Shown piece by piece: positions 1-64,000 of a stretch of DNA of 64,000 bases. Location of the stretch: the IMG/VR virus record IMGVR_UViG_3300032123_000052, positions 144,086 through 208,085 of that record. One strand, 5' to 3'. The translations under genes were made by a program, and so were the position numbers. The notes below the pieces were generated by a model, which had not been told where the DNA came from, did no database searches, and saw only the letters and a program-made list of their open reading frames with translations. Position 1 is the first letter of the stretch; each line of letters begins with the position of its first letter. Origin of the DNA: a virus. Its lineage: Duplodnaviria; Caudoviricetes.

Positions 1-52
1 TTGCCGCGTCGGTTCTGAGTTTCGCAAGTACTTCCAATCTTGTGTGTTTCAT
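1..52 (-). CDS. partial hypothetical protein (runs off left edge)
   Basis: ATG at 52 after GGAG RBS; MKHTRLEVLAKLRTDAA open to window edge. Confidence 0.4.
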   Translation of the reverse strand, partial: MKHTRLEVLAKLRTDAA

Positions 53-76
53 TTACAATCTCCTGTTAATTGTTTT

Positions 77-280
77 TTACATTTCGCAATTGCGAACACA
101 ATTATTCTTTCCGACTCTTATTATCTGAGAACTATTTTCATATAACAGTTGAATGATATAGCTGCCCAATATTTCATCCAATGTTAATTTTTTAATGTTA
201 ACTGACTCAACCATTTCCAAAAAATCACCGTTTTTATAAACTGAAAACGTGCCTTCGTCATTTATTTTAATTTCTATCAT
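77..280 (-). CDS. hypothetical protein
   Basis: Track ORF 77..331; better start MIEIKIN at 280 behind GGAGGTGGAG RBS. Confidence 0.55.
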   Translation of the reverse strand: MIEIKINDEGTFSVYKNGDFLEMVESVNIKKLTLDEILGSYIIQLLYENSSQIIRVGKNNCVRNCEM

Positions 281-632
281 TCTCCACCTCCTGTTAATTG
301 TTTTCGTTTTCGCCTCTCGCCGGCCTCTCAACCTGGGGCGCTATCCTGTTTGCCGGGGATTCGCCTCGGCACGTGGTTAATTATTTAATTCGTTTTCTCC
401 ATTTTCTCTGCACGTCTCTATCCATCCAGTTGAAGAGACAATAGTCAGCAGGAATCGGATCCCCTGCATATATTTTCCGAGGTTCATTGTTTTGAATTTT
501 TTAATATCCGTTAATGATAATTATTTCTCTTACAATATACTTATACCAGATTCCGAGACTTTCTAACACCCTGATGGCTAAAAAAAAGCTCAACTCATAG
601 TCAAGCGACGCAACCTCTTAGCGCGTCATCAA

Positions 633-1409
633 TTATAGAGATAGAGCTTCTTCTGGTATACTGATGGGAAGTGTTGGTTTTTCTATCCGCACACACGGTG
701 CGTTAATTACATCCGCAAATGATTTCATATTATTAATATCTATATCAGGACTATGCCACTGAACGGGCTTAATCATTTCTGGGGACAGAAAGGTTTTTGC
801 AATAAATACGTTACCAAAATCCTCGAGCACAACTACACCAGACACTATGTTGAGATGGTAATGGTTCTCAATTTTTCCATATTCAAATGGAGAACCAATT
901 ATCATCATTGATAAGACATCTACTGTGGTTGGGAAAGAGCCGGCAATTGCCTTTATCCTATCCATAATAAATTCGTACACAATAGGATCAACACGCTCTT
1001 CAAATCGCTCAAGACAATGTTCGGTATAGAAAATATTACCACACGCTTTGTGATAATTTGCACCGAACAACCTGCCATGATCTGTAACAGTAAATACTCG
1101 ATCAAGATTGGTTTTGAACTGTATGTGATAATTGCCTTTTAGTTTGAAATTAGTCATATTGACCCATTTTCCGTATTTTTTACGAATTCGTATAGCAACA
1201 TATTCTTTTATTTTTTTCTCTTTACGTTTACTAATCCGTTTCTTGGCAAAGGTTTTGCCAAGCGTTTTATTACACGCCTCGCTGAAGATAAGATTCATCA
1301 TCGCATCATTGTATTTCTCGAGGGAAACAGTTTCAAAGTGTTCGTTCAACAGGGCAAGATAAACCTGCTCCTGCTCTTTATTTCTTGTGATAGAGCTTTT
1401 TCTTTCCAT
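633..1409 (-). CDS. hypothetical protein (258 aa)
   Basis: Long ORF co-oriented with neighbours; no recognised motif. Confidence 0.75.
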   Translation of the reverse strand: MERKSSITRNKEQEQVYLALLNEHFETVSLEKYNDAMMNLIFSEACNKTLGKTFAKKRISKRKEKKIKEYVAIRIRKKYGKWVNMTNFKLKGNYHIQFKTNLDRVFTVTDHGRLFGANYHKACGNIFYTEHCLERFEERVDPIVYEFIMDRIKAIAGSFPTTVDVLSMMIIGSPFEYGKIENHYHLNIVSGVVVLEDFGNVFIAKTFLSPEMIKPVQWHSPDIDINNMKSFADVINAPCVRIEKPTLPISIPEEALSL

Positions 1410-1442
1410 TTATTTACTTTCGCACCCCTTTTGGTTAAAGTA

Positions 1443-1543
1443 AGGAAAGCCTCGCCCGAGTCTCGGGTGAAACAAAACGTCCGGTAGTGAAGTTGCAGCC
1501 GCACCAACCGGAAGACGCATGCCTTTTAAGGCGAGGCAGTCCT
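1443..1543. ncRNA. candidate structured intergenic RNA
   Basis: AGGA..GCCTCGCC / GGCGAGGC..TCCT closing stem, internal CCCGA-GTC-TCGGG hairpin and CCGGT/ACCGG stem; GC-rich island in AT-rich intergenic DNA. Confidence 0.4.
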
Positions 1544-1608
1544 AATTTTTAGTCCAGAAAAGCTACATCCTATTTTTGTATTGTTGTAATATTTTAAAAT
1601 ATTTATAA

Positions 1609-2517
1609 TCACTCCACCTTATATTTTTTACTTACTACTTCAGATAGCTCGGGACCCTTCCAGTACGGAAGTATCCAGATTCTTTTCCGCAATAAATACC
1701 CTTTCCCGTACGCCTGATTAGTCCAATGTCCACGAACAATAAAGCGCTTATCAATTGTGCGACCAGTCTTCTCGCTGTGAATAGATATATATCTCTTCGG
1801 CGGTCGAAGCAGAATGAATTCGCTTCTTACCTTATTCTTCTTACCACCCAGTTTGTATTGAACGCAATGTCTGGATTCTGTTTCGGCGGGAACTCTGGTC
1901 GAATCATTGATATACATTATTGTGTTGAAAAAGATATTTACTGCACGTTGGGCCTCAGGAAGCGTTACCACACCCCGATTCTTAACTCTTGGTGCAACTT
2001 TACACGCCGTCTTAATAGTTTCATTATTGCGAAGATTAACCCACATATGGTCGAGCCCGTAATCACCTAAACCTGGAGACAGGCCTGAAATTGACACGTC
2101 CCAATCTACGCTATCGCGCACTTCTCCATCTCTTGTTATTATCATTGTATCAACAGCAGTGCTAATTGCAGATCTGTCAATAAACAGTAGTGCGTAAACA
2201 CTCGCGTCTTCATTTTCCCTCATATCGACTTTGTACAATGGCTTCTCACCCTCTATTAGAAAAGTCTTAAATGGGTATTTAAAATCAGAAGGTTTGATAT
2301 CAAGAGGAACATCAGTTAGCGCAAATGCATCAATAAGCTCTTTCGATAACCTGAATGTTTTGGCGCCATTGTCAAGCCACACCTGCAACTTTGCATATAA
2401 CGTAGAAAACTCATAAATAATACTCATTGCGTAGTTACTCATACTTTGGGATGTTGTTTTTTTTTTCATTGATAACACAAGAGCTTTTGTCTCCTCCATT
2501 CTCTTAAATATATTCAT
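1609..2517 (-). CDS. conserved phage hypothetical protein with C-terminal VRGHW motif
   Basis: 302-aa ORF, GGAGG RBS; IVRGHWTNQAYGKG...RKRIWILPYWKGP motif typical of a widespread uncharacterised phage family. Confidence 0.7.
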   Translation of the reverse strand: MNIFKRMEETKALVLSMKKKTTSQSMSNYAMSIIYEFSTLYAKLQVWLDNGAKTFRLSKELIDAFALTDVPLDIKPSDFKYPFKTFLIEGEKPLYKVDMRENEDASVYALLFIDRSAISTAVDTMIITRDGEVRDSVDWDVSISGLSPGLGDYGLDHMWVNLRNNETIKTACKVAPRVKNRGVVTLPEAQRAVNIFFNTIMYINDSTRVPAETESRHCVQYKLGGKKNKVRSEFILLRPPKRYISIHSEKTGRTIDKRFIVRGHWTNQAYGKGYLLRKRIWILPYWKGPELSEVVSKKYKVE

Positions 2518-2728
2518 ATTATCCTCCTAATTAAAAAAGGCGCCTTTAAAGCGCCATTGTGTGGGCAAGGTTTATCATGAATAACACTATGACGATACAT
2601 ACCCAGAATAAAATCTTCCACTTCATGCTACCCTCCTTAAATAATGGCGGCCAGGATCCATAGGCCAGACATACCTAAAACATAAGTATGGCTACCCTAC
2701 TTATCAACCAGCCGCCGTACCCGTATTT

Positions 2729-2905
2729 CTACGAGTCCAATAAGTGCGAAAATTCAGAATCGTCGTCTATTGATACTTCCTGCCGATACGATGTTTGTAC
2801 ATCGTTGCCAAATTGGTCCTCAAAATTATTCTCTGGAAAATAGAAATAATTATCTTTCTTCTGAATCCTATCTTCCGGATCTTGCAAATCTTCAAAGAGT
2901 GACAC
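2729..2905 (-). CDS. small acidic protein (58 aa, GTG start, not in track)
   Basis: AGGAGG RBS then GTG; MSLFEDLQDPEDRIQKKDNYF...SHLLDS*. Confidence 0.55.
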   Translation of the reverse strand: MSLFEDLQDPEDRIQKKDNYFYFPENNFEDQFGNDVQTSYRQEVSIDDDSEFSHLLDS

Positions 2906-3011
2906 GCATCCTCCTATTAATAAAAAAATTATACTTATCCGTTAACATTATTGTTATACCATGAATATAAAAATAATCACACCAATTTGCTACACTTTCA
3001 TTCTTTTTTTT

Positions 3012-3632
3012 CTACGATCGATTTAGAGGAAAATACCCTTGTTTTATCAGCATTTTCTTAACAAGTTGTAATTCAACACGATATGCGTCACGATCATCGT
3101 GGTGCTTCTTCTCGAATTCTCTTACATACTTTCTCGCCTCCTTAATATTCTTTGCCACGAAATAGAAATAACCGTTCAGATAGTTACTGTAAACATTTTT
3201 GTAGATATATATGAATATCTGTTTCGCCTGTTGTGGTTTGAGCTTCCTCTTCTTGTCTATACGTGCTTTAAAATCTTCTGGAGCTTCGACACCTTCAGTT
3301 GGTTCAAGCAGTTCAGGTTTATAATCTCTCGATCCGGAATGATCTTTTGGATTTTCCATCATCTGTAATGGCCCACCAAACCAGCTAAATACCACCATCC
3401 CATCATTAGCTTTAAATACATCAACATTACCAATGCAGTCGCTAGATCTTGGAACTTTACTGAGCCAATCAATTGCCATTTGCTGGAACTCAACCTTGCT
3501 GGCGTCCATTACAAACCCCAATTGGTCCTTTTCCATCGGTTTGTTTAAAAGACCTACTGATTGTGGTGATGATTGAATTCCCAACACACCTTTGTAAACA
3601 AACACTTGTGTTTTCACATTTACCCCTTTCAT
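3012..3632 (-). CDS. hypothetical protein (206 aa)
   Basis: ORF track; co-oriented. Confidence 0.65.
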   Translation of the reverse strand: MKGVNVKTQVFVYKGVLGIQSSPQSVGLLNKPMEKDQLGFVMDASKVEFQQMAIDWLSKVPRSSDCIGNVDVFKANDGMVVFSWFGGPLQMMENPKDHSGSRDYKPELLEPTEGVEAPEDFKARIDKKRKLKPQQAKQIFIYIYKNVYSNYLNGYFYFVAKNIKEARKYVREFEKKHHDDRDAYRVELQLVKKMLIKQGYFPLNRS

Positions 3633-3710
3633 GTTAGTTAAAAAAAAGGAATCAAGCCTGTACAGCGCTCAATTCCTGATCTTGTCGTAAATATAGCCGG
3701 GACAATCAAT

Positions 3711-3830
3711 TTACTGCTCGTCAGTCTTCTTTTCTTTCTTAGTTCTCTTTTTGAAGATTTTCGGAGCAAAAATAGTACCCAACACGCCAACAGCAACGCT
3801 ACCAGCATATTTTAAGATCTCCTTAACCAT
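3711..3830 (-). CDS. small membrane peptide (39 aa, not in track)
   Basis: MVKEILKYAGSVAVGVLGTIFAPKIFKKRTKKEKKTDEQ*: hydrophobic segment plus basic tail. Confidence 0.5.
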   Translation of the reverse strand: MVKEILKYAGSVAVGVLGTIFAPKIFKKRTKKEKKTDEQ

Positions 3831-3949
3831 AATGGAGCCCCTTTCTCCCCACAGTAGTGAGGACTGTTTGTGTCTACATTATACTTATACCAGATAATGC
3901 AGAATAATCACGATTTTTTTTTGATAGTTAAATGAAATCTGACACATTT

Positions 3950-4097
3950 CTTCCATTGACTTTTCACTACTCTCCTACTACTCTTGCTTCTTTCGTTTTA
4001 CTATACTACTCTTCACTCGTTCTTCCGTTTTCGTTACTTCGTTTGCGGCTTATGTGTGCTCCATGCCAGTTGCCCGGCTGGAGCTACAAACTCCATT
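3950..4097 (-). ncRNA. candidate promoter-driven small RNA
   Basis: Starts just below a TGGTATAA motif (4105-4112); 5' hairpins TGGAG-TTTGTAG-CTCCA and GCCGG-GCAA-CTGGC, then a purine-rich tract; no ORF above ~20 aa on the minus strand. Confidence 0.35.
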
Positions 4098-4152
4098 ACT
4101 ATATTTATACCAGATTATGTGCCAAAATCACACAACTTGCAACCAAATTTAT

Positions 4153-4554
4153 TTACATATCTTCCAGCATCTTTTCCAGCGTCACTTTATCCATATCTTT
4201 GAGAGCGCCGACCTTCTTCTCATGAAGAATCTCCAATATTTGCTCTTTCTTAGCTTTGGTAGCAGCGGCCTTCTCAACCCTGGCGGCAACATCGATCTTA
4301 TAATCTATCACACGCCTTACGATACCGAGACTAACCTTAGCATCTGTATTTTCAACAGTCTGCTTAACAACATAGGATTCTTCATCAGCACTGTTCTTCA
4401 GTGCCTTATTCAAACCCTTCTCAATATAATCGAGAGAAATTCCATCATTTTCAAAAGTCAGTGGCAGGTCCCAAAGGTCTTCAGTCGTAAGATTACCAAT
4501 TCTTGTTCCAAACCTTAATTTCTTGCGACTGGCATATTCGAATAGCTCAACCAT
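4153..4554 (-). CDS. conserved phage protein (133 aa)
   Basis: FEYASRKKLRF..GNLTTEDLWDLPL N-terminus; recalled as paired with the adjacent 671-aa gene in other phages. Confidence 0.75.
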   Translation of the reverse strand: MVELFEYASRKKLRFGTRIGNLTTEDLWDLPLTFENDGISLDYIEKGLNKALKNSADEESYVVKQTVENTDAKVSLGIVRRVIDYKIDVAARVEKAAATKAKKEQILEILHEKKVGALKDMDKVTLEKMLEDM

Positions 4555-4566
4555 GAAAAACTCCTT

Positions 4567-6582
4567 TTAAAAGTTTATTTTGATTGTGCGGGAAAAGCTC
4601 CCGCTTAATTTGCAAAGAACCGATGCGTCTTTGGTGCTTGAGAATCCTAGACCACTTAGTTGATTATCAGCCTTTTCAACCTTCAGTTTGGATCCCAATA
4701 CCTCGAACACTTTCCGATGCTCAGTTAACTCATTGCTAAGGAATTCGTTGAAGAACCCCCTGGCTCTTTTATCATTTTTACATCCATCAAGTATGAAAAA
4801 TACATGCCTGTTACCTGTTTTATGACCATCCCAATGATTGGGAGAATTCATAATAAGAGAAGCCTTATAGAACTGCTGTGTTGAAATATTCCAAACGGCT
4901 TTCTTTGCTGCGGTCGATGGCAGTGATTCGATGAACTTTATCCCATCCTTTTTCGATAACTCAAATTCTGCCACAGTGACATCGCGAGATACACGCTTGC
5001 CATAATGGAACTTATGGATATTCCCACCGTATTCAATCTCAGCATCGAACCCAACATCAACATCTTCACGCTGACCATATTGACGTATGAATAATTTGTA
5101 CTTACCTTTATTCATTTTGGCCAAGTTGGGCCATACAATATTCTCAACAGCGTTTCTTGAACCAGAGTTCTCAACATTCATATCAACATCAAGATTTCCG
5201 CCTGTATTAGATATCTTGTTGGCAAAATAAATATCATTACCACCAGGCTCTATAACATGAATATCCAAATCGTCGTAATTAAACCACCCGAGTGAGCACC
5301 GAAGTACCCCGTTGATATTGCCACCAGCAGTCTTCACCCTTTCCTTAATAGAATCGGCAACCTCACCGCTATATGCCCAGGAAAAGTTATTATCCCATTG
5401 AAAAATATGTTTTGCATCAATATTCATTGGTGCTATGAGACTCATTAAATTGTTTATATGACGGTTCTCAAACATCAACTCAACAGTATCTACCCTCGGA
5501 AGAATATCACTTATAAAAGTGTCAATTCCAACCTCCTCGACTTTATCAAACTTCTTTGCATCAAGCGGAACATTGCTTTCAATAGCGTCGAATACACCCA
5601 TCGACTTTCTCGCCTCCCTATCTGCGAAAAGAACATTATTAACAGCGATGTCCTCAGTAACCGCAAACCTTCTTGTAAGAGAATCTTCGATGCCAAGTTC
5701 GGCAACCTTCTTCTGTGCTTCTGTTATCATACCTTTGGTAATAAGTGCAGTTGGGCGCTTATAGTTTTCTGGAGCAACCTTCGATTCGAACATCCTGACA
5801 GCTTCGTTAAGATCCATATCGCTGGACATGTCAACAAGCAATGTTCCGATAACAGAATTCTTCATCCGTGAGCTTCCTCCAAGTTCCATTGATTCAACCC
5901 AGCAATAGTTATCACGATCTTTTTCAGGAATTTTGTCAAATTTCTTTTTCTTTTTTATAAATAACTCAACTGTAGCTTTATGCTCTTCACCCCTGTACAG
6001 AGAATTCTGTTCAATAAGGTCGAGGCATGTCTCAGCAGCCGATAAAGATATTTCATTCATACCTCTTATGAACAAATCTTTATTGGTATTTAAATGAGAC
6101 ATCGTAGTGCCCATTTCATCATTTGGCTTTATAATTGTTTTAGGGAGCTTTATAAAGAAGTGCTCCCACTTTATTGTTTCCCCGTCTTCAAGGAGTTGAA
6201 TATTATAATCATTCCCAACAGTGTTCTGAAAATATAGAAACGGACTGGTTATTGCTTTAGACTTTACAACCTTTGACAGCGCCTCAGCAACAATTTTATA
6301 CAGCCCATCTATTTCAATATCCCAAATAGAAACCGGTTTATTATTCACAATCGCAACCATGTGTCCACATGCTCTTATGAATTGTTTGCATGACTGGCAA
6401 TCATACTCAGCGCGCTCTCTAAACATTTTATTAACACCTTCAGGAAAGCTACTGAGATAAGTTTCCCATAATAAATCTTTATCAACATCTACAGTGAAGA
6501 GCTTTAATCCCTTCATAGAGTCGAACTGCTTTTGCACAGCGACCTTAAAATCTTTAAAAATTAATTCTTCCATTTTACCCAC
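4567..6582 (-). CDS. conserved phage protein with C-terminal YfaP/DUF2135-like domain (671 aa)
   Basis: LRCSLGWFNYDDLDIHVIEP..GGNLDVDMN..AVENIVW motif. Confidence 0.7.
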   Translation of the reverse strand: MGKMEELIFKDFKVAVQKQFDSMKGLKLFTVDVDKDLLWETYLSSFPEGVNKMFRERAEYDCQSCKQFIRACGHMVAIVNNKPVSIWDIEIDGLYKIVAEALSKVVKSKAITSPFLYFQNTVGNDYNIQLLEDGETIKWEHFFIKLPKTIIKPNDEMGTTMSHLNTNKDLFIRGMNEISLSAAETCLDLIEQNSLYRGEEHKATVELFIKKKKKFDKIPEKDRDNYCWVESMELGGSSRMKNSVIGTLLVDMSSDMDLNEAVRMFESKVAPENYKRPTALITKGMITEAQKKVAELGIEDSLTRRFAVTEDIAVNNVLFADREARKSMGVFDAIESNVPLDAKKFDKVEEVGIDTFISDILPRVDTVELMFENRHINNLMSLIAPMNIDAKHIFQWDNNFSWAYSGEVADSIKERVKTAGGNINGVLRCSLGWFNYDDLDIHVIEPGGNDIYFANKISNTGGNLDVDMNVENSGSRNAVENIVWPNLAKMNKGKYKLFIRQYGQREDVDVGFDAEIEYGGNIHKFHYGKRVSRDVTVAEFELSKKDGIKFIESLPSTAAKKAVWNISTQQFYKASLIMNSPNHWDGHKTGNRHVFFILDGCKNDKRARGFFNEFLSNELTEHRKVFEVLGSKLKVEKADNQLSGLGFSSTKDASVLCKLSGSFSRTIKINF

Positions 6583-6669
6583 CTACCGTTAAATTGGATT
6601 AATTGACATTAAAAAAAATGTATAATACGAATTGATATTTACACAATAGTTATACCAAAACAAATTCTA

Positions 6670-6933
6670 TTATAACCATTTTTTCTTTATTTTGCGATAA
6701 AATGGGGGCATTGACACCCTCCAGGCAAGATGTTTCGCACCGCAGCGCAAACAGAGTTTCCCGAAGAAAAGAAGGTATAGATAACTTACCTTCGATATTG
6801 ATTTGCAGAATGGACAGTTGATAAAGCTATGCTTACTCTTCTTCTCTATCTTCCATCGGTTGTGAATTAAAGCCGCGGGGTAAAATTTCAAGATTATACT
6901 TCGAAAGGATATTTTCTCCACCATTACCTCCAT
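6670..6933 (-). CDS. small CxxC zinc-binding protein
   Basis: CPFC...CLRC; GGAGG RBS. Confidence 0.55.
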   Translation of the reverse strand: MEVMVEKISFRSIILKFYPAALIHNRWKIEKKSKHSFINCPFCKSISKVSYLYLLFFGKLCLRCGAKHLAWRVSMPPFYRKIKKKWL

Positions 6934-7147
6934 GTTCTATAGCATTAAATAACAACTGATCATTATCATGGTATATTCTGTTATTTCTATTTAGATCAGC
7001 ATAAAACTGATCAAGATATTCTTTAGTGAAAATTCTTTGAACTTGACTGTGCCCACGCGCCATTTCCTGTTGCGGTGCCACTGCCTCTTTATCCTTACGA
7101 ATAAATCCGGCCTGATACTCAGCCCAATCTTCAAAAATCACATCCAT
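6833..7147 (-). CDS. hypothetical protein
   Basis: Starts right after helicase stop; overlaps next ORF by ~100 nt. Confidence 0.45.
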   Translation of the reverse strand: MDVIFEDWAEYQAGFIRKDKEAVAPQQEMARGHSQVQRIFTKEYLDQFYADLNRNNRIYHDNDQLLFNAIEHGGNGGENILSKYNLEILPRGFNSQPMEDREEE

Positions 7148-7149
7148 AA

Positions 7150-8736
7150 TTACCCCACTATTGATTGAATAAAATATTCAGGGAAAAAGTGTTTATTCCT
7201 AATAAGAAAACTTCTGAATGCAGAGTCGAGGATGTAAACATTACACCAATCCTCCTTATGGCGGACTCCGCGGCCAGTAACCTGGATTAAAGTTAGTGAG
7301 GTTTTCCAGAGATACCAGTCTGGATCAATTTCTTTTCTTCGCTTGATCTGCGGATCGCCAAGGAATCCAAATGGCATCTTGCAAATTATGATGAATCTAG
7401 CAAGATCATCTTTGAGATCAACCCCTTCACTTAACGATGGAGATATCATAACCTTTGGATCTTTATGTTTTATAAAATATGAAAGCGCCTCACTGCGATC
7501 ACCACCATCATGCCCAACCAACCTTCTTTTATTTGTTATCGCAACACTATCCGTGATGTATCTCGATATTTTAAAACTATGTGTATAAATAAGACCTTTA
7601 TGAGGCATATGGACATCCATAATCTCATTTACTGCCTTTGTTACTTTTGGTAATGTCTCATCAATATTAGTATAACTCATTGATCCGGTATTTACAAATA
7701 TCGTCTTCCGGTTCTCAACAGGAAAGGTTGGTGGTACCTGATAGAACTCAGCTTCATCGGGAGGTATCCCAAGGTTGCGACAAAAGTTCTTCTTATCCAG
7801 TATAGTGGCAGACATCATAAGATGACGCTTGCCAAAACTGAATAAAAGATCATCAGCATACGGTGCAACAGTAACTGGTTTAAAGAATATCTTATCGTCA
7901 TCAGGGTTATTTTTTCCGCGCTGAATTTCGTGAACCCATTCGTTCTGCTCACAAGTCTTAAGGAAATTATCAATCTTCTTGATCTGTGTATTCAGTCTGG
8001 TATTCATCGATGATAGTTTTTTTATCTGCTCGATTATATTGTCACGACCAGCGACAGAAACTAATAGGTCTGATTTTAAACTCAGTATGTCAGATAAGTT
8101 ACTTTTAACCTCATCAGCAAAACAATCTGAAATCTGATTAAGCCAGTCAATATAATCTTCAACCTTATCGTATTCTGGTATATCAGAAAGTGACCCTAGT
8201 TTTCTCATATATTTCGATGTAAACTTGATTTCAACAAAACCCATTAACTCTCTATCCACCCCATGACATTCATCACAAACGATTAGGTTTGCAGGTTTAA
8301 ATATTTTTGCATATTGAGTTGCATAAAGAAAATATGTATAATTTAACAATGCTATTTTAGCATTAAGCGCAGCACCCTTTGCCGATTCATATGGACATTC
8401 GGTGATATCTGGACACCTTCCTGTTTGACAAAATCCATTGTTACAAAAGCTATCCATATGAGCGCAGCTGTAATTGTTACGGCCCATCAACTCAACAAAT
8501 TCCGGCGATCCGTAATCATATACGTACTGGGTCTGCAGGACTTTCTGAGATGTTAATAGGTATGTTGGCGCAAAGTGCATACCAAGGGCAACAGCGATCG
8601 GGGATTTTCCCGACCCTGTTGGTGCCTCTAATATTACATATTTAATCCCACTGTCAAAAGCTTTTTCTATCGTAAGAATGGTCTCGCGTTGATACCGGCG
8701 GTAGGTGCCATGCGGAAAGTGAGTTAGTATATCCAA
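7150..8736 (-). CDS. DinG/Rad3(XPD)-family SF2 helicase with probable Fe-S cluster
   Basis: Walker A EAPTGSGKS, DECH box, SAT, EGVDL..RFIIICKMPF, QVTGRGVRHKEDW; Cys cluster after GRNNYSC. Confidence 0.9.
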   Translation of the reverse strand: MDILTHFPHGTYRRYQRETILTIEKAFDSGIKYVILEAPTGSGKSPIAVALGMHFAPTYLLTSQKVLQTQYVYDYGSPEFVELMGRNNYSCAHMDSFCNNGFCQTGRCPDITECPYESAKGAALNAKIALLNYTYFLYATQYAKIFKPANLIVCDECHGVDRELMGFVEIKFTSKYMRKLGSLSDIPEYDKVEDYIDWLNQISDCFADEVKSNLSDILSLKSDLLVSVAGRDNIIEQIKKLSSMNTRLNTQIKKIDNFLKTCEQNEWVHEIQRGKNNPDDDKIFFKPVTVAPYADDLLFSFGKRHLMMSATILDKKNFCRNLGIPPDEAEFYQVPPTFPVENRKTIFVNTGSMSYTNIDETLPKVTKAVNEIMDVHMPHKGLIYTHSFKISRYITDSVAITNKRRLVGHDGGDRSEALSYFIKHKDPKVMISPSLSEGVDLKDDLARFIIICKMPFGFLGDPQIKRRKEIDPDWYLWKTSLTLIQVTGRGVRHKEDWCNVYILDSAFRSFLIRNKHFFPEYFIQSIVG

Positions 8737-8779
8737 TTATTCTCCTTTTGTGTTTCTATTGATCGAAGTTTTTCAGTCA

Positions 8780-9433
8780 TTATTTTAATCCGTATACTTT
8801 ATCAACCATATTCAGAAGAGTTTTAAGAGCAGACTCAAACCGAAGTTTCGATATCTTTTCCATCCATTCAAAACCATCGAGTGTCCTGATTGGTATAATA
8901 TCTTTTATTAATCCAATCGCCACACTCTCACCTTTAATGTTCTCAAACTTTATGATCGTGGCGTATTGTAAGTTGTCAATCCCAATAACTTTGAGATATG
9001 TCCACCAGTAATCCGTCTTTTCTTTCGAACTGGTGTAGCTGTTCTTCCTGCGGAAATGTTTTCCAATATATTTCTTCTCGAGGTCAGGAATTAGAAATTC
9101 AGCATCAATATTGCCGATTTCCATATGGAGCTTCCTGCATTGTAACTCAACTTTCTTGTGTTTCTTTACAAGCCCAAGTCTTTTTTGGACCATCTCGATT
9201 CTTTTAAATGTCTCTTTTTTCATTATAATCCTTTCGTGCAGGCATCGTCCACCCACAACCACTGTAACGTTACTTTTAAAATCATCACCCCATGGATTTC
9301 CACCCTTAGCCCATTTGACTTTGAATTTCGTATTCTCACAATACGCGTGTAACGCAAGCGCCACACTATCCGGATTCAACCATAGTGGATCGTTCGGCGA
9401 GTCATATTCAATCACAACTGATATTTTAGGCAT
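8780..9433 (-). CDS. hypothetical protein (217 aa)
   Basis: ORF track. Confidence 0.6.
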   Translation of the reverse strand: MPKISVVIEYDSPNDPLWLNPDSVALALHAYCENTKFKVKWAKGGNPWGDDFKSNVTVVVGGRCLHERIIMKKETFKRIEMVQKRLGLVKKHKKVELQCRKLHMEIGNIDAEFLIPDLEKKYIGKHFRRKNSYTSSKEKTDYWWTYLKVIGIDNLQYATIIKFENIKGESVAIGLIKDIIPIRTLDGFEWMEKISKLRFESALKTLLNMVDKVYGLK

Positions 9434-9506
9434 AAATCTCCTTTGATGTTAATACTGTACGCAAAATCACTTAGTTATAATGTATTAATCACTAATCTTT
9501 ATAATA

Positions 9507-10028
9507 TTAAGATTTGAGAGCTGGCTCTTCCCCATTAGCCTTTACACCATTATCAGGTGCAAGGAAATTGCCTGCGCCAACGGATGCGCCGCTTGGCAGA
9601 TGAATGAATTCGACACATCCATCTATCTTTTCATCCAGGGCTAATGGTAATAACCAATTGAGGCAATAAACGCAGGAACCGTCGATACAGAATCCTATAT
9701 CTCCACGGCCTCGAATTATACTTTTAACTATTGTTTCTGTTTCCACAGTATGAGCATCAAAATATGCTTTACGGTCTGATGCTGTGTAGAAAATCACTTT
9801 AAAACTTTTCATATCTGTTATAATTGCGAATCTTTTCCAATTTTCATAATGAACACCAGTTTCTTCTTTAAATTCTCTGATCATAGCGACGCGCTCGTGC
9901 TCGCCTTTTTCTACTTTTCCACCAACACCATTGAGCATGCCTGCTTGCCACTCAGGTTTTTGTTTTCTAATGAGGATGACACTACTCATTCGCTGGTTAA
10001 ACATGAAACCACATACGTATTTTTGCAT
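9507..10028 (-). CDS. NUDIX hydrolase
   Basis: Nudix box GGKVEKGEHERVAMIREFKEETG. Confidence 0.9.
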   Translation of the reverse strand: MQKYVCGFMFNQRMSSVILIRKQKPEWQAGMLNGVGGKVEKGEHERVAMIREFKEETGVHYENWKRFAIITDMKSFKVIFYTASDRKAYFDAHTVETETIVKSIIRGRGDIGFCIDGSCVYCLNWLLPLALDEKIDGCVEFIHLPSGASVGAGNFLAPDNGVKANGEEPALKS

Positions 10029-10097
10029 ATTTAATATAGTATTCTTTCTTCAAAAATCTTCTTCACCAAATTATAATAATGTTTTCATAATATTTTA

Positions 10098-10138
10098 AAA
10101 AAGCGAGAAGGTATTTAGTGTGTATCCTCCTCGCTTTT
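10098..10138 (-). terminator. intrinsic terminator
   Basis: AAAAGCGAG..CTCGCTTTT stem with T-run on the minus strand, downstream of 10161..11135. Confidence 0.55.
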
Positions 10139-10160
10139 GAAATGATATTACCCTAACCCT

Positions 10161-11135
10161 TTATTTTCGTCTCCATTTATCATTTATATATTCGTACAAA
10201 ACCCTATCTTGATGGCTGAGTGTTGGTGCTCCGGATACTATCTCAACAACTTTATAGCCTATCTGTGGCATAGGCATGAGATATTTATCACCATTAACAC
10301 TGGCGAGGGATGTTTCAATATCCAGAAAGTGGTCACGTATCTCAACATTAACATTCCCTTGCCCTTTGACCTTTTCAAATGATACGGTGAAGCCTGTCAT
10401 TTCATACATCTGGCTGTAATCAGGAGGCGCTTCGCTTGGAATAACCTGTGCACCTTCAGGTTTTCCTCCTGAGTTAAACTGATTTCCAGTAGTCCTGTTT
10501 CTGGCTATTCCACCCTCTTGACGCTGGTTATTTCGTGCATCCTGCACCGACTGGGAGTCAAATCCAGGTTTTTTGGATTGAGTGAGCCTCTGCTCTTCAA
10601 TCACATTATCCATATTAATACAAACCTCTGGAGTTATGGGTTTCTCTTCAGACTTTCCAGGCATACTTCCTTTAATTATTGTTCCATCTTCATCATTTTT
10701 TACCGGGATGTCAATTTGTTCGAGTTCTGCAATTGCACCTTCAAGACTTTGGTTCGTCTCTTCGGCAACTGTCTCGTTGGTACCATTGGCAATTTCATCC
10801 ATAGGTGTTTTTTCAACAACCTGTTCTTCATCATCATCACCTGGAGGCTTCGGGGCTGAATATTCAACTCCATCAGTTGGGAGTTCGACATCAGATTCAT
10901 CAATCTCTTCATTGCCGCCAATTTCTAAATCCGGACCTTGCACAGTTTCCCCTGGTGTATTTTCACTACCAGTGTTATCATCAGTCTCTTCTAAAGACGG
11001 CCCGCCTGTCTGCGGCGTATATTCACCCTCACCATCAAGGTGCGCTTCACCAGTGTTTAAATCTTGATCATTATTGTTCAAGACTACTCCTTTTAAGAAA
11101 TTGTTCAATATCAATCCATACGCCATGCATTTCAT
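10161..11135 (-). CDS. acidic low-complexity protein (324 aa)
   Basis: D/E/P/G-rich, probably disordered N-terminal two thirds; start probably downstream of the track start. Confidence 0.7.
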   Translation of the reverse strand: MKCMAYGLILNNFLKGVVLNNNDQDLNTGEAHLDGEGEYTPQTGGPSLEETDDNTGSENTPGETVQGPDLEIGGNEEIDESDVELPTDGVEYSAPKPPGDDDEEQVVEKTPMDEIANGTNETVAEETNQSLEGAIAELEQIDIPVKNDEDGTIIKGSMPGKSEEKPITPEVCINMDNVIEEQRLTQSKKPGFDSQSVQDARNNQRQEGGIARNRTTGNQFNSGGKPEGAQVIPSEAPPDYSQMYEMTGFTVSFEKVKGQGNVNVEIRDHFLDIETSLASVNGDKYLMPMPQIGYKVVEIVSGAPTLSHQDRVLYEYINDKWRRK

Positions 11136-11418
11136 CAGTGAGTATTTGATTTTTGACGATTATATATATAGGGTATTCCAATGTAATAATACCGGTCCTA
11201 TCAACAAACCCAACTTCACAATCCTCACTCAGTTGTCTGCAAAGAGCTACGAGCAATTCATCATTTGTTACCTTGTCGCCATTCACTTTGAGATGATATT
11301 CATTCTTAAGTTTACCATTTACATATACTATCTCAACATCAAATCCATCAAACGATTCGTAACCATAGGTTACATTATCAGGATTGATCTGCAGGCTCTT
11401 TCCAAACGGATGGTCCAT
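11071..11418 (-). CDS. hypothetical protein
   Basis: ORF track; GGAG RBS. Confidence 0.6.
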   Translation of the reverse strand: MDHPFGKSLQINPDNVTYGYESFDGFDVEIVYVNGKLKNEYHLKVNGDKVTNDELLVALCRQLSEDCEVGFVDRTGIITLEYPIYIIVKNQILTDEMHGVWIDIEQFLKRSSLEQ

Positions 11419-11424
11419 TTCTTT

Positions 11425-11913
11425 TTACTCCTTATTATTTTTAGGAATTTCCCATTTCAAACTTTTGCAACATGGACACATTATTGGTTTTTTATTTTTT
11501 CTCGGAATCCAGATGTGTCCACATCTTTTGCATTTAGTTTGCTCCAAATGGTATATTTTATTTTTTAGCTCCACCCAATGAAGGCTTTTATCACTATGGT
11601 GTTTAGACCTATCAATTCTAAGTAAGTTCTTAGGTCTATTATCCCTTTTTATTAAATTTATATGATGAATTATATCACCAGGTCCTAAAATCTCATTATA
11701 ATACCTCTCATAAACAAGCCTGTGTAAAGGAATATTTTTTCTTTTAAAATATATAGATCTATACCCATCACCATCAGATACCAAAGATCTTTTTATACTC
11801 CATTCCATCTGGCAGACCACACACCGGTAGTGTGTTATATATACTTCGCTTTTTATTGTATAATCAATTACTTTGTGAGGTTTACTTTTACACCCAGGAC
11901 ACTCCAACATCAT
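11425..11913 (-). CDS. HNH endonuclease with flanking zinc ribbons
   Basis: LHRLVYE...IIHHINLIKRDNRPKNL HNH motif; CxxC pairs at both ends. Confidence 0.8.
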   Translation of the reverse strand: MMLECPGCKSKPHKVIDYTIKSEVYITHYRCVVCQMEWSIKRSLVSDGDGYRSIYFKRKNIPLHRLVYERYYNEILGPGDIIHHINLIKRDNRPKNLLRIDRSKHHSDKSLHWVELKNKIYHLEQTKCKRCGHIWIPRKNKKPIMCPCCKSLKWEIPKNNKE

Positions 11914-11996
11914 TTATTATATCCTTAAAATATAAGTAAGCTTACTTATAATATAAGTGTGTTTGTTTCAAAATTCAAACATTTTTTTATATATTT

Positions 11997-12767
11997 TCAA
12001 TAAATATCATCAATACGCTTTATGCTGTTAATGTTAATCTCTGTGATTGAGCTACCATCCCACATTCTGATACACAAAGCATCGGCATACCTGAATTCTC
12101 CAACATAAATCACACCACTATACTGATGGATAGCATAGTGATGATTTGTCTCAAGGCATTTTCCTGCAACATCCCGCCGCCAGTAATCACACATCTCAGA
12201 ATAGGTCATCAGGATGACATTTTCAATATTATCAATATTAACAATGTGAAACACACCTTCAGCCTGTGTCATCCTTATCGTACCGTCGCGCCCAAGGCTG
12301 CAGAATTCTCCAATAACATCATTACCACCATTTTTATCTTTAATCTTATAATGGTTTCCGGGGCGCATTTTGGTATTATTGATAGTAACTCCCTGTTTAC
12401 CATCGAAATGCTGAAAGCCCATCCAGTCCTGTTTTGGGATATCATCTTCATCCTGGGCCGCCGTCTCAAGTATATTTGATTCAACTAGATCGTCATCACC
12501 ATTCTCATCATGATTTGTTTCATAGTAATCCCACTCTTCTTCTTCAAACATTTCTCTCTTCCATGGTATATATACCAGAAGAGCTTCAATTACCGGACAA
12601 TTCTCCGGTTTATTCTCTATACACCACACTCCGAGACTGCAATTACAATCCTGCTCACCACGAGCGTCTGTATGCATATCATCATAATTTAAGTGTGGGC
12701 AAGGCATATTTCTGAGTTCATTGAATATCTGCTCAGTTCCGCTGGTTATATCGGTCTTTGTTATCAA
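11997..12767 (-). CDS. hypothetical protein (256 aa)
   Basis: Two similar short beta-rich units near C-terminus (GEFC..NIDNIENV / GEFR..NINSIKRI). Confidence 0.65.
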   Translation of the reverse strand: MITKTDITSGTEQIFNELRNMPCPHLNYDDMHTDARGEQDCNCSLGVWCIENKPENCPVIEALLVYIPWKREMFEEEEWDYYETNHDENGDDDLVESNILETAAQDEDDIPKQDWMGFQHFDGKQGVTINNTKMRPGNHYKIKDKNGGNDVIGEFCSLGRDGTIRMTQAEGVFHIVNIDNIENVILMTYSEMCDYWRRDVAGKCLETNHHYAIHQYSGVIYVGEFRYADALCIRMWDGSSITEININSIKRIDDIY

Positions 12768-12822
12768 AATATTCCTTTCTCCATATTAGACATAATACCA
12801 TCATCAATCGCGTCGTCCCAAT

Positions 12823-13263
12823 TTACCATATACCACCTTTCTTTTTAATTATTCTCTCCACATGTGGAATACCATATTCATACATTGCTGTAAATTGATT
12901 TGGGCCCCATCCTGCTTTTTTAAATATTGTAATAAGACTTTCAGCTAATTCGCCCATTTCTCCCAACAATACTACCTGTGGGTGTTTTATATTATACAAA
13001 GCTTTAATTAAACCATTAAAATCATCAGCGCTTATTTTTTTTTCCTTTTTTATATAATAATTAGCGATAGTTTCGGTTACAGCTTTTTGATTTATCTCAA
13101 AACACTGGCTAATTAATTGGATCATTCTACCTGCCAGATTCATATGAATCATACACCCATATGTTTTTCCAATTATCCCACGGATACACTGACAAGATAA
13201 ATATCGTGGGGACTGCTCTTCCTTTTTTTTCAACCTAAACCTCCGTTCAAAATCAAAAATCAA
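12823..13263 (-). CDS. hypothetical protein
   Basis: ORF track. Confidence 0.6.
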   Translation of the reverse strand: MIFDFERRFRLKKKEEQSPRYLSCQCIRGIIGKTYGCMIHMNLAGRMIQLISQCFEINQKAVTETIANYYIKKEKKISADDFNGLIKALYNIKHPQVVLLGEMGELAESLITIFKKAGWGPNQFTAMYEYGIPHVERIIKKKGGIW

Positions 13264-13520
13264 TGACTTATTTTTACAACATTTTTACTAATCTTCTAAA
13301 AATCAATGCCCCAAATTTACAAATTCCTTTACAAAATGAATGGTTCTGAGAACCTGCAAGAATCGTGCCAATCGTTTATTAAGCGATTAAACCAAAACTC
13401 GAGCCTTGTGACATGATTGCAAGTAGTTTTGCTGTTATGTCACTATACCTACTGTTCGAGTAGAGCTTTTTAAACCTTGCCTTGAATTTACGCTTCTCAG
13501 AACTATTCATTTTGTCAAGC

Positions 13521-13660
13521 CTTATATAAACATAAGTCTATACTATATATATAATTAACTAATATATATAATAATAATAATATATAATAAGTAATTGATA
13601 TTAATATACTTATATAGTATTAATATATCTTTTGTACTTTTTTACATATGTATGTTATAC
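13521..13660. other. extremely AT-rich non-coding tract (candidate DNA-unwinding element)
   Basis: Long TA/TAA runs with almost no G/C inside a ~630-nt gap lacking ORFs of 60 aa or more. Confidence 0.3.
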
Positions 13661-13893
13661 ATACTCTAAAGATTCACAAAAATTTAGTGACACATTAGCA
13701 AGGAGAAAGTGTGTTTGTAGATAATAGATATTTCCCGCGCGTTATATACAAAAAAAAAGTACAAAAAGTTTGAGGGTATTTCTCTTTAATAGACCAGAAG
13801 GTGGTCAAGAGAACCGAATAATATAATGGATTTGTATTTTAGAAGCAAGAGGTTTTTTTCTTTTTTTCAAAGTTTATATCTATCAGGTATCCT

Positions 13894-14352
13894 TTAACCT
13901 CCTGAGAATATCTCATCAATTAATTGATTAAACGATTCGACCACACCTGCAGGTTGAGAATTATCATCACACTGTATTGTGTTGCAGCTCACACACCTTT
14001 CGTCCCAGTGTTTCCACATATCACCACAACCGGCACATAATGGTTTCCTAACACGACTCCAAGATGAACAATTTATCACTGTGATCATATATTTAATTCT
14101 TTGCCAGAAGAATGGGTTAAATGGTATATGTTCGCACGATATTCTTTTTTTATCACGAGAGCATGTGCACGAATAACATTCATCACCGTACAATTCTGCG
14201 TTAGTAACAACAAACGTGCTTTTGATTTTATCATAGAAATGTAAAAAAATTTCTGTATTAAACATTACATATTCACCAGGGTCTCCAGATATTGTTGCAT
14301 AAAATGACCCCCATGGAGGGTATGCTTTGACTTCATATTTTATTCGTACCAA
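13894..14352 (-). CDS. hypothetical protein with C-terminal zinc ribbon
   Basis: CAGCGDMWKHWDERCVSC. Confidence 0.65.
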   Translation of the reverse strand: MVRIKYEVKAYPPWGSFYATISGDPGEYVMFNTEIFLHFYDKIKSTFVVTNAELYGDECYSCTCSRDKKRISCEHIPFNPFFWQRIKYMITVINCSSWSRVRKPLCAGCGDMWKHWDERCVSCNTIQCDDNSQPAGVVESFNQLIDEIFSGG

Positions 14353-14809
14353 AAGTTTCCTCCATTAAGATATTAAATTCCGTTGCGACATCCAAATTCT
14401 GTGCACACCTACAGCCATTGCACCTTTTCCCAGGGAAATGAAGCCACGCATCACCACACCCGTGACATTCGACACAAAACATCAACCTGAATTCCTGTAT
14501 CATATTGTACACATCTTTCCAGAAATTATAAGCAGGTATTTTATTAATCATTATTGTGGTTTTTGTTGTATCTATATCGATAATACAAGCCCCATGAATA
14601 TCTAAAAAATTACACCCAATAATATTATTATTATAAGCGGTATAATAATTTAGATTAATTTTTTTGTTATATTTTGATATGGTGGCTTCAGGAATGGCCC
14701 CTTTTTGCATTTCAATCAACAAAACTCCATATTGGGTAATTTTACTCAACGCGGATTTGAATAACACTTTTATTGGTGGACTGTTTGGTTTTATCAATTT
14801 ATCAGACAT
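14333..14809 (-). CDS. hypothetical protein with C-terminal zinc ribbon (paralog of 13894..14352)
   Basis: CHGCGDAWLHFPGKRCNGC. Confidence 0.65.
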   Translation of the reverse strand: MSDKLIKPNSPPIKVLFKSALSKITQYGVLLIEMQKGAIPEATISKYNKKINLNYYTAYNNNIIGCNFLDIHGACIIDIDTTKTTIMINKIPAYNFWKDVYNMIQEFRLMFCVECHGCGDAWLHFPGKRCNGCRCAQNLDVATEFNILMEETFGTNKI

Positions 14810-14993
14810 AAGAACTATCCTCCTGAAATTAATTAAAAAATAATTACCTCATCTATAATTGTTATATCAGATTTGTAGATGCAATAACAGCTAAAAAAAA
14901 AGAGGCAAGTTGTTCTGCCTCGATTTTCTACGTTTACAGTACCACGCAATGGCGCAGCTTATAATTCCACCATCGTATGTGAAATGTGTGCTG

Positions 14994-15245
14994 TTACGCT
15001 ATGACCGCATTGATACGCTCATTATTGTCGAGAAGCCACTCTTGACGAAGAGCCGGGCCGTGAATAGCTGCACACTCTTTAAGCAAAGTAATGGCATCAC
15101 TTTCGTTGTTGGTTGATGTGGAGCGTAATGCTGCCTCTACATCAGAAAGTTTGACATACACTGGTACCCCTTCACATTTACCACGCATCATACCATCAAC
15201 AGTATCAGGATAGTATCTAGTAACTTTTTTCAAACTTTTTATCAT
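14994..15245 (-). CDS. hypothetical protein
   Basis: Start MIKSLKK at 15245 behind AAGGAG RBS (track start 15335 overlaps upstream gene). Confidence 0.55.
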   Translation of the reverse strand: MIKSLKKVTRYYPDTVDGMMRGKCEGVPVYVKLSDVEAALRSTSTNNESDAITLLKECAAIHGPALRQEWLLDNNERINAVIA

Positions 15246-15306
15246 AATATTCTCCTTTAAGCGGAATTTCAACCATCTGCTGATATACCGTGCTTTTGTG
15301 CTACGG

Positions 15307-15558
15307 TTATTGTGTGACGTTTGCTTCGATTCCACCCAAAACGCGGTTTGATTCCACCTTAAACAATGGAAAAGGGCTGGTAGTGTCTACTAACCAATGG
15401 CGGCCACACGGACACCTAGCGATATATACTGTTTTGCCAGAAACACAGTCTACAAAGTCAGGCTCGTGGCCGGTCATAAACCAATGAAGACCTAAATTAC
15501 ATGTTATCATATCACCTCCAATTTTAAAAAAAAATAAATATGTGAAGTGAACGTACAA
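15307..15558 (-). CDS. small Cys-rich protein
   Basis: MITCNLGLHW..DCVSG..RCPCGRHW; true start probably MITC behind GGAGG. Confidence 0.55.
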   Translation of the reverse strand: MYVHFTYLFFFKIGGDMITCNLGLHWFMTGHEPDFVDCVSGKTVYIARCPCGRHWLVDTTSPFPLFKVESNRVLGGIEANVTQ

Positions 15559-15692
15559 CGTTTGCTAAACGGCTGATAGCTGCCGAAGCTGATCAACAAC
15601 CTCGGCAATGTCTTTAATATGATATTTTGCACCATAATGATTTTGGGTTTCTAATACATCTGCGGCCTTGGAAATTTTTGTCTTTAGCTGTT
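15557..15692. repeat. attC-like imperfect palindrome A
   Basis: AAC-GTTTG-CTAAA ... TTTAG-CT-GTT; encloses 3' end of 15565..15894. Confidence 0.45.
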
Positions 15693-15894
15693 TTGTGACC
15701 GTTTCTGTTGATTCCTTATCTAAAATCACAGCGGCTTTATAAGCCGCTTCCACATTGCACTTTTTTTTATGCTTAATATCACTGATGAGCCACGCCTTTT
15801 CTCCACATCCACGACATACCGACAGAATATTGTCGCTATCATAAAGCCATTCACCAAATGCATATTCTATTAATACTTCGACTAATTTGCTCAT
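15565..15894 (-). CDS. hypothetical protein
   Basis: ORF track. Confidence 0.6.
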   Translation of the reverse strand: MSKLVEVLIEYAFGEWLYDSDNILSVCRGCGEKAWLISDIKHKKKCNVEAAYKAAVILDKESTETVTKQLKTKISKAADVLETQNHYGAKYHIKDIAEVVDQLRQLSAV

Positions 15895-15942
15895 AATTTT
15901 CCTTTCTGGTAGTATTATTTGTAGAGGATTGTTCCCACAGCT

Positions 15943-16785
15943 TTATTTGCAGACGATTTCGAAGAACATCGCATCAATGTGTTTATAATCATCATCAGTT
16001 AATTCTTTAACGTCTAATGCATCTGCGTAATTTCCATACACATCAAATTGTTTTTCGCAAAACGTGTCAAGAGTTTTAATTCGTGGGCCGCGGCCAAGCT
16101 CATCACCACTCTTTTTCTGTGAAATTAGATCCTTAACGATATTCTCTATATCGGTAAATTCATCAGATTGAACCGTTCCAATATATTTGATTATCTTATC
16201 AAATTTCATTGGGGGGATGTCGCCACCATGCCTCATCATCCATTCACACGCATAAATAGGCCTGAGTACGTACAGGTATTTTTTAACTATTACATCACCT
16301 TCGACGTTTTTAATGTACTGAGTAAAATTCTTCCTGGCCATATACTCGTAATGATGAATACCAGATTTGGTTTTAAAAAACTTTTCAGCCAATTGTTGTA
16401 TAGTATAAACGATGAATGGTTTTTTTATATATACTATAGGAGAATGTAGCCACTCAGCTACTGCTGGGTTTCCTTTTGATATTAACCTGAGTGCTTTGCT
16501 GATATCAAAACCAACAAAATCTAACTCCTCATCCTCGAGAGATCGTATGTACTTACTTGTACCAATGTTACCTTTGTTACGGTCGATAACGTCACGCACT
16601 GGATTTATTGAGAAGTACTTGCTAATCGGCCGGGTGTAAACAAACCGGATATCATAGTCACTATCATCAGATTCAAAACCCCAAGCCCTGCTACCTGACT
16701 CACAAGCGTAGATGATTTTTATATTCTCCATTATTTCGATATTTTTCAATATCTCGATAATTCTATTTATTTTTGTAAATTCCAC
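15943..16785 (-). CDS. YcgL/RlaP-like nucleotidyltransferase
   Basis: IIYACESGSRAWGFESDDSDYDIRFVY (GS..D.D pol-beta motif); KKYLYVLRP. Confidence 0.85.
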   Translation of the reverse strand: MEFTKINRIIEILKNIEIMENIKIIYACESGSRAWGFESDDSDYDIRFVYTRPISKYFSINPVRDVIDRNKGNIGTSKYIRSLEDEELDFVGFDISKALRLISKGNPAVAEWLHSPIVYIKKPFIVYTIQQLAEKFFKTKSGIHHYEYMARKNFTQYIKNVEGDVIVKKYLYVLRPIYACEWMMRHGGDIPPMKFDKIIKYIGTVQSDEFTDIENIVKDLISQKKSGDELGRGPRIKTLDTFCEKQFDVYGNYADALDVKELTDDDYKHIDAMFFEIVCK

Positions 16786-16881
16786 AAAACCCCCTTTATA
16801 GCGCTTGGTTAAAGAGATTGAATTATTATACGATTTTTATTATCATAAAATCTATTAACACATATTTTTCTGCTATCCTTC

Positions 16882-17412
16882 TTATTTATTTACAGGGTCC
16901 CTAAAGGATTGGCTATCTTTTTCTTTAGGGTCTGTACAGATCTCAAGCATGTTGGGAGACTCAAAAACGTCATACCCTATATGGCTTTTACAGGGTATGA
17001 AGTCCAATATGCCATATACATGCTGTTTGAACATCTCATCTTTTATTACAAATAGCTTTTTGAGTTTCAGTTTACTTTTATATCTTTGCGCCACCTTCTC
17101 CGTTTCTTGCGATTCATTATTGTTATAAAATGAAGACGTTTCCACTTTTTGTATTATACAATCCTTATTGACTATTATTTTTAAAGGAGAATCGGATGTG
17201 TGGCTAAGGCCGCCACCCCAATCTCCATATCCGCTATACACCCTGCCTATCCCGATTTCTATAAAACAATTGTCATATAGATAATCATCAGAAATAAATC
17301 CGAATCCAACACCATTTCGGATATACGACTTTCTACCAAACGCCTTAAACAGACTAATATCAGAAACAGTATCTAAAATCTTGTTTCGAAATAAAGCAAA
17401 TGGCCATTTCAT
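16882..17412 (-). CDS. hypothetical protein
   Basis: Start MKWPF at 17412 behind AAGGAG RBS. Confidence 0.6.
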   Translation of the reverse strand: MKWPFALFRNKILDTVSDISLFKAFGRKSYIRNGVGFGFISDDYLYDNCFIEIGIGRVYSGYGDWGGGLSHTSDSPLKIIVNKDCIIQKVETSSFYNNNESQETEKVAQRYKSKLKLKKLFVIKDEMFKQHVYGILDFIPCKSHIGYDVFESPNMLEICTDPKEKDSQSFRDPVNK

Positions 17413-17473
17413 TATTTTCTCCTTATGAATAAAAAAGGTGAGCAAGTGTTCCAAGCGAATGGTAAACACCTCA

Positions 17474-17689
17474 TTAATTAAAAATTGCGAATGTGTTTTC
17501 TTTTTCATTCTTCTTTTTATTTTTCAACTCTTCCCAATGCTTTCTACTCTTACTGCAGGTTTTGTATAGTATACAATCTGTCCCGAAAAAAGATATTTTA
17601 TTAGGGCCTGCCCGCCAAGCCATACCGCAACGCAACTTAGAGAAATCAACATCACAAGTATCCTCATGATAGCATTTAGGCTTTTCCAA
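17474..17689 (-). CDS. small Cys-rich protein
   Basis: GGAGG RBS; four Cys. Confidence 0.55.
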   Translation of the reverse strand: MEKPKCYHEDTCDVDFSKLRCGMAWRAGPNKISFFGTDCILYKTCSKSRKHWEELKNKKKNEKENTFAIFN

Positions 17690-17945
17690 ATTATCCTCCT
17701 TATTAATAAAAAAAGGTGAGCAGACGTTTCAGGCGCTCACTAGAAAAACGGTGGTTTGAAATCTTCGTACCAACATTATCCTAATTTATAATATATAATG
17801 CCTATATAACAACGGATGTATTCAAACTCATCAGACCGCCATTACCTCGGAAATCACAGCTAATCCTCGACTTTGCTTTCGCCTTCAGCACTTATCAGCC
17901 CCCTGTGTGGGTACTCCGTGCCAGCGTTGCTATATAGGTGTTTGT

Positions 17946-18035
17946 GTCGGCTTTGCGGAGTCGAACCGCTTCCACCAGTCCCTCAATAATTAAACTGGTG
18001 TGTTTTTGACATCTGAACCGCCTGATGAGTGCCGA
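17946..18035 (-). ncRNA. tRNA-like element (non-canonical cloverleaf)
   Basis: TCGGC/GCCGA acceptor (5 bp), CATC-AGGCGGTTCA-GATG D-like arm, CACCAGT/ACTGGTG arm with 14-nt loop, GCGG-TTCGACT-CCGC T arm. Confidence 0.4.
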
Positions 18036-18453
18036 AGTGATGGGCCGGGAGGGGTTGGCCTAGTCCCGTATCAGCAGTCGCTTATAGCCAACGTTGGGCC
18101 CCTCTTGTAATCACTCTTCGGTTTAGTCGGACTTTTACCGAACCTGACTGGCAGGAGTTGTATTTTTAGAGGCCTCGGCAAGGGCAGGAGCTTATCCCCA
18201 CTCACTTTTATATAGCGACCTCGGCCGACCCAGCGCTTTGTTGATAATAAATTGATACGTGTGCTTCTACGCCAAAAAATCCACCTACACGTCCACATTA
18301 ATACCTACTGGATACTACGTGATAAATATTTGATTCCCAGTACCCCTATATAAAAATAGGATTCACGATTCTATGTGGAGGCGATTTACTCATTAAAGAT
18401 GGCTGCCTCTAAGCCTACTACGTATCAATCAACCTTTATATATCGACATTTAG

Positions 18454-18939
18454 TTAAAGTTTAGCCGAATTAACCGCAGTTTCTATAATATCTATTTTTG
18501 TTTTAAGATCGTTTATCAGAATGGCACTTTGTTCGACATTTACTATAATTTTGTTTTTATTAACAAACATTTCGCAAGCTTTTGGATTTATAAATCCTAT
18601 ACTAACATCACCATCATTAAATCCTAATATTACACCAAGTTGAAGTGTTAAAGATTCCTTGCCCCAGTTTGGTTTTATGATTTCATTTATCTTTTTTTCA
18701 ATTTGACGATTTGCGCATCTAATATTAATAAATGAACTATCGGCAGATGTTAGAAGCATCCACCCAGAACCATGAAGCACACCGCTGTCAAAAAGGACAT
18801 TTATTTTTTCTTGTAATGTTCTTGCGGATAGTGTATTGATATCATTTTGAAGCACATCAATAGCACCTCGATGATAATTTATTTTATCTTGTAATTGGTT
18901 AATTTTATCTTCCATTAAATCCTCCATGCAAAAAGACAT
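18454..18939 (-). CDS. hypothetical protein
   Basis: ORF track; coiled-coil ends. Confidence 0.6.
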   Translation of the reverse strand: MSFCMEDLMEDKINQLQDKINYHRGAIDVLQNDINTLSARTLQEKINVLFDSGVLHGSGWMLLTSADSSFINIRCANRQIEKKINEIIKPNWGKESLTLQLGVILGFNDGDVSIGFINPKACEMFVNKNKIIVNVEQSAILINDLKTKIDIIETAVNSAKL

Positions 18940-19032
18940 AGGCCGGATTGGCTACCGGCCCACGCATTACTTTTTCTTTGCTTTAAATAGTTAAAAAAAG
19001 ATGTTCGGGAGAATCATTTTTTTTATAATACA

Positions 19033-19278
19033 TCATAAGGGACAGCATGCTAAGCGAACTCTGGCAGTTACACGCATCCGGTCGTCGTGACGCGCCCTGA
19101 CGAGATTAGTCATGGCTTTTATACTTTTATCTACAACAGCAACACTTGCCATTGTATTGCACATATTTGCCTTGCCAGTTCTGTGGTCTTTTAAGATACT
19201 ACCAACCTCATCAACAGTGTCAAGACATTTTTTCTGCGCCTCAAGACTGATAGCATTTCCGTTTCTTGACACAACCAA
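19033..19278 (-). CDS. hypothetical protein
   Basis: ORF track; GGAGG RBS. Confidence 0.5.
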   Translation of the reverse strand: MVVSRNGNAISLEAQKKCLDTVDEVGSILKDHRTGKANMCNTMASVAVVDKSIKAMTNLVRARHDDRMRVTARVRLACCPL

Positions 19279-19480
19279 CCTCCTTTTTTAATTGTTTAAA
19301 TGATACTTTTCCAGTACGAAATACACGTCGTAATTTTGCATCTTCTCCAAATCTTGGAAAATACCTTCTCCTTGACCCGTGTTCGTTCCTTCTACACCGC
19401 TCATTGTGATACTCTTGCTTCGGTGTTTCAGGAACGAACAATATTCCGCAATGTGGACAGATTTTACTTTGTAAAGGCAT
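19241..19480 (-). CDS. small zinc-finger protein
   Basis: CPHCG..F.P..P.Q.YH...C motif; directly downstream of the CRISPR locus. Confidence 0.55.
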   Translation of the reverse strand: MPLQSKICPHCGILFVPETPKQEYHNERCRRNEHGSRRRYFPRFGEDAKLRRVFRTGKVSFKQLKKEVGCVKKRKCYQS

Positions 19481-19504
19481 TTTTATCTCCTATAAATTAA
19501 AAAT

Positions 19505-19580
19505 GCGCGTGAGGGTGCTCCGTCGGAGCATTATGTCGCATCGTGGCGACACATACGTTAAATGGTAAACGCTAAACAAC
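19505..19580 (-). ncRNA. tracrRNA-like RNA, copy A (trailer side of array)
   Basis: 76-nt near-duplicate of 20425-20500; CCAUUU and CCCUCACGCGC segments complementary to the repeat; two hairpins; followed by U-run. Confidence 0.75.
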
Positions 19581-19614
19581 ATTTGGAACTATTTTTAATT
19601 TATTTAGGAAAAAA

Positions 19615-27685: not shown

Positions 27686-28513
27686 ATGAACGATAAAAAC
27701 GACAATCAGCAGAGGCAGCCGCGCCAGGGTGTATTTGATCAGAAAAATAGCAATCTGAAAGCACCAATAGAGCCTGTGCCAAAGCCTGCAGTAAGACAAG
27801 AACAAAACAATGCGCCTTCATCAGAGCCGAAAGAAGATTTTAAAGATCCTTTTGAGCAGCAGGGCACTGATATAAAAGAACGTGCCCGTAAAGCAAAAGA
27901 GAACACAGATACTTATGCGGACGAGACTGCCTCTAAGATTAATAAATCATTGAGTGATGGCGACATCAGCCTTGAAGAACTTCCTATTACTGAGGATGAT
28001 ATAAAGCTCGCTGAGAAACTTATATTCGACGGGTACGCTGAAACAGAAGTATTCATGGATAGTTTTCCTAATAATAAGTTTACTATCTGCTCTACCAATG
28101 CTGAAGAGATCGGTATGATTGATGAAATTATATACGATGTAATGAAAAAACATGAGACCAACGATGGTATGATTGATATACCTCAGAACAAAGTACAGGC
28201 TTTGAGAAATGCAATATTTGCATGTCTTGGATATCGCGGCCGTGATGGCGAAGATTTGTGCGGCGTCGATAGATCCCGAAACCTTGTAGTTATTAAAAAA
28301 GCGATTGTAAGACGCGGCGATCTTGAGCAAACTGGAAAGTCTGAAGAAGTTGAGACATTAAACAAAAGCCTTAAAGAAGCTATTGTTATCAGGGCGCGGC
28401 GTATACAACAGCTCCCAACGCCGATGATTGATTTTATCACGGCGGAAAAATACAAGTTCGATAAAAAGATGTACAAAATTATGACCATGAAGGGGGTAGT
28501 CCCAAAATCTTAG
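27686..28513 (+). CDS. putative tail assembly chaperone (short form)
   Basis: 275 aa; ends on slippery heptamer CCCAAAA; AAGGAG RBS. Confidence 0.55.
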   Translation: MNDKNDNQQRQPRQGVFDQKNSNLKAPIEPVPKPAVRQEQNNAPSSEPKEDFKDPFEQQGTDIKERARKAKENTDTYADETASKINKSLSDGDISLEELPITEDDIKLAEKLIFDGYAETEVFMDSFPNNKFTICSTNAEEIGMIDEIIYDVMKKHETNDGMIDIPQNKVQALRNAIFACLGYRGRDGEDLCGVDRSRNLVVIKKAIVRRGDLEQTGKSEEVETLNKSLKEAIVIRARRIQQLPTPMIDFITAEKYKFDKKMYKIMTMKGVVPKS

Positions 28514-28839
28514 GGACCCCTACGGGTGCTGCGAGGGCTTACTTCCTGTTTAGCGGTAGAAAGTTCAAATATGACTCCTTAGAGGAGTCAATAGCCATAT
28601 CGGTATTTGAGCGCGAAAGAGCAAGGAAATTTATAACACCACTTATATCCGTAGCCGGTCCCGATGAAGTACAGAGCCTGCAGAGAAAGCTACGGAGTTT
28701 ATTGTTCCCAGAAGACAAGTATGACGATTTTGCCCATGTTCGTAAGGCGAAGAAAGTTTTTGAAAAGCTTAAGGATATTAATTTACACATCAAACCTTTT
28801 CGTGATAGCCAGGCCGGATGGAAGAGGGTCCAAAGATAA
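28501..28839 (+). CDS. -1 frameshift extension of the tail chaperone-like gene
   Basis: -1 frame open for 112 codons from CCC at 28501 to TAA at 28837-28839 with no in-frame ATG. Confidence 0.6.
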   Translation, partial: PKILGTPTGAARAYFLFSGRKFKYDSLEESIAISVFERERARKFITPLISVAGPDEVQSLQRKLRSLLFPEDKYDDFAHVRKAKKVFEKLKDINLHIKPFRDSQAGWKRVQR

Positions 28840-28845
28840 GGAGTT

Positions 28846-29166
28846 ATGGATTATACCACAAAGCATGATAAGAAGTTTATCGGCCCTACAAAAGAATCGG
28901 ATATAGAAGAACAAATAGGGAAAACCCTTGCTGATGAGGGTGGTGGAGAATACGGCTTCGTATGTATCTGGAGAATAGGCGATAACAGCAACAGTTCGAG
29001 AGAATGTACTGTGAAGGAATTTCTATCGAGGCCTGATAACCAGAACGGTACATGGTTAATCGATGGTGGTTGGGGTGGTCCTCCTGGCCCGATCCATGTA
29101 AGATGGAATGGAGAGTTAAACAAATGGGAGAATGGTGGATTTTGCGGAAACGGATTTGATAAATAA
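28846..29166 (+). CDS. hypothetical protein
   Basis: GGAG RBS; ORF track. Confidence 0.6.
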   Translation: MDYTTKHDKKFIGPTKESDIEEQIGKTLADEGGGEYGFVCIWRIGDNSNSSRECTVKEFLSRPDNQNGTWLIDGGWGGPPGPIHVRWNGELNKWENGGFCGNGFDK

Positions 29167-29245
29167 TGTTAGATTGAGATCTTATCAGGAATAACAATAT
29201 TGAGACATCTAATCATTATTAAATTAAAACGAACAGGGGTAATAA

Positions 29246-30037
29246 ATGAATCCATATACTGTAGTAACAGTCATGCTCGGAATGAATCGGTTTCATCAGA
29301 AGGACGCTGACTTCCCTTTTGATATGACTGCACTAGATGGTTACAACACCATTTGGATGCCTGAAGTCGATGAGGAGGAGCGGGTTTGCTCGACTCTTTT
29401 TTACGAAGCACTACAGGCAGTTGAAATAGTTCGCAATAGCACGAAAGATGATGTCGTCTTCATATTCGGCAGGGGAACGATTGGCCGGTCTCAAGAGGAG
29501 AGGTTGTTTGAAGCCTGGCGCAGTTGTATGCAGCATTATGGAAACGATGTCCGCCACGTTATTGTAGCAAAGAGTTTTGGTGTTGGTGACACAATGACGG
29601 CACTTAAAATGTTTAAGAGATATCATAAAAAACCAAAGGTTGAAGGTCTCTTTTTAATTGATGGATTCATACCGCCATCACGAAGGAGAAAAATTGCGAA
29701 GAAAAAAAACGGTTACTGGAGGATCAAGATTCCTAAGTTCGTTAATTGTTACTTTAACGTCATACAGCGGGCAAAAGGCACTAAAGGGATTAGCGTTCTT
29801 AATCCTGCTCATAATTTTGTGGTTACTCAGAAACACATAGAAAAATATGGAAAATATTATTCCGAGTATAAAGGTGATTATAAGCGGCTGCTTACCGTTT
29901 CCCATTTCAACATGGAGGAAATAGTCAGCGCGGTGCCGTGTATAAAGATAGAAAATGATTGGTTAACGTTGCGATTTGCAATTCAGAGAATAATCGATAG
30001 ATGTGGTGGTTATTATAAAGACAGGGGTAAAAAATAG
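29246..30037 (+). CDS. alpha/beta-hydrolase-like protein
   Basis: VIVAKSFGVG elbow-like motif, LFLIDG, C-terminal SH. Confidence 0.5.
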   Translation: MNPYTVVTVMLGMNRFHQKDADFPFDMTALDGYNTIWMPEVDEEERVCSTLFYEALQAVEIVRNSTKDDVVFIFGRGTIGRSQEERLFEAWRSCMQHYGNDVRHVIVAKSFGVGDTMTALKMFKRYHKKPKVEGLFLIDGFIPPSRRRKIAKKKNGYWRIKIPKFVNCYFNVIQRAKGTKGISVLNPAHNFVVTQKHIEKYGKYYSEYKGDYKRLLTVSHFNMEEIVSAVPCIKIENDWLTLRFAIQRIIDRCGGYYKDRGKK

Positions 30038-30039
30038 TA

Positions 30040-30177
30040 ATGCGCGAAGATAAGAATTGTACGACGTGTGACGCTGAGGATGCTCCGAATGATGAATATC
30101 CGTGTAATGGATGTGATCCGAGATGGCTTGATAAATGGAGAGAAAAACAAGAAGAAGGAACTGATCTGTGGGATTAG
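30040..30177 (+). CDS. small CxxC protein (45 aa, not in track)
   Basis: MREDKNCTTC...PCNGC. Confidence 0.45.
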   Translation: MREDKNCTTCDAEDAPNDEYPCNGCDPRWLDKWREKQEEGTDLWD

Positions 30178-30195
30178 AAAGGAGGATAGTGGAAA

Positions 30196-30393
30196 ATGCA
30201 GCAAGCAAAGGTATTTATAACTCTTTATTCGAATACGAGAACTGAGCAGGTAAAAATGTTCTTAGGGATCGTGGCGAAAATTGTTCCTCTTTTATTAACC
30301 ACAAAACCAAAACATACCGGTAGAGAAGGTGGTGGTATGAGGGGGCAACATCTACACAAAGAGGAAGCGTACTGGACTGTGGAGAGGGAGTAA
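30196..30393 (+). CDS. hypothetical protein
   Basis: GGAGG upstream; ORF track. Confidence 0.4.
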   Translation: MQQAKVFITLYSNTRTEQVKMFLGIVAKIVPLLLTTKPKHTGREGGGMRGQHLHKEEAYWTVERE

Positions 30394-30396
30394 TCA

Positions 30397-30573
30397 ATGA
30401 TTTCTGTTGAGAAGATTGATAATAAAGATATCAAGTATTGCGCCAATTGTGATAAATTGGCTAAATTTAAAATCCATATTAATAACCTTGAGATGGTACT
30501 ATCAAGGCAAGGTATATGTCTATGTGCTAAATGCATAGCAACACTAACACGATGTTTAAAACTTAAGGAGTAA
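30397..30573 (+). CDS. small zinc-binding protein (58 aa, not in track)
   Basis: CANC...ICLCAKC; GGAG RBS. Confidence 0.55.
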   Translation: MISVEKIDNKDIKYCANCDKLAKFKIHINNLEMVLSRQGICLCAKCIATLTRCLKLKE

Positions 30574-30579
30574 GCTTTT

Positions 30580-31083
30580 ATGGATGATTTCAATAATAAT
30601 AGACCACCTGATGATGACAACAATTTGCCAGATGGAGTATATCCTGATCAGCCGCCAGATATTCCTGGTGAAAATGCACACTTAGAAGGAATGCCAGACT
30701 TTATTAAGAGTGCCATTGATGGTTTAATGAGCAAGATTGGCGCTACTGGTGGAATTGCAATACCGATAGGGTCAATACCAAAGGACATTCGTGACAAAAT
30801 ATGCTCGATGTGCCCACAAATGGTTGAAGATGAAGTTGCAGACCTTGATCCAAATGAGATGGATGAATGGAACTCTATCAACGCTGAAACAGACCGCCTG
30901 CTTACTGAGGCTGACAAGATTCATAAAGCCCTTGATAGAGTTGATTTGCGTAAATCTATTTTGAGTGCCAGCCTTGAATTAAAGCATGAGGTTATTGGCA
31001 AGCGGTTGAAGATCGAGAACGGCAAGCTGATAAGAAAATATTGTGATATACCCAAAGGAGACAAGTGTAATTTCAATGGATGA
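30580..31083 (+). CDS. hypothetical protein
   Basis: AAGGAG RBS; ORF track. Confidence 0.65.
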   Translation: MDDFNNNRPPDDDNNLPDGVYPDQPPDIPGENAHLEGMPDFIKSAIDGLMSKIGATGGIAIPIGSIPKDIRDKICSMCPQMVEDEVADLDPNEMDEWNSINAETDRLLTEADKIHKALDRVDLRKSILSASLELKHEVIGKRLKIENGKLIRKYCDIPKGDKCNFNG

Positions 31084-31525
31084 TTATAATTCGAGATTAA
31101 GCCCATTGGAAGCCCTGATGAAGGTTTGGCGAAAACGCCGGGAAAAACTGCGGAAAGAAGCTGTGGTCCTTGATAAGGATGATACGCAGGATAATCAACG
31201 CAACTGTAACATTGCCTATGGAAGATTTCAAGAAGCTTCCAAGTGCTCATCAGATCTGAGAAGAGTACTGAATAAAATGTTAAAAGATAGCATAGTACAT
31301 AAAAGTATGGCACAGCACAGCAATGATCCGAAGCACAAGCACCATAATCGGTGCTTATTGTATTGTTGGTCATATAAACCCCATCACCATAATGGGGTTG
31401 AGATAGTCTTGTCATACTGTCTGAAGTTGAAGAGATGCATTTATCCCGAGCTGTTTGATCAGGAGCATCCGGCAGATTGTCCTGTCAATTCTATAAGGGA
31501 ATTGGCTGGATTGGAGAAAATATAA
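31043..31525 (+). CDS. hypothetical protein
   Basis: ORF track; start probably MDDYNS. Confidence 0.55.
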   Translation: MIYPKETSVISMDDYNSRLSPLEALMKVWRKRREKLRKEAVVLDKDDTQDNQRNCNIAYGRFQEASKCSSDLRRVLNKMLKDSIVHKSMAQHSNDPKHKHHNRCLLYCWSYKPHHHNGVEIVLSYCLKLKRCIYPELFDQEHPADCPVNSIRELAGLEKI

Positions 31526-31546
31526 TGATAAAGATAAAGGATTAAC

Positions 31547-31804
31547 ATGCCTGATAATGCAATTCGATGTGATAAGTGTGGGGTTGTGTTAGTAGACCCT
31601 CGTAGGAAGAAGATACGGAGTTGTTCCCACTATCCATTAACAATTGAGAAATTGAACGTGGGAGGTGAAGATGCTTCTCACATTGGTCTTGGAACAACCA
31701 AATCTCAAAAGTATAGGGATGTGGCAGTTGTTGATTTTGATTTTAACCATTGTTTTAATGTGGCTATGGAATGGGGCAAAAAATTAGGAGGTGTAAATGA
31801 TTAA
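31547..31804 (+). CDS. small protein with N-terminal CxxC
   Basis: CDKC. Confidence 0.5.
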   Translation: MPDNAIRCDKCGVVLVDPRRKKIRSCSHYPLTIEKLNVGGEDASHIGLGTTKSQKYRDVAVVDFDFNHCFNVAMEWGKKLGGVND

Positions 31805-32024
31805 AGTTAATAAAGAACGTTTTATAGAAAGTCAAAAAAAAATAAACTATGTTGTTTTTGAAGTTACCACAAAACAACTTTATGTAATACCAAAAGGTGC
31901 ACATCAATCAATAGAAGAGTTAAAAAAAGAATGGTTTGTAGAATATGAGAATAGAAGCCATGCATTTAAAGATGGCTGTCTTGTACAATTTTCTAATAAT
32001 GTAATAGAGGTTAAAGAATTATAA
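31797..32024 (+). CDS. hypothetical protein
   Basis: GGAGG RBS; ATGA overlap. Confidence 0.55.
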   Translation: MIKVNKERFIESQKKINYVVFEVTTKQLYVIPKGAHQSIEELKKEWFVEYENRSHAFKDGCLVQFSNNVIEVKEL

Positions 32025-32077
32025 AAGTAATGATAGGTGTTATTGAAACAATTAACCGAGAATGGAGTTATTGATAA

Positions 32078-33232
32078 ATGTTAAAAAGTATTTGGCTTTG
32101 GGGAACAGGATCTCTGATTTCTATATTTGTATTAATAAGATCATTGATCTTTTTTACTATACGGATACGTGGTCAACGTGCGAGCATTTTGTTCGACATA
32201 GTGAAACAGGATGGAAAGTTCTTCAAAATAAAAGAGGAATTTTGCGATGACGCTGTTCCAAAAGAGTTCAGAGCCATAGGGTTTCTGAAAGGTATAATGT
32301 TTTATATAGACATTACAGAGCGCATGCTGCAAGCCGGATTTTCCGGTACCGATAGTATAATAAATATCACATTGTTAAGATGGAGAGTCAAGAAGTTAAA
32401 ACACATGATACTCACCAAGAAGATTATCAACACCGAGATTCCGGTGTATATTATGCAGTCGTGGGATTCTGAGAAGATTGGCGTAGTAAAGGCGCCAAAG
32501 TTTTTTTGCCCATCTGTATATGGATCAGCGTATAGCCAGATAGACCAGTACATTCAAAATGTTATTAATGGCCGTATGGATAAAACCGGTACTATTTTGT
32601 ATGGTCCTCCTGGAAATGGTAAGAGTCATCTTGTTAAGCATTTTTCATGTAAATATAATCTACCCATATATCTTTTGTCATTAATGAGGGATGTGGATAA
32701 TCACAGCCTTATTCGGATGTTCGCTCGAGCAAAGGGTCCTGGTATTGTATTGATTGAGGATTTTGACACAACATACAATGGTAGGAAATGCCTGATAGAA
32801 GAGGCGAAGTTTACATTCGACACATTGCTCAATGTAATTGATGGTGCTTATTCGAATAATGAAAAGTTGATATATTTCATGACAGCGAATTGTATCGATA
32901 AAGTTGATTTCGCATTGAAGCATAGACCTTCCCGTTTTCGAGTAGTTGCTGAGGTGAAAAATCCAAGTCAAGAAGATTGCGCAAAAATTCTTGAGAAGTA
33001 TAGGAAGTATGATAATAGTGCGTACAAAACTAGTATCATAAAAGGTGGATATACAATGGATATCGTTATGTTTGCCAAAGAGATGCTTGAATATGGCCAC
33101 ACATTCTCAGATGTATGCAATAAATTTATTCCTCAATTTCAGGAAAGCACGAACGGAATCAGAAAAGATTCCGCAGAACAATTGAAAAAGCAGAATGAGA
33201 AACCACCAGAAGGAGTACCATCCGCATCATGA
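32078..33232 (+). CDS. membrane-anchored AAA+ ATPase (BCS1-like)
   Basis: N-terminal hydrophobic helix; GPPGNGKS, VLIEDFD, LLNVIDG, MTAN..D.AL..RPSRF. Confidence 0.85.
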   Translation: MLKSIWLWGTGSLISIFVLIRSLIFFTIRIRGQRASILFDIVKQDGKFFKIKEEFCDDAVPKEFRAIGFLKGIMFYIDITERMLQAGFSGTDSIINITLLRWRVKKLKHMILTKKIINTEIPVYIMQSWDSEKIGVVKAPKFFCPSVYGSAYSQIDQYIQNVINGRMDKTGTILYGPPGNGKSHLVKHFSCKYNLPIYLLSLMRDVDNHSLIRMFARAKGPGIVLIEDFDTTYNGRKCLIEEAKFTFDTLLNVIDGAYSNNEKLIYFMTANCIDKVDFALKHRPSRFRVVAEVKNPSQEDCAKILEKYRKYDNSAYKTSIIKGGYTMDIVMFAKEMLEYGHTFSDVCNKFIPQFQESTNGIRKDSAEQLKKQNEKPPEGVPSAS

Positions 33233-33543
33233 AAGGAAAAATAAAACAATTAAGAAAAAAATATTTGAATAAATTCTTCGCTCATCAAAACTCTGCCGGA
33301 AGCATTCTAATATGCCATGTGGTAAAAATTAATTATTCCGGCAGCACCTATTACATCAAGGTGAAAGAGCTATACATGAACAATGAATTTAATCAAAAAA
33401 GAGTTAGCTCATCTGAAAGCACATATCATCTTGATTCGTTTGTTTCAAAATACAAAATATTACGAAAGAGAGTATGGGTCAATAGTATGGTTAGTCAAGC
33501 TATTGAAGACGTAAAGTATTTCTTAAATACAGAAACGGATTAA
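33229..33543 (+). CDS. hypothetical protein
   Basis: ATGA overlap with ATPase stop. Confidence 0.55.
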   Translation: MKGKIKQLRKKYLNKFFAHQNSAGSILICHVVKINYSGSTYYIKVKELYMNNEFNQKRVSSSESTYHLDSFVSKYKILRKRVWVNSMVSQAIEDVKYFLNTETD

Positions 33544-33675
33544 GGGGTAATCGATGTTTGAGTTTGCTCTTCTTACAATATTGGTTTGTATTATCTGGGC
33601 TATTAGCAAGATTGCGAAGGTGTTAGAGGAAATTAGAGACGCCATTAATAATCACAAAGGAGGCACGGTACTGTA

Positions 33676-33987
33676 ATGGGTTTAGGCCGCGGTGTATCTG
33701 AGAATAAAAGAATGTGGTATGAGCATTATAAAAAGCTAAATGCAGGATTATTTACTTTTGAAAACTGTGGTAAAAACAGTGGTGAAATACCACCATATAC
33801 AGATATAACAGATGATGATTTATATATAGTTTCAATCGAAGGTAAATATGGAATGGATAAAGAATGGAAAGTTATAGGATATTCAGAATCAATTCCTTTT
33901 CCGGCACAAAGCTATGAAGCAATAGGGATAATGTTTGAAAACCAAAATGATTTTACAAAAAGATGGTGGCATTATCCAAAACAATAA
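33676..33987 (+). CDS. hypothetical protein
   Basis: ORF track; GGAGG RBS. Confidence 0.55.
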   Translation: MGLGRGVSENKRMWYEHYKKLNAGLFTFENCGKNSGEIPPYTDITDDDLYIVSIEGKYGMDKEWKVIGYSESIPFPAQSYEAIGIMFENQNDFTKRWWHYPKQ

Positions 33988-34471
33988 CAAATGGAGGTTT
34001 TTATGTCAACAGATGAAGCAACCAGGATGGTTGAAACGTTGTTGAGTCTCAAGAGAGAAGATGTTATAACTGCAGAAGAGGTTAAATCGGCTTTAAAGAA
34101 GATTGAATATTATAAAGATGTTTTAGCCGAATAGCCACCTTTGGCAAGCTCCCTGCACATCTCCAAACAGCTGCATGTTGCTATTGCGGGGTGTGCTGAT
34201 GAGTTTGTCAACACTAACAGCAGTGAGGTTAGAATATGTTGTTCGCAAGAGTTATTAAACATAACAGAATCAAAAACGGTATGGAGGCAATCCATGCCCC
34301 TGCTTCAACTGCAAAGAACCACCCGGGCACTGTGTGTGGTGTCTGGGCGGAACCTGGCAGCCATGTAGAGTGGTACAAAACACTTCTTCCATATAGTAAA
34401 TTTGCAATTACCGGATATAAGATACACTCACCTATTAAATAGAAGTTTTCCACGGTTTTATAATTATTTTA

Positions 34472-34906
34472 TTGATTATGAACATATATAGTGCTAAAAT
34501 TATAGCAAACGATAAGATAGTGCCTTTTCAAGTATTCCAAGCGCATTGCGATGAGAGAAGATTTATATATGCAGGAAAACCGGGCAATTTCAATGTTCTG
34601 TGCAAATTGGAAAATTATAAATGTAATAAAAAAAATTGTCCTATATGGAACTCCAACAGGGTGTCTGATATACCAGAGAATATGATATCTCTTCGTGATG
34701 TTAACTTGGCTTTACGGTATCAGGAAAACGGGATGAATGATTCAAGAATGAAACGATTTATGGCGGATCAAAGGAAAAAGATAAAAGAATATAAACACAA
34801 AAAAGAAAAAGAGGCTGGAAAGGATTTGGGTGACCAGCCTATATATGAATGGATCGAATCGCAAAGCGAAGAGTTCAGGCAGAAATGGGAAGGCCGTAAT
34901 AGATAA
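34472..34906 (+). CDS. protein with C-terminal DUF4032-like motif
   Basis: KEYKHKKEKEAGKDLGDQPIYEWIESQSEEFR. Confidence 0.55.
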   Translation: MIMNIYSAKIIANDKIVPFQVFQAHCDERRFIYAGKPGNFNVLCKLENYKCNKKNCPIWNSNRVSDIPENMISLRDVNLALRYQENGMNDSRMKRFMADQRKKIKEYKHKKEKEAGKDLGDQPIYEWIESQSEEFRQKWEGRNR

Positions 34907-34937
34907 AAAAAGAGGGTTGAACCTGCCTCTTTTTTTT
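34905..34937. terminator. bidirectional intrinsic terminator
   Basis: AAAAAAAGAGG-loop-CCTCTTTTTTTT between convergent gene blocks. Confidence 0.75.
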
Positions 34938-34942
34938 AGCTA

Positions 34943-36445
34943 TTAGCCATCACTTACGACAGCGGGGAGATCGCCAACCGAATGGAATTCCCACCATACT
35001 GATGGGTTCATACCGCTGTTCTTATTTTTCTTTGTGACAATGGGCTTTTCCATGTATAAGATTTGATTTGGGCATTTGGCACTTCGAAAGCCCTTCCCGT
35101 CTTCTGAGTTCCTGAGTTTATAGACACTTATCTGGACATCATCGTTACATAAGCCAAATTCATAGTTTTTTTTGGGCAAGGAAACCCCATCCACTTGTGG
35201 GTGGGGAGGAATTGCCCCCTCCTTGTATAATTTAGATGCTATTAACATTGTATTGCTTGATTCTAATAATTTGAGCTTTCTCCAAACTGCACTTGCATGT
35301 ATCTTGTTGCCGTCTAATTCCCGAATATCAAAATATCCGGTTTTGCGTCTGCCAAAAATAAAACACTCAATATTGTTGTATAAAACCTTATCAAACCTCT
35401 GAAATCCGTGTATAAATCTTTCAGCAGTATTTCTTATATGGCTTCTAATCCCTTTAAATAGTTTTCTATTATTTTTCCGCACTTGTTTTTGTAAATATTG
35501 AGTTTCTTCTCTCTCTTGACCTTCTCCACCTGCTATAACAAATGCATCGTTAATATGACTTTTGGGTATATTGTTTTTAATCCGGTTATTCTTTGTAATA
35601 TATCCATATGTATGATTGACCTGATTCCTAAGTTCTCTTAGTTTGTCTACAATCTTCCACCTGACCATAGACATAAATGTTTCAGCTTTAAATCCATTAG
35701 GCTGTTTTGCTTTAAGTTTGATTTCACCCTTATGATGTTGCTGGTGGCAAGTTTTACACAGAGTAATTAGGTTAGCAGATCTATCACCACCTATCTGTCT
35801 TGACTTAATATGATGTACGTTTAGAATTGGGTCTTTAGATTTACCATTACATGACTGACAAGTATGGTTATCTCTATACAAAACATATTCTCTTGTATTC
35901 CAGAAGCCTAACTTTTCTCCTTGTTGATATTCTGCTCCGGCTATCTCAGGATTCTTAATTCTTTGAATATCAAAAGCAGCTACTTCTACATTAATTTTTG
36001 TGATAGGTAATATTTCCTTAACTCTATCGATTATCTTAATGTGTGAATCAAACTTGTGTTGTATAGAAGGTGCTAACCAACCCTTCTTTTTACTTTTCAC
36101 TCTGTTTAAAAAACGGGGTTGCCTGTACCAGGTTTTTCTACTCCTTCTTGTCCTCCTGCACATTCTTCTTTCTGATATGAGTTTCACAATATCAGTTCTA
36201 AGCTTTACTTCGGATGCAAACAATTCTTTCTTGTCAGTAACAGCAGATAATCCTACATTAGCATATCCACTATCTACACCAAGTATAATAGGCTGTTTAT
36301 AACCACTTGAACCATGGAGCAATTGAATTGTAAACGGTGTTTTCTTCACCACTTTAGCTTTTCCTTCTTTAAGCAATGTTCTTACTTTTCTTGGTCTGCA
36401 TGGCATCAATGGTTTACCATGCTTGTTAATAACAAAAACTAACAA
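34943..36445 (-). CDS. iscB: RNA-guided endonuclease IscB (reads through right end into host-gene C-terminus)
   Basis: PLMP N-terminus, GVDSG (RuvC-I), RRxRR bridge helix, HNH (CQSC..VHHI..N LITLCKTCH..HH), SHINDA (RuvC-III). Confidence 0.95.
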   Translation of the reverse strand: MLVFVINKHGKPLMPCRPRKVRTLLKEGKAKVVKKTPFTIQLLHGSSGYKQPIILGVDSGYANVGLSAVTDKKELFASEVKLRTDIVKLISERRMCRRTRRSRKTWYRQPRFLNRVKSKKKGWLAPSIQHKFDSHIKIIDRVKEILPITKINVEVAAFDIQRIKNPEIAGAEYQQGEKLGFWNTREYVLYRDNHTCQSCNGKSKDPILNVHHIKSRQIGGDRSANLITLCKTCHQQHHKGEIKLKAKQPNGFKAETFMSMVRWKIVDKLRELRNQVNHTYGYITKNNRIKNNIPKSHINDAFVIAGGEGQEREETQYLQKQVRKNNRKLFKGIRSHIRNTAERFIHGFQRFDKVLYNNIECFIFGRRKTGYFDIRELDGNKIHASAVWRKLKLLESSNTMLIASKLYKEGAIPPHPQVDGVSLPKKNYEFGLCNDDVQISVYKLRNSEDGKGFRSAKCPNQILYMEKPIVTKKNKNSGMNPSVWWEFHSVGDLPAVVSDG

Positions 36446-36673
36446 TTAGTTTTTCTCCTTAACAAAGAGTTAGAGCCACATCGGGATTGTTGTAAAGACT
36501 TGTCATGTTGGCCACACCGTTCCTTACCCTCAGAACTTTTAATAACCAACGATAGAGCATGGAGCTTGTGGAGTACTTCAAGGTATCTTGATCTAAACAA
36601 CTTCTGCATAATAATTACGCTCCCTTGTCAACTAAGGCTTCAAGCCTCGCCCCTTGTGGGCGGGGTCGTTGAC
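35164..36673 (-). mobile_element. IscB (IS200/IS605-superfamily) non-autonomous element
   Basis: Left end GTCAAC, omegaRNA, iscB, right-end hairpin GGCAATTCCTCCCC...GGGGTTTCCTTGCC; ATGA immediately 3' of right end; no tnpA. Confidence 0.85.
36446..36673 (-). ncRNA. omegaRNA (HEARO-type) of IscB
   Basis: Starts GTCAACGACCCCGCC, GTCAAC/GTTGAC closing stem, multiple hairpins, directly upstream of iscB. Confidence 0.85.
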
Positions 36674-37160
36674 GCTGCTGTATTTCAATACTCACTGAAT
36701 ATTGCTGATCGTTCGCAGTCTTTATGTCAAGAATGATAATGCTGTCATCCTTTTCCTCAAGAACTATATCTTTATGCACATTTCTCCTTGATAAATTTGT
36801 AAGAAAATATATCTTTATATACCTACCGGATAATCCTCATTCTCACCACTAGCAGCTGGCGACAACGCTATAGCAATAATGATTCCAATAATCGTTACAA
36901 CAAATGCCAAGATTGCTACTTTTTTAAACAATTGAACTCTCCTTTCTTCTGTATATGGTAAAAATTTTTTAATTCTTTAAAACAATCCCTTGTTGGTTGC
37001 AAAGTGTAGGAGGCTGCCCCAATATTATAAATAATGTTTTTACAGCATGTCTAACCCTAGCTATTGGGTACATTATCGGTGTTACTCCCCGTCAATCAAA
37101 CGGAAACATGAAAACCTATAATAGAAAAGCAGTCTCCTATTTCTTACAACAACCAGTTTA

Positions 37161-37373
37161 TCACCACCCAAGTGACTTTGAGATTTTAGGTGTCATTCCA
37201 CCATTTTCTTTGAACTTTTCCACAAAATAATTAAATAAATCTCCATTTCGCTTATCAAAATATGGATGACAAGATGGGGCAAACCGATATAATGATGCCA
37301 TTGAATATTGGGACATATTATCAATATCATTTTTTGCTGCGATAATTTGTTCTTTTGTCATATTTATCTCCAT
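37161..37373 (-). CDS. conserved small phage protein
   Basis: IDNMSQYSMASLYRFAPSCHPYFD motif. Confidence 0.6.
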   Translation of the reverse strand: MEINMTKEQIIAAKNDIDNMSQYSMASLYRFAPSCHPYFDKRNGDLFNYFVEKFKENGGMTPKISKSLGW

Positions 37374-37605
37374 TCAGCCGCAAGCGATTCGAAATGCTCA
37401 TACAAGCTTGTTTTATCTTCCTCAACAGCTTGCACCATATGCTCTTCACAAATAATGTTTTCCTCTTGTGGCGGCTATAACTGGAAATTCGCCTCGGCGT
37501 AAATTATGCCTCTTCAAGGTTTGTGTTCGGCGGGAGAACAGATACCCCCACAAACATACACTTAGTTTGATTTTTCATCAATATTAAATCCCTTTGGCGA
37601 ATGGC

Positions 37606-37782
37606 TTATGAATCAATTCCATCAATCCACCATGTTTTTCCACAGTCCAAACATTTATAATTATAATCTTCATATCCACCACAAGACGATTTCAAAGTAC
37701 GGTATTCAACATTTTTACTTTTACAATCAGGGTTGCGGCATATTGCACGTTCACACTTGATCCATTCTCCATAATCACCCAT
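37606..37782 (-). CDS. zinc-ribbon protein (58 aa, not in track)
   Basis: CRNPDC.S...YKCLDCGKTW; AAGGAG RBS. Confidence 0.6.
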   Translation of the reverse strand: MGDYGEWIKCERAICRNPDCKSKNVEYRTLKSSCGGYEDYNYKCLDCGKTWWIDGIDS

Positions 37783-37842
37783 GCTTTTACTCCTTTAATG
37801 AGCCAAACTATAATTATAATCGGGAAAAATCAAATTTCTCCC

Positions 37843-37896
37843 AACGTTCGATAAATGTTTGACCATTATCTTTACCAATGGCAAACTTTATTTGTT
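37843..37896. repeat. attC-like palindrome E
   Basis: AAC-GTTCG-ATAAA(T)GTTTG(A)CCATT ... AATGG-CAAAC-TTTAT-TT-GTT: 15 bp arms with two extrahelical bases. Confidence 0.65.
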
Positions 37897-37968
37897 ATAA
37901 TATTTATTGAAAGCTTCCATATTATTGCGAAACACGGGTTAATTAAAATTACCGATAATATTTCTCAC

Positions 37969-38019
37969 AACGCCCGATCAGTGTCCATTGTTTCCGACTA
38001 TATTTGGACTTGATTTGCT
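37969..38019. repeat. attC-like palindrome D
   Basis: AAC-GCCCG-ATCAG(T)GTCCA ... TGGAC-TTGAT-TT-GCT; contains stop of 37978..38352. Confidence 0.55.
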
Positions 38020-38352
38020 GGATGTTGTGGAGGATTTACCACTTATAAAGGCGCATTCTTTAGGTATTCCAGGAACCTTTTGATACACCCACCGTTCAAG
38101 CCCATCATACTCTCTTCTATCGCTCCAAGTTCCATCTTTATACCAAATTGTGCCATATAACCTTCGACCGCCAAAACCAGAATCATAATCAAAGTCTAAT
38201 GAATTGATAAACAAATCCATTTCATCATTATTAAAACCAACCGAAAGGATGTAGGACTTTCTATTATCATAACTTTCTTCATGTTCAATTAGCGCACAAA
38301 TCACCGCTTTATTGGCGGATTCCTCTAAAAATTCCTCTTTTGCGTTTTTCAT
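37978..38352 (-). CDS. conserved phage hypothetical protein
   Basis: LDFDYDSGFGGRRLYGTIWYKDGTWSDRREYDG.E.W motif. Confidence 0.7.
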   Translation of the reverse strand: MKNAKEEFLEESANKAVICALIEHEESYDNRKSYILSVGFNNDEMDLFINSLDFDYDSGFGGRRLYGTIWYKDGTWSDRREYDGLERWVYQKVPGIPKECAFISGKSSTTSSKSSPNIVGNNGH

Positions 38353-38672
38353 ATTTTTCCCTTCTTGCTGTTCGCCAAAAGTTCAATATAAAAAGCCTTA
38401 ATTTTTGGCATGAGATATTTATCTCTAACCCTCTCAACAACACAGCAAATTCCGTTGTGATGTTCCTCCCATCTTCGGCAGGAGTCTTCATACAATGTTA
38501 ATAGATCCCAAAACTGATATATATTTTGTGGTGGAGATAGAGCAGCGTCATATTTGAAGAACCAATGCTTCTCTAATTCCTTTTTGGTTTTGGAATATAA
38601 TTTTTTGTCGAAGGAGGAACTTATCGAGGTGATTACGTTTTTTATATTCTTTTTTAATTTTTCTTCATTCAC
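38349..38672 (-). CDS. hypothetical protein
   Basis: ORF track. Confidence 0.55.
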   Translation of the reverse strand: MNEEKLKKNIKNVITSISSSFDKKLYSKTKKELEKHWFFKYDAALSPPQNIYQFWDLLTLYEDSCRRWEEHHNGICCVVERVRDKYLMPKIKAFYIELLANSKKGKI

Positions 38673-38704
38673 ACAATACCCTTTTGATTAATTGTGTACA
38701 ACAT

Positions 38705-38908
38705 TTACAAAAAGAATGACACCACAGAGACACTTCCAATAATTATACACACCCAAAGCACAATAGCTAAGAAAATGCTATCACGACATTGGAATGTCAA
38801 AATCTCGAACAAAGATTCATAATATTTTACAATCCATTTAATCATATAAGCCGCAAAAATTACCAGAAAGATATAGCGAAGCCCATCAAGATAGTCCCAA
38901 ATTCTCAT
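38705..38908 (-). CDS. small two-helix membrane protein
   Basis: Two hydrophobic segments; GAGG RBS. Confidence 0.55.
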   Translation of the reverse strand: MRIWDYLDGLRYIFLVIFAAYMIKWIVKYYESLFEILTFQCRDSIFLAIVLWVCIIIGSVSVVSFFL

Positions 38909-38945
38909 ATAATCCTCTTTCGTAAATTATAATGCCGGTTTTATG

Positions 38946-39659
38946 TTATAGAGATATTTTTATTTTACGCTCTTTGCAAAGAGCGACAAACAATTCGAGC
39001 CCTCGTAGTTTTGGTTTTCCCTTTTTCCACAACGATCTTTTTTCTGCGAAATAAAAATCTCTCATTTGTGTCTTATATTGACATGGACCACCCGTAGCCC
39101 ATGTGTCCATAGCCTTATACCCAATGAATTCAGCATCGTGTCGCATGAGTTCCAGAATCAAACTATCGGACAAAGTGCCCCAAGAAATTTTCAAAATTGT
39201 AGAGATAGAATACCTGGCGTAATTCAGCGAGGCGCCATTAAGCGAGGCACAATTCAGCGATGCCTCAATCAGCGAGACGCGATCCAACAACGCGTCAATC
39301 AGCGATGCCTCAATCAGCGATGCCTCAATCAGCGATGCATCAATCAGCGACGCGCCATTCAGCGATGCGCGATTCAGCGATGTGCGATTCAGCGAGGCAC
39401 AATTCAGCGATGCGCCATTAAGCGAGGCACAATTCAGCGAGGCACAATTCAGCGATGCCTCATTCAGCGATGCGCCATTCAGCGAGGCACAATTCATCGA
39501 TGCCTCATTCAGCGATGCGCCATTCAGCGATGCGCCATTCAACATGGCGTGGGAAAAATTGACACCTTTTGCAACGCCATCTATAAGACATTTTTTTATA
39601 TTTTTTCCTGGAATTGTATGTATTACGTCGTCGTTGTCCCAACGTATAATTTCTGCCAT
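38946..39659 (-). CDS. pentapeptide repeat protein
   Basis: 22 A-S-L-[N/I]-x pentapeptides. Confidence 0.9.
   Translation of the reverse strand: MAEIIRWDNDDVIHTIPGKNIKKCLIDGVAKGVNFSHAMLNGASLNGASLNEASMNCASLNGASLNEASLNCASLNCASLNGASLNCASLNRTSLNRASLNGASLIDASLIEASLIEASLIDALLDRVSLIEASLNCASLNGASLNYARYSISTILKISWGTLSDSLILELMRHDAEFIGYKAMDTWATGGPCQYKTQMRDFYFAEKRSLWKKGKPKLRGLELFVALCKERKIKISL
39219..39548 (-). repeat. 22 x 15-nt tandem repeat (pentapeptide coding)
   Basis: 330 nt of CAGCGA(T/G)GC(C/G)..ATT-type units. Confidence 0.9.
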
Positions 39660-39714
39660 TTTTTTTTACCTTTTGTTAATTGTGATTATTTACCTTTGTT
39701 TGTTGTAAGATGTG

Positions 39715-39951
39715 TCAAATTTTCTCCTTAGAAATCAGCGCAATAAATTTGTCCGCTTCAGCGCGGTCAGTATCCTTTTCGGCGTTGGGTAGTTCTTGAT
39801 ATGATATACGCATCTGCCTAGTCCATCTTTCAACCGCCCAACGAGGCATAGTCCATGTACCATCACTGGTATTAAACGTTCCTTTTTCAAACAAATATTT
39901 CATCCATCCAGACCATTGCTCGTGACACAGTTCAGCAATATTTTCGCGCAT
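39715..39951 (-). CDS. hypothetical protein
   Basis: GGAGG RBS; W-rich. Confidence 0.65.
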   Translation of the reverse strand: MRENIAELCHEQWSGWMKYLFEKGTFNTSDGTWTMPRWAVERWTRQMRISYQELPNAEKDTDRAEADKFIALISKEKI

Positions 39952-39989
39952 ATAACCTCCAGTGAAAAATTTATTTCCCCCAACGTTGA

Positions 39990-40286
39990 TTAGGTGTATT
40001 GTTGTACTATTTTTTCCAGCAAACCGGTTACATCATCAGCATATTTCCCGATACCCATTATATGATTAGTATGATAATACTGGCCGATTTCAGAAAGCAA
40101 TGATTCACTTTGTTTGTTGGTGGAAGTCATTTTTTTTACCTTAGTGTCAGGCTGGCGCTCTGCTTCAACATTGGCAACAGCCTGTTTAAGGGTTGAACCG
40201 CAAGTGCCAACATATTGCACACCATCCTTCCACCATGCATGTCGAGTTAAACCTTCTATAATTCCATCATAATAATTGCCAGCCAT
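39990..40286 (-). CDS. hypothetical protein
   Basis: Start MAGNYY at 40286 behind GGAGG; leader nearly identical to that of 39715..39951. Confidence 0.6.
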   Translation of the reverse strand: MAGNYYDGIIEGLTRHAWWKDGVQYVGTCGSTLKQAVANVEAERQPDTKVKKMTSTNKQSESLLSEIGQYYHTNHIMGIGKYADDVTGLLEKIVQQYT

Positions 40287-40316
40287 ATAACCTCCAGAGA
40301 AAAATTTATTTATACC

Positions 40317-40406
40317 AACATTTGAGAAACGGTTGTCTTGTCCGTGCGCTATAAATAACCGATTTTGCGACTGATTTTCGGTAGGGCATGGCAACCTTTC
40401 TTTGTT
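40317..40406. repeat. attC-like palindrome G
   Basis: AAC-ATTTG-AGAAA(C)GGTTG ... CAACC-TTTCT-TT-GTT. Confidence 0.6.
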
Positions 40407-40509
40407 GTATGTTGATTTTGAAATCTCCGCATTATTCTTTTTTGGCCGTTGTTGCGCTACGCCATTCATTGACGTATGCTAAAATACCATCTGAGGAGTA
40501 AAATGTCTA

Positions 40510-40833
40510 TTAATCCAAACCAAAACACTTGCGGCACAAATAGCCACTTTTAGACGGCTCACCTTCTCCTGGCTCCATTGGTGGCAAAACAATTCCACAG
40601 TTATTACATTTTATTTCTTCACTTTGTTTGTTGTGCGATGGTTTTTCGCTTCCAAATAATTCTTTGCGAATGGTATCACAGGCATCGCTTATAGTGCGAA
40701 AGCAACCGCCTATTTGAACAGACTCCATATCGGAATCCATTGCCAAACCTTCAATTATTCCAAATGCTTCTTTAATATTCATATAAGCAACTCCAATCTC
40801 TAAAAGAAAAACTTTTGACACAACGGTTGACAA
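40510..40833 (-). CDS. hypothetical protein with C-terminal CxxC..CxxC
   Basis: Start probably MNIKEAF; CNNC...CRKC. Confidence 0.55.
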   Translation of the reverse strand: MSTVVSKVFLLEIGVAYMNIKEAFGIIEGLAMDSDMESVQIGGCFRTISDACDTIRKELFGSEKPSHNKQSEEIKCNNCGIVLPPMEPGEGEPSKSGYLCRKCFGLD

Positions 40834-40911
40834 ATGTGTGTCGTTGCGCTATTTATCCCAATAGTATGCAGGGAGCCTACCTTGATAAATCTTCCCGCTT
40901 TAAATTGATAA

Positions 40912-41196
40912 TTATTTCAACCATCCGCGCAACGTGTCAACTATATAACTACCGCTCATTTCCAACCCATTGCGCTTATTTGCGCGATGAACTTTATTTG
41001 CAAATGCGGAAATTTTAACCTTTATCCGCTGTAGGCTGTTAACCGATTCCTTAGATTCCTGAGAATTTTTGTATTGCCATGACACATTTCCGCCAGCACC
41101 AATTACAAGAAAGACTGTGGTTTCTTCATCAAGATCGATACTGATACCTGTTACAACTTTGCCATCCACTCTTGATAATACATCTTTTGCTTTCAT
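40912..41196 (-). CDS. hypothetical protein
   Basis: Start MKAKD at 41196 behind AGGAG. Confidence 0.55.
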   Translation of the reverse strand: MKAKDVLSRVDGKVVTGISIDLDEETTVFLVIGAGGNVSWQYKNSQESKESVNSLQRIKVKISAFANKVHRANKRNGLEMSGSYIVDTLRGWLK

Positions 41197-41232
41197 AAAA
41201 ATTCTCCTATCATTTAAAGGTTGATTGCATAC

Positions 41233-41285
41233 AACGTTCGACGCAATCCCGATACCAGCTTTATCAGTTTTTGGCTGCATTTGTT
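41233..41285. repeat. attC-like palindrome I
   Basis: AAC-GTTCG-ACGCAA(T)CC ... GG-CTGCAT-TT-GTT. Confidence 0.5.
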
Positions 41286-41295
41286 GTGAGATGCA

Positions 41296-41490
41296 TCAAG
41301 CGGTTTCAACTAATTTTTTTAGCGTTGGTTTGAACTTTGGCATAATAATTCCAATAAAACAACCAAGGCCATTCCATCTTTTAATCCTCCAACCACAAGA
41401 ACATTTATCATTGTCGGAGCCATTGCCACCCCTTTCACACTCACTGCACGAGACCCACAATTTTCCCCCTGAATCATAACAACTTCTCAT
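41296..41490 (-). CDS. small Cys-rich protein
   Basis: WVSCSECERG...KCSCGW..GC. Confidence 0.55.
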   Translation of the reverse strand: MRSCYDSGGKLWVSCSECERGGNGSDNDKCSCGWRIKRWNGLGCFIGIIMPKFKPTLKKLVETA

Positions 41491-41557
41491 AACAATTCCT
41501 TTTTTTTTTGCGCCGAAATACAATATGCTTTTTAGTTTGACATTTTACAACGTTCGA

Positions 41558-41842
41558 TCAGGTGTAAAGTTTCCGATATATAAAATTATAAACTCTACGT
41601 ATCACCCCAAGCTCAATAGTATGCTGAACCAAATCTTCAAGTGAATCGAACCTATTACAATTAATATCAACTTCCTCTAATTTAAGAAATTTCATACTTG
41701 ATTTGTTGTCGGATTTTAATTTTTCTGCCGCTAATTTATGAAAATCGCAACATAGCTGACAGCCACAACTGTTACGTATAGCACATATTTTACCCGCAAA
41801 ACACTCACCTCGATTTTTAGGAATTTTCACTATAAGCTCCAA
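41558..41842 (-). CDS. hypothetical protein
   Basis: Cys-rich; stop sits in an attC-like half-site. Confidence 0.55.
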   Translation of the reverse strand: MELIVKIPKNRGECFAGKICAIRNSCGCQLCCDFHKLAAEKLKSDNKSSMKFLKLEEVDINCNRFDSLEDLVQHTIELGVIRRVYNFIYRKLYT

Positions 41843-42197
41843 GAAAAATTATTGAAACCAATGTTCCAGAAACAAATGTCCGTTTTAATGGCATTCTTTC
41901 TGTATCGTGGATGGTGTTGCCCAACCCTTGCAGAAAGATTGCCATGTGCCACAATATTCACAGCCATAGGCGCATGTATCATAATAGTTATAACTGCCGT
42001 TAAATTGGACAACATTTGTTTTATAACAATACTTACAAATGACACTATATTTCCGTTTCATAAACACCGCCTATGATATGTTAAAAAAAAACATTTCTTA
42101 CAAGTGTGTGCGAAGTTATCATTTCTCCATTTCTTTATAAATATGTTTGTAGAAGAATTCGTCTGCGCATTTATCACTGCAGAAATTTATTAATGGG

Positions 42198-42416
42198 TTA
42201 TAAAACTTTACAAAAACCTTCTGACTCCCATTGTGCAATTGCCATGAACTGAGACTTTAATATTTCCATTCCTTTATTACCACATTTACATTCCAATCGA
42301 TACGCACACCCATTGTATGATGAGCCATTATCTCCACAGTATTTTTGAATTTCCGGTATGGTATTGCAAGTTGTACAAAAAACTCTCCCCTTATCATCTA
42401 TTCGTTTCTTATTCAT
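42198..42416 (-). CDS. zinc-ribbon protein
   Basis: CTTC...CKCG. Confidence 0.55.
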   Translation of the reverse strand: MNKKRIDDKGRVFCTTCNTIPEIQKYCGDNGSSYNGCAYRLECKCGNKGMEILKSQFMAIAQWESEGFCKVL

Positions 42417-42471
42417 AAATATTCCTTTTGTAACGAGCCAAACTACAATCGAAAAAAATCAAATTTATCAC

Positions 42472-42541
42472 AACGTTCCGCAAAAAGATGCTGTGGTGTA
42501 AAGGTAGAGGTTGGCTCCATTAATTTTTGCCTTTGTTTGTT
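42472..42541. repeat. attC-like palindrome K
   Basis: AAC-GTTCC-GCAAA ... TTTGT-TT-GTT. Confidence 0.45.
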
Positions 42542-42732
42542 GGGAGATGTGTTTTGGGTTCCTTAATGTAATTTTCCCACCACAGCCGCTTCGTTGCACT
42601 TGAAGGGGGAAACTTTCCATGATAAAAATTGCAAACAGCACAGTCATATAATTCAGGAGCAGAACTATTGCAACATGGACAGAACCCGAGCAGCATCCTA
42701 AGCTTACCTATTAAGATTTTTATTAACTTCAT
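42520..42732 (-). CDS. small zinc-binding protein
   Basis: CPCC..C.VC; GAGG RBS. Confidence 0.55.
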   Translation of the reverse strand: MKLIKILIGKLRMLLGFCPCCNSSAPELYDCAVCNFYHGKFPPSSATKRLWWENYIKEPKTHLPTNKGKN

Positions 42733-42796
42733 GGAAAACTCCTATTATAGTTCATCACAAAACTTATCCATGCTGCTTGCGAGCTATGGCATACTA

Positions 42797-43156
42797 TTAC
42801 TTCTTTAAAAATTGTGCATACATCGCCCGAGTGCGTCCAAGCTCTCCTGCCCAACTCCAGTTATTCATTATCAGGTTTTGAGCCTCATGCTCATCGAGCG
42901 CGATCTTATCCTCACATGATACTTCAAGCATCCTGATCGCACTGTCATACTCTTCCTCATGGCACACTGGAGCTAATAGAGGAACACGTAGAGAATTGTC
43001 GCCACCAGTTTTAAACTTTTCAAGCATCTCTTCCAAAGCTGCAATACCAGCTTCACGGAATTCTTTTTCTGCTTTTTCATACTCATCCAGATGAAGCTGT
43101 TTATTTGTTTTGAGAATGTTAAGCAACTCTACCTTTTCAACAAGAACCTGTTTCAT
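42797..43156 (-). CDS. conserved phage hypothetical protein
   Basis: 119 aa helical; P..H.EEYD.AI.ML motif. Confidence 0.7.
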   Translation of the reverse strand: MKQVLVEKVELLNILKTNKQLHLDEYEKAEKEFREAGIAALEEMLEKFKTGGDNSLRVPLLAPVCHEEEYDSAIRMLEVSCEDKIALDEHEAQNLIMNNWSWAGELGRTRAMYAQFLKK

Positions 43157-43260
43157 ATTACTATTCCTTTCATGATTTTTGCGAGAGGAAACCCCAACCC
43201 ACGTGGTTGTAGTTTACTTATAATATTTTGTACAAAATATCTGGTTTTATAACAGTATTA

Positions 43261-43656
43261 TGGAGGTGGGGACATCCGAGAGTCCCGTCCGTCAACGCCT
43301 TCAACCGAACTTCTACATGCTTAGTTTGTGATTTAATCTTACTGCCATCAGCTTCCACAAACAGAATCAAACGACAGCCAGCTTCTAATTTCACTTATGA
43401 GTCGAAGCGCCATCATAAGCTATGATCCTACGACTACCCGGAGATTACGGACCCATTCCTCCCAAGGTTTGTCATCTTTAATTAGATGACGGCGATGTCC
43501 TGCTTGGTGTTTGCATAACACATAGCGCCAAACATGACATTGAAATCTATATTGGTTTTGCCAATTAGACGTTTATCGGACGATTAGCGAGGCCAACCGA
43601 TAATCCTCGGCATGCAACTCAAATCTTCAAACGTTACGTCGATACCGTTCACCCCC
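43261..43656 (-). ncRNA. ssrA: tmRNA (396 nt)
   Basis: GGGGGTG/CACCTCC-A acceptor with G3.U70; GGTATCGAC D-loop motif; helix 2; pk1 (CGAGG/CCTCG plus TTATCGG/CCGATAA); tag ORF 43562-43482 with stop in the helix-5 loop; GAC + GGGAC/GTCCC T stem. Confidence 0.9.
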
Positions 43657-43830
43657 TTATTCGCAAATTAAACAACTTCTTTCTCTTCCTTCTCTTCATT
43701 ACTTTCAAGATCGAAGTAATCTCTATTCACAGCACAGTTCTGTGCCATGTCCTTAATATTGCATTCACTAAACCAGAAGCAATCTGTGTGTTGACAATCC
43801 ACAATATACCTTCTTATGGGCCAAGAGTGT

Positions 43831-44037
43831 TTATCCGCCTGGCAGATGAGCCCAGGCGAGCTTTATGATTGCGATAATTGACGCAATTCCTGAATAGACA
43901 AGAAATGTCATCCAGCTGACTTCCATAGATACAACCCATGTAGGGTGCTCATTTTTTAGAATGCCAAGCAATGACAGTAAGCACCATATAAATATCAGTA
44001 CCCATATTATAAATATAACCTCCATACCGCCTCCCAT
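43831..44037 (-). CDS. small membrane protein
   Basis: Two hydrophobic helices. Confidence 0.55.
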   Translation of the reverse strand: MGGGMEVIFIIWVLIFIWCLLSLLGILKNEHPTWVVSMEVSWMTFLVYSGIASIIAIIKLAWAHLPGG

Positions 44038-44118
44038 TAGTGAAAATGTTGGATAATATTAAGCCCGAATATAACTACACCTCCAAACATTGTTAAAATT
44101 ACAAAAATAATTATTTTT

Positions 44119-44370
44119 TTATTGCGTATCCGTATGCACTTCTCCCTTTTCATCTTCATTATTTCGATGTATCTCTGGTTCTCTTCCATCAGACCCATCC
44201 TTCTTGCCTTGATTCAGCAAGACAGCTGCGATAAATTTATATGTGTGTGCAATATGTGATATAATTTCTAACATAGTGTCAGACACAATCATAATTCGCT
44301 TGTTCAATATGTCATTCTGCTCGATAACAATATTAATCTTATCAATTATTATCGACTCAAACTCTGTCAA
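44119..44370 (-). CDS. hypothetical protein
   Basis: GGAGG RBS, TTG start. Confidence 0.5.
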   Translation of the reverse strand: MTEFESIIIDKINIVIEQNDILNKRIMIVSDTMLEIISHIAHTYKFIAAVLLNQGKKDGSDGREPEIHRNNEDEKGEVHTDTQ

Positions 44371-44424
44371 GTATTTCCTCCTTAAAAAAAGGGGGCCAGA
44401 AGCCCCCTGATTAACCGTTTAATT

Positions 44425-44688
44425 CTATTGGCCTTGTTTATACATTCCTTTTAAAATTTCATCCTCTTTTATCCGTCGGTCTGGAGGGGGAGGTGGTGGC
44501 GGCGGTGGCTTCTGATTTGATGGTTGAGCGGCTGCTTTTTTCAATATTTGAGCGATTATTATTGCTGCTGCGACAATAATTCCCAATACTATCCATCTAG
44601 TTCTACTCATACGGCTATCCCCCCTTTTTTTATTATGGTAAACGGCTGTTTTGTAATAGTCTAACAGAATAACCGCTTCTGTTCTCAC
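44425..44688 (-). CDS. single-pass membrane protein with polyproline tract
   Basis: TM helix then KPPPPPPPPPD; start probably MSRTRW. Confidence 0.55.
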   Translation of the reverse strand: MRTEAVILLDYYKTAVYHNKKRGDSRMSRTRWIVLGIIVAAAIIIAQILKKAAAQPSNQKPPPPPPPPPDRRIKEDEILKGMYKQGQ

Positions 44689-45931
44689 TAATGCCCCTTA
44701 TAATGCGGACACAATCATAATCTAGGCGTTGCACATACGAGTGTGATAATGGTGAGTTCGGACCTTTTGTAGAACTCCACAAACAACAGTTGTACCCAAT
44801 ACGCTGAAACTTACCACTAGGAAAACCACGATAACCCGCAGGAAGCGCTGTAAACATACTTCTATTATTTTTTGACAAATCTGTACCAATAGCTCCGAGG
44901 CCTGTGTCCGGTTCCATCCAATCTGTGTTGGCGGCTAATGATTTTGCTGCCTTATTACCCTCCGTCGTTCCATCCCAGTTGAAACCATTGGTTATTAAAT
45001 AATTATTCAAAGTATCCCACTCTGCGCTTGTTGGTACGTGCCATCCGGTCGGTGCTATTTTTTTTGGATTTTCCGAGTTTACCACATATTGGTTGTATAA
45101 CGCTCCGTACTTTTCTATACTGTCGGAATTGGTTGTATTGTTGTAATAACAGTATGCCGGCGTGGCTAATGTTGACCACACAGTGTCGTTTGTTATCATT
45201 GGTATTGGCGAACCGTCATTATACCTCGTTGCGCGCAGGTTTTTCATCATCCATGTTTGTGTTCCTATTTTTACTGTGTAGTACGCATTGCCATCTATAT
45301 CAACCACCATGTTAGGGCAGATTGTTAATTGTATGTTCATATCGTTTATATTTGTGCTTGTTATTGTTACTTGGTGATCAAAATACCCATCTTTAACAAT
45401 TTTTATAACTTCATCAGTTGATGTACAGCTTGCTGTAGCTATTGAGCTATTCGCGCTTACTGCTGTACTAGTTAATGCCCTACTGATAGAGTTATTCTTT
45501 AATACAAATTTATTATTACCAATTTTAATCTGATAGAAATAAATACCGACCCCTACACGCGGCAATGCTATTGAGCGCGTTCCAGCATTAATTGTTTTTC
45601 TTATTTCAGAAACAATTCTTCCCTGAGGTGTGTATACAACCACCTCTATCAATAATTCTTTCTGAACATTTACGAACAAAAAGCCATTAAATATCTCTAC
45701 AACATGTGTATAAGAAAGAGATTGTTTAATCTGATTACCTGTTATAACATCAGTAATCAAAAATTCTCCGTTCATTCCCGTAGTATCATTTAATCCAAAG
45801 CCTTCTAATATTACATTAGCACCGACTACAGGCATGCCACTTGTATCTGTTACGATACCGCTGATATTTATATTCTGGGCAATACATATGGATATAAACA
45901 TCAATCCTGTTAATAATGTTTTGATAGTCAT
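44633..45931 (-). CDS. secreted protein with Fibrobacter succinogenes major paralogous domain (Fib_succ_major)
   Basis: Signal peptide, ISGIVTD..G.PVVGANV beta-sandwich, then DIDGNAYYTVKIGTQTWMMKNLR..YND...YGALYN...APTGWHVPT.AEW...FTALPAGYR...WSST...GYSVR. Confidence 0.85.
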   Translation of the reverse strand: MTIKTLLTGLMFISICIAQNINISGIVTDTSGMPVVGANVILEGFGLNDTTGMNGEFLITDVITGNQIKQSLSYTHVVEIFNGFLFVNVQKELLIEVVVYTPQGRIVSEIRKTINAGTRSIALPRVGVGIYFYQIKIGNNKFVLKNNSISRALTSTAVSANSSIATASCTSTDEVIKIVKDGYFDHQVTITSTNINDMNIQLTICPNMVVDIDGNAYYTVKIGTQTWMMKNLRATRYNDGSPIPMITNDTVWSTLATPAYCYYNNTTNSDSIEKYGALYNQYVVNSENPKKIAPTGWHVPTSAEWDTLNNYLITNGFNWDGTTEGNKAAKSLAANTDWMEPDTGLGAIGTDLSKNNRSMFTALPAGYRGFPSGKFQRIGYNCCLWSSTKGPNSPLSHSYVQRLDYDCVRIIRGISENRSGYSVRLLQNSRLP

Positions 45932-46183
45932 AAAATCCTCCTTTTATATTCAAAAAGTACGCGGGGGAGCGTTTCCATTCCCCTGCGCGTTGATTATTCT
46001 ACTTAAGCTAATAATTACATTTGGCACTCTTTCTTTTAAAATGAAAGGAATAATTATTACTCTTACATAATAGTTATACCACATAATTCTATATTATAAC
46101 TATCTGTTGATTGAAAAAAAGGTGCTTTTAACATATATTGTAATTATAACCACAATCCATCTTTAAAAAATTGAGGATGATGC

Positions 46184-49100
46184 ATGCCTCCTCCTGAATC
46201 CGGATATGGGCCAGTCAATTATGCTCGCCCGGGTAGCATAGACCCGTTTGCCGCATTTGATAATCGTATTCGTTACAACGATATGATTCGTCAACAAATG
46301 GTCTCGCAATATCAACAGTCTACTGTCCAGCCGAAATCAATGACACTTGGGATGCAACGACACGTTGCACAGGATCCCCGGTTCCAATATGGAGTCCCGG
46401 GTGGACAAGATCCCCGCCATTACCAGAGACAGGCCCAGCTAAGACAGATGGGAGTAGGAACCGCGATTGCTAAGACGGCAATGGATATAGGAGCATGGGA
46501 AGCGGGTGCTGGTGTCGCTGCAGGGTTGAAGGCAGTAGGAATGGGTTTTTTCGGGTCGGGCATTGCTGTCCCTGCGATTGCCGCTGGAGCTGCATTATAC
46601 ATGCCTATGCGTGGAATAAGCAATGCTATGGAGCGTCAGAGTTTCATGCATGGCATGGCTGCTGATATTGAACAGTACCGTGATACCCTTGGATTTAGTG
46701 GCGGATTATCATACAAGCAGACAACCAACCTTGCGGGGAGGATGCAGCGCAACATGTATCAGGGTGGTTTCTTTAATAAAGATCAGCAATCCCAAATACA
46801 CAAAATAGCGTTGTCAAATAATATGATATCCGCAAAGGGTAGTGGCGCCACAGCGGGTACGATGCGCCAGTATGAGAAAAATTTTGAAGATCTGAAGGAG
46901 ACAACTGAAGAGGTTGTTAAACTGATGCAGACTACGATTGAAGGTGGCATGTCTGTAATCAAAGAGCTTCAGCAAACCGGTTTCGGCACAATGCGCCAAG
47001 TGAAGCAACAGGTCAGGCAGGCTAAGGCATTCGGCGGTATTACTGGAATGGGTGCACAGAATATGATGTTACAGGGTGCTGCTGGCGCGCAGGCCGTTCA
47101 AGGAACCCCATGGGCAGCTAATGTTGGTGCGACCATGTATCAGACTGGTGCCGCACAGGCATCATATATGTCACGCATGGGCTCTGCTGGTGCGTATGCG
47201 GTACAGCGAGTTGGTGGCGTGGCTGCGGCTGGAGGTGTTCTTGCTAATGCGCAAATGAACGTTCTTTCTTCAGGCATGGGAACGAAGGCTGTTGCCTACA
47301 CCATGAGTGCCGATGGTACTGTCGATCAAGATCGTATGGCACGATTGATGGGTGGAAAAGTTGGCGCATACGAAATGGTCGTTGGTGCGAGCCAGCGTGG
47401 ATATGCTATGGGTATATCTGGTCGTGTTCTCTTTGAGAGAAACAAAGAGGACGCTCTTAACAATATGTCTGATATGGGTAGAACCCAGATGACCAATAAG
47501 ATATTTCAGGCGTGGGGAAGAGGAAGATTCGGCAATGTCGAAGCGAAGGCATGGGCATTTGCCGGACAGTTCACCAATGATCAGAGGTCACAGAGATTGT
47601 TTGCAGAGAACCTGACAAGACCAAAAGGGTTTGATGAGCAGTTTGGCGGGATGCAGGAAACGAGAGCAACTCTTACACAGCCGTCTGTCAAAAGACCATT
47701 AGGCCCTGTTGGAAGAGCGGTGGTAGGGACTGCTGGTGCTATTGGTGGAGCGTTCGATATGTTTGGTGAAGATGTTGTTTATCAGTCTGGAAGAGCAATT
47801 GGCGGGCTTTCTAAAGCATGGATGGATATTAAAAAGGGTGCTGGTGGCTTTGTCGAAGACGCACTGCAGGTTGCCGGGATTTATGATGAATATGGTGGTA
47901 TTAACCGAGCCACAACAGCCGATCCGGCTGCAGCAATAAGAAACCAGTATGCCATGGGGGTAAGCGCTAGTAGGGCTGGTATGGCTCAGCTTGCCCAGAG
48001 TTCACCCGCAACAATACAGAGATTGAGAAATATTAAGAAGGTGGATTTGAACTTCAATGTTGGTGCTATGATGAGGAAGGATCCGAACCAACTTGCTTAT
48101 GCATATCAGCAGATAGGTGCGGCAATGAACACTGGGACAATGGCTGATATTTATAGAAACGATAAGGTTACCAGAATACTCGGCGCGGCTCCGGGAAGTG
48201 AAATGCTCAAGCTTCTTCAAACAAACCCTCTTGGGGTTGGCAACACATTCCTTGGCCAGGCGAACCAATTCCGTACCAGCGTAAGTAAAAATTATGAGCT
48301 GGCAACTACTGAGTTCGATAGGATAATGACGCGGCTCCCTAAAGCGACTCAAGAAAAAATGCTTGATATGAAATTAAATGCTCGAGCAACATATGATCTT
48401 CTTGGTACACATGCTACAAATATCAGTATTGGTAAAAATAAAACACAGGGGATTGGTACCGGCGCAGCATCTGATTTAGTTATGAAAGTGGCTCGGGCTG
48501 AGGCTGAGCGTGAAGGTTCTGAAAAAATGGGGGCAAAATTTAATGAAGTCTCTACTAATCTTGAGCCGTTTCGCAAAGCTCGTAGAGAAGGTATATATGG
48601 CGCTCTCGGATTTGAAATGGAAGAAAGGGTTTATGCAAGTAATAAAGAGGGAATTGTAACGAAGCAAATGGTTGAGACTGCCGCTACTCGCAGAAGAAAA
48701 AAAGGAATCAAGAAAGTTCTTGGTAAAGAATTCCGCATGGACACCCCGGAAGCTCAGATGGAGGTTTACGAAGAAATAGAGCGGCTTCGTGAAACCAGAG
48801 ATTATGCAAAGCTTGGTAAGCTTGCTCCGATATTGTCAGGTGAGAAAGACGCTAATGCTATGTATTTTTACTCGAAAGGAAAAGGTGCATGGCAGGATGA
48901 TAAAAAAGCAGCCACAACAGCAATTAAAGATGAGCAGCAAACTAATGCTTACAAAATAAGAATGTCAAAGGCTCAGCGGTCGATTGATACTCTTGAGGTT
49001 GGTATGGGCCAAAAGGTCACTGGTAAACAAAAGGGCTTTATAACTGACCTCCTCACTGAACAATTGTCTCCAGATCAGATTAAAAAACAAACTAGGTTCG

Positions 49101-49510
49101 GTGGCAAAGGTATCGTTAACATGCTTGCTGGTCTCACCGGAACGTCTGTCGATGTGATAAAAGATCAGATTAAGAGTGGATCGTTATCAAGATTTGTTGC
49201 GGGTAGTGACGCAGCTCAAACAAGACAAGACACAAGCAATGGTGTCGATAAGGCTCGCTCTGATCTTGCTGAATGGCAGGATAGAAAGCGTCTGCTTGAT
49301 AATACCAATAAGGGCTTTATTAAAGAAGATGGTGAAAAAATTAAAGCAAAACAAATTAATATGGAACTTCTGAAAGCACAGGAAGAGTATGACAAACTGA
49401 GGGGGGTAACCCCTGAAATGGCATATCCAACAAGCTCTCGAGATAAAACAGCATACGCAAGCGTACAACCTCCAATACTGAATTATTGGAACAACAAATG
49501 GACACTTTAA
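46184..49510 (+). CDS. putative tape measure / large helical virion protein (1108 aa)
   Basis: A/G/Q/M-rich helical composition; first gene of the tail/baseplate block. Confidence 0.55.
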   Translation: MPPPESGYGPVNYARPGSIDPFAAFDNRIRYNDMIRQQMVSQYQQSTVQPKSMTLGMQRHVAQDPRFQYGVPGGQDPRHYQRQAQLRQMGVGTAIAKTAMDIGAWEAGAGVAAGLKAVGMGFFGSGIAVPAIAAGAALYMPMRGISNAMERQSFMHGMAADIEQYRDTLGFSGGLSYKQTTNLAGRMQRNMYQGGFFNKDQQSQIHKIALSNNMISAKGSGATAGTMRQYEKNFEDLKETTEEVVKLMQTTIEGGMSVIKELQQTGFGTMRQVKQQVRQAKAFGGITGMGAQNMMLQGAAGAQAVQGTPWAANVGATMYQTGAAQASYMSRMGSAGAYAVQRVGGVAAAGGVLANAQMNVLSSGMGTKAVAYTMSADGTVDQDRMARLMGGKVGAYEMVVGASQRGYAMGISGRVLFERNKEDALNNMSDMGRTQMTNKIFQAWGRGRFGNVEAKAWAFAGQFTNDQRSQRLFAENLTRPKGFDEQFGGMQETRATLTQPSVKRPLGPVGRAVVGTAGAIGGAFDMFGEDVVYQSGRAIGGLSKAWMDIKKGAGGFVEDALQVAGIYDEYGGINRATTADPAAAIRNQYAMGVSASRAGMAQLAQSSPATIQRLRNIKKVDLNFNVGAMMRKDPNQLAYAYQQIGAAMNTGTMADIYRNDKVTRILGAAPGSEMLKLLQTNPLGVGNTFLGQANQFRTSVSKNYELATTEFDRIMTRLPKATQEKMLDMKLNARATYDLLGTHATNISIGKNKTQGIGTGAASDLVMKVARAEAEREGSEKMGAKFNEVSTNLEPFRKARREGIYGALGFEMEERVYASNKEGIVTKQMVETAATRRRKKGIKKVLGKEFRMDTPEAQMEVYEEIERLRETRDYAKLGKLAPILSGEKDANAMYFYSKGKGAWQDDKKAATTAIKDEQQTNAYKIRMSKAQRSIDTLEVGMGQKVTGKQKGFITDLLTEQLSPDQIKKQTRFGGKGIVNMLAGLTGTSVDVIKDQIKSGSLSRFVAGSDAAQTRQDTSNGVDKARSDLAEWQDRKRLLDNTNKGFIKEDGEKIKAKQINMELLKAQEEYDKLRGVTPEMAYPTSSRDKTAYASVQPPILNYWNNKWTL

Positions 49511-49522
49511 AGGAGCGTTACT

Positions 49523-50392
49523 ATGCCACCGCGTTTACCAAATGAGTTCTTAACTTCCTCTATCGACAACAAGGTACGCCCGTACACTGTCGGCACAACA
49601 GAGCATGATGGAACAGTTGCATCTATAATTCTTTATACAACATCGCAAGGGTTTGTTTCTGATGATGCCCTCAAGACAAATGACTATCTGGTTGATTTGT
49701 CGATGAGTATATCTGAATTGGAGGCTGGGGCGATCAGTGGAGATGTGTCATCCCCACCATCAATACCTGGTGGGAAGGTTGCTTTAATTTCTCTTGATGG
49801 AAAGGCGCCAAATAATTATTATGGGGTATTTAACAATTTCTCTTTGATTAATGTTCGGGAGGCACATGGTGAAATAGTAAAACTCCATCAAAATTTTTCT
49901 AATGGTTGGAACGCATTCTTCTTTGGGGAGAAGCCCGCCATCTACAGTTTTTCAGGTATATTTCTTGATACGAAAGAATATCCATATTACCAAGAATTCA
50001 TGATTGCATACGAGAAATATTTGCGTGGCCGTCGTGCTGTTGAAAACAATATGCAATTGAAGATAATATATGATGGAAAAATCATTGACGGCTATATGCT
50101 TAATATAGAAACAACTACAACTGGAGATTCGGAACAAAGTAAGTCTTTTACCTTCTCAGTTCTGGTAAGAAAATCAAATTGGATTAGAATAAATCTCATG
50201 CCTATTTACTCGGCTAATGCAAAAGGGTTTATCAATGTGGCTGAATTCAATGGTATGAGGAATGCGGCAAGGCTGTCTGGTGAATTCTTGGCTGGTACTA
50301 TTGAAACCGCCATGCTTGATGAGAATATTCCTGATGGATTTATAACTGAAACAGCCTCAACAAAAATGCAACCAAACAAAAGTACAAGTTAA
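49523..50392 (+). CDS. putative baseplate/tail-tube initiator protein
   Basis: Position and tube-like beta pattern (FFFGEKPAIYSFSG..GYMLN..FTFSVLV). Confidence 0.4.
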   Translation: MPPRLPNEFLTSSIDNKVRPYTVGTTEHDGTVASIILYTTSQGFVSDDALKTNDYLVDLSMSISELEAGAISGDVSSPPSIPGGKVALISLDGKAPNNYYGVFNNFSLINVREAHGEIVKLHQNFSNGWNAFFFGEKPAIYSFSGIFLDTKEYPYYQEFMIAYEKYLRGRRAVENNMQLKIIYDGKIIDGYMLNIETTTTGDSEQSKSFTFSVLVRKSNWIRINLMPIYSANAKGFINVAEFNGMRNAARLSGEFLAGTIETAMLDENIPDGFITETASTKMQPNKSTS

Positions 50393-50393
50393 T

Positions 50394-53360
50394 ATGGCTG
50401 AAAAAAAAGGCTTTAATTATTTATTCAAAATGTTTCTTGAAGGAATTGCCGTTCCTTTTAAAAGCGCCACTATTGTATGTACCCCAAATGGCCAAGAAGC
50501 GAATATTAATGTGTATTCCAATAAGGAGCTTCTTAATTTAAAACCTAAAACAGCTGTACAGATATTCTATCGTGAATGGGTATCGAAGAAGGGTAAGCCA
50601 AAATGGCAATTAATGTTTGATGGTTTTTTTTCGAGTTTCTATAAAACAGACCAAGCTACCGAGGGAAGGGGAATGGGGCTGGTGTGTCGTGACTTCCGTA
50701 TGGATATACGCCGCGCGCCGGCTGCAATAGCATGGGAAGCTGCTGATTCATTAACTACACGTAACTTTTATAATTCGATGGGAATATTTCAGACATTCGT
50801 TATAAAAGGGAAGACACAAAAACAAGGGACTGATATCCGAGTATTTGACAATACCGGCCTGGCGCCATTGAGTTATACTCTCGGGCTTATTGCTGGTAGC
50901 GCCGGATACAGCAGGAAGTCAAATAAAACGAAACAAACGAAAAAGCCAACTACTGTTATTGAAGACGTTGGCACTGTATCAGAGCAGGTCGCCAAGATAC
51001 AGGCTGAAGAAAAAGCGAATAAAACACAGAAGAATGGTCAAGATGCATATTCTGCCGAATTTGCTAGTGCAACCCCATCAGATAACGGTGTTGCCAACTG
51101 TGGGTTTTATCTTGACGCACTCATCAGGGGCATGTGGCTTGAGGCGGTTGGTGGAACTGCGGTTGGTACATTTCTTAATAAGCGTATTCGTATTGACAAA
51201 CGTTTTCTTGTTCCGGTAAACAAAGCAGGGTATAATTTTTGGAGTAAACAGAGCGGCAGTGTTCACATCGGTTCTCATCTTATGGGCAACTCTCGTTTCT
51301 CGAGCCTCGAATCAGCCATCATGAGACTGGCAGGGGCATTTTCTACTCGAGTATATTCTTGCAGCTCACCATCACTGATACCGATTGGTGATAAAGCTGA
51401 CGGTGTTCCCAATGATGCTGTTGATCATGTAATAGATTTGGGGGTAAGGAAGTTCCTGGTAGACAGAGCTTCCGCTGAATTTGGTGGTAAATATATTCTC
51501 AATGAATCAATGCTACTTCCACCACTTGAGTTCACTGCTCCTCCTAATTGCAACTTATTGTTCCCTCCAATGTATGATCGTGTAGAATGGCAATATGATA
51601 TTGATGCCGATGCCACGCGTGGTTATTTTGATCAGGTCCACTTGCTATCGACGCCTGGTGGAAATTCTCTTGCTTCTCCAAGTGTACAGGTTCCAAACGC
51701 ACTGTTTAATCTAATGAATGATGATAGCGATCAAGCCAAGGACACATCAAAGTCGCAAGGTAAATTGGATGGCACAAATAGTATTGATCAGAATGTCGCC
51801 GCCGCAATCAAATTGAATAAACAGGAAAGTGCTGGTAAAAAGAACGCTGCCAAATCCAAATCAAAGAAAACTCGCGGAAAAGACCGGTATGGTAGGATAA
51901 AACCACCACTTACTCTTGAAGAACGATATAAAGGAATCAATGTTGTATTTGGAAGTGTGTCTCATGAGTTGGCGATGAATGACGCTCTGAAGACTGTAAA
52001 AAACAGGAGTGCAAATAAGGTTGCGAGAGAGAGGTTGGATAAAGAAATAGCAAAGTTAGAAACCGCAAAGGATAATGTGGTTGGTGTTTTAAAAACAAGT
52101 GGTGACATATTTGGTATAAAAGGATCTAAGATTCTTGCTGAAAAAGTTAAATCAGTGAAGAAAAAGATTGAAGACAAGCGTGCTGCAAGAAGTAAGATAA
52201 AGGGCCAACGTGGCATTACAAATAAAACAAAAAATGCTTTAAAACATCACGCGTTATTAAAATTTTTGAATAGAAAATATGCTGGAAGGGTTGTTACAGT
52301 TGATATGGCTTTTAACCCATATATCATGTGTGGGTTCCCTGGTGTGGTAATTGCCGATGATATGGGATACGGCGGAGAATCAATGAAGAGTATTGTTGGT
52401 ATGGTCCAGCAGGTAAAGCATACCATATTAATTACTCCGCAATCGGGTGAAGCAAACACATCTATTGTTATGAATAACGCCCGGTTTGAAGATGAGTCAA
52501 CAGATATGAATGCATATGGTACTCCATTATACATGAAAGCGACTGTTGCCAAAGAAGCTGAGATTGATCTTGAAACATTGGAATATAAAAAAGATTATTT
52601 TATCCCTGAACCAAAGGCGCCGGTAAAGCGCATTCTCAATTCAGATTATTATGATTTGGATGAGGATCTGGAGGGTGGCGAGTATGTATATGCAAAAGAC
52701 CTATTAAGTTTAACTGCTGGGGATATAGCAAAAGGAAAGCGCAATCAAATTTATATTGATGAAGAGTATGGGCCGACTAGAATAGCAAAATTCTATCGCG
52801 ATGTTTTTCAACACAACAAGTTGCATTTCATGATTGGGAGCGAGCCAGACCTCAATGACAATAAGAAAAGAATACACTTCATGTATGACACAATACACGA
52901 AGCGCTTCAAGCAATTCCGATAAATAGCCCGGAAGTTCTTCACAACTATGAGGCTTGTGTCGAATATGTAAAAAGGAATGTGTGTTCGGCAGATGCATTT
53001 TTTCAGGGTATACTTGGATTATCAATAAAAGACAAAGTTACAGATGCTGAAGGTAACAAGATGAATGAATATGTTAACCATTCTGATCTTGGTGAATCAA
53101 TGAATATAGAAATTCTCTTCAATGACCATATAGTACATGATAGATATTATGGGATAACGACTACAGATTGGGATAGCGGGAATATTGACGGTCTGAAAAA
53201 AGAAAAGGGTGGCACAATGACTGAGCCTGGCCAATTCAGCAGTATCCGTGAGCACATGCCGATTACTGCTTTCATTCAAGAGCGTAGAAACGCCGTTGAG
53301 ATATATGCGGCTAAAGTTTTGCAGCGGATAAGCGGAACACAATATGCGCCAGTTTACTAA
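50394..53360 (+). CDS. putative baseplate hub protein (988 aa)
   Basis: Position; N-terminal MFLEGIAVPF..., GFPGVVI motif typical of hub proteins (recalled, not searched). Confidence 0.45.
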   Translation: MAEKKGFNYLFKMFLEGIAVPFKSATIVCTPNGQEANINVYSNKELLNLKPKTAVQIFYREWVSKKGKPKWQLMFDGFFSSFYKTDQATEGRGMGLVCRDFRMDIRRAPAAIAWEAADSLTTRNFYNSMGIFQTFVIKGKTQKQGTDIRVFDNTGLAPLSYTLGLIAGSAGYSRKSNKTKQTKKPTTVIEDVGTVSEQVAKIQAEEKANKTQKNGQDAYSAEFASATPSDNGVANCGFYLDALIRGMWLEAVGGTAVGTFLNKRIRIDKRFLVPVNKAGYNFWSKQSGSVHIGSHLMGNSRFSSLESAIMRLAGAFSTRVYSCSSPSLIPIGDKADGVPNDAVDHVIDLGVRKFLVDRASAEFGGKYILNESMLLPPLEFTAPPNCNLLFPPMYDRVEWQYDIDADATRGYFDQVHLLSTPGGNSLASPSVQVPNALFNLMNDDSDQAKDTSKSQGKLDGTNSIDQNVAAAIKLNKQESAGKKNAAKSKSKKTRGKDRYGRIKPPLTLEERYKGINVVFGSVSHELAMNDALKTVKNRSANKVARERLDKEIAKLETAKDNVVGVLKTSGDIFGIKGSKILAEKVKSVKKKIEDKRAARSKIKGQRGITNKTKNALKHHALLKFLNRKYAGRVVTVDMAFNPYIMCGFPGVVIADDMGYGGESMKSIVGMVQQVKHTILITPQSGEANTSIVMNNARFEDESTDMNAYGTPLYMKATVAKEAEIDLETLEYKKDYFIPEPKAPVKRILNSDYYDLDEDLEGGEYVYAKDLLSLTAGDIAKGKRNQIYIDEEYGPTRIAKFYRDVFQHNKLHFMIGSEPDLNDNKKRIHFMYDTIHEALQAIPINSPEVLHNYEACVEYVKRNVCSADAFFQGILGLSIKDKVTDAEGNKMNEYVNHSDLGESMNIEILFNDHIVHDRYYGITTTDWDSGNIDGLKKEKGGTMTEPGQFSSIREHMPITAFIQERRNAVEIYAAKVLQRISGTQYAPVY

Positions 53361-53422
53361 AAAGGAGAGATTATGATAACGCCTGAGGTTTTAAAAGCAT
53401 TTGGCAAACATAAGGAGCGGTT

Positions 53423-53593
53423 ATGACACGCGAAGAAATTTATAATGCGGCATTTCACGATGAGTTAAGGAAGATCGCCGAAACGGTGAAGAATATGCAG
53501 CCTGGATCAAATGTCCTCCAAATGAAAAAGAAGGTAAAAACCGCAATGGTCGGAAAAGAGAAAAAACCAGTAACGGTACCAACAGAAGTTTAA
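53423..53593 (+). CDS. microprotein with IYxAAFxxELxKIA motif (56 aa, not in track)
   Basis: AAGGAG RBS; MTREEIYNAAFHDELRKIA... Confidence 0.6.
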   Translation: MTREEIYNAAFHDELRKIAETVKNMQPGSNVLQMKKKVKTAMVGKEKKPVTVPTEV

Positions 53594-53598
53594 TTATT

Positions 53599-54291
53599 AT
53601 GTCAACTGATCAAGAGAACATACTGCAATGGCAGGAGACGAAAGATCCGCAATTATTTGCCGATCTTGTTGTAAGATATCAGCCAATAGTCAATAAGGTT
53701 GTTGGGCAATATCGTACCGTTGGAACATCTCCTGCCACGTTGCGTGCTGAGGCTACCACTCAACTCATCAAGTCTTTCAAGACTTATGATCCGAAGCATG
53801 GTACCCAGCCGACCACACATGTATGGAACAATCTGAAGAAGGTCCAGCGCGTTGCATCTGAGTCTCTTATGTCCGGTCATGTGCCTGAGAATCGCGCACT
53901 AAAACGATCGACATTTACTATTACCAGAGACAATCTGGAGGACCGGCTCGGAAGAGAACCGAGTACATCTGAGATGGCTGATGAGATAGGATGGAACCAG
54001 AAAGAGGTTGCTCGTATGTCTCATGAGTTGGGCGGTGAGGCAACAGCGTCAAAAGCTTCTTTTGAGTTTTATGGTAATGCGATAACAAAAGAACAGCCTG
54101 ATAAAGCGCTGGTTGATTATATGTACTTCGATGTGTCAGGCCCTGAAAAAGTTATACTTGAGCATACGTTCGGCTATGCCGGCAAGTCGATATTGAATAA
54201 TAAACAGATTGCGAAGAAGCTTCATAAAAATGAGATGTGGGTCCATCGGGCAAAACAGAGGTTATCGAAGAAGGCGCAGTCCTATAGATAG
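53599..54291 (+). CDS. phage sigma-70-family (FliA/SigF-like) sigma factor
   Basis: LVVRYQPIV..., LIKSFKTYDPKHGTQPTTHVW (region 2), LGREPSTSEMADEIG (region 3), C-terminal HTH. Confidence 0.9.
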   Translation: MSTDQENILQWQETKDPQLFADLVVRYQPIVNKVVGQYRTVGTSPATLRAEATTQLIKSFKTYDPKHGTQPTTHVWNNLKKVQRVASESLMSGHVPENRALKRSTFTITRDNLEDRLGREPSTSEMADEIGWNQKEVARMSHELGGEATASKASFEFYGNAITKEQPDKALVDYMYFDVSGPEKVILEHTFGYAGKSILNNKQIAKKLHKNEMWVHRAKQRLSKKAQSYR

Positions 54292-54366
54292 GGATAGGGA
54301 TTGGGCTTGCTGCTATTAAAATGACTGCTGGTTATAAAAAGAATGGGAAACAAAATGGAGGTTAAT

Positions 54367-54447
54367 ATGTATAAAGAGATTTATCAAGCAGCCTTTAAAA
54401 ATGAGCTTATAAAGATTGCTGGCAATATTTCTGAAAATAATGGTTAA
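54367..54447 (+). CDS. microprotein with IYxAAFxxELxKIA motif (26 aa, not in track)
   Basis: GGAGG RBS; MYKEIYQAAFKNELIKIAGNISENNG*. Confidence 0.55.
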   Translation: MYKEIYQAAFKNELIKIAGNISENNG

Positions 54448-54535
54448 ATTTGTAGAAAAGCTTAATATACCAATGGAAGTTATTAATAGAAGAAAATATG
54501 GATTTTGTGATGCTTTAAAAATAAAGGAATAATTA

Positions 54536-56617
54536 ATGCCTCCTCCAAAACAAGCATGCGAAACAATTCTCAACATTCAACTTGCGACTGTTAAGATTAT
54601 TAAACGTGTGCGGGAGATTTCTGAAAATCTCCGTACGCTACTTGAGAATAAATCCAAATTAAAGTACGGTATTATTAACTTGCTTGATGTGCTTGGCGCA
54701 GAGATGCTGACAGCCATAACCACTGTTGCCGCATCGACTGCAAAAGCGATTCTCGGCGCTGTATCCGGGATGGCGAGTGTATTACTCGAGTCGATCCTAT
54801 CTTCGGTTCTTAAAATACTCCTGGCAAATCCTACTGCTATATTTTCTCTTGTCGCTATTCCACATTGCCAAGCTGTGAAGGCTGTTCAGGAAGAGAGAAA
54901 CTTTCTTCAACGCGCTCGTAGGAATATGCGTACAATACTTTTTATAATCTTGAAATGGACACAAGGGGTGGGTGGTGCCAGGTTTTATGAACAAATAAAG
55001 TCGGCACTTCCTTATATTCAGGCCGCAATAGCTTTATCTGTTGATATTATTCACGACCTTGAGGGCGATCCGTCTGAAGAAGGCGAGACAAGAAATGCCA
55101 GATTTAACGAATCAAAGTATCGGGCAATGCAGCGAAACCTGGAAGCGGCAATTGAAACTACAACACCAGACTCAATAGTTGATACCAAATTCCAGATTAC
55201 CAAAAAAGTTGAACAAAACCGAGAAAAGAAATACAGGGCGTTGGCTGAAAAAATAGAAGATGATTACGGCAAGAAGCGCAGAAATCTTTCTATATGGTAC
55301 AGCGAACGAGCTTTGGCGATAAGCCAGGACAGTGAAAGTATAGCTTCAGCTTTAAAAGAAGAGGGTTTACGCCATCAGTATGCGACCAGGAGAAAAATCC
55401 TTGAAACAGAACGAAAAGAAAAGCTACATGCAGCAGAGTTGGAAGCTGCGGCAAGTGCCTTGGTTGATAAGAGTGCATACTTGAACGCTATCGGCGGAGT
55501 CGCCGCCGAGTTCGCCAGTGATATCGAGATTCTTGGGCAAAACCTTTTTGAGTTCATTGACAATTTAAAAGATGCTTATTCTGCATACCGTCGTAGTCAG
55601 AATTTATGCCACGCAATATACATTATTAGAGATCTTATCACTAATCTGATTAACGAAGTTATTGATATGCTTCGTAAAACATCGAACGCCACAGCATCAG
55701 CAGCGATAAAATCATTTGAAACATCGCAATCTGTAATGGAAACGGTTGAAGACATGTTTAGTCAGGATGCCGCTAAATACGAAGATCCTACTCAAAAAGT
55801 AAGTTCTACCGAATTGGCTACCTCGGTGGCAACAGGCCATGCTATGCTATCATCAGCGGACGCACTACTTGACGGCACAATAACTCAAAGTCTGGTTGAT
55901 CTGATAAACTCTGATGATGTACTTCAGCTTGCAAATGAGGATTTCGAAAAGTTTCACCAGGCGCTTACCCAAATTCCTGATTGGGATGGGGAACTAGGAG
56001 TGTGGGCTGTATCTCCTACAGACGCAGAGATTAGCCCATATATCCAGATGATAGCGGACGCAACTACGGTTTTGGCAAAAGTACCGGTGCTTGCCATATC
56101 GAATGATGTTGATGACAGAGAAAAGGTAACCATGGTATTAAAAAGCCTCAACAACACTTTTAAAACGTTGATTAATCATAACTTTGTGGTGTCAAACACA
56201 CTAAATTCTTATGTTCCATATATGTCATCAGAAGCAGGCAATCTTATCCGAATTTTGGCAAACGCAGGATTGCTTGAAAATTTCGCAACAGCTATGAGTG
56301 TTGCAGCATTGGTGTCCGATATTGTAATATCAGTAATAAAGGGCGGGCTGGATGATACCATGCCGACATATGCTAATTGCCGTGCTGCCTTTCCAGAATT
56401 ATATAACAATGCGGAAGCTGCAGAAGCTGCCGCTCTTGGTAATGCAAATATCCGCCCGAAAGAAGTTGATTTGAATTATATATCAAGTATAGCTGAAAAG
56501 GAATTAGAGGTAATTGGTGTTAAGTCATATGTTGATAGCACCAATTTTTGGTCTTTGTTAGGCCAAGATGGCTTAACCGGACCTCCACCAGATTCGTTTG
56601 GAGAACCTGCAGGATAG
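54536..56617 (+). CDS. helical virion-associated hypothetical protein (693 aa)
   Basis: Long ORF in the baseplate block. Confidence 0.7.
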   Translation: MPPPKQACETILNIQLATVKIIKRVREISENLRTLLENKSKLKYGIINLLDVLGAEMLTAITTVAASTAKAILGAVSGMASVLLESILSSVLKILLANPTAIFSLVAIPHCQAVKAVQEERNFLQRARRNMRTILFIILKWTQGVGGARFYEQIKSALPYIQAAIALSVDIIHDLEGDPSEEGETRNARFNESKYRAMQRNLEAAIETTTPDSIVDTKFQITKKVEQNREKKYRALAEKIEDDYGKKRRNLSIWYSERALAISQDSESIASALKEEGLRHQYATRRKILETERKEKLHAAELEAAASALVDKSAYLNAIGGVAAEFASDIEILGQNLFEFIDNLKDAYSAYRRSQNLCHAIYIIRDLITNLINEVIDMLRKTSNATASAAIKSFETSQSVMETVEDMFSQDAAKYEDPTQKVSSTELATSVATGHAMLSSADALLDGTITQSLVDLINSDDVLQLANEDFEKFHQALTQIPDWDGELGVWAVSPTDAEISPYIQMIADATTVLAKVPVLAISNDVDDREKVTMVLKSLNNTFKTLINHNFVVSNTLNSYVPYMSSEAGNLIRILANAGLLENFATAMSVAALVSDIVISVIKGGLDDTMPTYANCRAAFPELYNNAEAAEAAALGNANIRPKEVDLNYISSIAEKELEVIGVKSYVDSTNFWSLLGQDGLTGPPPDSFGEPAG

Positions 56618-56661
56618 ATTAATCGATGGCTTTATAATGTTTTAATTATTATTTTGTTATT

Positions 56662-57105
56662 ATGGACATTGACTTCATTACAGATTTAAGAGACCAATTC
56701 AAAATTGGTATTGGTGATAACCCACAGGGCATTGAGGGTAATCGTGCACTATTAAATCGTTTTGAGATAACGTTTTTAACAAAAACGAAAATGTTTCTAT
56801 TTGGCGACAAAATGGTCGTTGATGAATACGCCGGAGATGCTGAAAAATATATTAACAGACCACAAGTATTAAATGATCCACAGAGCATAGCGGGCGGAAT
56901 AACTGTGTCGATTGATCAGACGGTGGCGGCAATGCAAAGTGACGAACCAGAAGGGATTCCTGATACTGAAAAGATTGCGAGTGCAGAACTTATCGATATA
57001 CAAATTATTGATGATGTGGTTTTTGCAAGAATACAGGTATCCCCTGTAGAAGTTGAACTATATCAAAATATGGTGTTCAACTTACCAATTATCAAAAGGG
57101 ATTAA
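56662..57105 (+). CDS. putative baseplate wedge subunit (gp25-like)
   Basis: 147 aa, precedes J-like gene; IEGNRALLNRFEITFLT pattern. Confidence 0.5.
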   Translation: MDIDFITDLRDQFKIGIGDNPQGIEGNRALLNRFEITFLTKTKMFLFGDKMVVDEYAGDAEKYINRPQVLNDPQSIAGGITVSIDQTVAAMQSDEPEGIPDTEKIASAELIDIQIIDDVVFARIQVSPVEVELYQNMVFNLPIIKRD

Positions 57106-57108
57106 GAT

Positions 57109-60100
57109 ATGTTTGATTTCTGGGCTTTTTTGAGAAAAAGATGGTCTGAGTATTCTAAATCCAGAGGCCAGAGAGGTACAGTTATTGACGACCTTGCCGT
57201 TAAGCCGGCTGGATTGATTCTGTCTGATTTTTATAATGCTCTTGCTGAACAAAGGCGTGTAAATAATGTGACTCTTTGGAAAACAATGACTGATGAAGAA
57301 ATGAATTTCTTTGGAAATAAATTTTTCTTTCCGAGGATAGATGGTGAATTCTCTATTGGGTCGATAAGGATTTATTTCAATGAGAAAAAGGATATAGAGC
57401 TTTCCACCATTGCGCGGCTTGTTTCCAATAAAGGATTGCAATACAAGCCGACACAACCAGGAAGAATATCAGGAAGTTCATTCAGCCATTCCACAGACAG
57501 GATTGCCCTTTATCATATAGATATACCTATTATTGCTGTATCAAAGGGTGATGAGTATAACACTGACGCAAATGAGATAACTCAGCTCGTTAATATTGAA
57601 TTCACTTACCAGTCTGTAACCAACCCGGAAGATATAATCCGTGGTTCCAAATACGAAACAAATGAAGAATACTTCAATCGTCTAATATATTCAATTAATG
57701 ACAGAAGTATGATGAATAAAAAGAGTATGATTGTCATTCTTCCCGAGTTCTTTCCGGTTATTAATGCGATGTATATAGCTGGATCGGGTGATCGGTATAT
57801 GCAGCGTGATTTGATTACCGGTGTTGACTTGTCAATACCTTTTAAGAAGGCCGATTATCTCGGAAAACTGAATGGTGAGAATATAGTAAAACACATCGGA
57901 TTCCATGGTATCTTTCCTCCGAATGTTGGAAGCCTTCAATCAGAGAGGTATTATGGACCTCATTCAGCAATTTCAAACTATCGCTACCCACTCACAATAG
58001 AAAAATCAGCAACAGCATTTAACCCTAATCAGATTGATCCGCGTGAAAGTGATCCAGCGTTTCTCGGGTTCCCACTTGATCAGGAATGTACCGATGATAT
58101 GTATAAAGGGCTTTTCTTTAATGATTATAAACGTCTCATGGAACTGGCCACTGAGGATCTTTTTGATATCGCTGATGAGAACATTGGGTTTAATGCAGTG
58201 CTTCCAGATTCGACATGGAGGTTTGGCGCACACGGATTGAAGCCAGGAAATTTCGGTAGGCTTTCCGATGATGCCCAGGATGCAAATGTAATCAGCTTGT
58301 TCGATACTGAGATACGGATGGCTGGTGGTGCGTACAATTCAACATCTATTGGAAAAAACATTCTGAAGCGAACCGGTTTAAAGTTAACAGGTTCTTTTAC
58401 TTATCCTGAGCCTGAAGATGAAGACTCGCCAATACTGAATAGCAATCTTCAAATAATGGTTGGAGGAATTAATGACACCAACCTGGTTGATGGGTATACA
58501 GGTATTGGGTTCGGTGTAAGGATGACTGATATTTATGACGGTGGGGATATTGATATTCCAAACGCCGTGATCTACTTTGCTCACAATGAAAAGTATGGAA
58601 CAGCCCAAGTATATGCCACAGATTTTGATATTAGCGATCACATTTCAATTTCTGATATAGGGGCACTGGCCGAAAAGGAGTTCAGGATTCAGCCTAATAT
58701 CGAATATGAATTCGAATTCATTATCTATGACGATCTGCGAGTATCACTATACCTTTATAAAACCAGCGAGCAACAACCGTCTGACCCGGATGAAAAAGAG
58801 AATGAACTTCATTTCGAGCTTCCACGCAAAGTCCTTGGAATTTTTTCTGATTCAGATAAACAAGGTCTTCTTTCAACTCAAAATACCAGGTATGGAACAA
58901 CAATGAAAATTACACTGGATACCAAGTCTCTTGTTCCAGAGCATATGTGGCTGGTTAGCAGTCTCAAGGCTTTTGATACAAATCCTGCCGCCGTCATGGC
59001 GCTGTATGCAATCAATATGGAAGGGATAGAAAGTCCTGTATCTCTTTTTCTCAGAGCTTTCGGGGCAAGTGCAGTAAGTGGCGCAAGCGCCGATGGGTAC
59101 CAGGCATTCTTATGGGACAAAGAGATCCAAACAACAGCCTCTGGCTCATCAGAGCTGACCAGGGGTGGGTGGGCTGAAGCGAATGGGATATCCAACCCAG
59201 ACAGCTCAAAGAGTATTGCCAGTGGCCTTCTCAAGCACGATATAGCCAATCTTGATCGATATTTGATTGATAGTAAATTCGGTAAGAATATATTTGTCCT
59301 AGTAGTAACAACCGGACAATCAAAAGGCCCAATACGATACAATGGGGATGTCAGAGACGACATCCATTCAATGCTTCGTATTGATTATATAAAAGCAGAA
59401 AGTGCAAATATTGCATCATATCACGCAAATAATAAAGCTGATGTATATCTCGCTACCCTGAACAACTCAGAGGAATATGAAGTCGTTACTACAACTCTTA
59501 TTAAGCAACCTATTGATACTTATTTTGAGATGAGCCTCAAAAATGAATGCAAGATACCTGTCGTCGAAATAATTTCAATAACTATGGGAACTACCGTTAG
59601 TGATACTGACGCTCTCGCAGAAACAGAATATTCAATAATTGATCCAAATCCTCTTTTAATTAATTCTTCAAAAGAAAAAAAACGTATAGTGCTGAATGAA
59701 GCCGATGCTGATACCATTACTGTTGAGTATCGAACGTATCCTGAGATTGGGCGTATCCAGGATTTTTTTGAAAGCTCTATTTATCAGAAAATATACGGTG
59801 ACATCCTTGTGAAACACAAACTGCCATGCGATCTTAATTTTACTGTTTTCTATACTGGTGATATTAATGATGGCCAATTGATAACAGAGATAAGAAAATA
59901 TGTGGACGACAATATTGACGGTGTATTTTCTGTACGGAATTTTATTAGCTATCTCTATAATGCTGAGCTGGTCAATAATATCCAAGAACCTATTGAGATA
60001 TCGTATACTAAGTGGAACGATGAGTGGGAGCAGGAAACGGGGACTTTTACCGATGAGCTTCCAATAAGGACAATCGATTTTTTCAGGATTGTCAATCTGA

Positions 60101-60117
60101 ATGTGCAGAAACTGTAA
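57109..60117 (+). CDS. baseplate J/gp6-like wedge protein (1002 aa)
   Basis: DDLAVKP N-terminus, V.NPE..I.GS..ETNEEY..R motif. Confidence 0.65.
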   Translation: MFDFWAFLRKRWSEYSKSRGQRGTVIDDLAVKPAGLILSDFYNALAEQRRVNNVTLWKTMTDEEMNFFGNKFFFPRIDGEFSIGSIRIYFNEKKDIELSTIARLVSNKGLQYKPTQPGRISGSSFSHSTDRIALYHIDIPIIAVSKGDEYNTDANEITQLVNIEFTYQSVTNPEDIIRGSKYETNEEYFNRLIYSINDRSMMNKKSMIVILPEFFPVINAMYIAGSGDRYMQRDLITGVDLSIPFKKADYLGKLNGENIVKHIGFHGIFPPNVGSLQSERYYGPHSAISNYRYPLTIEKSATAFNPNQIDPRESDPAFLGFPLDQECTDDMYKGLFFNDYKRLMELATEDLFDIADENIGFNAVLPDSTWRFGAHGLKPGNFGRLSDDAQDANVISLFDTEIRMAGGAYNSTSIGKNILKRTGLKLTGSFTYPEPEDEDSPILNSNLQIMVGGINDTNLVDGYTGIGFGVRMTDIYDGGDIDIPNAVIYFAHNEKYGTAQVYATDFDISDHISISDIGALAEKEFRIQPNIEYEFEFIIYDDLRVSLYLYKTSEQQPSDPDEKENELHFELPRKVLGIFSDSDKQGLLSTQNTRYGTTMKITLDTKSLVPEHMWLVSSLKAFDTNPAAVMALYAINMEGIESPVSLFLRAFGASAVSGASADGYQAFLWDKEIQTTASGSSELTRGGWAEANGISNPDSSKSIASGLLKHDIANLDRYLIDSKFGKNIFVLVVTTGQSKGPIRYNGDVRDDIHSMLRIDYIKAESANIASYHANNKADVYLATLNNSEEYEVVTTTLIKQPIDTYFEMSLKNECKIPVVEIISITMGTTVSDTDALAETEYSIIDPNPLLINSSKEKKRIVLNEADADTITVEYRTYPEIGRIQDFFESSIYQKIYGDILVKHKLPCDLNFTVFYTGDINDGQLITEIRKYVDDNIDGVFSVRNFISYLYNAELVNNIQEPIEISYTKWNDEWEQETGTFTDELPIRTIDFFRIVNLNVQKL

Positions 60118-60135
60118 TCCAATAAGGAGCTGGGT

Positions 60136-63100
60136 ATGAGTTTAATGTATAAGGGTTTTGATCTTAATGATCTCAATACCCCAAAGCCGTGGGCGCTGCG
60201 TGAAACCAATTCGTGGCTAGACCTGGTTAACACTGCAGTTGGTGATACTCTTACTGATTTTAAAGAGGTGTCGGGCCATAAGCATAATAAAATATACAGC
60301 CCGCTTGGTGTTGCTGGGATAGAGATTGGGGCTGCTGGTGATGCGCAGGCGCTCAGCCTGACTGTTGCTGGGGTTGTGACTAATCAGGCGACAGGTTCTT
60401 TAGGAACAGTTGCAGTTCTTCCCATCAACCTTGGCGGAACAAATAGTGACGCGGCGCTGAATAATGACCGGGTAATGGTAAGTAATGGAGGAAAGATTGT
60501 TGAAGATCCAATAACGGCAGCAGAGCTTGCGCTTCTTGGTGGCATGGTGTCAGTATCAACAGGCGCCAGCGATAATGATAAATTTGTTACACAGGGGTAT
60601 GTTGATGATGCAGGGTTAATAGCAAGTTTATGGGATAGATCACATACAACATTATCACCTGGCATCGTTGGGGATAATATCGCTGTTGAAAACAATCTTT
60701 TGTCAAATCAATCCGATGGTAATTATCTAGGTAGAACTCATATCACAGAAAATCAATTAGCATTGTCAAATTTTGGTAATACGTGGGTACAAAAAGGAAC
60801 AGTTCAGAGTTGGTATGGTATTGCAATGTCTTCGGATGGAAAGATACAGACAGCAGTTGCCTTTAATGTTAACTATATCTGGACATCAGCTGACTACGGA
60901 GCTACGTGGGTACAAAAGGGCATAGCTCAGAGATGGACTAGTATTGCAATGTCTTCCGATGGGAAAATACAGACAGCCGTTGCCTATAATGATAGTTATA
61001 TTTATGTTTCTGATGATTATGGTGACACATGGGTACAAAAGGGAACAATTAAGAAATGGAAAGGCGTTGCAATGTCTTCCGATGGAGAGATACAGACTGC
61101 CGTTTCCTATGATAATTATATTTGGACATCTGCTGACTATGGTGATACGTGGATACAAAAGGGAACAATCAAGTATTGGTATGATATTGCAATGTCTTCC
61201 GATGGAAAGATACAGACAGCTGTTGCCTTTAATGGTTATATTTATATATCGAATGACTATGGTGATACGTGGATACAAAAGGGAACAGTTCAGGATTGGA
61301 ATAGTGTTGCGATGTCAAGCGATGGAAAGATACAGACAGCGATTGTCTATGATGGTTATATCTGGATATCTTCTGACTATGGTGATACGTGGATACAAAA
61401 GGAAACAGTTCAATATTGGTATGATATTGCAATGTCTTCCGATGGAAAGATACAGACTGTCTCTGCTTTTAATGATTATCTTTATATTTCTGATGACTAT
61501 GGTGATACGTGGATACAAAAGGAAACAGTTCGGGGTTGGCACGGTATTGCAATGTCAAGTGACGGAAAGATACAGACTGCCGTTTGTTGGGAGGGTTATA
61601 TTTATGTTTCCCGTGCTGATTCTGTTATCAGGGGTAAAGTTACGCTTGTTGGAAGCCTGGAACTTGCGAATGGAACTTCAATAAACAATATAGTCGCTGC
61701 AACAGCCTACACGGATACTGACAATTGTATCTGGACTGGCTCTAATATAATTGACTACGTAGAGTCTCAGGCTTCGGGAGGGAATTATTGGGATAGAGCA
61801 GGCACGGTATTGTCACCGCATACCGCCGGGGATAACGTTGCTACTACTGGGGTAATAACAGGCAACTCGTTAATTACAGGTGGTGATATAGGTGTAGCGG
61901 CAGATGCGGATTTGATTCAGCTTGCAGATGATACAATACAGATTAATGGACATATAGGAATTAAAGGGGCGCCAGGTAACTGGCATACTGATGTGAGAAA
62001 CGTCATACAGTTCGATTCAAGTGTAGCTGGGCATGGTGCAGCTATTTATCAAAAAGCTACTGACTTTGGTATGGTTGTTAATGCTATTTATGATGCAACC
62101 GATGACAGATGGGAATGGATGACTACTAATGCTTTTGCTAATAGAATAAAATCGTTAGCCTCTGAATGGGATATTGAAGTCCTGGCCGACTATAGCCATA
62201 GTGTAGGAGACGAGATAGTGTGGGATAATTCTAATTGTTTTTCGGTTCAATCTGGTATTGGTACGCATGTTAATTTTAACCAAAAAGATTATGACTTCAG
62301 TGTACATGCGAATGGAATTGCAAATGCTTTACATGTAGATGGTGCAACAGGTCGTATAGGGATAGGTTGGAAATTGGATGCAGACTGGGATTCTAACTTT
62401 AAGGTTCTTTCGATAGGTATTGATGGGGCTAATTCATATAAGCATAGTATCTATACTAATATCACAGATACAACTTTAGGTATAGTAACAGGAGGGGTTT
62501 ATTATGATGCAACAGATACTCGTTGGGAACATTATGCTAACGGTTTTTCTACTCCAGTACAAATTGAATTAGCAGCGGGACGTTTTGATTTTAAAATCGC
62601 TGACGGTTCTACAAGTACCGCAGGTACCGAAGTATTTTTTAATAAGCATTTTATTGTGGATAGATATAATATTGTTCATTATAGGTATGACAATAATTCG
62701 TCTCCAGCTTCACTTCTCCTAATAAAAAAGAAGCTTAGTAGTGGGGTTGTTCAACCCGGATTAGATGACGATGTGATAGGTTCTATTTGTTTTCAGGGAT
62801 ACAATGATGCAGGTACTCCCCAAGATCTTGTTTACGGAGCGATAAAAACTTCAATTGAAGATGCCTCAGATGGTGTTGAAAAAGGTAAAGTCAGTATTTG
62901 GGAATACGTTGATGGTGTGGATACGGAAGTTTTCACAATAGTTAATGGCAATAGTGGTATAGACAACGCTTCCCCTGAAAGACTCCTTACAGTTGGAGGT
63001 GCTCACGATAATCCAGCTATTTCATTGAATCGTTCTACAATAACTTGGACAGCAAATCAAAAAACAGCTTTTGGATGTGTTGACGGAGAGGGCGGGTTTA

Positions 63101-64000
63101 CAAGACTGGCTTCTGATATTTTAGGAGGAATTGCTTACAAGTCTTTTTCAAAAGGTGCAGCATCTGATTTCAACGCAGTGTCTCAAGCATATTCGGAAAA
63201 TGATCTAACGACTTATGGTTCATTTCTGTTCGTAGGTTTTAAGCATGACGGTTCTGGCGGTTTAACAGATCACGGAGATGCTGCAAAAATATTTGAAGTG
63301 AGAAATAACACCAGTATATTAATGACTATTTTGGGTAACTCTTATACTGGTATAGACAACGCTTCCCCTGAAAGATTATTGACAGTCGGAGGCGCTACAG
63401 ATTATCCTACAATTTCACTTAACAGATCAACCATAACTTGGACAACAGACCAAAAATCTGCTTTTGGATGTGTTGACGGAGAAGCGGGAAATTATCAAAT
63501 ATTCCAAAACACTACAGGTGGAATATACCATAGGTATTTTTCAAAAGCTGCTGCATCTGGTGTTAACGCAGTGTTTTATGCATTCTCTGAAAATGATCTA
63601 ACATTCCAGGGTTCATTTGCATTTCGAGCTTACAAGCATGACGGTTCTGGAGGTTTAACAGACCACGGAGATGCTGCAAAAATATTTGAAGTGCGAAACA
63701 ATGCCACGTCGTTAATGACTATTTTGGGTAACTCTTATACTGGTATCGACAACGCATCTCCTTCCAGACTCCTCACAGTCGGAGGGGCTACAGACTATCC
63801 TACTATCTCACTTAACAGATCAACGATTACTTGGACTGCAAATCAAAAATCTGCTTTTGGATGTGTTGATGGAGAGGGTGGAAATTTAACACTATATAGC
63901 AATACTACTGGAGGGATTTATCATAAATATATTTCAAAAGCCGCGGCATCTGGTTTCAACGCGCTGTTTCAGGCATTTTCTGAACATGATCTAACAACTC
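60136..64000 (+). CDS. long tail fibre / receptor-binding protein, partial (at least 1288 aa; absent from track because it has no stop)
   Basis: AAGGAG RBS, ATG at 60136, open to window end; 7 Asp-box repeats and 131-aa tandem modules. Confidence 0.9.
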   Translation, partial: MSLMYKGFDLNDLNTPKPWALRETNSWLDLVNTAVGDTLTDFKEVSGHKHNKIYSPLGVAGIEIGAAGDAQALSLTVAGVVTNQATGSLGTVAVLPINLGGTNSDAALNNDRVMVSNGGKIVEDPITAAELALLGGMVSVSTGASDNDKFVTQGYVDDAGLIASLWDRSHTTLSPGIVGDNIAVENNLLSNQSDGNYLGRTHITENQLALSNFGNTWVQKGTVQSWYGIAMSSDGKIQTAVAFNVNYIWTSADYGATWVQKGIAQRWTSIAMSSDGKIQTAVAYNDSYIYVSDDYGDTWVQKGTIKKWKGVAMSSDGEIQTAVSYDNYIWTSADYGDTWIQKGTIKYWYDIAMSSDGKIQTAVAFNGYIYISNDYGDTWIQKGTVQDWNSVAMSSDGKIQTAIVYDGYIWISSDYGDTWIQKETVQYWYDIAMSSDGKIQTVSAFNDYLYISDDYGDTWIQKETVRGWHGIAMSSDGKIQTAVCWEGYIYVSRADSVIRGKVTLVGSLELANGTSINNIVAATAYTDTDNCIWTGSNIIDYVESQASGGNYWDRAGTVLSPHTAGDNVATTGVITGNSLITGGDIGVAADADLIQLADDTIQINGHIGIKGAPGNWHTDVRNVIQFDSSVAGHGAAIYQKATDFGMVVNAIYDATDDRWEWMTTNAFANRIKSLASEWDIEVLADYSHSVGDEIVWDNSNCFSVQSGIGTHVNFNQKDYDFSVHANGIANALHVDGATGRIGIGWKLDADWDSNFKVLSIGIDGANSYKHSIYTNITDTTLGIVTGGVYYDATDTRWEHYANGFSTPVQIELAAGRFDFKIADGSTSTAGTEVFFNKHFIVDRYNIVHYRYDNNSSPASLLLIKKKLSSGVVQPGLDDDVIGSICFQGYNDAGTPQDLVYGAIKTSIEDASDGVEKGKVSIWEYVDGVDTEVFTIVNGNSGIDNASPERLLTVGGAHDNPAISLNRSTITWTANQKTAFGCVDGEGGFTRLASDILGGIAYKSFSKGAASDFNAVSQAYSENDLTTYGSFLFVGFKHDGSGGLTDHGDAAKIFEVRNNTSILMTILGNSYTGIDNASPERLLTVGGATDYPTISLNRSTITWTTDQKSAFGCVDGEAGNYQIFQNTTGGIYHRYFSKAAASGVNAVFYAFSENDLTFQGSFAFRAYKHDGSGGLTDHGDAAKIFEVRNNATSLMTILGNSYTGIDNASPSRLLTVGGATDYPTISLNRSTITWTANQKSAFGCVDGEGGNLTLYSNTTGGIYHKYISKAAASGFNALFQAFSEHDLTT
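60781..61620 (+). repeat. 7 x 120-123 nt repeats encoding an Asp-box (BNR) beta-propeller
   Basis: Units start 60781, 60904, 61027, 61147, 61267, 61387, 61507; TWxQKG..W..IAMSSDGKIQTA..Y...S.DYG. Confidence 0.9.
62956..64000 (+). repeat. 393-nt (131-aa) tandem repeat, at least 2.6 copies
   Basis: Units start 62956, 63349, 63742 (GIDNASP.RLLTVGGA...). Confidence 0.9.

What the first reader, a model, noticed from the sequence alone, without database searches (positions are those of the whole stretch)
37843..42541. Dispersed attC-like palindromes at accessory-gene boundaries: an integron-like cassette system without an integrase?
Seen: at least six elements share a fixed layout on the + strand: AAC, 5 nt, arm with extrahelical base(s), variable loop, complementary arm, 2 nt, GTT. 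They are at 37843-37896 (15 bp arms, two bulged bases), 37969-38019, 40317-40406, 41233-41285, 42472-42541 and 15557-15692, with degenerate or half copies at 39982, 40822 and 41549. All have the same orientation relative to transcription, lie at or across small-gene boundaries, and often contain the upstream stop codon. Arm sequences differ while pairing is kept. Established: integron attC sites are structure-defined ssDNA hairpins with AAC/GTT cores and extrahelical bases. The 5-versus-2 spacer asymmetry differs from classical attC, and no tyrosine recombinase is in the window. Inference: a cassette capture/shuffling system feeding the phage accessory genome.
Basis: partly seen in the sequence, partly recalled or inferred. 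Interest (0 to 1): 0.75.

Follow-up and report, generated by a model that had tools for sequence, protein, structure and literature searches.

The report
attC-like hairpins punctuating phage gene cassettes
A 6-kb accessory island of a 208-kb marine-sediment phage has a conserved DNA hairpin after almost every small gene; the hairpin is built like an integron attC recombination site, recurs in unrelated phages and in Fibrobacterota genomes, and marks the points where genes and protein domains have been swapped.

Summary
A covariance model built here (R1) finds seven copies in the whole 208-kb genome. All lie on the minus strand within window 37833-42551.

The same family forms arrays of 2-7 copies in at least six unrelated phage contigs. 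One to five copies occur in 9 of 151 Fibrobacterota genomes searched.

The architecture is an outer inverted repeat (CATCTCCCAAC / GTTGGGAGAAAT), a 2-versus-5-nt unpaired spacer, a 6-bp stem with compensatory changes, one bulged base and a variable top of 20-110 nt. In the long forms the top encodes the last ~40 residues of the upstream gene.

The strand complementary to the mRNA folds better (97 G·T pairs versus 29). Real Fibrobacterota attC sites show the same bias. Mosaic junctions between phages fall at the two halves of the element.

No recombinase is present in any of the phages, and no copy lies beside 24 host intI genes.

Best reading (0.42): an attC-type single-strand recombination site, a deviant integrase-less cassette array (CALIN). 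The recombination mechanism is not shown. The closest rival is PeSL-like homologous shuffling.

The scan noted this same stretch once before, from another window.

The parts
36780..42796 (-). Accessory island of about 16 small minus-strand genes. It lies between the conserved 119-aa gene (43156..42797) and the conserved ORF interrupted by IscB.
   Evidence: tblastn against relatives L001, L002 and L005: the flanking genes are conserved and none of the island genes is. The gap is 463 nt in L002 and about 1.8 kb in L005.
42462..42551 (-). Element E5. Its 5' half encodes the last residues of g42732..42520, and the stop codon lies inside. It carries a 22-nt insertion before its 3' half.
   Evidence: R1 36.9 bits. 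The interior is homologous to copies L073:1772-1843 and L099:10121-10194.
41850..41918 (-). Weak, diverged copy at the 3' end of g42067..41885.
   Evidence: R1 24 bits, E 0.01.
41541..41717 (-). Long form. The 5' half lies in frame in g41842..41558 (linker DNKSS), the loop encodes the C-terminal ~50 aa, and the 3' half abuts the stop codon.
   Evidence: R1 18.3 bits, E 0.17. The motifs are seen directly. The 5' half is homologous to that of an L007 gene.
41223..41295 (-). Element E4, directly after the stop of g41490..41296. The inner hairpin is weak and the outer stem is longer.
   Evidence: R1 33.2 bits; folds.
40812..40850 (-). Solo 3' half (around 40822) upstream of g40782.
   Evidence: Sequence homologous to the 3' halves of G003 long forms. 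R1 11.5 bits, not significant.
40620..40643 (-). Solo 5' half, in frame in g40782..40510 (linker SHNKQSE). It is the junction between the N- and C-terminal modules.
   Evidence: The G003 gene L099:7128-7457 shares the N-module up to this motif and then continues with the C-module of g40286.
40307..40416 (-). Element E3, intergenic, with a long branched top. Its stem has the compensated variant AGAAAG/TTTCT.
   Evidence: R1 59 bits. Antisense fold -29.8 against -18.1 kcal/mol for the sense strand.
39972..40123 (-). Long form. The 5' half lies in frame in g40286..39990 (linker STNKQSE), the loop encodes the C-terminal 45 aa, and the 3' half abuts the stop.
   Evidence: R1 partial hit at 39972-40013, 26.1 bits. 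Homologues P0002 and P0003 share the N-domain up to this linker and then differ.
39692..39715 (-). Solo 5' half immediately after the stop of g39951..39715.
   Evidence: 27 nt at 89% identity to the 5' half of E5.
37959..38029 (-). Element E2, over the 3' end and stop codon of g38352..37978.
   Evidence: R1 34.4 bits.
37833..37906 (-). Element E1, the best copy. It is intergenic, has 15-bp arms with bulges, and lies upstream of g37782.
   Evidence: R1 68.6 bits, E 2e-12; folds.
37783..37849 (-). Shared leader that starts at the 3' half of E1 and runs to the ribosome-binding site. It is homologous to 42417-42478, which sits in front of an unrelated gene.
   Evidence: Direct repeats D8 and D14; blastn.
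15550..15702 (-). It has similar geometry but is not a significant member.
   Evidence: R1 11.9 bits, E 4.1. It is not among the PWM hits.

Best explanation
The elements belong to a previously undescribed family of structured DNA sites. Each is an imperfect hairpin of 50-165 nt.

The base of the hairpin is conserved. It has an outer inverted repeat ending in AAC...GTT, an unpaired spacer of 2 nt on one side and 5 nt on the other, and a 6-bp stem followed by one extrahelical base. The top is free to vary.

One copy sits at the 3' end of nearly every small gene of the accessory island, always co-directional with the gene. The fold under selection is on the strand complementary to the mRNA.

Most likely they work like integron attC sites. 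Folded bottom-strand hairpins would serve as recombination sites that delimit exchangeable units, and the island would be an array of cassettes without an integrase (CALIN-like).

Because the 5' half of the hairpin often lies inside the ORF, as a conserved linker (PNKQS-type), and the loop can encode the C-terminal ~40 residues, exchange at the two halves shuffles whole genes and also N- and C-terminal protein modules.

Shown: the family, its structure, the strand bias, its spread, and the coincidence with mosaic junctions.

Inferred: that the exchange is site-specific, and that the recombinase comes in trans, for example from the integron integrases common in the probable host phylum Fibrobacterota.
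For: Structure:
- The consensus has compensatory changes. On 39 copies, 95.1% of cells are paired and no shuffle of 500 reaches the observed values.

Distribution:
- Seven copies lie on one strand within 4.7 kb, and none lies elsewhere in the 208 kb.
- The same family forms arrays in unrelated phages: G003 six or seven copies in 3 kb, G004 four, G006 four, G005 three, G007 two, G001 three.
- It occurs in 9 of 151 Fibrobacterota genomes, including all four genomes of one family.
- Every phage copy checked and all 14 host copies follow a co-oriented gene.

Strand bias:
- In 28 short copies the antisense strand is more stable in 24.
- The mean energy difference is -6.1 kcal/mol, against -2.3 expected from composition (Wilcoxon p 4e-6).
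- There are 97 G·T pairs on the antisense strand and 29 on the sense strand (p 9e-10).
- Real attC arrays beside Fibrobacterota intI genes show the same direction, 57 versus 29.
- attC bottom-strand preference, extrahelical bases, the unpaired spacer and the variable top are the defining attC features according to PMC6393395.

Link to integrons:
- Real Fibrobacterota attC R boxes are GCCCAAC/GTTGGGC, the same core as CCCAAC/GTTGGG here.
- Integron integrases score above the curated cut-off in 53 of 296 Fibrobacterota genomes. That includes 5 of the 9 genomes that hold copies.

Junctions:
- One G003 gene equals the N-module of g40782 plus the C-module of g40286, joined at the 5' half.
- P0002 and P0003 are identical up to the linker and unrelated after it.
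- Shared leaders start at the 3' half.
- A host copy and a phage copy are 90.6% identical over exactly CAAC..GTTG, with unrelated flanks.
- Contigs from the same habitat carry island modules in other orders, with pieces ending at the halves.

Precedent: attC clusters without an integrase occur in virulent phages, and IntI1 recombines them (PMC9892861).
Against: - No integrase is present in this phage or in five other element-bearing phages.
- R1 finds no copy within 234 kb around 24 host intI genes, so these are not the attC sites of the host integrons examined.
- The spacer geometry (2 versus 5 nt) departs from the roughly 5/5 of canonical attC sites.
- The inner stem is conserved in sequence.
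- Integron-type exchange predicts junctions at the 3' core only, yet many junctions lie at the 5' half.
- In the 91%-identical pair, identity decays over about 25 nt before the 5' half.
- A variant in the source sample has what looks like a staggered hybrid junction. Both of these last two fit homology-driven exchange better.
- The attC covariance models of IntegronFinder and HattCI could not be run.
Confidence: 0.42

Rival explanations
1. PeSL-like junction elements. The hairpin is a regulatory signal shared by phages of one host group. It is conserved for that function, and its conserved halves merely offer short homologies where the general phage recombination machinery swaps modules. No site-specific enzyme is involved.
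For: - The same pattern was described for T4-type phages: conserved intergenic cassettes flanking ORFans in hyperplastic regions, chimeric cassettes, mini-circles and no recombinase (PMC2839356, PMC4122927).
- Junctions occur at both halves and also at the ribosome-binding site.
- Identity decays before the 5' half in one pair.
- There is a staggered hybrid junction in the source sample.
- No recombinase is present in any of the phages.
Against: - PeSLs are defined by a sigma-70 promoter plus a GC-rich terminator stem. Neither is found in these elements. Canonical promoters and terminators occur elsewhere in the same contigs.
- A signal acting in the genes' own mRNA should fold on the sense strand, but selection favours the antisense strand.
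- Long forms with 100-nt coding loops and low-copy host chromosomal copies are hard to explain as phage regulatory signals.
Confidence: 0.25
2. A small mobile palindromic element, REP-, MITE- or IS200/IS605-end-like, moved as single-stranded DNA by a host HUH (Y1) transposase. It would insert after genes and afterwards serve as a recombination hot spot.
For: - The fold is strand-specific.
- A host copy and a phage copy are 90.6% identical over exactly the hairpin, with unrelated flanks.
- The element is sporadic and low-copy in hosts, often in defence or mobile islands near tyrosine-recombinase genes or fragments, toxin-antitoxin pairs and restriction-modification genes.
- The host MAG encodes Y1_Tnp proteins.
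- An IscB/omega-RNA element lies beside the island.
Against: - The interiors differ almost completely between copies, unlike MITE or REP families.
- There are only about 5 copies in a 3.6-Mb host genome.
- No Y1 transposase is present in the phage.
- No target-site duplication or empty site could be found.
- Long forms carry coding sequence in the loop.
Confidence: 0.12
3. An RNA-level element read from the antisense strand. It would act as an intrinsic terminator or insulator that stops transcription entering the early genes from the opposite direction, or as a bidirectional attenuator.
For: - On the antisense strand the hairpin has many G·U pairs and is followed by, or includes, a U-rich run (TTTGTTTGTTG), with an A-rich run before it.
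- Plus-strand genes at 27.7-33.2 kb point towards the island.
Against: - The simple terminator scan flags none of the elements.
- Long forms have 100-nt loops.
- The outer inverted repeat, the AACGTT core and the bulge are conserved in sequence across unrelated phages and hosts, which terminators do not need.
- A terminator against the genes after every single gene has no obvious rationale.
- In hosts the copies mostly lie between tandem, not convergent, genes.
Confidence: 0.1

Closest known systems
Integron attC sites, and clusters of attC sites lacking an integrase (CALINs), including those reported in virulent phages (Qi et al. 2023, PMC9892861)
   Same: - A structure-defined hairpin with AAC/GTT inverted cores.
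- An unpaired spacer, extrahelical base(s) and a variable top; total length 50-165 nt.
- Placed at the 3' end of co-oriented small genes in arrays.
- The bottom strand folds better.
- No integrase in the phage.
- The R-box core CCCAAC/GTTGGG is as in real Fibrobacterota attC sites.
   Different: - The spacer is 2 versus 5 nt instead of about 5/5.
- The inner stem (ACAAAG/CTTTGT) is conserved in sequence.
- The 5' half is often a coding linker, and the loop can encode a C-terminal domain.
- Junctions also occur at the 5' half.
- No copy lies beside any of 24 host intI genes.
- The elements were not tested with the attC models or with an integrase.
PeSLs (promoter-early stem-loops) of T4-type phages (Arbiol et al. 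2010, PMC2839356; Comeau et al. 2014, PMC4122927)
   Same: - Conserved composite motifs between small ORFan genes in a hyperplastic region.
- Module exchange at the motifs.
- No dedicated recombinase.
- Leaders and ribosome-binding sites shared by unrelated genes.
   Different: - No sigma-70 promoter and no GC-rich terminator stem with a T run.
- Selection is on the antisense-strand fold.
- The family is shared by unrelated phages and by host chromosomes.
- The hairpin can enclose coding sequence.
REP elements with RAYT transposases, and IS200/IS605 hairpin ends
   Same: Strand-specific imperfect DNA hairpins with conserved flanking bases, located after genes.
   Different: Low copy number, variable interiors and no associated Y1 transposase in the phages.
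Hairpin promoters of phage N4 virion RNA polymerase
   Same: A hairpin on the template strand, just upstream of early genes.
   Different: N4 hairpins are 5-7 bp with 3-nt loops and few in number. Here the hairpins are large, variable, confined to one 5-kb island, and also present in host chromosomes. This comparison rests on general knowledge and was not tested.

Membership tests
integron attC site | Inverted core sites with conserved 5'-AAC ... GTT-3' that pair (R''/R') | tested here: met
   The four outer pairs CAAC/GTTG are kept in 98.7% of cells over 39 copies.
integron attC site | Core consensus RYYYAAC / GTTRRRY | tested here: inconclusive
   Some copies read TCCCAAC/GTTGGGA, close to the real Fibrobacterota GCCCAAC/GTTGGGC. 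Others read CACAAC/GTTGTG or TACAAC/GTTGTA.
integron attC site | Unpaired central spacer of similar length (about 5 nt) on both arms | tested here: not met
   The spacer is 2 nt on the 5' arm and 4-5 nt on the 3' arm in all aligned copies. Real host attC sites have 5/5.
integron attC site | Second paired box with extrahelical base(s) | tested here: met
   A conserved 1-nt bulge lies after the 5-6-bp stem. On the bottom strand there is a 2-3-nt bulge plus a 1-nt bulge on the same arm.
integron attC site | Variable terminal structure; total length about 57-141 nt | tested here: met
   Copies are 50-103 nt (short forms) and 133-166 nt (long forms).
integron attC site | The bottom strand (complementary to the cassette mRNA) is the better-folding, recombining strand | tested here: met
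   Folding only. The antisense strand is more stable in 24 of 28 copies, with 97 G·T pairs against 29. The positive control on real attC arrays gives 57 against 29. Recombination itself was not tested.
integron attC site | Detected by the attC covariance model (IntegronFinder) or HattCI | not testable with these tools
   Neither model is available here. Rfam has no match in the region.
integron attC site | Found in arrays next to intI/attI, and recombined by IntI at G|TT | tested here: not met
   There is no PF00589 hit in G000 or in five other phages. R1 gives no hit within 234 kb around 24 intI loci.
CALIN (cluster of attC sites lacking an integrase) | Two or more attC sites close together with no integrase nearby | tested here: inconclusive
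   The array and the absence of an integrase are shown. Whether the sites count as attC is the open point.
PeSL | Sigma-70 consensus early promoter within the motif | tested here: not met
   No promoter-like site lies in the stretches between the 3' half and the start codon on the minus strand. In some copies the 3' half is only 3-30 nt from the start codon.
PeSL | GC-rich stem-loop acting as terminator of the genes' transcripts | tested here: not met
   No terminator-like hit falls at any element. The sense-strand fold is the weaker one.
PeSL | Flanks ORFans in hyperplastic regions and marks indel or replacement junctions | tested here: met
REP/RAYT or IS200/IS605-derived hairpin repeats | Many near-identical copies per genome and an associated Y1 (HUH) transposase | tested here: not met
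   The interiors differ between copies. There are 5 copies in the 3.6-Mb host MAG and no PF01797 hit in the phage.
intrinsic terminator | Stable hairpin followed by a U run on the transcribed strand | tested here: not met
   On the sense strand the hairpin is followed by ATCGAACGTTG. A T-rich run exists only on the antisense strand.

The most novel reading that the evidence does not exclude
An integrase-less, attC-type single-strand recombination system circulates among phages of Fibrobacterota and their hosts. It is served in trans by host integron integrases or by an unknown enzyme. Its hairpin straddles the 3' part of genes, so that site-specific exchange shuffles whole small genes and also N- and C-terminal protein domains, with the hairpin loop encoding a domain and the 5' core a linker.
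Probability: 0.25. Interest if true: 0.85.

Novelty: new variant of a known kind. Interest (0 to 1): 0.66.

Why it matters
How phages assemble and renew their sets of small early or accessory genes is a long-standing question. Those sets include host-takeover and anti-defence candidates. This locus offers a concrete, testable handle on it.

The handle is a sequence-and-structure-defined element with a working covariance model. Dozens of natural copies are known in unrelated phages and in the probable host phylum, and recombinant genes exist whose joints lie at the element.

If the sites are integrase substrates, integron biology would extend to lytic phages of a poorly studied phylum and to domain-level shuffling.

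If they are not, then a conserved hairpin on the template strand at gene ends needs another explanation. That explanation would itself be new.

Tried and rejected
- **GenBank phage comparison.** Only a short T5-like match to g38352; no close relative.
- **Relatives of the 432-aa protein in IMG/VR.** None found.
- **Relatives L001, L002 and L003-L005.** At 58-64% protein identity they are too distant to map breakpoints, and they carry no copies.
- **Exact pattern scans of single halves.** Mostly single hits that look like chance (L006, L008-L012, L019-L032). Only L007 proved real.
- **Gapped pattern scan.** 60 hits, of which about 10 were real after scoring.
- **PWM of the 3' half over the genome.** Nothing beyond the island.
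- **Coding conservation of the short forms.** Rejected: the reading frames differ at the 3' half between copies (reasoned).
- **The 3' half as a promoter -35 or -10 element.** Rejected: its distance to the start codon ranges from 3 to 59 nt.
- **Pfam and PHROG searches of ten island proteins.** Uninformative, apart from phrog_3972 for g38352.
- **Search for an empty site at the host locus.** No synteny downstream of the epimerase gene.
- **attC-like repeats beside intI in the element-bearing host family.** The cassette side is off the contig, so nothing usable.
- **Public sequencing runs.** Only contigs of the source sample and two other samples of one study (X5, X6) were available, with no raw reads. 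No deletion or circle junctions could be assessed. The branches and rearranged pieces seen are from other genomes.
- **N4-type hairpin promoter.** Considered and set aside; see Closest known systems.
- **Not attempted.** No structure prediction or complex prediction was run.

Full report
**Setting**

The window is the last 64 kb of a single-contig virus record of 208,085 bp, which CheckV rates 100% complete. It comes from marine sediment.

Between 34.9 and 45.9 kb all genes run on the minus strand.

The stretch in question lies between two conserved genes. These are a 119-aa gene (43156..42797) and an ORF interrupted by an IscB/omega-RNA element. Rfam finds HEARO at 36469-36673, and a tmRNA at 43258-43656.

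In the only relatives found, the two flanking genes are present but none of the roughly 16 small island genes is. The relatives are L001 and L002 from IMG/VR and L003-L005 from metagenomes, at 58-64% protein identity. The gap between the flanking genes is 463 nt in L002 and about 1.8 kb in L005, against 6 kb here. The island is therefore accessory and hypervariable.

**What the elements are made of**

- a 5' half, (A)CATCT-YM-CAAC-AA-ACAAAG;
- a 3' half, C-(A)-TTTGT-CRAAC-GTTG-KGAGAAAT.

The outer parts are inverted repeats of each other: the reverse complement of CATCTCCCAAC is GTTGGGAGATG.

The inner parts ACAAAG and CTTTGT pair with each other. The spacer is 2 nt on the 5' arm and 5 nt on the 3' arm, and one base is bulged after the conserved stem.

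A weight matrix of the 3' half finds eight sites. All are in the island and all on the minus strand, at 17-26 bits. The rest of the genome stays at the level of shuffled sequence.

**The family exists elsewhere**

Pattern scans of IMG/VR led first to L007, a 48-kb phage with terminal repeats. It has three tandem small genes. Each carries the 5' half in frame as a linker (IPNKSS, SPNKQRD, IPNTTKA) and the 3' half just after its stop codon, 133-137 nt later.

A gapped pattern then retrieved short forms in further phage contigs.

Eleven copies were aligned. RNAalifold returned the expected structure of 13 pairs, 6 of them with compensatory changes, and this alignment became covariance model R1.

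Copies found by R1 in other phages:

| Phage record | Size / completeness | Copies | Position |
|---|---|---|---|
| G003 | 50 kb, 100% complete | 6-7 | within 3 kb |
| G004 | 40 kb | 4 | not recorded |
| G006 | 52 kb | 4 | not recorded |
| G005 | not recorded | 3 | not recorded |
| G007 | not recorded | 2 | not recorded |
| G001 | 48 kb | 3 | not recorded |

Within each phage the copies are all on one strand.

In the window, with filters off, R1 gives seven matches at E <= 0.01. All are on the minus strand within 37833-42551, and there are none in the other 144 kb of the genome.

On 39 copies, 95.1% of the cells of the 13 pairs are standard pairs. Shuffles give 77.1%, and sliding the partners gives 25-43%. 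There are 86 doubly changed cells against 21 in shuffles, and no shuffle of 500 reaches either observed value. The alignment was fitted to the model, which favours the structure. The independent RNAalifold result and single-sequence MFE folds agree with it.

Rfam has no family for these elements.

**Short and long forms**

Short forms are 50-103 nt and are intergenic or overlap a stop codon.

Long forms are 133-166 nt. They keep the same base, with up to 17-20 long-range pairs in the G003 copies. The loop encodes the last 35-50 residues of the upstream gene, and the 5' half is translated as a linker.

In the window the long forms are 41541-41717 (gene 41842..41558) and 39972-40123 (gene 40286..39990).

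Solo halves also occur. They are the 5' halves at 40620-40643 and 39692-39715 and the 3' half near 40822.

**Orientation and strand**

Every phage copy checked, and all 14 host copies, lie just downstream of a co-oriented gene.

Yet the strand that folds best is the complement of the mRNA. In 28 short copies the antisense strand is the more stable in 24. The mean difference is -6.1 kcal/mol, where composition alone predicts -2.3 (Wilcoxon p 4e-6). The predicted helices contain 97 G·T pairs on the antisense strand against 29 on the sense strand, with equal numbers of Watson-Crick pairs (binomial p 9e-10).

On that strand the hairpin is nearly continuous, with a 2-3-nt bulge and a 1-nt bulge on the same arm.

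This argues against a signal acting in the genes' own transcripts. It matches attC sites, whose bottom strand is the recombining one. According to PMC6393395, attC sites are defined by extrahelical bases, an unpaired central spacer and a variable terminal structure.

As a control, attC arrays were examined beside bona fide integron-integrase genes of Fibrobacterota. They show the same direction of bias: 57 G·T pairs against 29, and a summed energy of -748 against -632 kcal/mol. Those arrays contain many near-identical repeats, so the control is not made of independent copies.

**Host link**

The only hit in the prokaryote collection is a Fibrobacterota MAG. That MAG holds five copies on five contigs.

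Nine of 151 Fibrobacterota genomes have 1-4 copies, among them all four genomes of that MAG's family.

The host copies lie after ordinary or accessory genes. Their neighbours include toxin-antitoxin pairs, restriction-modification genes, a methyltransferase and tyrosine-recombinase genes or fragments.

Integron integrases (TIGR02249, above the curated cut-off) occur in 53 of 296 Fibrobacterota genomes. That includes 5 of the 9 genomes with copies.

Their attC sites have R boxes GCCCAAC/GTTGGGC, the same core as CCCAAC/GTTGGG in many copies here.

However, R1 finds nothing within 234 kb around 24 intI loci. The phages carry no tyrosine recombinase, and the window's own genome was also searched for a serine recombinase and a Y1 transposase, with no hit.

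**Breakpoints**

- Homologues of gene 40286 keep a 45-residue N-terminal domain and carry unrelated C-terminal parts. P0002 and P0003 are identical up to the linker IPSPN and unrelated after it.
- A G003 gene (L099:7128-7457) aligns with gene 40782 from the upstream 3' half to the 5' half. From the 5' half to the stop it aligns with gene 40286.
- Leaders that begin at the 3' half are shared by unrelated genes, for example 37783-37849 with 42417-42478 and 39949-39987 with 40284-40322. The same leaders appear in L033.
- A host copy and a phage copy are 90.6% identical over exactly CAAC..GTTG, with unrelated flanks.
- Contigs of the same habitat hold island modules in other orders, with pieces ending at the halves. 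The assembly graph of the source sample branches at 40290-40328.

Against strict site-specificity, identity in the 91% pair decays over about 25 nt before the 5' half. One variant junction also looks staggered.

**Weighing the explanations**

Shown here are the structure, the bottom-strand bias, the array organisation (gene plus a 3' hairpin), the spread between phages and hosts, and the junctions. All of these fit an attC-type recombination site.

Integrase-less attC clusters are already documented in virulent phages, with proof of IntI1 recombination (PMC9892861).

Several points prevent filing the elements as attC sites. The spacer geometry is deviant, the inner stem is conserved in sequence, junctions occur at the 5' half, and no copy lies in a host integron.

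I put 0.42 on 'works like attC', that is, on a single-strand, structure-specific recombination site. About 0.25 of that is for use by integron integrases.

The PeSL model explains the mosaicism without an enzyme. It does not explain selection on the antisense fold, the long forms or the host copies, and I give it 0.25. A mobile hairpin moved by a HUH enzyme gets 0.12, and an antisense terminator or insulator gets 0.10.

**Novelty**

The kind is known, either as attC/CALIN in phages or as junction cassettes such as PeSLs.

This family is new in several respects: its geometry, its use as a coding linker with a domain-encoding loop, and its circulation among Fibrobacterota phages and hosts. I class it as a new variant of a known kind.

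Noticed in passing
window 43258-43656 (-): A phage-encoded tmRNA (Rfam RF00023, 118.7 bits) sits in a 273-nt 'intergenic' gap. It is conserved in position in the relatives L001 and L002.
   Followed up: partly
window 34943-36673 (-): An IscB-like HNH protein (500 aa) with its HEARO/omega-RNA (RF02033, 113.7 bits). Its last ~85 residues match a separate small gene in relatives. This suggests an insertion into that gene, right at the edge of the island.
   Followed up: partly
window 36990-37177: Part of a 229-nt 'intergenic' stretch is conserved with phage G003 (L099:8161-8375) at 65-71% when translated. It may be an unannotated small gene or an RNA shared between otherwise unrelated phages.
   Followed up: no
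window 39192-39586: About 25 tandem 15-nt units encode a pentapeptide-repeat protein (gene 39659..38946, 237 aa) inside the island.
   Followed up: no
window 44633-45931 (-): A 432-aa secreted protein whose C-terminal part looks, by eye, like the Fibrobacter 'major paralogous domain'. Together with the MAG hit this points to a Fibrobacterota host.
   Followed up: partly
window 37978-38352 (-): A 124-aa gene (phrog_3972) is 70-73% identical at the DNA level to hypothetical genes of T5-like coliphages and Salmonella phages. This is a distant horizontal link.
   Followed up: no
window 14962-15120 and 15550-15702 (-): Two sub-threshold R1 matches (19.2 and 11.9 bits) in another run of small minus-strand genes. 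They may be decayed members of the family.
   Followed up: partly
L143:301-7522; L141:623-3924: Clear integron cassette arrays with 126-131-nt attC repeats beside intI in Fibrobacterota genomes. Integron integrases score above the curated cut-off in 53 of 296 genomes of the phylum.
   Followed up: partly
window 40290-40328: The unitig graph of the source sample branches here. A second genome in the same sediment shares the leader of gene 40286 and then continues into a different hairpin.
   Followed up: partly
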